This document shows, in pieces, positions 1-64,000 of a stretch of DNA of 64,000 bases. The number at the start of each line of letters is the position of its first letter. Within the stretch, counting starts at the first letter, position 1. The notes below the pieces were generated by a model that searched no databases, was not told where the DNA came from, and saw only the letters and a list, made by a program, of their open reading frames with translations. The position numbers and the translations under genes were made by a program. This DNA comes from the human T2T-CHM13v2.0 reference genome, Homo sapiens. The stretch is from the NCBI RefSeq assembly GCF_009914755.1, contig NC_060947.1; one strand, 5' to 3'.

Positions 1-239
1 TGTGCTCCCAGGACGAAAGCCGTCCACCCAGGGCTTAGGGGAAGGGCGGGGATGCCGCTCAGGGAACCTCCGGCTGCAGGGAGCAGGGCCCCCAGGGGGC
101 CCAGTGCAGGGACAGCTTCGGAGCCCCTTTCCTCAAGCAGAGGCAGGGAGGTGCCCAGTGGCCTTCGGCTGTGTGTCCTGGTGCCCAAGCTTGCCCCTTC
201 ACCGGGGCGCTGTGGCTGGGGCCTGGGCTGTTGAGACGT

Positions 240-645
240 TGTGGGGTGACTGGTTTGTGCCCCCACTGAAAGATACATCCATATCTTAACACCCAGGCCC
301 TGTGATCAGGGCCTTATATGCAAATAAAGGGTGTCTGCAGATGTCATTAAATTGAGGATGTGGAGATGAGAGCAACCCAGATGATCCAGGGGGCCCCAAA
401 TCCAAGGACAGTTTCCTTAGAAGGGACAAGAGAGAGAGACACAGAGAAGGCCATGTGGAGGCGAAGGTGGGGAGTGCCCAGGGTCCCCAGAAGCTGGAAG
501 AGGTGGGTGGATCCGCCCCCAGAGCCACCGGAGGAAGCACTCGATTCTGGACTCCGGCCTCCAGAACTGGGAGAGTCAATTCCTGTTGGCTGAAGCCAAG
601 CGGTTTGTGGTCATTTGCTGCGGCAGCCCAGGCCACTCCGACACG
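240..645 (+). mobile_element. MaLR LTR (MLT1-like)
   Basis: Typical MLT1 motifs: gcagatgtcattaa..gaggat, ggcctccagaactg.gaga, ttgtggtcatttgctgcggcagccc; boundaries approximate. Confidence 0.75.
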
Positions 646-2700
646 AGGGAATGAGCTGAGCCCAGAGTCCTCCTGGGCCGTGGAGGCGGGGGGCGGGGGG
701 ACCTTTGCACCCGCATCGTCCAGTAACCTGGTGGGGGCTGGGGCGACCTTGGGAAGGCAGCTCCCGTTGTCCTTGGCTCATTTCCAGAGAGCATGAGCGG
801 CCAACCTGAATGGAGGCTGGGGAGTGAGCCCCTTAGGCCGGGGGCCCCTGGGAGTGCACCCCACTTCCACCGCAGGAGGAAGGGCCGTGTGCAGTGGGCT
901 GCGGGTCCCACACAAGCCTAGAAATGGGGGAGCAGGGGCCACCGTGTGCACCATTGTTGGCACCGCGTGTGTGGACACATTGGTGGTGGAGGCAGCAGCG
1001 CGGTCAGCTGAAGAGCGCGACGCCTAGAGCAAGTGAAGACGACCTTGACAAGCCCATGATCCTGTCAGGAGATCAATCTCCCTTCCAGCATGTTTTCAGT
1101 TTTTTACTGTAAAGAATTGCAAACACATGCCCAACCTAGAGAGGATGACAGGGCACACCGGCCCCGCTGGCGGTCCTCACACAGCCCTCTCTCCTCTCCA
1201 CTCCCCTTAATGTGGCCCCGAGGCCTGGGGCCTCCTGAGAGAGGCACCTCCATCTGCCTTAAGCAGGGACAGGGCCTTCCAGGCAGCAAACCCGGGTTCA
1301 GAACCTGGACCCTTGTCTACACCAGCCAGGGCTGGAGGTTGGCCCTCTCAGCCTGGGGACTCATAGGGGTGCCCGAAACTCCAGGAATCAGCCCCCTGGG
1401 CCCCCACTGGGCCAGGTCAAAGTCAGTGTGGGTGGGAGGTATTTGCAAGATCGCCATGCAGGAAGTAGGGTCCCAGGGAGAGGACAGGCCCAGACAGCCA
1501 TCGCCGCAGGCATCTGCCCACATGGAAAGCAAGGCGGTAAGCAGAGGCGATGGAATGTGTGTCAACACCGTGCAAAGGGCCAGTGTGGCCGGGGCTGGGG
1601 CAGCGAGGGCGGCAGCCAGGGGCCTCAAGGGGCGGGCAAGAGGCCCGGGAGGCTGGGACTGCCAGGAAGGAAGCCAGCTGCTCAGCCTGGGGCGCCCTCC
1701 CCGAGGCCTGCCCGCTCCCTACCAGCCAGACTTCTAGCCAAGCTCCAGAGCTGGGAGCCCAGCTGCCCACCTAGCATCTCACAGGGATGGCCTTGCACAC
1801 TACACACCTCCACCCAAGTGGAGCAATTCTGTACATTCAAGTACAATTCAGTTGTACAATTCTGTACAATTCAAGTACATTCTCAAGTGTACTTGAGCAA
1901 TTTCTGATGCCGAGCTCCCCTGCCGCGCCACATCTATAGTGGCTCCAGGTGCGGTTGCCTCTTCTCTCCACACCCCTCCCGGGAGCACACACGCAGGCAT
2001 GTAGGCTGCTCCAAGGGGTTCTGGAAGGCTCTGGCCCTTTCTTCTTCAGCAACCTCCTAAGGGGCTGGGTGAGGAGTGAGCGGCCAACACACATACATGC
2101 ATACACACACACGTACACTAGCCTCTGCATTTCATATACATGTGAAAATCATTTGCTCCCCAATGCAGGTAACATGAGAGGCTGGGCCCTGCAGCTCTGA
2201 GGCTGTCTGCACAAACAGATCCTGAGAGAGAATAGCCTCAAGGGGTCTGTCAGCCTGTGGCCAAGTCAGATGGTCACGTCCTGTTTGCCCTGGGTGACTG
2301 GTCCAGAGGTGGGCCTCCCCGTGAGGACTCGACTGCTAGGGCCAGCAACCAGCACTGAATGCCCGTGGCCCAGGTATGGGGCAGAGTGCCTCCCTCCCTC
2401 CCCCAGCAGGCCTGCCTCACCAGGACCCTCTCACCCACACTCTGGAGGGTACACAGGGCCAAGAGCCGGGGGAGGGGGCAAGGGAAGGGATTAGCCCCAG
2501 GCAGCCAGCTAAAACGGGGTCCAGGAGCAAGGCGGCACTGAGGGGCCTCAAAGGCCAGCAGCATCAGGCTGGCAAGGACGCATACATGAGCACACACTCG
2601 GAACACGCGGGAGTGCCTGCCTGTGTGCCTGCAGGCAGGAGTGTGCAGGAGGCCGTGTGAGAGCCTGGGGAGGGCTGCGCCAGTGAACAAGGCAGGCCCA

Positions 2701-2746
2701 TGTGTGTGTGTGTGTGTGTGTGTGTGTCTGTCTGTCTGTCTGTCTG
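2701..2746. repeat. (TG)n-(TCTG)n compound microsatellite
   Basis: Directly visible tgtgtg... followed by tctgtctg... Confidence 0.95.
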
Positions 2747-3069
2747 CCTGTGCATGTCTGTGTCTGTGTACACACATAAGTGCATTTGTGCATGACCCAG
2801 GGGAGCAAGTGCGCCCTGCCTCAGGGACTCCAGGAGCCGAGCTGGCATTCAGGAAGCATCTTTAGGCTCTTGAACAAAAGGGCAGCCTCTGCTGTCTCCC
2901 TCCCCACAGCTCCCTCCTCTGAGGTGGCAGCCGTGTGGCACATCCCGGCTCTTCAACCTTCAGCCTCATTTTTATCCTGAATATCTACACACTTGCGTGC
3001 ACACGCACATGAGCACACGCACAAACGCCCTGTGGTACAGTACACTCCAGGAATACTATGGACCATCTT

Positions 3070-3381
3070 TCTTTCTTTTCTTTCTTTTTTTTTTTTTTGA
3101 GATGGAGTCTTGCTCTTGTCACCCAGGCTGGAATGCAGTGACACTATCTCGGCTCACTGAAACCTCCGCCTCCCAGGTTCAATCAATTCTCCTGACTCAG
3201 CCTCCTGAGTAGCTGGGATCACAGGCGTGCACCACCACACCCGGTTAATTTTTGTATTTTTAGTAGAGACGGGGTTTTACCATGTTGGCCAGGCTTCTCT
3301 CGAACTCCTGACCTCAACTGATCCACCTGCCTCGGCCTCCCAAAGTGCTGGGATTACAGGCGAGAGCCACTGCGCCCGGCC
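3070..3381 (-). mobile_element. Alu (S-type), full length
   Basis: T-tract, then gagatggagtcttgctc...ctcccaaagtgctgggattacagg...gcgcccggcc. Confidence 0.95.
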
Positions 3382-4269
3382 TACAGACCCTCTTTCTAGG
3401 TCCCTGAGCAGGGGAAGTATTTCTGTGCCTCCGTGCTCTTGCCCATGCTGTGCCCCCAGCCTGCTACGACTTGCTTTCCAGAGCCACCTGGTGAACTCCT
3501 ACTTTGAGCGGCAGCTCAGTGGCCTGCCGTCTTCCTCTGCAGAGCCAGTGGCTTTCCCTGGTCCTGTCCTACCTGTGGGTCTTGTGAGCTACTTGTTAAA
3601 AGTGAGTCACTTGCTCCTGAGACCTCAGCCACCATCCCAGTAACTATCACAGACCTAGATTGTCCCCAGAACCCAACTGAATTGGTTCATCCATTCACTC
3701 CACAGGCACGGATTGGGAGCTTACTGCATCATGCTTCTCCCTAAAGATAAGCTCTTAGTTAACATCACCAGCCATGAATTACTATACTGGAATACACACT
3801 CAGGAAAAGCCATAATGTAGACCAGGATTTAAAGAAATGCCATTTAACTAAGAAAAAACTAAGGACCTTGTTTCAATATCAGCCATGAGCTGCCACTGCT
3901 TGTTAAATATGAGTCTATGTCAGAGGCAGAATAAACAATTCATCAAACACCTCTTTAAGGAGTTACAAGTTTCTTATCAAAACCTCCAGCCCCATTTGTG
4001 CTTCTGTTATATCGGCATCTCCAAGTGGATGAGAATGTTCACTGGTAGCTTTGTCCCTTTTCCATGGTGAGGGGCAGAGGGAGGTGCAGGCTGTCCTTCC
4101 TCTTCCTCAGTCTCGGTCTGGAATAGCTAAAGAAAGCAAAACTACCTCCTCTGAGTTGAGTCTCTTTTCACGGAGACCCTCTTCTGTTGCCAGGCGCCAA
4201 ATATCATGAAAACTGTAACTGGTTAAAAAAAAATCACCTGCATAAAAATCTTTAAAATTCATTTCAACA

Positions 4270-5170
<901 letters not shown>

Positions 5171-5552
5171 GAAAGGCAATTTTTTCTCTCCCTAAAAAGG
5201 AATCAGTTTCTCAGAGGCAGGTTGGTGCATGGGAGAGGGTTGACTTGAACAATATCTGGAGAGCTCAAAGCTTTCAAAAAACATTAAACCCTGAATATAT
5301 CGGGAAGCTGGAAGATGTTAGAGCACTTACATTTACTTTCCTGGATCCAGACTTCACATCGAAGAGTTTAATTGAACTCTGGGTCTACCTCCAGCTGGCT
5401 GAATTAGTCTGAACAAGAACAAGTCATTCAGATGTTCAGAGTCTTCATTTCCTCATCTGTGAAATGCTAAGACCCTCAACTTCACAGGGATCTTTTTGAG
5501 TTAAACGATAGAGCACTTAAGAAAGCTTCCCGAAACTCCCGAAGCACTGCAT

Positions 5553-5780
5553 TCATTTGCTAGAGCTGCTGTCAAAAAATGCTGCACACGGGATGTGTGA
5601 AAACAGCACACATTTATTCTCTCCCAGCTCTGGAGGCCAGAAGTTCAAGATCAGGGTGTCGGCAGGGCTGTGGTCCCTCTGAAGGCTGGAGGGAAAGGTC
5701 CGTCCCAGGCCTCTCCCCTGGCTTCTGTCGGGTTGTGGCTGATCTTTGGTGTTCTCTGGCTTGTGGATCTCTGCCTCCAC
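5553..5780 (-). mobile_element. MaLR LTR fragment (MLT1-like)
   Basis: atttattctctcccagctctggaggccagaagttcaagatcagggtgtcggcaggg is the reverse strand of the MLT1 3' portion. Confidence 0.7.
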
Positions 5781-6979
5781 AGCAAGCTCTATACTAAGGC
5801 TGTACTAGAAAGTGTTAGCCTTGTCTCTATTGTATCCTTTGATATATATATACATATATATATAGCTCAACCTTGGCTGCCTCCTTGCCAGTTGGCCTAC
5901 GTGGCTGAGAGGCGTTCTGCTGTCCCCGTCCTTGTGAAGGTATATGCACAGCTATGTGTGGACATAGTGTGGCTGCTCTGGCTCCGGACAGGGCCAGCTT
6001 CCTCACTGCTTCCAGCCCCATCTCACCCAGGGCCTCTGCAGCCCTGGGAGCAGCCAGGCTCTCGGCGCACATCTCTGAGCCTGCCCAGGAGGATTCGGGC
6101 AGTCACCCGAGCACCTGGTCCCTCACGGAGGCGCACTCTGCCTGAATCCCTCCTCCCAGATGACGAGCGCTCACACGAGGCTTCGGTTTCCTCAGTAACC
6201 AAGGCCTGCAGCTGACTGGTCACAGAATTCCAGGGAGAGGTGTCCCAGGGACCACCATTGTGATGACATGGCAGCTGGCCCTCCTCCTGCCCCTGTCCCC
6301 CCTTATTCCTCTAGCGCACGCCTAGCCAGCCCCTGGGGGGTGGCCAGCCCGCCTCAGGCCAGGCCAGCTGAGGGAGACTGGGAGGCCTGTGGCCAGCCTG
6401 GCCCTGGCAGCCACACTCTGTGCTCTCTGAGAAAGCGCACAGCCACCTGGAGCATCATGAAACCATGAAGGGTGCCCAGGTGCCAGGAGAAGGGAGCAGG
6501 GCTAGGCCGGGGCTGGGCTGGGAAGGCCGGAGGGGCCTCCAACAGAGGTCAGGGTGCATTTAGAGAAAGGGAATGGCAGAAACAAGGGACTGACAGCAGC
6601 AACAGGGACCCAGCGGGCTCCCTGGAGCAGAAGTGGGGACAGGTGGGCAGGTGAGAGGCAGGGGGAGAAAAGGCTCAGTGCCCTCGGGCTCTGGGGCACG
6701 CCAGTGCACGGGAGAAAGGGATTCCACAGCAGGCCCATGGGCCTCACCCAGGAATTCCCAGTCTTTTCAAGACAGGACAAGGCCACAGAAAGAACGAGGC
6801 CGCATGGTACACACCAAGATGAGGGTAGGGGGAGGACCTGGGTAGGGGGAGGACCTGGGCAGGGAAGGGACTGCGGGGTGTGCCTCGAGTGCCACCTGCG
6901 GGCATGGGCCTCTCTGGGCCCCAATAGCGTAGCCAGGCAGAAAGCCGCCCCAGTTCGCCATGCTCCACTCAGAACTCGG

Positions 6980-7288
6980 TACCCAGTGCAGTGGCTCGCA
7001 CCTGCAATCCCAGCGCTTTGGGAGGCCCAGGCAGGAGGATCACTTGAGCCCAGGAGTTCCAGACCAGTCTGGACAACATAGGGAGACCCTGTCTCAACAA
7101 AAAAAAAAAAAAAATTGATTAGCCAAGTGGGTGGTGCGTGCCTGTTGTCCCAACTACTTGGAGGGCTGAGGTGGAGGATCGCTTGAGCCCGGGGGTTGAG
7201 GCTGCAGTGAACTGTGATTGATCCACTGCCCTCCAGCCTGGGTGACAGAGTGAGACCCTGTCTCAAAAAATAAATAAATAAATAAACA
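6980..7288 (+). mobile_element. AluJ-like element
   Basis: ggaggatcacttgagcccaggagtt, two monomers, (AAAT)n tail. Confidence 0.9.
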
Positions 7289-10200
7289 ACCCACCAGAAA
7301 TCTGTGCCCAGGCCCGATGCCAGGCACCCTGGAGCACAGAGGCATCTGCAGTGCCCATGCCCTCACCAGCTGGCCGATGCCACGGGGGAGGGAAGCAGGG
7401 CACCTGAGGGGCATGCCCAGCACTGTGGGGCCAACAGGGAGGAGGGGAGGACACTGCAGGCGGGGAACACGGTGCCAGGACACCGAGCCAAGAAGCAACC
7501 TGCTGAGGGGGGTAAGGACCATGCCCACTGCAGGCCAAGGGGTGCCTGGAGGGAGTGGGGCATCTTGCAAAGGCTGGAGGGCCCCTCTCAGGCCAGGACA
7601 TGACACGAATGTGGGGTTCCGCATCTCTCTGTCAGTGCACCCCACAGCCCATCAGAGGCCGTGTCCAGCTGCTCCTCCAGGCCCCAAGCCTCTCATCGTC
7701 ATCTGTCATCAGCGGCATCCCCCTCGCACAACCCTGTGCTCATGGACAGATGCCCACTCTCTCCACCGAGAAAGCATTGGGAGAGCACTGCTGGGCTGGG
7801 GACAGGACCTCAAGGGGTTGATTTCTGCTCTGCATGCTCACCCCCTCCCCTCCTCCTTTGGGGGACACCCCAACCCTGCCCATCTCCATCTCAGGCACCC
7901 CCTCCCACAATTGTGCTATAGCCCGGCTTCCTCCTTCAGTGAAGGGTGGAGGGAGCGCAGGGGGCCAGGCAGTGGCCCAGGAGCCCTGACCCACTCCCCA
8001 CCCACTGCCCCATCCTACCTACAGACACAGCCGCACAGGGCCACCAGAGCAGGGATCTCAGGCTCTTTAATTCCTTCCCTCCTGGGGTCTACACACATTG
8101 CTACGGCCCCATCCCAGAGCCAGGCCGGGTGCAAAGCCCTGGAGACAGATGCCGCTCCTCCAAACGTCCCGTCTGCTCCTCAGCCAAGGACAGCAGTGGT
8201 CCGGGGCAAGCAGGACACAGGCATTCTGTGTTGGGTGGTCCTAGCAAAGGAAAGAAAGGACTTTCGTGCCAGCACCAGCATTGAGGGGAGGCTGGAAAGA
8301 TGAGTGCCCTGCCAGGCAGATGTGGGGCAGCGTGTACAGCAGGAGGGTGCAGGCACATAGGCAAAGATGTGGGTGAATGTACTTTGCACATGTGATGGAC
8401 ATGAAGTGAGGGAACAGAGAGAGGACTGCAGCACGCTAAACAGTGCCCCCCCCAAAATATCTGTCCACCTGGAGCCTCAGCATGTGACCTTCTTTAGAAT
8501 AAGGCAAGGGAACACGCGATATCCTGCTTCGTTCTGGCAACTGCAAGGCGCGAGTTGGGGCTGGAATGTGGGCCTGGAGGAAGTCGGGGAGAGGACGCCG
8601 GGGAAGCGAGCAGGAGCCAGATGGCTCAGGGCCGTGGAGCTGGACTTTGTCCTTGAGGCCACGAGGGGCCACTGAAGGGGGCTGAGAGGAGAAGTGGCCA
8701 GGCATCTGGGCAAGGACACTTCCTCTGGCCTTGATGTGGAGGATGGGTGCGAGGCTGGGGCCGTCGTCCAAGCGAGAGGGGACAGGGCCTGGGTGAAGAG
8801 AAAATCCAGCAATGTGAGGGGTGATTATGGAGAGAGAGGAATCAAGGGCACCCCCGAGTTTGGGGTGTGGAGGGAAGAACTTTGGGACATCCAGGCAGCA
8901 ATGGAGCTACAGGCATGGAACCCAGGAGACACTGATGTCACAGTCGTCCCCCAGAAGAGGGACACAAGAAAGAGACTTGGGACAAGAGGCCAGAGTGAGG
9001 GAAAGAAAACCAGGAGGGGGTGGGCATGAGGAGGGAGGCCTTAGGAGGGGACCCAAGCAAGCAGGGGCAGGTGGAGGAAGAGCCTTGCAGGCCTTGGAGT
9101 TTGGCAGGAGGCAGATGAGTCCCGTCTGGAAGCCGCCACTTCTCAAGGAAGGCGATGCCAGCTGGCCTGGGCTCTGGGGAGGCGGGTGGGAGAACACACA
9201 GCACCCACCGGCAGCAGCTCAGGAGAAACCAGGCCAAAGGGGGCTCTCAACTTGGAAGCTGTGGGGTGGCACAGAACAATTTTGAGATGCTCAGGCCTTT
9301 TAGGGAGGTCAGGATGGGCAGGCTCAAGGCTGGTGGCCAGGGGATGAGGGCCAGAGGATGGAGGACACGGGGATGGGAGGAGCCCTGGGGGATAGGTGGG
9401 CTTGGCTGAGGAGAGGACGTTCTGGGCACTACACGTCCCCTTTTCCTGAAGACAGCCTCTGGACACTTCTCTCCCTTGCGGCCTACAGAGCCTACCCAGG
9501 CAGACCCGATGTGGCTGTCACTGAGATAAGAGCCCTGGGCTTGTGTCTGGGACACGTGAGTTTGAGAAGCCTGGAGGTCACCCAAGGGAACCCACCTGGG
9601 GGCAGCTGGGCCCAGGAGCCTGGGGCAGAGACCTGGTGTCACAGGCCAGTGTATGAGCACTGGAGTGAAGTCAGCCAGGCGGTGGGCTAGGAGGTCCCGA
9701 CACTCATCCCTCCCCCAAAACAACAATCAATAAGCGACATGCTCAGAGAAACAGGATGGCAGTCTGCTGAGGATCACCAGCTCCTGGTCCTACAGGTCTT
9801 CGGGCAACATGAGAAGTGACAAGCGACAGGTAGCACCGACCCAAACTATGAGGACACAAAAGACCCTTCAGAGGCCGAGCAAGGGCCTTCACTGTGGCTC
9901 CCTTGGGGCCCTTGAGGTTCTGGCTGAGCTGGGCCGAGAAGAGGGAAGTGAGCATGCACCAGAGACGCCGCCTGCCAGGAGACCCGGCCCAAGAGCTTCC
10001 AGGCAGATCTCCCTGCCTTGCCTGTGCTGAACTCCAAAGAACCACCCACCATCCACCATAGGGCAATTCTGACCACAGCCAGCCAGGGGGCAGTGCTGGG
10101 AGCAGGCCAATCCTCAGATGCCAAGGAGCCAGCCTCAGCACCAGCCATCTGTGACACCTCCCTCTGGCTGGGCTCACCACTGCAGCGGGTAGCACAAGAA

Positions 10201-13200
10201 AGGCAGCAGCCCTGCGGCTTCTGCTTGGACCCTCTAGAGACGGGACGCACACCCCTCCAGGAAGCCAGTCTCAAGCTGGCTGCCCTGCCGACTGGGAAGT
10301 CCACCTAGGCTCATGGTCCTGGGGATCCCATCCTCAGCCTCCCCTGCTTTCCCCTTTAGGGCTGAGAAGAACAGGCAGCCATGGTCCTCATGGCTCTGGC
10401 CAGCTCTCCAACCACGCGTCCTGAGAGCTGAGCCTTACAGGCTGACAGACTGGACCCTGGGTCACCCTCATGGTCCCAGCCCATGTCAGCCACAGCCGTC
10501 CTTCTTGGAGCTCAAAAGGCAGTGAAGAACGAGTCTCAGGCCCTGCTCCAGGTGGTGACAGCAGTGGCCAGGACTGATGACTAACTCCCAGAGCCGCCTG
10601 TGTGCACCCTCCTTTTCTCTGTATAACACTGACATGGCAGTGGGCATGCAGTGTGCAGTGGTGGAAGGGAGATGGCTGTGGAGATGGTTACCCTGTCGTT
10701 GCAGGCAGGGCAGTAAGAAGCCCTGGAAGGGGCTCAGTGACCTGCCACAGCCTCCCACCTTGAAGGCCAGGCTGCATGCCTGACCCCACACAAGGAGCCT
10801 TGGCTGTCCCCTTCCCATCCATGGCATCTCTCAGGCAGAGGCCCACTGGCCCTCTCCGCGTGGATGCGGTTGATCCCTGGGACGTGGCTGCCACCTTTCT
10901 CACCTTCCCCCTCCTCTCCACCTTCTCTCTGCCCAGGAGCCGGCCCCGAGGTGTGGGCAGGTCACGTGGCACCGCATCTGCACTGCTCTCCTCTCTGGGG
11001 CTCTCGGGACCCAAATCAGCCACCGATGTGGGAAGCAGGTACTGAGGGGTAATAGCCGCTCTCTAAATTTAGACGGGAGAACTCCCCAGAGAGCTGGCAG
11101 AAATATCCCGAGCCTTCCTGTGGCGAGGCTCTCAGGCAGGAGAATGAAGAGGGGGCAGCGAGAACCCGGGGATGGGGGGCAGCAGGGCTAAGAGAAGGTG
11201 ACAGAGGAGAAGGCCCACACCTGGGCTGGGGTGCACATGCTCTGGACCACAGCCTTGAACTCCACCCTGGTGGGGGCGGCCCACATTCAAGGACAGGCCA
11301 GCTCTTCTCTGCAATTCCGGTCGCACCCATGGCTCTCCAGCACCCTTCTGCAACCAGGAGGGAGCTGCCTCCTTCCTTGCTCTGGCCGGGTGGGTGGCTT
11401 GCCAGGTGACTGAGGCCTGAGCCAGCAGCTCCCCTCCTGCCTGTCCCCCAGCCTATAAGAAAGAGCCACTCAAGGGCAGAGGCAGTTCCCTGCGGAGGGG
11501 CGCCCTGGCCATGGGGCCCTGGCTGCTAGTCTGTGGACCTGAGCACATAGCCCGGTCACCGCCCCCGCATTCCATACTTCAGCATCCTCATCCAGAAGCA
11601 AACAAGAAGTGCAGCAAACAGCATGGCTTGTCCTCACGGTCACGGCACCAGTGGTGGGAGGGAGGAGACCCTCATCTGTCCCTGGAGCTGCTGTCACCAT
11701 TACCCAAGGGGCCTGCACACAAGGTGGAAGCTTCAGGACAGCTGTGCTTCCAAGGGTGGCCCACGCGGCGCCCCTGTCCTGGAGGCCACAAGTCTCCATC
11801 AGCTGGGACTCCTTGCCTGGAAGGTGACTCGTGGCACCCACAGCTGTGATTCTGTCTCCAGCTGTGCCCCTGATCGCTGCAGGGCCTTGGGCAAGTGGCA
11901 GCGGTGGGCAGGAGAGGTGCTGGGTGCTCCCAGATGCCAGAGCAGCAAGGGGCTCAGCAGCCTGAGGGTGGGGATGGGTCTGGGTGCAGGAAGCCAATGG
12001 GGCCCACCAGGCTGGGCCTTTCGGTGCTGGGAGGAGATGGGGAGTGGTGGAGGGAGGCAGCCAGACAAGCCAACAGGTGCTGTGACCGAGCGCGCAGGGG
12101 CAGAGGCCCCCGAGGAGTGAGATGAGAAAAACCCACAGCCTCCAGGAGCCGCTCTCCACCCCCACAGACATCTGAGCCAGGGCAAGCGCTCGCCACAAGC
12201 CCCTGCCTGGGCCTGGCCATGGCTGCCTGTCTCGTGTCTTATCTTGTTACCTGTGGTGAGACACCCTGACTGGAGAAGCATGTTCCTGGAAGGGGGGCGG
12301 GGTGGGGGATGCTGAAATGCGGCCAGAAAGGCAGGTGGGCCTTTCCTCCTGGGCCAGGCGGGGCAAAGGTTGGGGGGATCTGCAGCAGGGGAGCCAGGTG
12401 GACTGGGAACATCCTTGGCACCCCCAATCTCCCCAGACCCATCGTTTCACCCTTGGTGGCTCCCCTCTCTCCTGGTTCCCTTAGCCCTGGACGTCCCTGG
12501 GCCACGCGGGAAAGTCACCTGCTGCCCTCTCTCCTCCTCTTCCCCTGCATGGGGTCTGGACAGAGGCTCCTTGTCTCCCCTCACTTCCCTTCCCCTGTCT
12601 AGCCCAGGGCTGTGGGTGGCTGGCTGTCCCGGTAAAAGGATTATATCATCTGTAATGTATATCCAGACGCACATGCACTGCTGCTCGGGAGGACAAGACA
12701 AGGAGAGGGAGCCAGTGCAGCTGGCCAGAGGGGAATTGTATTGAACCTGAACCTGAGCCCTCCCCAAATGGGGGTGGTAATGGCTCACCAGGTCCCGGCC
12801 CGCAGAAATCAATCGCTGCACAGGCTGGCGCTCTGTGCTCTACCCCCCTCCCTTCCCTCTCACCTACCTCCTGTCCCTCCCTGGTGCTCACACCCCTGGG
12901 CACTCAGCTGCCCGGCTGGCCTGCCTTTGACCTCGTCTGCAAGTGACATTTCAGAGCCATTTTGTTTCAAATGTCTGGGCAGGGCTCCTTTGGGAGCGGC
13001 TGCAGACAGGTAGGGTGCTTCTGAAGACATGGTAACTGGTAGCGGGGTACATCTAGAAGATGCCGGCTGAAGCGCTTCAGATATGGGAGGGTGCAGAGGG
13101 AGGAGTTGGAGGGTTGGCGCAGGGGGGTGGGGGGATTGTCATGTGAACAGAAGGCTTCAGCTGCAGAAGCCATCTCTGTGGGACCCAATGGTTACCCAGA

Positions 13201-15699
13201 AATGAAGTCTCGGATGTGTGTGCACCCTGGCTCCGGAGCCCGCAGATGTGATCCAGGTTCCATGCAGGGACACAGGCAGGGAGGACCCAGCACTCGGAGG
13301 CAGCAGCAGCAGGCGCCGTGGTGTGCTGAGACAAGCCAACAGCAGGGCAGCGTGGGGACCATGGGCGGGGCCCTGAGGAGGGCGCTTGGCTTATGGCAGG
13401 AACGTGCCTGCCCCTGTGCCAGCTGTGAGGCTTTGACGGCCATCACCTTTCCCACGGTCTCTCCCCAAAACCTCATTTGCCTGGAGAGTGGCCCGGAATC
13501 GGGCCCTGAACAAACTGTCCCTTAACAGATATGGATGCCTTCAGCCAAAGCCCTCCATGTCAGAGGGTGTGAGTTGGGCCGGCCGCCAGAGGCACTGCTA
13601 GGCTAAAGACCTCTCTACCCCCAGCAAAGTGCAGCTCCCGTGCCCCTCCACCTTGCCCGGGGCTGGCGGTTCCTGTGTCTGATTTCAAGGTCTCTGGGGA
13701 GCACCTTTGGGATTCGGGAGGGCGTGGGGTCTGACAGGAAACAAGATGGCCACTTCCCAATGGCCATCCCCAAGGAAGGGACAGGAAGGACGGCAGTGGC
13801 CTTGGGGTTCCGGGTGGAATGGAGGGCGAGGGCTGGGGCGGCCCCGTCGCCTCACCCTGAGACTCCCGTCAGCAGCAGATGGACCCAGCTGCTTCGGAGT
13901 CAGAGACCCAGCTGTGCCCTCGGTTCTGCCAAGCAAACTTGCACTCACTCAAGTCCCCCTTGGGAGTGTTCTGCATTTTCTTCCCCAGCCCTGGGGATGA
14001 AGAGGGAACCGCTATTTCCTGAGGCCGAGCAGGCCTGTGCCTCACGAGCTCCCCGGGCATCTCCGGGCAGGCCTGGCCTTTGCATGCTCCTCTTCCGGCA
14101 ACGGATGGGTCTTGTTGCCTGGAGAGCAGAGACACCAGGAGGGCTGGGAGTGGGAGCTGTGCAGGGGCGAGGGTGGCATTCTTCAATCCAAATGTTTCTC
14201 CGCCAGCCTCTCAGCCCTGAGTCACTAAAGCACAGGATGGTGGCGGAGGGGAGGATGTTAACAAACCTTGCTAGAAGCTCCTCCGAGTCAGCTCACCCAC
14301 CAAGCCTTTGCCGGGGGTCAGCTGGGCACCCAGGCCATGGGCACAGCTGTCGTACGTCCTTCCCAAACAGGAGGTGCCCTCAGTGGAGGGGGAGTGTGAA
14401 AGGCAGTCCCCTGTTTGTAGGGCACAGCTTCTATGGAATATTGATTTCTTAGGAAAGGTTCCGTAACTTCAGCACGTCTAGCAGTACGGGCACCAGTGGC
14501 AGCTGCATGTGCTCGCCTGCGTGGCATAGCCTTGGGTAGGTGCAAGCTCAAGTCCTGGGCAGCCTGACTCCCCAAGGCTGTAGGGGAGAGCCCCAGTGCA
14601 GTCCCATGAGGCCCAGCGTCCAGAGCAGGAAGACAGTTGCAGGGCCAGAGGCCTGCTCCCAGGAGGGGCTGTGCTGCCGCCAAGGCTGAAAAGGTGCAGA
14701 GGAGCAGTCGGGGCCCAGAGCAGGGTGGGCAGGCCTGGCTGGCGACAGCAGGACCCTCCCAGCTCACGCACCATGGCTTGAAACTGCAGCACAGCTAGGA
14801 GGGTCCTTGGAGATCACATGGTCCCACCTCTCTCCCCAAACGTACATACCAGGAAATGGAGACCCAGATGGGACAGGGACCTGGGCTCCAGAGGCAAAGC
14901 TGCTGCCCTCGCCTCTTCCAGGGGTAATGACTCAGGGGAATTCAGCGCTGCGGCAGACACAGCCAAGCGGCCAGCGGAGCTGCTGGCATCCCAGCCCTGC
15001 CTGGCCGCACCTTATCCTGCGCTCCCTGGGCGGAGAAGACGGCCCTTGATGCTCACAGCCTCCTGCCGGGTCTCAGGCAATCCCCCACTGCAGGCACGAG
15101 GCCGGGCTCATACACTGCTGGTCTGGGAGCCCCAGAAAGGCCAGGTGCACATCTCCACGGGCTGTCCTCTGCCTCCCCTCCCCACGCAATCTTCCGCACT
15201 CACACTCGCTCAGGCTCTAGGCTTCTGAACTCAGCCAGCCCAAGCCACATCCTACTCTGCCACTACACTATTGTGCCACCACCAGGGAGCCACGGACTCA
15301 GTTTCCCTGGCTGTAGCATGGGGACAATCCCCTCAGACTTCCGGAACTGCTGTAAGGATAAAATGAGGTCCTTGATGGCAATGCGTGTGACCTTTGGCAC
15401 AAAGGAGAAAGCTAACGGGACCTAGTGACAACAGCCGCTCCCTACTCGCTTCCAGCCCCTCCCCCACCCAAACGTCCTGGCTCCACCCCTTCCAGGCACT
15501 GAGGCTCAAATGCTATTACTATTAGCCAGAATCTGACACATGAGAATGAGAGGAGACACTGCAGGGGGACCTGGGGTGGGGGATGGAATTGGCAGCGCTG
15601 TCAGCCAGACTTTATACCCTCTTCACTGTGGGAGCAGGAGGTGGCTCTGGGGTACCAAGTTGCGCCCAGTCCTCAATGGGCCCCTTCGCTGGGGTGCCA

Positions 15700-16500
15700 G
15701 TGCAGATTCTGCGCGTAACCGTCCGCCTAGCCCAGGCCCAGCCTAGTTCAGGGCCCCCAACCCCACTCCCGCGCCCCAAGCGCCGGAGCCCCCACTCATT
15801 GGCGCCACTGGGGACCGGGGAGCGCAGGGCGCGTCGGGCAGGACTGGCCTAGAGAACAGAGGCTTGCAGGTGGGAGGAAGGCGGCGGGGGGTGGGGGGGG
15901 CGTGGGAGGTGGAGGGAGACGCCGGGCAGGCCGCGGCCCCTCCCCGCTCCCTCCCCGCGAGCCGCCAGCTACAGTGCCCCTCCTGGGCAGGGGGCGGAGA
16001 AGACGGCGACTGGAGGGGAGGAGGCGGCGGCAGAGGCGGAGGAGGCAGCGGCGGCGGAGGCGGGATTTGGAGTTTCCCTCCGCAGCGGCGGCGGCGGCTG
16101 CCCCTCGGCTCCAGGAGAGGCCGCCACCCGGGGTTCCGGTGGCGTTAGGCTGCAGCAGTGGCGCTTCCCGCCGCCCGAGCTTCGGAAACTTCCCGGCCGC
16201 GACGCAGGGAACCGGCGCGGAGAACCGAGCAGAGCGGAGGTGAGTGGAGCAAGCGGCGCCCCGGGGACCCCCACCCCCCACCCGGCCTGGCTGCCCCCGC
16301 CCCGACGTGCGCTCCTCCACCCTGCACCCCCAAAGTCCTGACAACGCACACCCCACGAAGCCGGCGCACGCGCCCCTACGACACCCATTCGGTGCTGCTC
16401 CGCACACCCCCGCACGCCGCCCGTGCACCTCCCGTGTCTCCTGCCACTTGCACCGGCTGCACACTCGCGCGCATACAAACCACGCACCACAGACCCGGGT
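15700..16500 (+). promoter_or_regulatory. DUSP9: CpG island, distal DUSP9 promoter
   Basis: Very high CpG/GC density, GC boxes, (GGC)n runs, followed by a strong donor site. Confidence 0.8.
16000..16239 (+). other. DUSP9: DUSP9 non-coding first exon (5' end approximate)
   Basis: Consensus donor GAG|GTGAGT at 16239/16240 inside the CpG island; compatible with the acceptor at 21546/21547. Confidence 0.7.
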
Positions 16501-17479
16501 GCCTGTAGTGCACACACTAGCTGCCCCTGCCCCACCACTCACCACTGTCCCCAACTCATGCCAACCCACCGAGACCCTGCCACGCCCCAGTACACACCCA
16601 GGCGCACACGCACGCTTCCAACACGTCTCTGCCATACCTGCACCAACATAGCTCCCCCTACCATGCCCCCACCACCTCGAACTCCCCATCTGCCCATTAC
16701 AGACACCCCACCCACGTTGCCAGCCCAGAGACACTGCAGTCCACCCATCCTGGAGCGAGGTCCCGTCAGAAACCCACATCCCAGTGGCTGACGCTCCCCA
16801 CGTCCCAGGCACACACCTCCAGCATCTCCAACGCGCACTCTCATCCACCCCAGCACGCGCGCACACCTGCTGGATTCACGCTCTCCAGCATCCTGCCCCG
16901 CCCCCATCACAAATAGCCTTCGACACCCCCCAGCACATCTCTGAGTCCCTCCCTCCCTCACCCCCAACACCTGGCACGCGGGCTCTAGAGGCTGCAGCAT
17001 TTGGTGGCATCCCTGCCAGGCACCTCTGGCTCCCCTTCGGCAGAGGCTCAGCAGCCTTGGGCCCCCCAGGTGCCTCCCTAAACAGACCTTGAGACTCCCC
17101 AGCGACTAGCTTGGCCTCTTCCCTAAGAAATAAAGAAGGCACTTTGGGGTCCAAGGTAGGGTACTTAGATGTGGAAGCAAGGGGCCCCGGGGAGGGGCGG
17201 GGAGGCGGCGGAGAGAGCCCGGCGCTGAAATGGAGGCGGCCCAGGTGGGACCAAAGGGGCGCCAGCTGCCCGGCAAGCACGTAGTAGGTGGGTTCCATGG
17301 GGGCTGGCGTCCGCGCGCGCTGTCTGGGTGCCTGCCTGCGTGTGTGTTACGGGGAGGGCTGTGTGTGCACGTGTGCTTGTGCGTGTCGGGGTGGGGGAGG
17401 AGTGTGTGATCGGCAGAAGGAAAAGCAGGAGCAGCTCCCTCAGGCAACAATTGGTTTCATTCATTCATGCCTTCTTTGT

Positions 17480-18250
17480 TAACGAGCATTTCTTCCGCGA
17501 GCGCCGGGCGCGTGCCAGGCCCTGCACTGGGGGCTGGGGCCAGCCTGGGGCCGGGCACACACCCGTTCCTGCCTTGGAGGAACTCCCAGTCCCGCGAGGA
17601 GACCGACCAGGAAAAGCAGAAAGCCATCCCCAGCAGAAAGTGGATTTGGTGGAAAAGACACTGGATTTGGCAGGCACGCTGTCGCCGGGACTTGTGCTCT
17701 TGGCCATGTGACCCGGCCGCGACAGCCGAAATCCTGTCACTCGGCCCGGCGGGAACGGTGCATCTCGTGGGGGAAGGCGGCGCGGCGCCGCTCTCGGGAG
17801 GCTCCCGGGACCAGAGGGCGCACGCGGCGCGCGCGAGGCCTGCAGGCGGCGGCGTCCCCGCGGCCTCCAGGGGGCGCTGGCCCGGCCCGGCGGAGGCCCG
17901 GGGCGCCCGGCGGGGGCGGGTGCGGGGGCGGGGGCGGGGGCGGCAGGCGCAGCGCCCACCCTGCGGCGGGCAGCGAGCGCGCGGCCTGGCTCAGCCCGCC
18001 GGAGGGGGCCAGACGAGGCCCGGGCGCGCGGCGCGGCCTCCCCCAGCACAGCGCACCCGGGAGCGGCTGCCGGCGGGGCGGCGCCCAGAGCCGGCGCTAC
18101 AGGGGGCCTGAGTGGGGGCGGCCCGGCGAGGGTCGCGGGTGAGAGGGGGATTAGGGGGTTGGCTGCGCTCAGCCCTGCAGTGCGGAGGTGGCAACAGGTT
18201 CCCATTTGTCCTGTTGCTGGCGCTGCGGGCGCTGTGGGCCCCGAGCACTG
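17480..18250. promoter_or_regulatory. Intronic CpG island in DUSP9 intron 1
   Basis: Dense CpG, tandem GGGGC/GC-box run at about 17910-17945. Confidence 0.75.
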
Positions 18251-20559
18251 AGCTCTGACTTTGGAAATTGAGCCCCTCATGGCCTCCTCCCAAATGCTTT
18301 CTCCCGGTGCGAGGACTTGGCAGCAGGGCTCCGCAGTTAGGTGCAGGGGAGCCCCTCGCCAAGCGTCGGGAGACGTGGACCCTTGGATCCTAGGCTTCCC
18401 CTCCCTTCCCCATTGCGGAGGTTGCCTCTCCCCGTCCTCATTCCAGCCCAGCTCCTCTCACCTCCAGGGAACCCTCTCCAGAGAGCGCCACTGAGCAGCT
18501 CAGGAGCTCCCTCTCTAGCCGAACTGAGCCCCCACGGCAGGGCGGGCCGGGGAAGTGGCTGTCCAGCTCCCTGCTGGTCACAGCCCTGCGCCACCCCCAC
18601 TCTCCACAACAAGACTGGCACATGGCAGAACCTCCGTGGTGCCTTCAACCCCTGCCCACTCTGAGCTCCCACCCACAGCTGCAGTGGGCCTGGAGGCAGC
18701 CCCCAGGCTGGGTGCCGGTGTCCACCTCCACCACTGTGGAGCTAGGCTGTGGACAGAAAACAGAAGACAAAGTCCCTGCCCCAGGAACACACTGAGAAAG
18801 GGGGAAAGTGACCACACTAGGGAGCACAGAGGAGGGAGACTACTGGCTCCGAGTTGGGAAGGCTGCCTGGAGGAGGGGGCCTGAAGAATGAGCAGAATCT
18901 CAGAATCTGGGCAGGGGGCATAGGAGGGAGGCCTGGGCTGGGGCCCTTGCCCACTGGGTGAGAGAAGGAAGGGCACAGTCCAGCTGCCCAAAGCCCTTGG
19001 ATGCAGGAATTAGGACTCTTGTTAGACGCAGGGACATGGGGGGTGTGGCCGGAAAGCAGCCCAGTGCCAGGGTCCTGGGAGTCCCCGGCTAGCAGCCCAC
19101 TGCCCGAAAGGGAGGGAGAGAGGCAAACTGGAAGCCCCTTAGAGGTGACCCACCTAGCTTTCCGTCACCTGCCCTCTTACCTAACCATGACCTGAGACAT
19201 TTTCTCCTCTAACTCCATGGCTCCTGAGAGGAGTCTTTAGACTCGTAGTTTGCTTTGCATTTTCCACTTGTTAGAAAAATGCTTTGTGGTGCCCATCCTC
19301 GTGTGCATAACTTTGCTTTCTTTTACTTTAGTTCCTTAGATTCCCAAAAGTGGTCAAAGGGTTGGGATTTTTTCCTAGCTCTTGATATTGCCAGATTAAT
19401 TTCCAAAGGGGCCGTACCAATATATAACCCTGCAACAGTTGAACAGCACGCTGATTTCACAGCAATCTTGCCAGCACTGCGTGTTCTCAAAAATGAGAAC
19501 ATTTCTAATGCAGTAGGTGGGAAGTGTTACCTCGTTGGTCATTGTTACTTGTTTATTGGAGTGGCTTTCCTTCCACGCCTGAAGTTGAACCTTCCCCCAA
19601 ATATTTGTTAGGCCACCGCATTCCCTCCTTCCTGCAGTATGCAGTGTTTTCAGGTTCTTTGCCCATTTATCTACAGGGGTCTTAACCTTTTAGTTGGGTA
19701 TGAGCTTTATCTTATCTGGCGTACATTTTCCTTCAACACTGTTATTTGCTTTTGTTGAGCTTTAAGCAGAGAAGGGACTTTTAGCCAGATCAGCATTGTG
19801 GACACCTCCCCCTGACCCTGGTCTCCTGCCTCAGTGCTCACCACACCTGAGACCTTGTCCAGTGCTCTTGCTGCCTGTGGATCTGTCCCGCCTGTTGTGC
19901 CCATGGAGGAAAGGATGGAGGCCACCAGCCTTGGTTGAGTGGATGGCATTCTGACGTTGGGCAGGGCTGGGCAGGGCAGGGTGGAGGGCAGGTCGTTGCA
20001 GGCCCGGAGGCAGGGAGACTGTTGTGCAAGACGTGACAGTGACCTGGCCTAAAGCTGATGAATTTGAGCCCTCGGCTAGGGCAAGGGACAGGGGAGAGAG
20101 GCGTGGATGTGAGAGATATTTAGGTAGAAACTAGTTCTTTCCACTTTGATTAGCCGAAGGGGGGTTAAGGGAAGGAGGCAGAGGGGGGAGCCACGGGTGA
20201 CTCTTAGGATCAGTAATGTGATAAGAGCAGAGTGCCCCAGTTTAGGGCTGGGAGCTCAGGGTTCCTGGGTGCTTTTGGCCAGTCCTGTGCGAGTGAAGCG
20301 GGCTGGTATTGGTAGGTATCCAGGAGCTACCCCTGCCTGCCTAGCCCTGCAGCAGACCTCTGGGCCAAAGCTGCACTAAGTTTCTGGTCCTGCCTCCTCC
20401 TCCCCTCCGTGATTTCGGTGGCATCCCAAGTTTGCCCAAGCTGCTAGCTCTGAGCCCATTACAGAGATGGGGCCACTGAGATCCAGGCAGGGGAGAAGAT
20501 GCTCCAGTATCACCCTGTGAGTTGGGCTGGAGGCAGCTTCTGCGGCAGAGGGGCTGGGC

Positions 20560-21960
20560 TCTGGTCCTCACCCCTCCCCCTGCCTCCCGAGGCCAGGCTG
20601 GCGCCGGCCAGGGGAGCCGCAGCTGGTCCCCTGCTGGGCCCCTGACCTGCCCTTGGCCTCTGCCCCGACCCCGTCCCGCCTCGGTGGAAGCCCCAGCTCA
20701 GCCGACTCGCAGGTCCCACCCGACTGCTTCGGCTAGCACCCGTTGGCTCACCGGCCCGCCGGGCCCGCCCCCGGAGCCCCGCCCCGGCCCGCCCCTCGGA
20801 GTTGTAACTCCACGTCCGAAGGCAGTTTCCAAGGTGGAAGCTGGGTCCGGCTGCCAGGAAGCGGCCGGTGCGCGGGCTGCGCGGGCTGCGCGGGGCTCGG
20901 CTTCCACGTGCGAGCCTGCACCGCCGCCCCGCCCTCTCCTGGCGGCCAGGCCTGGGGACTCTCTGCCGCGGGACGGCGCCTCGCGTTCCGCCGTGGCAGT
21001 GGCCGTGGCCAGAACGTCCACGCGCGGTCGTCCACCGCCGGATCTCGCTCCAGGTCTCTTTCCTTTTGTTCTCTCCTAGGGGTAGGGGGAGATGGGGGAC
21101 CGGGGGCCAGACCACCTCTGAGAGGACTCGCTGAGGCCCAGCACCTCGGCGCCTCCTCTGTTCCCCTGGCCCACCTGGCCCTGGGGGAGATCTAGGCCTC
21201 GAACGGCACTCCTCGCACGCACACCCCCAGCCAGAGTCGGAAGCTCGAACTTGGGGAGCGTTCGCGAGAAGACCGAGACAGGAGCAGAAAGGGGGTATGG
21301 AGGGAGGCGGCTGCGACCTCAGGGTACCCCAAGATGAGCCTCGAAGGGGCGGTTAGCCGCTCAGCCCTCTTCTCGAGGACCCTTCCCCGGGCCGAGCTGC
21401 TGCCTGGGGGGTTTCTTGGGGCGCCTTGTTGGGAGTCCTCATGGTGGGGGACCCTGGGCTCCCGCCTTCAGGACGCGGGGCCGGCTTCAAGTCTGAGCCC
21501 CCTCGGCCCTCCGGTAGCTCACACCGCGCCTTCTCTCTCTTCGCAGCGCCCGTGGTCCAGCGTGTAGGGAGCCGATCGCCCATGGAGGGTCTGGGCCGCT
21601 CGTGCCTGTGGCTGCGTCGGGAGCTGTCGCCCCCGCGGCCGCGGCTCCTGCTCCTGGACTGCCGCAGCCGCGAGCTGTACGAGTCGGCGCGCATCGGTGG
21701 GGCGCTGAGCGTGGCCCTGCCGGCGCTCCTGCTGCGCCGCCTGCGGAGGGGCAGCCTGTCGGTGCGCGCGCTCCTGCCTGGGCCGCCGCTGCAGCCGCCC
21801 CCGCCTGCCCCCGTGCTCCTGTACGACCAGGGCGGGGGCCGGCGCCGGCGCGGGGAGGCCGAGGCCGAGGCCGAGGAGTGGGAGGCCGAGTCGGTGCTGG
21901 GCACCCTGCTGCAGAAGCTGCGAGAGGAAGGCTACCTGGCCTACTACCTCCAGGGTAGGT
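20560..21960 (+). promoter_or_regulatory. DUSP9: CpG island over proximal DUSP9 promoter / candidate alternative first exon and first coding exon
   Basis: CpG-rich with GC boxes and a CACGTG E-box at about 20906; possible weak donor CAG|GTCTCT at 21053/21054. Confidence 0.65.
21582..21954 (+). CDS. DUSP9: DUSP9 (MKP-4) coding exon 1: rhodanese/CH2 domain with kinase-interaction motif
   Basis: Acceptor tcgcag|21547; gcccATGG start; MEGLGRSCLWLRRELSPPRPRLLLLDCRSRELYESARIGGALSVALPALLLRRLRRGS; donor CAGG|GTAGGT; 373 nt, phase 1. Confidence 0.97.
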
Positions 21961-22859
21961 GCCGCGGGGCCCTCCTTCCAGGGGGTTCGGGATTCATTTG
22001 ACCTTAGGCCAGCCCCACTTCTTTTTTTCTAAAGCGAGTTGAGGCCCCCCTCCCCTGATGACCTGCCAGGCTGCTTTGAGAGGAGGGAAGCCTGAGTGTG
22101 ACCGTGGGGAAGTTCTTCACCCTCGGCAGCCCAGTCTCTGAGCCTGGAAAATGGGGAGAATTAGCCTGACCTGAGCTAGTTCTCAGGATGCTCAAGAACG
22201 AATTACAAAGTGCGGGCTCCCCAGGGTCTCGGCAAGGGTATCCCCACCTCCCCAACCTGCTCAGGAATGAGCAAGGGAGGCAGGGGTCAGACAGCACTGG
22301 TGCAATCACGGCTCACTGAAGCCTCCTGGGCTCAAGCGATCCTCCTGCCTTAGCCTCCCGAACAGCATATAAAGTGTCAGGTGTCCAGCCCGGGGAAATA
22401 GTATCTGTAAATAGAGATGCTGGCTTCTTGAGCCATATTCTCCCCCAAGTTCCCCCACATCTTGGGGTCCCACTTCATCCCTGAGAGTCAGGAGATGCCC
22501 AGGCAGAGAGCTGACATCTGAGTTCCTCCTTTTCTTTAGCTGATGGCCGCAGTCCTCCCTAAGGCTGGCAGTGCATCTCGGCTCTGTTGAGCCCTCACAC
22601 CTGCCTCAGCTTGACCCTAGGGGTGTAAGATCCTTTCCGGTGGCTCAGCGTGAGCCCAGCTTCTTGCAGCCCGAGCTGACTGAGGGTGGCTAGGGCCCCA
22701 CGTGGGTACCAGGACACACCAAGCTGCTGGGTTTTGTGTTCCCTTTGGGAACATTTGCAAACCCTCCAAGTTGTCCAGGGTCATCTCCCCAGCCCCAGAC
22801 AGAGGCACTTGGCTGCCCAGAAGGCCAGGTCAGCAGGCCCCATGCCCTCTCCCCAACAG

Positions 22860-23315
22860 GAGGCTTCAGCAGATTCCAGGCCGAGTGCCCTCACCTGTGT
22901 GAGACCAGCCTTGCTGGCCGTGCCGGCTCCAGCATGGCGCCGGTGCCCGGTCCAGTGCCCGTGGTGGGGTTGGGCAGCCTGTGCCTGGGCTCCGACTGCT
23001 CTGATGCGGAATCCGAGGCTGACCGCGACTCCATGAGCTGTGGCCTGGATTCGGAGGGTGCCACACCCCCACCAGTGGGGCTGCGGGCATCCTTCCCTGT
23101 CCAGATCCTGCCCAACCTCTATCTGGGCAGTGCCCGGGATTCCGCCAATTTGGAGAGCCTGGCCAAACTGGGCATCCGCTACATCCTCAATGTCACCCCC
23201 AACCTCCCAAACTTCTTCGAGAAGAATGGTGACTTTCACTACAAGCAGATCCCCATCTCCGACCACTGGAGCCAGAACCTGTCGCGGTTCTTTCCGGAGG
23301 CCATTGAGTTCATTG
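22860..23315 (+). CDS. DUSP9: DUSP9 coding exon 2: linker and N-terminal half of the phosphatase domain
   Basis: caacag| acceptor; [15 protein letters not shown]...[40 protein letters not shown]...[22 protein letters not shown]; donor ATTG|GTGAGT; 456 nt. Confidence 0.98.
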
Positions 23316-23607
23316 GTGAGTCCACCCCACCCACCCTTCCCTCCTGTCCTCCCCAAGGCCTGCTCTGGCCTCCCCCTTGTGAGTACTCCTCCCAAGCCCC
23401 GCTGCCATTCCCAGAGCCAAAAGCCTAGGTGACAGTTCTAGGGGACAGGCAGAGCTAGGGCGGCCCCCAGAGGCCACTAGAGAAACCTGCAGGTCGTGGC
23501 CATCTGGCCCAGGGGGCAGGGCGGGGCCTTTGAGGGCCCTTCGGAAGGCCTCGGCCTCACACACGCCTGCCCTCCGGGTCTCCCGGGCCCTTTCCTGCCC
23601 CATCTAG

Positions 23608-23933
23608 ATGAGGCCTTGTCCCAGAACTGCGGGGTGCTCGTCCACTGCTTGGCGGGGGTCAGCCGTTCTGTCACCGTCACTGTGGCCTACCTCATGCAGA
23701 AGCTCCACCTCTCTCTCAACGATGCCTATGACCTGGTCAAGAGGAAGAAGTCTAACATCTCCCCCAACTTCAACTTCATGGGGCAGTTGCTGGACTTTGA
23801 GCGCAGCTTGCGGCTGGAGGAGCGCCACTCGCAGGAGCAGGGCAGTGGGGGGCAGGCATCTGCGGCCTCCAACCCGCCCTCCTTCTTCACCACCCCCACC
23901 AGTGATGGCGCCTTCGAGCTGGCCCCCACCTAG
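23608..23933 (+). CDS. DUSP9: DUSP9 coding exon 3: catalytic site
   Basis: atctag| acceptor; [10 protein letters not shown] (HCX5R) and [13 protein letters not shown] motifs; TAG at 23931-23933; 373+456+326=1155 nt = 384 aa. Confidence 0.98.
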
Positions 23934-24955
23934 GGCCCCGTGGCCGGCAGGCCGGCCCCTGCCCCACCCCCACCCACGGGTGTCCCTGCCCACTCGTGTG
24001 GCAAGGGAGGGGAGGGCAGGAGGGCTCGGCCTGAGCAGGGTGCTGGGGGGAGAGCGCAATACCTCACGCGGGCTGCCGTCCTAATCAACGTGCCTATGGC
24101 GGGACCACGCTCGGAGCCTGCCTCTTCTGCGACTGTTACTTTTTCTTTGCGGGATGGGGGTGGGGGTTCCCTCTCCAGGTGGTTGTCCAGGCCCAGGTCC
24201 CGGCCCTGGGTGCTCAGCCAGCTCGGCTAGGCCCTGCGCCTCCCTGCGCTTCCCCCTTCAGGAAGGGTGTGTGCCACCTCGTTGCCACAGGGACTGGATC
24301 CCAGTCCCGCCCCTGTCCCCAAGTGGCTGCTTGGGGGAGAGGCGTTTGCCATCACTGGTGTTGTCACCTCCCTGTTTCTCCACCAAGGGCTTGGGCCTCT
24401 CGGGGCTGGGGCCTCCCAGGGGATGGGGACCCAGAGGTGCAGTGGCCGCCCACATCCATGGCCTAGGAGCTACTGGGCAGGTTCCCGGCCACACATCTGG
24501 TGGGCTGTTTTGTTTTTTTTTTTTCCTCTTCCCCCAGATGTCTTGACGGGATCACTGGGGCTCTTTGTGAGTGAGGGTGGCCAAACTACCGCCGGAGGAG
24601 ATGGGGTCTCAGAGCGAGAGCTGCGGAGGGGGAGGGGAAGAAGAAGGCCTCACTTTTGCTGCTGCGGGGCCCACACAGCCGCTGCTACTTTGGGGGGTGG
24701 GGAAGGGGCCAAGCTGCAGACACACACAGTCATTCATTTCTGTCCACACCCCTGTGGGTGGCGGGTGTGCGTGTGTGTGCTTGTGTGTGCGCACGTGTCG
24801 GCGCTCACACACACATGCTAGCCCACTGATGCACCCAGCCCAGGGCTGGCAGTCTTTGCAGCGTGGGGCCGTCTCACCCTGGAGCCTGGAGAGGATCTAT
24901 GCTTGTTTGTTTTTGTAATCCATATCATAGTTGCTTTCTTTAATTGTTCCTTCTG

Positions 24956-24961
24956 AATAAA
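24956..24961 (+). terminator. DUSP9: DUSP9 polyadenylation signal
   Basis: AATAAA after a U-rich stretch about 1 kb downstream of the stop codon. Confidence 0.85.
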
Positions 24962-25699
24962 CAGTTTATTTAAGATACTGAGTAGAGAGAGAAGCTACCT
25001 CCTGAGCGCCTTGGAGGGTTTGGGGGAAGGTGGGGAAGGAGGCCCTCTTGGTCTCTCTGGACTGCCCATGGTGGAAAGGGGCATGTGCCAGGCTGGCCAG
25101 GGACTCAAGTGCCACCCCACTCCCTGCCCCATGTTATCATTTCCCATCTTGTGCTTACACTGCCCGCTGGCCCACGCTCTGAGTCGCCCATTCATTCACC
25201 TCCATTTGAACCCCTAGTCTGTGCCACACACTGTCCTGGGGACTAGGTTGCAGCAGTGAGCTCCGCCTGCTCACAGCAGACTTTCTAGTGGGGGAAGAAA
25301 CGACAAATGCAACAGTCACAGCACTGCGGTTGTGCCGTAGACGTTCATTGCCATGGACAGAGCAGAAAAGTGAGGGGCCAGCACTCACAACTGATCCCTG
25401 AGACACCGGCCAAGTCAGCCCCGAGCCCTGCCTGGAGCCTCCTGAGGGCTGCCCCGGCTGGGTGGCATCCTGAGAGTGACAGGGAGGGGTGTGGGCAGAC
25501 TGGCACATGTGAGTGTTGTGGTTGTCTGGCTGTGGAATTTGGGCTGCAAAGGCCCAGGCTGGGGACTAGAAGAGCCCCATGGAGAACATGGAGACCAACG
25601 GGCCACCTAAAGGGACAGAGGTGAACTGCACCTCTCCTCATATTGGGACACTGCAAGTGCCTTCTCCACACCATAACTGGTGGGGTCTATAAGGCTGTG

Positions 25700-26100
25700 A
25701 CTCTCCACCATGGACATGTAGTAGAGGGGAAGGGCAGCTGGAGGGTGGCGGGGAGCGAGTGCAGCCAGAGAAAGCTGTGGAGGCTTTGGAGCAATGTGGC
25801 CCAGAACCCACAATCCAAAGGCATATGCGTGAATGGCTGAGCTGGTAGGAAAGGAAGAGCAAGGTGATGAACTGAGAAATGAGGTGAATCCTCTGGGCCA
25901 GCGGAGTAAGCCACTCTGGGGTTAGCCCAGGAGCCAGGACCCTCCACTGGAACGCAGCCCCACCAACACCTTGATTTCTGTCCAGTGAAATCTATTTTGA
26001 ATGGCTGATCTACTGAAATGGAAGATGTGAAATCTGTGTTGCTGTAAGCCACTAACTCTGTGGTAATTTATTACAGCAGCCACAGAAATCTACTAGAACA
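25700..26100 (+). mobile_element. MaLR LTR fragment (MLT1-like)
   Basis: caacaccttgattt...ctgtaagccactaa...gtggtaatttattacagcagccacagaaa 3' end motif. Confidence 0.65.
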
Positions 26101-26328
26101 GGTGACCTAGGAAGATATATCCCAAATAAAGAAGAGGGTGTGTGCTGATCTTGACCTTGGATCTGGGGGGAAGTGGAATAAAAGGAAAATGTTCCCCCTC
26201 CCCTGAGAGCTTATAGCCACAAGCTGAACTGTTCTTTTAGAGTGGTCTAGGCATAGAGTAGTGGACACTCCAGAATCTCTCTCAGAGGTACTTAGAAACA
26301 GTGATTCAGCCGGGCACGGTGGCTTACA

Positions 26329-26721
<393 letters not shown>

Positions 26722-29080
26722 CTATCTTACCTACAGGGTTTACTGAGATTGTGACAGCCCAATAAAAATAGCAGTTTAAAACATAAATAAAATACATTTT
26801 TAAAGTTTCTTATTTTAGAAACAAGGTCTCAATATAGAACTTAAATAGGCCAGGTGCAGTGCCTCAGCCTCCCAAAGTGCTGAGATTACAGGCATGAGCC
26901 ACCGCACCTGGCCTATTTAAGTTTTAAATGAAGTGGTTCAGAGGTCATATTGCTCCAGAGTGACCAGCAGAAGCAAGCACAAATCCTCTGTGGAGGGAGG
27001 GATGTCCTTTAAACACAGGCCTCAAAGCACCGCTATAGAAAATTCCAAAATACGTAATTTTTTAAAATCCTAAAATGTACAAGGAAACAAGCCACCATGA
27101 GTTATAGAAACATTTAGCATGTGAATTCAAGTATCAGTCCTGCAAAGATAGCAGCCTTTGAAATTATATGACAAAGACTATAAGTATAATTAATATGCTT
27201 AAAGAAATAAAAGGAAATATTGAAACTGTAATAAAAAAGCAAGAGAATATAAAATGACTAGATACGCTTGAAAGAAAACCAAAAAGAGCTCCTAGAAATG
27301 AAAAATATGACAATTGAAATTGGACATTTAAAGTTTAAACAGCATATTAAACATAGCTGAAGAAAGAAATAGTGAACTGGAAGATGGATTTAAGGAAATT
27401 ACCCAGAATGCAGCACAGACAGACAATAAGACAGACAGGTCACACATATATTTAGTTGGATTTCTAGAAGAAAAAAAGGAGAATAGGGAATATAAAGTAT
27501 TTTAATAAACAATGCCTGAGAAATTTCCAAAACTGATGAAAGACACCGTGGAAGAGACTGCTGAGTGTCCCCCAGTATCCATTCTCTGCTTCTCCTTTTT
27601 AGAAATAAAATGCCCAAAGGTTAATAGCGTGTATGGCTTCACAGCTAAAAACTTTATTTCCCATCCTCCCTTGCGGCTAATTGTGGCCATGTTTTTGCAT
27701 ATTGTCTCATATTTCCATTAGAGCCCTTAGCATTTTAATCATAGTTATTTTAAACTTCTGGTCTGATCATTCCAACACCCCTGTCATAGCTGAGTCTGCT
27801 TCTGGTACTGGCTCTATCTTTTTGAACTATGTTTTTTGGCCTTTAGTATGACTTGTCTTTTTTTTACTTTTTGTTTTTTTTGTCAAAAGCTGGACACATA
27901 CTGGGTAAAAGGACCTGCTGCGAATAGGCCGTAGTGATACAGCAGAATGTGGAGGGAGGAAAAGCATTCAGTCCTGTGATTAGGTTTCTGTCTTTGGGCG
28001 TGCCTATGCCCCTGGACTGTGAATTTCACCAATGCTTCTCAGATTGTGCCCCGCTTAGGTGGGCCAGGATGGCTACAAAAGACTGAGTTGGGTATTTCGC
28101 TTCCCTCAGGTCAGTTAGGCTCCGCCAAAACCCTAATAGGTTGGGCCTGGTAAGGGTTACTCTTGAGGGCAGGCCTAGTTAAGAAAGGAACGCCCTGGGC
28201 GTATTTCAAAATGACCACTTTCCCCTCCCCCTGCCAGAAGCATGATGAGATTTTTCTCACTGTGAGAACCTGGTTGAGCTCCTAAAGGTAAAACTTACAA
28301 AAGTATGGGAGCCCCAAAAGACTGCCCCATCCCAGAGTTTTAACTCTCAGACTTGTCCGCACTGAGCCCCCAGCAATTCAGCAATTGCAGTTCGGGTGTC
28401 CCTACGCCAGCACTGGTTCCTGTGCCTGGCCTCCTGCTCTGCTAAGTTGTGATTCTCTGTGCCCGCCTGTCTGTCTCCCCAATTTTGGGGGCAGCATTTT
28501 GCCCAGTGACTTCAATTCTCTGATAAATCTAAGAGGAGTTGTTGATTTTAAATGTGTTCCACTTTTACTCGTTCTTAGGACAGACCGATGACTTCTGGCC
28601 TCCTTACACACTGGACCAGCAACAGAAACTCCCCTGGGTCTGTTTCTATTGACCGATTTTTCTTCTCATGATGGCTCACATTTTTATGCTTCTTCTACCT
28701 GAGTCAGAAAGCCGGGATGTAGAGCTCTCTTAGTCTGTCTCCTTTCTCTCAGGGACCACAGTCCTTCACTGACTGCTGTCCCCCATCTGAAAACAATGGA
28801 TTTTCATATATTTTGCCCAGTTTCTAGCTGTTTATGGTGAGACAGTAATTCTGGACCCTCCTATTCCCTCATGGTCATATTGATATTGAGTGACTTTACA
28901 TTTTGTTAAGACAAATAAGCATATTAAATTTTTTAGCATAACTAGAATATAAATAGGATATACTACTTCCAAACTAGTAGAGGAAAAAAGCAAATAATGA
29001 AGGAAAATATCAACTAATCAAAAAAAGGTCAAGTAAGGGAAATAAAGAAACAGAAACATTGGAATAAGTAGAAAGTATAA

Positions 29081-29466
<386 letters not shown>

Positions 29467-29622
29467 TTAGACTGGATTTTAAAAAATCCAGCTATAAGCT
29501 GTTTACCAGAGACGCATCTAAAGGGTAGAACCAGAAAAGGTTGAAAGGGCAGGACTGGCTGGGCACAGTGGTGGCTCATACACTCAATCCCAGCACTTGG
29601 GGAGGTCAAGGCGAGAAGATCA

Positions 29623-30047
<425 letters not shown>

Positions 30048-30968
30048 TTAGTCAGGCATGGTGGTGCGCACCTACGGTCTCAGCTACGTGGGAGACTGAG
30101 GCAGGAGGATCACTTGAACCAGGAGGTTGAGGCTGCAGTGAGCCGTGATTTTGCCACTGCACTCCAGCCTGGGTGACTGAGTGAGACCCTGTCTGGAAAA
30201 AAAAAAAAAAAGGGCAGGACCTCCACCTATGGCCAAATGCAGATATCAGCAAATAACCTCCCCAAAAAAGTAACTTTATATAAAGCTGGACAAAATTGAC
30301 AAAAACAAGCTTTTTGATCTGGAAGTCAACGGAAAATGTCTCATAATCCAAGTGGCTGGATTTTGAGTAAGAACAGCGGGAGTCTGTGGCATTCTGGCCC
30401 AGGGCTGCTCCCATCCCTCCTGGCTTGCTGGGCATGGAAGCTATGCCAAGGAGGGGAAGGCCATGAAGACCAGCAGCTTCTCCCCATAGGCTTGAAAGGC
30501 GCTCGCTCATTTGGATGATTGGTGGGCAACACCTGTGCCCAGCGGCATGATCGGTGGAAGTGACTTCTTGGAGGTGGGCTGGCAGGGAAGATTTTTTCCA
30601 TTTAAAAAATATATATTCTAGTTAAAAATTTTAAGCCTGGTTTCCTAGGAGCTACCCTGTATCTGCCTAGCTTGGTGGTCAGCCAATGACTGGACAGAAG
30701 CTGTGCTCAAACATCTCAAGCCAGTAAGGCTTGTGTCCTTGGGTCTGGGTGTGGGTAGGGGAGCTTATTCAATGTTCAGGCTGCTTTAAGGTCTTCTGGG
30801 CTTTCCTTTCCACTGGGCCCTCTCACATCTCTTATATACACGTGCATAGTCCCAGGGCAGTCCAGGAGAGCGTGAGTAGCATGGGACCCCTCCAGTCTCT
30901 GGTCAGCTAGAAATATACTGCCGCAAGCACATCCATAGCCTCAGTTGAGTAGAGCTGATCTGTTTGCC

Positions 30969-38760
<7,792 letters not shown>

Positions 38761-39890
38761 AAAGGATTGAAAAAACTATACCAGTTAAATGTTAACCAAA
38801 AAAAGTTATAGTTGCTATGTTAATATCAGACCAAGTAGACTATAAGGGAAAATCATTGCTAGTATTAACATATATCACTATATTTTGATCAAATATTCAA
38901 CTTACCTAAAATACATACCAATTCTAAACTCAAATACACTGAATAACATAACTTATAAATACATAAAGCAATAATTGAAAGAACTACAAGGAGAAACTGG
39001 CAAAAAGCAGTTGAGCCTCTACTCAGGACATCATGTGAGGAAAGACTTGGTTCCCTGGGGTGAGGGAAACTGTGGAAATCTCCACGGGGTGTGAGGGAGG
39101 AGCTCTGGAGAGATGGGCATGAGCTTTTGTTTTTTAAAGACCAGCATGATAGTAAGCATGGGCTTTTTCTATTTCTCAAAAGGGGGCAGATAATAGGGTT
39201 GAAAAATATTGAAAAATTATCTTAAAGCAAAAATCAGATCCTGTCACTTGTTCTGTTTAAAACGTCCGTGGCTCCCAGTGCCCTCTTGAGAAAGTTCACT
39301 TTCCAGGCTGATCTCTACCCACCTCCTCTCACAACCTCCCTCAACCAGACGGGATTCTTTGTTATTTCTGAAACATTCCATACTTCTTATCTTGCCCACC
39401 TGGTGTTGGGGCTAGTGATAGGGATCCGTGGATGAAGCTGGGGTGGGGTGGAGAACATGGTTGCCACATGCCCAGACAGTGCCTGGCAGGAAGAAACATG
39501 TGGCTTATAGTGCCAACTCAGCCACCGCCTGGCCAGGGGGCCCGACTTGGTCACTTCGTCTCTTCAACAGACCTGTTGCTCTCCCGGGTTCCCTGGCAGC
39601 ATCCTCAACTCCCTCACAACCCCCCCACCACCCCCATTGAGTCGATGACCAAGCTCCATCTTTCCAGTAGTCCCACATCTCTTGCCTTGTTCTCCACATG
39701 GTTCAGGCTTGTCTCCCAGCCACCAGCCCTGCCCTGCCCCACTTCCAGGCCATCGCTCACACCGAACTCCAAAGGGATCTTTGTAGGGCCCAGCTCCCAT
39801 GCCCCATTTCCACCACTGTGCAAAGACCTCCCTGGTTCCCACTTAACAGGACATAAAATTGAGGCACAGAGGAGCTTAAAGGCAACACAA

Positions 39891-40200
39891 GCCAGGTGGC
39901 ATGGTGGCTCACACCTGTAGTCCTAGCTACTCGGGAGGTTGGGGATGACTTGAGCCCAGGAGTTCTGGGCTGTAGTGTGCTATGTCCATCAGGTGTCCGT
40001 ACTAAGTTCAGCATCAATATTCTGGGAGCAGAGGACCACTAGGTTGCCTGCGGAGGGGTGAAACAGCCCAGGTCGGAAACGGAGTAGGTCAAAACTCGTG
40101 TGCTGATCAGTAGTAGGATCACACTTGTGAAGTGAATAGCCACTGCACTCCAGCCTGGGCAACACAGTGAGACCTCATCTCGTAAAAAAAAAAAAAAAAA
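39891..40200 (+). pseudogene. 7SL RNA (RN7SL) retropseudogene
   Basis: Alu-domain ends flanking the S domain (actaagttcagcatcaatat, ggttgcct..ggaggggtgaa, ccaggtcggaaacggag); A-tail; TSD ggcaacacaa. Confidence 0.92.
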
Positions 40201-43200
40201 TGGCAACACAAACCATCTGCAAGACCCCAACTCAAATCCAGCGTGGGTTCCCCCAGCCCAGGGTTCTCTTTCCTTCAGACACACAGAGTTTGCATTCACA
40301 AAGAGAAGTGGGGAAAGAATGCCGCCTTGTTTTCTTCAATTCCCCACACAATCATGTCCCAAGCAAGACCTCGCTTGCATGGATGCAAGCAAGAGGATGC
40401 AGTGGCAGAGTGTGGGTTCAAATCCTCACTGTGCCACAAGCTGTATGGCTTTGGCTCACTTAGCCTCTGTATGCCTCAGTTTCTCCATATGTGAAGTGGG
40501 GATGATGATCATGATAGCAGCTATCTCACAGGTGAGGTTCAAGTTAATACATGGAAAGCTCTTCAATAAAGAGTCGTTACTAGCATGCTTTTTTTTTTTT
40601 TTTTTTTTTGTAAAGGTGGGTTCTCGCCATCTTACCCAGGCTAGTCTCGAACTCCTGGGCTCGAGGGATCAGTGTTCTTTTTATTAAAAGGAATAAGCCT
40701 TCCAGAAATACCAGATACAATGCTAGATACATATTTGCAAAGAGAAGGGTGAAAAGTAAGTCTACTTTCATGCCCGTCAGGCACCTCGAACTCACCACAT
40801 CCAGAATCAATCTCATTACTCCTCCCCCAAAGTAATGCCCGTTGAACTCTTCTTGATGAATGTTCTGCTGCCAGAAACATGATCTACCTGGATCCCCCCG
40901 CTTCATTCCCCACCTGCAACCCATCACCAAGACCTGTCCACATGACTCCCAAAGAGCTCCTAGGACCACCTCCGTGTCTCCCTGTCCCTAGGGTGGACCC
41001 ACAGGTTGAGCTTCCCTTGAAACTCCGCTACCCACAGGTTTGCTTCAAGATAGAGCACGTGACCCACCCTGTGTGGCCCAGAACAGCAGAGACAGCTTCC
41101 TTTTGTGATGCCCACCAGGGTTCCCCTGACCCTCAATTCTGGTCTGGTTCCAGACACCCCAATTCCTAGCAGCCGGCCCCGGCTCAGCACCTAACCCACA
41201 CTGGGCAAGGATGCTCTCTGGCTACAAACCCCTTCGATGGCTCCCCACTGCTCCTAGACTACAGCTCCAGCTCCTTCCCCTGCCAGGCTTGGTCTGGCCC
41301 GTTCCTCTTGCTGCCAGCCTCAGCACCAGCCCTGAGCCTGAGAAGCCCTCACAGTGTCCAGCACAGCTCCCTTGCCATCACTTCACACACACACACCACC
41401 TTTTGCCTTTGGCTAAACCAGTCCTTTCTCTCTCCCAGGCTGCCATCCCACTGCCTAGGTGACCCAAACTGCCTTCCTCATATGCGGTCTCGGAGGGATG
41501 AAGGAGGGGTGCCGCCTCTGCTTGACCTGGGGGTTCCCCCTCTCGCCCCTATCACAGATGGGCAGGACCTCTCCCCCAAGGTTGGACTTCCCCAAGGCAG
41601 GATTTGCAGGGTGTGGGGTAGGGGCAGTCGCGGAGAGGAATGGATTTGAGAGGCTGCCCAGGGTGCTGAAGGAACTAGGGAGGCTAATGGACGTCTAAAG
41701 ATGGGGCCGTGGCTCCCCCTGCTGACGGGAGGCCATATTGCACCCTGTGTCAAGGCAGCCCAGAGCTGGCTTAAGCTCCAAGCCGAAGCGATCTGGCCAC
41801 GTGCCTGGACTGGAAGAGCTGGCTGTTCTGAGCGAGTGCCGGTTTCTTCTGTAAGGCTGGCTCTGGCACTCCTGCTCATTGCTCCCAGACCCACAAAGAT
41901 CATTTTTATCATCCCCGTAAAACCACCCCTCCAATAGAGGGCGTCCTCCTGGAGGGCAGGCGCCTCTTCTGATAGGCCCAGGTCAGTGCCCAGCACCTGG
42001 CCCAGAGTAGAGGCTCAGTCAACATCTGACCAAAACAACAGCAAGTAGGTATCGTGGGAGTCCAGTGTGAACAACAGAGAAGATGGGAAGGGGGGCCCAC
42101 AGCAGGGGTGCCCACAGGCAACAAGGCCCCACGTAGGGGTGAGGGCAGGTGGGACAGGTCTTGGAGGCGAGGAAGCCGTGGTACTGGCTGACTGAGGTCC
42201 CCTGTGGGGCCCAAAGCCTGGAGCGAAGGATGGCCTGGGAGCGGCTGTGGGGATGGAGGAGGAGGCTGCCCACCCACCTCCAGCCTGCTCTCCCTGGTGG
42301 AAGCCAGGTCCCCTGGCTCCAACCCTGAACCCCACTCCAGCCTTCACCCACAAGACCCAGGCCAGCCTTGGTTTGAGCCTCACCGCCTCCCTTTGGGGCC
42401 CAAAGTTCAACAAGGAGAGTGATCTTCTCTACCATTCTCGCCAGTCAAGCCATGGGTCATCAGGCTTACACTCTGAGGGCTGGCAGGGAGCAAGGGTCTC
42501 AGAGTGGAGGGAGGGGTGGCCAGCTTGCCTGGAACTCTCGCTGGGGCCAAGAAGTGGCTCTAGGGGTCTTCCCCTGATGGGCCCAAGAGAAAGGCCTAGA
42601 GGGGCCAGCAGAGCTTTGGGACCCAGCAAGGCAGGGCTCTGGAGCCCTGGCCCCTCCAAAATGGAGGTTGGTGGGGCTGGGGCCACTCAGACCAGAGGAC
42701 AGGCCACGGCTCTCCACTTCAGAAGCCACCGCCAAGCTGCCACTGCTCCCAGAGCCCCAGCTGCCAGCCCAGGTCTACCCCAGCCTGGAGCCTGAGGGTT
42801 CCAAAGCCCCCGCACAGCAGAGGGGAAGAGGGCCCTGTGTCGCCCTCTCCTGGACAAGGAGCTCCTCTCACCCCCTGACCCTGGGGTCCCCTACTCTTCT
42901 GCTCGACAAGATGGCCTCTGGCCATCAAGAAAGGGAAGGGAGGGAGGGATGGAAGGTGACAGTCCTGGGCTCTGGTCGCCCTCCATGCACCTGTGAGCCC
43001 TTCCCAGTCCCAGGCACCTGGCTGAGGCACCCCAGGCCCGGCCCTGCATGGCAGGGGCACTGGAGCACATCCCTGGGGGTCTGGAGCCAGCACTCAGCCT
43101 CCTGACTGCGCCCCCTGCTGGCAGCCCAGCAGGCGTGCGCTGCCTCCACTTTGTCCCAGGACCCCAAGGCTGGGCAGTTACACCTCTGGGGTGGCAGAGC

Positions 43201-43397
43201 TGCCCGGCCACGCTGCCACTTGTTGGTGCTTTGGGGGGAGGGGACAGGAAGTTTTTGGACAGTTGGAAACTTGTCTGGGGAAGCAGAGGTTCAGGTGGCA
43301 GTGGGCGAAGCCGTGTGGCAGGCTCTCATTGGTTTCCTTCCCACAAGTGACCAGGTCCCCTCCACACTCGCCGCACCCCCAGGTCACCACTGGCCCA

Positions 43398-43795
43398 TTG
43401 CTGTATCTTTCTTTATTGGTTTGGGGAAAACTGGAGGGGGCTGGAAGGCCATGACCATGACACAAGCAGGACCACCCACACTCAGCGAAGCACACAACAG
43501 CCGTGCAGGAAAGACAGCCCCTGAGGCCCGCCTGCCAGCACCCCCTCGGCTTTTGGCGGGGCGGGGGGGGCAGGGGCGGGAGAGGCAACAGGGGAGGGGA
43601 GCCACTGCCCCCAGGCAGGGCAGAGCCTGGGGACAGACTTGGGGGTGCCCCATTCCAACCCCAGCGCCATGCGCCACACCCTCAAATCTCAAAATCCAGC
43701 AGAGGCCAGCCCCAGGGGGAGGGGTTGGGGGAGGGGACCGAAAGCATCCAAGGGAAGGAAATCTGGGGGTCAGTCCACTTGGCCTCGGCATCTGC
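43398..43795 (-). other. PNCK: PNCK terminal non-coding (3'UTR) exon
   Basis: Strong minus-strand acceptor cccctttccctctgcttctccctctcag| at 43795; AATAAA (tttatt at 43412-43417); 3' end approximate. Confidence 0.8.
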
Positions 43796-44121
43796 CTGAG
43801 AGGGAGAAGCAGAGGGAAAGGGGGTAGTCAGGAGCCGGCCTGCCAGCCCTGTGCCCCCACCCCCTGCCTCGGTCAAATCCCGGACTTCTTAGAGGCCCTC
43901 TCCCCCTGCACCCCATTGCCCAATGTCAAGCACCCACTGGCCCTCCCTGTCCTTCCACCTCTCCTGGGGCCCTGGCTCCTCCCTCTGCTCTCTGCCTTCA
44001 GTCCTCTGGCCTGTGGGGGCCACCCCACTTAGCTCTTGGCCACATGGAGCGCCACCACCCTCTAAGCTCTCCAAGGAGCCAGCTCCTGGGCGTGCAGGGT
44101 CCACCCAAACACACCTGGGCA

Positions 44122-44259
44122 TCACCACTTGGGGGGCTGGCCAGCACGGAGGCCTGAGTGGCTGTGGCGGGCCATGCCCTGCTCAGAGGCCCCCTCGCCC
44201 TCTGGGATCTGCCCCAGCTTCCGGATGTGGCGCAGGAACGAGGTGGCATTGAAGGCTCG
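44122..44259 (-). CDS. PNCK: PNCK last coding exon (autoinhibitory/CaM-binding region and C-terminus)
   Basis: RAFNATSFLRHIRKLGQIPEGEGASEQGMARHSHSGLRAGQPPKW*; TGA at 44124-44122; total CDS 1032 nt = 343 aa. Confidence 0.95.
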   Translation of the reverse strand, partial: RAFNATSFLRHIRKLGQIPEGEGASEQGMARHSHSGLRAGQPPKW

Positions 44260-44408
44260 CTGCCAGAAGAGAGGGAGATCAGGCCAGGCCTGGGCCCAGG
44301 CCCCAGCCCCTAGACTGTGAGGACTGCAGTGGTCACTGGGCAGCCACGGCGATCAGGCTACAGCTGGGGTGCGGCGGGCGACCACACTGGGTCTCTCTCC
44401 ACACTGAC

Positions 44409-44496
44409 CTTCCAGTGTGTCCGAGCAAAGTTCTTCCGGATCTGCTCACTGACAGAGCCTAAGATGTCCCTGTCGAAGGCTGTGTCCCCAGAGATC
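44409..44496 (-). CDS. PNCK: PNCK coding exon 8
   Basis: ISGDTAFDRDILGSVSEQIRKNFARTHWK; AG/GT boundaries, phases consistent (88 nt). Confidence 0.95.
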
Positions 44497-44581
44497 CTGG
44501 GGAAAGGCTGAAGGTCAGGGGGGGTCTCTCTGCAAATGCAGGCCCCCTGGCCCTGGGGCAGCTCAGCAGGGCTCCCACTCA

Positions 44582-44680
<99 letters not shown>

Positions 44681-44683
44681 TCA

Positions 44684-44941
<258 letters not shown>

Positions 44942-44948
44942 TCACTCA

Positions 44949-45409
<461 letters not shown>

Positions 45410-45412
45410 CTA

Positions 45413-45739
<327 letters not shown>

Positions 45740-45790
45740 TCACTGCTCAGTCCCTCCCCGGCTCCCACAGCCTGCCCAGGCCCTCCTCAC

Positions 45791-45865
45791 AGTTCCATGG
45801 CCAGGTAGAGGTGGGAAGGGCTCTCGTGGACATCCTCCAGAGCGACGATGTTGGGGTGACTGATC
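45791..45865 (-). CDS. PNCK: PNCK coding exon 3a
   Basis: ISHPNIVALEDVHESPSHLYLAMEL; 75 nt. Confidence 0.96.
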
Positions 45866-46163
45866 CTGCAATGGCAAGGAAGCGCCTGTGGGCCAACAGA
45901 GTCAAGGGGTGCTCTGTCCTGAGGCCCTGGGGAAAGCCTCCTCCCTCTTCTCTTCCTCCCACCTCTGCTCCCCATTCCCTACCACATGCCACCCCTGCCC
46001 GGTCCAGGAAGGCAGAGCTCCAGCCTGAGCCCCGGCCTTCCTTCTAAAGCCCATTTGAAAAGCACAGATCAATATCAACTCACTCCCTTTGCCACAGGGA
46101 TGTGCAGGCCCAGAGAGAGCACTGCCCCAGGCCTCCCAAAGGTTGGTGGCCAGGCCTGGACTA

Positions 46164-46670
<507 letters not shown>

Positions 46671-46673
46671 CAC

Positions 46674-46741
46674 GAGCCGAGCCTCTCGCGGATCTCGTAG
46701 ACGCTGCTGATGTCCTCCGTGTGTTTCTTCAGCAGCAGCAT
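46674..46741 (-). CDS. PNCK: PNCK (CaMKI-beta) first common coding exon
   Basis: cctgcag|ACATG; MLLLKKHTEDISSVYEIRERLGS; donor TC|GTGAGT; 68 nt coding. Confidence 0.96.
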
Positions 46742-46799
46742 GTCTGCAGGGGCAGGGGAGAGGTGATGGGGGTCTCTCCCCGCCCCGCCGGGGGCAAGG

Positions 46800-47800
46800 G
46801 CAGCTTCCTCCTCCACCCCCTGCCAGGCAGGCCTCAGCCATTGCCGCTGCGCGCTCGACCCTCCCCTCCCCCGTCCAGGTCCACACCCCCAGACGGACGC
46901 CTCCCAGCGAGGCCACCGCATACACGCCTCCACATCCCAGGCCTACAGCTGCTATCCCACGCACCCTCCCCCGCACCCCGAAGGCGACCAGCGCCTGGAT
47001 GCTGCCTCTCTGCCTCCACACATCCGGCCGCTTTCCAGAAGGCTCCATGCTCACCCACGCCGTCCCTCCCCCATCCACACATCTACAGCGCCCAAGCCCC
47101 CACCCCCGCCTAGACCCGCCACCCATGGCACAGCGCCCACAGGCACCCGCTGCCCAAGCCACCAAGCCGCCCGGGATGCACCTGCGACCCCCGCGCGCAG
47201 CCACCTGCCAAGACCGCGGCCACCCACGCGGCCGCAGACGCAGCCCAGCCCTCGGCGCCGCGGAGCAGGGGGACCTGGCAGCCTGGGCCGCCCGCGTCCC
47301 GAGCTGCGTGGACCGAGCGCGTGCGGGCAGGGGGCGCGCCAGGCGTGACAGGTGTGCTGCGGACGCGCAAGGCTGCGGCGGCCGCGGGCCGGATCCGGTG
47401 CGCCCCCGCCCCGCGCGTCCCCGCGCCCCGGAGCAGGTGCAGACCTGGAGCGGGTGCCGCAGCGTCGTGCCGCGCAGTGGCCGCAGCGCCAAGCCCCCCG
47501 CCCGCGCCCCGCCGGCCCCGCCCCCTCCGCGCACGCCCCCGCCAGCCGCCCAAGCACGCAGTGGCCCAGCGCGGCCGCGGCGCCGCAGGGCACCTTGTAA
47601 GGCAATCGCCGGGATCCGGCTCGGGTGCCGGCCGCCACCGCCCAGCCCACTGCTCGCTCGCGCCGCCTCCCGGAGCTGCGGCCCGGCTGGGCCGGCCCCA
47701 GGGCCTTTGCACCACCGGTGGCTGTCTCCCGGAGAGCTCTTCGGCCACAGGTCGGCAAGGCTCTCTGCCTTCCAGTCTCTGCCTTCACCGCCTCTCCGAG
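46800..47800 (-). promoter_or_regulatory. PNCK: PNCK CpG island promoter region
   Basis: Dense CpG and GC boxes upstream of the first common exon. Confidence 0.85.
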
Positions 47801-47840
47801 GACAGGCTGACCCGGCCACTTGCCCGAAAGCAGCCTCCAT
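47594..47840 (-). CDS. PNCK: PNCK alternative first coding exon (83-aa N-terminal extension, 426-aa form)
   Basis: ggcATGG start; MEAAFGQVAGSACPRRGG...RIPAIALQ; donor CAAG|GTGCC is phase 1 and joins AC-ATG in frame (Asp-Met). Confidence 0.75.
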
Positions 47841-49199
47841 GCCTAGCTCCAGGACCCTGCAACCCTGCACCACAGCTCTGCCACCCTGGGCTCCCGGCAC
47901 TCACTGGGCTCCCTCTGGCTCCACCATTAATCCCTCACCCTCGCTTTCTTCTCTACCCAGCAGCCAGAGCATTCCTTTTATTGAGATCATGTCACCCTCC
48001 TGCAGCTCTCTATGTCAATCCAAGTCAAAGCATGAGTCCTTAGGGGGCGGCCTAACGACTGCCCTGGCCCCTCCTCCTCCACCTCTTCCCCGGCCACACT
48101 GGCCTCCTGACGGCCCTAGCCTTTGCTCCCCTGCCTGGAATGTTCTTCGATCAGATATCTGCCTGGCTTGGCTCCTCGTTCCATCAGATCTCGGCTCAAA
48201 TGTCCCCTCCTCAAACCGGCCTCCCCCGCCCTGCCCCTGCCAATTCTCTCCGCATAACCCTGCCCTGTCTTTAGAACGTCCAACCGCAAAAATCACCTTC
48301 TTCGCCTGGTCTTCCTCACCAAAGCGTCCGCTCCCAGAGAGTGTATCTCCGCGAACCCAACCAAGACGAGCCCAGGAAATAAGTGCGGGTGACCGAATTC
48401 AATCCTGCATCCAACAGTTACTGGACCCCCCTCGCTGCTCGCCATCCAGTCCCATGAGGTTGTGGCCAGCATCACAAGGGTTCCGTCAAGTGACCGTGGG
48501 CCCTGGCATGACACGACGTCTTCAAGAGAGTCCACGGGGCAGGAAGAGTTTTTAAAAAATCATTTTTCCAGACCTCAACTCCCATATATACTCTGTGTAA
48601 AAACTGGGAAATCTGAGAAGGCCCCTAGCAGCTCTTGCCCCCTGGCCTTTCCCAGTCACCCCTCCCAGGACACTGCAGAAGGCTCCAGGGACCCCAGCAC
48701 TCAGAAACTCCAGTCCCACCTGCTCCTCTATGTGAAAATGGTTTCCTGGGACCGACATCTAAAACAGAAAAAAATAGGAATGGAACTGATGGTGAGCCCC
48801 TTCTCATGACAGCAGGAAGTGCAATTTGTTTACAGATACCTACAGATAGTTCCCCAGAATGTCTAATACGCCAATGGTGCTTTGCCCAAGCAGAGTTCTA
48901 CAACATGGTCCTGGGTTATAAAAAGAAATAGAAATACACATATTTCTGTGCCCCAGAAAAGTAATAAAAAACTGCCCGCGTGGAAAGAGATGGCACAAAG
49001 AGACCTATCTGAGGGGCAGCAGATGGAAACTGGAGGCCAGAAGGAAAGCACCCACCTCCAAAGTGGGCCTGGGAAAGACGAGCCAGCGGGCAGGTATTGG
49101 TCCACGAGGTGACTCAGGTGGCCCTGGCCTCATGTAAAAGCTGATGGCACAGTTTTTGTTTGAATCATTGTATCATGGGGTTTTTTTTGGTTTGTTATT

Positions 49200-49490
49200 G
49201 TTGTTGTTGTTTGAGACAGGGTCTCACTGTCGCCCAGGCTGGAGTGCAGTAGTGCCATCTCAGCTCACTGCAGCCTCTGCCTCCTGGGTTCAAGCAATTC
49301 TCCCGCCTCAGCCTCGAGTAGCTGGGACTACAGGTGCATGCCACCACACCAAGCTAATTTTTGTATTTTTAGTAGAGGCAGGGTTTTACCATGTTGGCCA
49401 GGCTGGTCTCGAACTCCTGACCTCAGGTGATCTGCCTGCCTCAGCATCCCAAAGTGCTGGGATTACAGGCGTGAGCCACCGCACCAGGCC
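49200..49490 (-). mobile_element. Alu (S-type)
   Basis: Complete antisense Alu with (TTG)n tail. Confidence 0.92.
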
Positions 49491-49680
49491 TATATTGTGT
49501 GTTTACAAGAGAAATTACACCCTCCGGCCTGGCAAGGTGGCTTATGCCTGTAATCCCAGCACTTCAGGAGGCTGAGGCTGGAGGATCACTTGAGCCCAGG
49601 AGTTCCAGCCTAGCCTGGGCAACATAGCTTTTCTTTTCTTTTTTTTCTTTTCTTTTTTTTTTTTTTTTTTTGAGATGGAG

Positions 49681-50815
<1,135 letters not shown>

Positions 50816-50903
50816 TGATCTCGAACTCCTGACCTCAGATGATCCACCCTCCTCGGCCTCCCAAAGTGCTGGGATTACAGGCGTGAGCCACCGCGCCCAG
50901 CCA

Positions 50904-53659
<2,756 letters not shown>

Positions 53660-53827
53660 TGAGCCATGATCATGCCACTGCACTCCACCCTGGCAACCAG
53701 AGAGTGATAGCACAACTCAAAAAGAAAAGAGAAAAGAAATTACACCCTTTGCAACTGTGTAAACATCTGCTGAAATCCTGTACGTGTCAACTTTGAAATG
53801 TATGTGTGTTGGTTGGGTGGTGGTGAT

Positions 53828-55520
<1,693 letters not shown>

Positions 55521-55573
55521 AGAAGGTGAGGGTTGAAAAATTACCTATTGGGTACAACGTTCACTATTCAGGT

Positions 55574-57920
<2,347 letters not shown>

Positions 57921-60900
57921 GGGTGATGGGTCTGCACGGAATATATGCATGTAACAGAACCGCGCTTGTACCCTCTCAATCTATAAAACAAATAAAACCA
58001 GCCTAATAAAAGTTTACATAAAATGTAAAAAACAAAGCAAAGCCTCCTTTCTGCGGGTCTGTGTAAACGAGCACAGCTGGTGGGAAGGGCGCGGGTGGGG
58101 GGTTCTGCTGCCCCCCATCCCTGCCCTGCTGCAGGCCCTCGCCCCCAGCCCCATTCTTTCTGTTCTCCGCTTGGCTGCAGCCGCACGTCGGCCCCCTCCC
58201 CAGGAGCTGGAAGTACAAAGCCCTTCCAGGTGGACTCTGGCTCCCCCTTTGTTCCCAGCTTATTCTAATTCCAAAGCTCATTGTGCCCGGCTCGCCTTCA
58301 GAAGAGGAGGCGCCCCCATCCTGTCTCCAGCTGCCCATCCTCCCAGGATAACCAGTCACCCCAGGGCCCGGTGGCCCCTCACCCAGCCCCTCCCCGGTCC
58401 GCAGCTGCCCTAGGCTTGAGTGGGCGCTGGCTCCAATTCTCAGGCCTCCCCCAACAAACAGGAGCATTCCGGCTAGCCCCCCTCCCCTGCCCTCCCCCCA
58501 GCTCCCCTTCTCCTCCCCTCTCCCTCCTCCTCAGCTCCTACTCCAACCCCCCAGCCCCAGCTGGGGCCTGAAAGGCTGCCCACTCCCTGGGACACGGTAA
58601 GGGGAGGGTGCAGCTCTCCCCCCGCCCCTCCCCGGTCGCCTCTGCCCCAGAGAACAGTTTGCTTCTCACCCAGAAGCCACCATAGGAGCTCTGGGCTGGG
58701 CACAGGTCGCAGGGCACCCCCACCCCCTCCTGCACATGCTCGGAACCCCCCTTCAGTGAGTAGAACACAAGGGCCTGGCAAGACAGGCGGAGGCTTGGAA
58801 AGGGCTGGCGGGGGACAGCTACCCGGCCCTCAGCTGGGGGCCTGGAGAGCCCACCCTGCCCCTCCCCAGCAGCTGCTGCCCCCGGGCCGAGCCTGACGCG
58901 CCTTGACAAAGCCCGAGAACGCTTTGAAGCCTTCGGACGTGGGAGAGGACCCAGCCAGGGATGGAAATCGCTTTGCCTTTGTTCCCCCAACTGCTCAGCA
59001 GCTCGTGGGAGCAGCCTCAGAAGACCCTGTCACTGGCCGCCCGGGTCAGAGCCTGTGACAGAGACCAGAGCTCCGGCCGGAGCTCCCCGCCGGGAACTCC
59101 AGCCTTACCAGCCTGAACTTCATGCACTGCTCAAAGAGGCCCAGCTCGCCCTGGCTGGGCAGGGGCGGCTCCCAGGGTGGCCGACGTGGGGAGGGTTCCT
59201 GAACCTCCCTCAGGAGCCTCCTGGGACAGAGTCCTGGAGGTCAGCAGAGAAAGGGAAGCCCAGGCTGTGGGCCCCGCGTGGAGGGAAAACTCAGGGGGAA
59301 CGCCCCGAGGCTGGGAGGGCACAGCCCCATCACACTCCATCTCGTAGTCTTGGAGAAAAATTTAGTTCTACCTCCAGGGCACAGAAAAGCCCAAAGAAGG
59401 GATGAGATAAAGGAGGGGCTGGTCAGATTTGTGCTTCAGGAGGGTCCCTCTGGCTGCTCAGAGAATGCAGTTTGGGGTCTGGCCCAGGCCGTGAGGAGGA
59501 GTTCACAGTCACTATGGGGTCCAGACCAGCTGGGGGCGGGAGGCAGGGCCTGGCCCAGGGGCTGGTAGTGGGTGCACCCCAGGCTGGGCTGGCAAAGGGC
59601 GGGGAAGAAGGTGGGTGTGGGAAGGGGTGGCTGCCTGGAGAAGAGCCCAGTTCCAGGAGGTCGTGGGAGTCAGGTATGGGGGCCCACTGGACCTCCCCTC
59701 AGATGTGGGGGCTCCCACTCCGAGGGTCCATGGAGCAGTGGCAGCCATTCTGGACAGCCCCCCACCCTTCACTTCTGTCTCCAGTACCCTCCAGCCTGGC
59801 CACCTCGCCCTCTGCCTCGGCCTCCTCTGATCTCACAAAGGCAGCAGCAGTCAGGGGTGGCGACTCCCTCATGATCCTGTCCCTGGCCTCGGAACCCACC
59901 GGAGGAGTAACCGCAGCAGTGGTCACTTCCCCAAAGTGCCATCAGCTCTCCTACATCCTTCTCGAGCCTCTGCTTTCTCTCCCTTCCACCCCCACCCCTT
60001 TGACAAGCAACATCTGAAAGTCTCCCCTGCCCGCGGCTCCCAGAGCTGTCTGGCCGTGGCCTGCACTCTCCCTCAAAGCGGCCCTCCCCCAGGTCACCGT
60101 CCTCCCTTCGATGACATCACGCGCCCACCCCGCACTCCTGCTGGGCTGAGGCCCTCCGAGCCTACTTCACCGGGTCCTCTTCTTTCTCTCAAAGGCAATG
60201 GGGTTTGCCTGTGGTCCAGCTGGGTTGGCCCTCTTCCCTCTGTCCTGGGTCCTTGAGTGGCCCCGCTTCTTTAGGCCATCTATGAGTCACTTCTCTAATG
60301 CCCCTGTCTCCAGACCAGCTTCAGTCAAAGGCTGGGCCAGAGAAGACCCTAGTGAGAAACTTCTGATGAGCAGTGTGACCTTGCCACCTCAGGGGTACCC
60401 ACCCACCACCCCTGGTCTAAGCACAGGTGACACCGCCTGTCTCCCCCAACCACACACACCCCTTGAGGCTCCTCCTCCAAGCCTGGGTGGGGACACTGTC
60501 CCTCCCTCACCCAGCAAGCTCAATCTGGCTTGGGCCGGAACTGCTTTTCTTCCTAAAGCTGGACGGATGGCCGCGGGCTTAGCTTAACGGGATGAGCCAT
60601 CTGGGGACTGCAGTGTCCACGATCAGATCAGGGAGCTTGAAGCTGAGGGGGGCACACTTTACCTCCCAGGCCAGGACAATGACCACTTCCTTCCCCACCC
60701 CACCCCCAGGCTACTCTTAGCCCTAGAAAATTCTAAACAAGCTGCTCAGCTGGCGGCGGAGAGGCAGCCCAACAAGCTGGCTCTTGCTAGGGAGGCCTGG
60801 GGGGTCCTGGGGAGAGGAACACGGGGTGGGTGGGGGGCGGGCAGCCAGGACCTCAGGCCTGAGGCCTTTGGGGAAGGGTCTGTGCACCTGCCAGGCACCA

Positions 60901-61697
60901 GGGGGCAGCCTTGCCTTGTTCCCGCTCCAGTCCCCTCAAGTCCGAAGCCCCTACCCACTCTCACGCCAGGCAGGGGTGGGGGCCGCCGGGGTCATTTACC
61001 CGGGCCCCTTCTCTGCCTTGATGACAAAGTCGAGCCTTGCTCATCAGCCAGGCAGGCTCCCCTCTGCCCACTGTGGAGACACAGAGGCCTGTCACCTGAA
61101 GAGCTGGTCCCGGCCTCCAGCTTCCAGGGTAGCCGGGAAGCTGTAGCCCCCAGTGGGCAGCGGTGGAGAGAGCTCAAGGAAGGAGGGAGCACCGGGAGGA
61201 GACGGCTGCAGCCTGCCAGGAGCGGGGAGAAAGGGAGAGAAGGGGAGGCGGAGGGCTGAGGGGGCCCGGGGGACGTCTTCCCAGGGCTGGGAGGGGCCGG
61301 CCGGGAAGCCTGGGCTGCACTAGGAGCCGGCGACCCTGGGGCGAGGGGCGGCCCGGAGCCCTGCGGGAGGAGCTGGCGGCCGCCCCAGGTAGCAACCATC
61401 CTGCCTCCCGCTGGAGCGGCGTCTCCTCCCCGGGAGGAGGGCAGGGAGGAGGTGGGCGGAGTGTGACGAGGAGGGCGGGAGGGAGGGATGCGGGAGGGGG
61501 AGGGGGAGGGGGGCCGGCCGGCCGTGGGGGTGGGGCGATAGTGACATCACCCCGGAGTCGGTTTTTAAGCGGCGGCCGGCCGGGGACGGGGAAGAGAGGG
61601 ATAGTCGGAGCGAGGTGGCGAGTCGCTGAGCCCGCCGCGGCCCCGAGAGCGGCTGCAGCCGCCGCCGCCGGGAAGGAGAGGGCGAGGCGCGCCCGAG

Positions 61698-61700
61698 CCG

Positions 61701-61734
<34 letters not shown>

Positions 61735-61741
61735 CGCCACC
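61698..61741 (+). repeat. (GCC)n trinucleotide repeat with ACC interruptions in the SLC6A8 5'UTR (second tract about 61936-61959)
   Basis: Directly visible. Confidence 0.9.
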
Positions 61742-62006
61742 GGAGTCGCGGGCCAGCCGGGCAGCCTCCGCGGGCCCCGGCCGGGGCGGGGGGCGCGGGC
61801 CACAGGCCCCTGCTCCGGCCGCCGCTTGCAGACCGCGGGCGCCGATGTCGCCCGCGCCCCGCTAGGCTGAGCCTCGGGTCGGGCGAGGAGCCGCCGCAGC
61901 CGCCGCCGCCCGAGCCGCGGGCAGGAGCCTCGGGAGCCGCCGCCGCCGCCGCCGCCGCCCGGCCGGGCCCCGCCGCCGCCCGCGCGCCCCCGGGCCCCCG
62001 ACACAC

Positions 62007-62054
62007 ATGAGATTCTTCAGGCTCACTTTCAAGTGCTTCGTGGACTGCTTCTGA
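62007..62054 (+). CDS. Upstream ORF in the SLC6A8 5'UTR, 15 aa MRFFRLTFKCFVDCF
   Basis: ATG AGA TTC TTC AGG CTC ACT TTC AAG TGC TTC GTG GAC TGC TTC TGA; translation is inferred, not shown. Confidence 0.65.
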   Translation: MRFFRLTFKCFVDCF

Positions 62055-62182
62055 CTGCGCCGCCCGCGCCCCGCACCCCGCCGCCCGCCCGCCGCCCCGT
62101 CCCCCGGCCCGGCCGCCCCCCGGCCCCCGGCCGGCCCGCGCCCTCGGGGCCCTCCCCGGTGCCGCCGGTGCCCCCCGCCTGA

Positions 62183-63187
<1,005 letters not shown>

Positions 63188-64000
63188 TGATGGGTGGGAA
63201 ACAGAGGTCCAGAGCAAAGGCCTTTGCCCAAGGTCAGGAGAAGGATGCTGGGACCTGGAGTCAGGCAAGTTGCAGCCAAGCTCAGCCTCTGAGTAGTGGA
63301 GCGAGCCCAGCCAGGGCAAGGGTAGGAGGCCCAGAGAGGAGAAGGGGGTAGTGGCACCCAGCTCTCCCTGCCCTTCTGCCACCCCCACCCCAGCCTGCTG
63401 GCCTCAGGAGATAGGCCTGTGTCACGCCCTGCCTATCTCCTGCAGAGCCTGACTCCCTGGCCTTGCTAAGGCCGGCCTGGCCCCTCTTCCGCACCTGTAT
63501 CCCTCTGTCCTTGCACATCGCCATCCCACCAGCAGGGGACTGTGACCCACCCACCCTCTGCCTTAGACCTCACACTTGCAGGCAAGCGTCCAAGGGCAGG
63601 ACAGTCGCGCTCCCTGCCTTTGGATGAGCCCCCCAGGCCTGATCACCCAGCCTTGGCACACATGCACACATGCACGTGCCCTCACTGTGCTGCCTGAAAC
63701 AGGGAATTGCAGCACTAGGGACAGCCCGCGTGTCTGAGCGTGTGTGTCCTCCATGGCCATCGCCCCAAGTGACCGTGGGGGTGGAAGCCCTGGGGGCCTA
63801 GGGCCCCTCTGCCACCCAGGGAATAGGGCTCCAATGGCTCAGGGGCTACTGTAGCCCCTCTTCAACACACTCAACCCACCCCCTCAAGACTCCACCTGGG
63901 GCCTGAGTCAGTGGCCACCCCTACACTGACTCACCCAGTCGGAAGTTGTGATGGGGCCTTTGGAGTCTGGGCTGGCCCGCTGGGCCTGGGCAGCCTGGCT

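What the first reader, a model, noticed from the sequence alone, without database searches (positions are those of the whole stretch)
62007..62054. Phe/Cys-rich 15-aa uORF standing out in the SLC6A8 leader: candidate metabolite-sensing attenuator peptide
Seen: the leader is almost pure G/C, except for one island of ordinary composition of about 50 nt. That island coincides closely with ATG...TGA encoding MRFFRLTFKCFVDCF, and all five Phe codons are TTC and both Cys codons TGC. The uORF context is weak (cacATGa), whereas the main start 185 nt after its stop is strong (gccATGG). Established: peptide-dependent uORFs give metabolite feedback through ribosome stalling (AMD1 MAGDIS with polyamines, the fungal arginine attenuator peptide), and cellular creatine uptake is down-regulated by creatine. 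Inference: this uORF has resisted GC drift because its peptide is selected, and it may couple creatine or energy status to transporter translation. It may already appear in conserved-peptide uORF screens; the feedback role is my hypothesis.
Basis: partly seen in the sequence, partly recalled or inferred. Interest (0 to 1): 0.8.

Follow-up and report, generated by a model that had tools for sequence, protein, structure and literature searches.

The report
Known conserved uORF in SLC6A8 leader
The 15-codon upstream reading frame in the creatine-transporter mRNA leader is real and looks selected for its peptide, but it is already published as a vertebrate-conserved repressive uORF, and the idea that it senses creatine is also in print and still untested.

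Summary
ATG 62007 to TGA 62054 encodes MRFFRLTFKCFVDCF. It is a 46% GC island in an 88% GC leader. GC by codon position is 3/16, 6/16 and 13/16 (p = 0.001), the pattern expected for a peptide under selection in GC-rich DNA. There is no RNA structure or Rfam match.

It is not new. Mackowiak 2015 lists "a 15 aa uORF in SLC6A8 conserved across vertebrates". Martinez 2022 lists a Slc6a8 5'-UTR smORF in a mouse adipocyte Ribo-seq study. Takahashi 2020 found that frameshifting the peptide raises reporter expression in HEK293T. They also propose creatine feedback, or bypass under ATP shortage.

None of the 10 full-text searches found a test of creatine dependence.

- Three chr16 pseudogene copies carry AGG for the uORF ATG and ATA for the other leader ATG. 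The other 45 nt are identical, which is not significant (P about 0.11).
- No other place in the genome encodes the peptide's C-terminal half.

Verdict: already known. Sequence-dependent cis repression is shown in print. Stalling and metabolite sensing are inferred only.

The parts
62007..62054 (+). 15-codon conserved-peptide uORF (MRFFRLTFKCFVDCF, stop TGA), 45.8% GC
   Evidence: Sequence and translation. GC by codon position is 3/16, 6/16, 13/16. In print as the SLC6A8 CPuORF.
62007..62009 (+). uORF start codon in weak context (c at -3, a at +4). Replaced by AGG in all 3 chr16 paralog copies.
   Evidence: context. (paralogs).
62052..62054 (+). uORF stop codon TGA followed by C. The same frame then stays open for 47 more codons, to a TGA at 62196-62198.
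   Evidence: That UGA-C is a poor termination context is recalled knowledge, not tested here.
61845..61865 (+). Second ATG uORF, 6 codons (MSPAPR, stop TAG), context gcgccgATGt. ATG is replaced by ATA in all 3 chr16 copies.
61591..62239 (+). Annotated 5'UTR of NM_005629.4: 649 nt, 84.4% GC, only two ATGs, GCC-type repeats on both sides of the uORF
   Evidence: Hub annotation.. Folds less stably than shuffles (z = +4.3).
62055..62239 (+). 185-nt C-rich spacer between the uORF stop and the main ATG (GC 0.86-0.98, GC skew down to -0.5)
62240..62501 (+). First coding exon of SLC6A8. Main ATG is in strong context (G at -3, G at +4).
   Evidence: Hub annotation..

Best explanation
This is the published conserved-peptide uORF (CPuORF) of the creatine-transporter mRNA.

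How it probably works: a minority of scanning 40S subunits start at its weak AUG and translate 15 codons. The nascent peptide then lowers the flow of ribosomes to the main AUG 185 nt downstream.

What is shown in print: peptide-level conservation, listing of the smORF in a mouse Ribo-seq study, and repression that depends on the amino-acid sequence (relieved by a frameshift).

What is inferred: the peptide most likely acts inside the exit tunnel to slow elongation or termination at or near the UGA. The stalled 80S would then block leaky-scanning subunits and limit reinitiation. Whether any metabolite modulates this is unknown.
For: Anatomy: the uORF lies inside the annotated 5'UTR, has a weak start against a strong main start, and is out of frame with the main ORF.

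Coding signature in the single sequence: GC3 is 13/16 against GC1+2 of 9/32, Fisher p = 0.0007. Third positions have followed the 88% GC surroundings while first and second positions have not.

No RNA-level alternative found:
- Local folds are no more stable than shuffles (z = +0.87 and +1.55; 158 of 200 and 194 of 200 shuffles fold at least as well).
- The whole leader has z = +4.3.
- 0 Rfam matches at E up to 1.

Print:
- '15 aa uORF in SLC6A8 conserved across vertebrates' (PMC4568590, one passage).
- A Ribo-seq-based smORF study in mouse adipocytes lists the Slc6a8 5'-UTR smORF, with a peptide 'identical in several species' (bioRxiv 10.1101/2022.03.12.484025, two passages).
- Frameshifts significantly raised reporter expression for 8 of 17 CPuORFs tested, and SLC6A8 is named among the five novel regulatory ones (PMC7530721, sections 6 and 7).
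Against: Stalling has not been shown for this uORF. I found no toeprint, disome or structural data.

I therefore do not know the size of the effect, the extent of the UTR in the construct, or the exact frameshifted stretch. The assay was one cell line with an SV40 promoter.

A frameshift also changes codons and a few nucleotides, so an RNA-level effect is unlikely but not strictly excluded.

Vertebrate conservation could not be re-tested here because no vertebrate collection is on hand. The only comparative data available were the three chr16 copies. They show 0 of 45 differences in the uORF body, which is not significant (P about 0.11).

The mouse preprint calls the peptide 14 aa in one legend, against 15 here. 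I could not resolve this.
Confidence: 0.85

Rival explanations
1. The nascent peptide stalls the ribosome more strongly when creatine (or phosphocreatine, or a related guanidino compound) is abundant. This would give substrate feedback on transporter synthesis, as arginine does with the fungal attenuator peptide and polyamines do with the AMD1 uORF.
For: Sequence-dependent repression is the prerequisite and is shown.

The review PMC4634222 (passages) states three relevant points. Substrate inhibition by creatine is the one undisputed strong regulator of the transporter. Regulation is mainly post-transcriptional: Vmax rose 7-fold in creatine-deficient mouse hearts while the transcript rose 1.4-fold. 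The feedback needs new protein synthesis.

The uORF is unique to SLC6A8 and its duplicates. The C-terminal 10 codons plus stop, at up to 2 mismatches, match 4 places in the genome and 0 in the reversed-pattern control, and all 4 are SLC6A8-type loci.
Against: No experiment with varied creatine was found in 10 full-text searches.

The same review attributes the feedback that depends on protein synthesis to Txnip, which was induced by saturating creatine. That is a different mechanism.

Repression was seen in ordinary HEK293T culture with no added effector, so it may be constitutive.
Confidence: 0.2
2. Stress-relieved brake. The uORF represses under normal conditions. It is bypassed by leaky scanning when initiation is less efficient, for example under energy shortage or eIF2-alpha phosphorylation, and transporter synthesis then rises.
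For: The uORF start context is weak and the main start is strong, which suits leaky-scanning control. Takahashi 2020 proposes this as its second option.
Against: With a weak start most subunits already bypass the uORF, so further bypass would gain little unless a stall amplifies the block. This model does not explain why the peptide sequence is conserved. There are no data under stress.
Confidence: 0.15
3. The conserved product is a free 15-residue micropeptide with a function of its own in trans. It is aromatic and basic, with two Cys. Cis repression would be a side effect.
For: Peptide-level conservation and listing in a Ribo-seq smORF study fit a functional micropeptide as well as an arrest peptide. 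Takahashi 2020 notes dual roles for the MKKS and MIEF1 CPuORF products.
Against: A cis effect that depends on the sequence is already shown. Fifteen residues with no signal peptide or known motif is very short for a stable product. I saw no mass-spectrometry evidence in any paper I read.
Confidence: 0.08
4. The island is kept as a nucleic-acid element (a protein-binding site in DNA or RNA, or a structure) and the reading frame is incidental.
For: The island is a sharply bounded unique sequence between GCC-type repeats. It is identical over 45 nt in the chr16 copies even though their ATG is lost.
Against: The GC pattern has a three-base period in register with the ATG frame (p about 0.001). There is no structure above shuffles and no Rfam family. 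The frameshift result in print changes few nucleotides but most of the residues. Identity over 45 nt in young duplicates is expected by chance about 1 time in 9.
Confidence: 0.03

Closest known systems
SLC6A8 CPuORF as published (Mackowiak et al. 2015, PMC4568590; Takahashi et al. 2020, PMC7530721; Martinez et al. 2022 preprint)
   Same: It is the same element: a 15-aa uORF in the SLC6A8 5'UTR, conserved across vertebrates, repressing in a sequence-dependent way, with creatine feedback suggested.
   Different: Nothing of substance. Added here: the codon-position GC signature, the absence of RNA structure, the state of the chr16 copies, and the uniqueness of the peptide in the genome.
AMD1 (S-adenosylmethionine decarboxylase) uORF, peptide MAGDIS, polyamine-responsive (recalled; polyamine-promoted stalling is mentioned in general terms in PMC7530721)
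   Same: A short uORF in a mammalian leader whose peptide sequence, not merely its presence, represses the main ORF. The gene product controls the level of a small metabolite.
   Different: AMD1 has a 6-codon uORF close to the cap, with a demonstrated stall at termination and demonstrated polyamine dependence. Here there are 15 codons, 416 nt from the annotated cap, with no shown stall and no shown effector. There is no sequence likeness.
Fungal arginine attenuator peptide (arg-2 / CPA1 uORF) (recalled; arginine is named as an effector in PMC7530721)
   Same: A conserved uORF peptide in a weak start context, so that leaky scanning feeds the main ORF and a stalled ribosome blocks it. It gives end-product feedback.
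   Different: The attenuator peptide has about 24 residues, with a stall at the stop codon shown by toeprinting and by structures. Neither exists for SLC6A8. They are not related in sequence.
PTP4A1 CPuORF and the other human CPuORFs positive in the same assay (FAM13B, KAT6A, LRRC8B, TMEM184C, MKKS, MIEF1)
   Same: The same operational class: conserved peptide, with repression relieved by a frameshift in HEK293T.
   Different: Different peptides and genes. None has a known effector either, except as proposed.

Membership tests
Conserved-peptide uORF (CPuORF) | ATG-initiated ORF that lies wholly within the 5'UTR of an annotated mRNA, upstream of the main ORF | tested here: met
   62007-62054 lies inside exon 1 (61591-62501) of NM_005629.4 and 185 nt 5' of the main ATG at 62240 (hub annotation).
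Conserved-peptide uORF (CPuORF) | Amino-acid sequence conserved across distant taxa, with a signature of purifying selection on the peptide | not testable with these tools
   No vertebrate genomes are on hand. In print: conserved across vertebrates, identical in several species, and selected by the ESUCA pipeline. Indirect support here: GC by codon position is 3/16, 6/16, 13/16, p = 0.0013. The paralog comparison is uninformative (0 of 45 differences, P about 0.11).
Conserved-peptide uORF (CPuORF) | The uORF is translated (ribosome occupancy) | not testable with these tools
   In print for mouse adipocytes only: a Ribo-seq-based smORF study lists it. I saw no human footprint data. A search for SLC6A8 + Ribo-seq + '5 UTR' found 0 papers.
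Regulatory arrest-peptide uORF (sequence-dependent repressor) | Altering the peptide by a frameshift while keeping the uORF relieves repression of the main ORF | not testable with these tools
   In print: met in HEK293T reporter assays. The figure and supplement were not seen.
Regulatory arrest-peptide uORF (sequence-dependent repressor) | Demonstrated ribosome stall on the uORF (toeprint, disome, peptidyl-tRNA accumulation) | not tested
   None was found in print. SLC6A8 + 'ribosome stalling' gave 7 papers with 6 listed, and none addresses a stall on this uORF: I read passages of three and judged the other three from the listing alone. It cannot be computed.
Metabolite-sensing attenuator peptide (AAP / AMD1 type) | Strength of repression or stalling depends on the concentration of a specific small molecule | not tested
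   No experiment with varied creatine was found. It is only proposed, in the Discussion of PMC7530721.

The most novel reading that the evidence does not exclude
The SLC6A8 uORF peptide is a creatine (or phosphocreatine) sensor in the ribosome exit tunnel. When the cell is replete it stalls the ribosome at the UGA-C stop and shuts off transporter synthesis. That would make it the first vertebrate solute carrier known to be controlled by its own substrate through an arrest peptide. It would also open two things: a class of regulatory variants for unexplained creatine-transporter deficiency, and a drug target for raising transporter levels.
Probability: 0.2. Interest if true: 0.7.

Novelty: already known. 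Interest (0 to 1): 0.15.

Why it matters
SLC6A8 loss causes X-linked creatine-transporter deficiency, and low transporter activity limits creatine loading of heart and brain. A peptide-dependent brake in the leader is a plausible handle for raising expression and a place to look for regulatory variants. Both the element and the feedback idea are already published, however. What remains valuable is the experiment nobody seems to have reported: whether creatine modulates the repression.

Tried and rejected
RNA-structure explanation. The whole leader and the local segments fold no better than shuffles, and Rfam gave 0 matches. Rejected.

Paralogous uORFs elsewhere in the genome, for example in other SLC6 genes. 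A degenerate pattern for the last 10 codons plus stop, at up to 2 mismatches, found only chrX and the three chr16 duplicates, with 0 control matches. Older paralogs diverged beyond 2 mismatches would be missed.

Using the chr16 copies as a conservation test. 0 of 45 differences in the uORF body against a non-CpG rate of 0.051 outside it gives P about 0.11. This is too young a comparison to be informative.

Loss of both leader ATGs in the chr16 copies. The probability that both are hit is about 0.05 at the observed 7.8% difference rate, and the test is post hoc. Noted but not interpreted.

Literature.
- The exact peptide string is in 0 papers.
- One search was too broad: 1,217 papers, of which only the known preprint among the 25 listed mentions SLC6A8.
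- PMC10897314 and PMC13657109 contain the search words but say nothing on this uORF.
- Ndika et al. [quoted passage not shown] Three reviews cite it. Two describe it for splice variants only, and in the third I saw only the reference entry. I do not know whether it treats the leader uORF.

Supplementary files and earlier scan findings were closed. The supplements of PMC7530721 (Table S2, Fig. S6) would give the taxonomic range and the construct design for SLC6A8.

Full report
**What is there**

The sequence at 62007-62054 reads ATG AGA TTC TTC AGG CTC ACT TTC AAG TGC TTC GTG GAC TGC TTC TGA. This encodes MRFFRLTFKCFVDCF.

The uORF lies inside the annotated first exon of SLC6A8 (61591-62501). 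It starts 416 nt from the annotated 5' end and ends 185 nt before the main ATG at 62240. It is out of frame with the main ORF.

The uORF start context is acacacATGa, with no purine at -3 and no G at +4. The main start is ggggccATGg. The stop is TGA followed by C.

**Is it more than chance?**

- The leader is 649 nt at 84.4% GC. Without the uORF it is 87.5%, and the uORF itself is 45.8%.
- The lowest-GC 48-nt windows in the leader start at 62003-62007. The lowest window that does not overlap the island has 68.8% GC and sits at the cap end.
- 17 of the leader's 45 T residues are in these 48 nt.
- The flanks are GCC-type low-complexity arrays, so the island is the one stretch of complex sequence in the distal leader.
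- In 100,000 shuffles of the 57-nt island, 722 gave a closed ATG ORF of 15 or more codons.
- The most telling internal signal is GC content by codon position: 3/16, 6/16 and 13/16 (chi-square p = 0.0013). For GC3 against GC1+2, Fisher p = 0.0007.

Third positions have gone the way of the surrounding DNA while first and second positions have not. That is what selection on an encoded peptide produces, and what a protein-binding site or a hairpin would not.

**RNA-level alternatives**

- The leader as a whole folds less stably than all 20 dinucleotide shuffles (z = +4.3). My inference is that this is because the uORF-to-ATG spacer is C-rich and G-poor (GC skew down to -0.5).
- The uORF with and without short flanks folds no better than shuffles. 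z is +0.87 and +1.55, and 158 of 200 and 194 of 200 shuffles fold at least as well.
- Rfam gave no match at E up to 1.

**Related sequence within the genome**

The window's genome holds three further copies on contig C16, at 94-95% identity over the 141-base query. These correspond to the chr16 creatine-transporter duplicates. That name is recalled from knowledge and from the review, which mentions SLC6A10P.

Alignment and counting show the following:

- All three copies have a 4-nt insertion in coding exon 1 that shifts the frame into a stop, so they are pseudogene-like.
- The leader differs at 48 of 616 aligned sites.
- The uORF body and stop differ at 0 of 45 sites. At the non-CpG rate outside the uORF (0.051) this has P of about 0.11, so it is not evidence of constraint.
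- The uORF ATG is AGG, and the only other leader ATG (61845) is ATA, in all three copies. The probability that both are hit is about 0.05, and the test is post hoc.

A degenerate pattern for the last ten codons plus stop, at up to 2 mismatches, matches only these four places, with none in the reversed-pattern control. No other gene in this genome carries a close copy of the peptide.

**What is in print**

Mackowiak et al. [quoted passage not shown]

Martinez et al. 2022 (bioRxiv 10.1101/2022.03.12.484025; two passages seen) list a smORF in the Slc6a8 5'UTR in their Ribo-seq-based annotation of mouse adipocytes. They say the microprotein is identical in several species. One legend gives 14 amino acids, which I cannot reconcile with 15.

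Takahashi et al. 2020 (PMC7530721; abstract, sections 6 and 7 and further passages seen) recovered it with their ESUCA pipeline. They chose it among 17 human CPuORFs with well-conserved C-termini and tested wild-type against frameshifted versions upstream of luciferase in HEK293T. Frameshifts raised expression for eight of the 17, and SLC6A8 is named as one of five novel regulatory CPuORFs.

[quoted passage not shown] As an alternative, they suggest it could be bypassed by leaky scanning under ATP-deficient conditions.

The size of the effect, the taxonomic range and the construct details are therefore unknown to me.

**What is not in print, as far as I could search**

Ten full-text searches found no test of creatine dependence, no toeprint or disome evidence for a stall, and no disease variant in the uORF. 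The library lacks most subscription journals. Ndika et al. 2014 on post-transcriptional regulation of this gene is not held. Two reviews describe it only for splice variants, and a third only lists it in its references.

**Mechanism**

Shown in print: the peptide is conserved, the smORF is listed in a mouse Ribo-seq study, and repression depends on the amino-acid sequence.

Inferred:
- The start is weak, so most subunits scan past it. Sequence-dependent repression is then hard to explain unless the few ribosomes that translate the uORF dwell on it and obstruct the others. That is the arrest-peptide model.
- The conserved C-terminus (the authors' criterion for choosing it) and the UGA-C stop (a poor termination context, recalled) point to a pause at or near termination.

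Whether the pause is tuned by a ligand is open. The review PMC4634222 supports a strong post-transcriptional feedback by creatine that needs new protein synthesis. It assigns that feedback to Txnip, so the physiology does not require the uORF.

**Verdict**

The element and the hypothesis are both already known.
- the codon-position signature,
- the negative structure tests,
- the state of the three duplicates,
- the practical point that, by my recollection, creatine-phosphate energy mixes in standard translation extracts would mask a creatine effect.

Noticed in passing
L002, L003, L004 (G000 C16 copies), aligned to window 61845-61847 and 62007-62009: All three chr16 duplicates of the SLC6A8 first exon have lost both leader ATGs (ATG to ATA at the mini-uORF, ATG to AGG at the conserved uORF). 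The remaining 45 nt of the uORF are identical. The copies also carry a 4-nt insertion in coding exon 1 that shifts the frame into a stop. Joint loss of both ATGs has P of about 0.05, and the test is post hoc.
   Followed up: partly
window 61845-61865: A second ATG uORF of 6 codons (MSPAPR, stop TAG) lies 162 nt upstream of the conserved one. Its context is gcgccgATGt. The finding does not mention it, and I did not see it discussed in the passages I read.
   Followed up: partly
window 61697-61742 and 61936-61980: The 5'UTR of this X-linked intellectual-disability gene holds GCC triplet arrays of 15.3 and 16.0 copies, with ACC interruptions in the first. The chr16 copies are 27 nt and 6 nt shorter at these two places, so the tracts have changed length.
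   Followed up: no
window 62008-62010 and 61810-62010: The uORF ATG overlaps a TGA in the +1 frame (ATGA). That TGA closes a 66-codon frame with no ATG, whose first near-cognate start is a CTG at 61810. This is a stop-start overlap geometry, and there is no evidence that the upstream frame is translated.
   Followed up: no
window 62055-62198: After the uORF's TGA-C stop the same frame stays open for 47 codons (Pro/Arg-rich) to a TGA at 62196-62198, 41 nt before the main ATG. Readthrough would therefore carry ribosomes almost to the main start.
   Followed up: no
window 61591-62260: The whole leader folds less stably than every one of 20 dinucleotide shuffles (-362.6 against a mean of -391.2 kcal/mol, z = +4.3). 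The G-poor, C-rich spacer downstream of the uORF may keep the extremely GC-rich leader scannable.
   Followed up: no
window 61470-61512: A G-rich GGGAGG / GGAG repeat block lies just upstream of the annotated SLC6A8 5' end, between the SLC6A8 start and the PNCK start on the other strand. It is a possible shared promoter element or G-quadruplex former.
   Followed up: no
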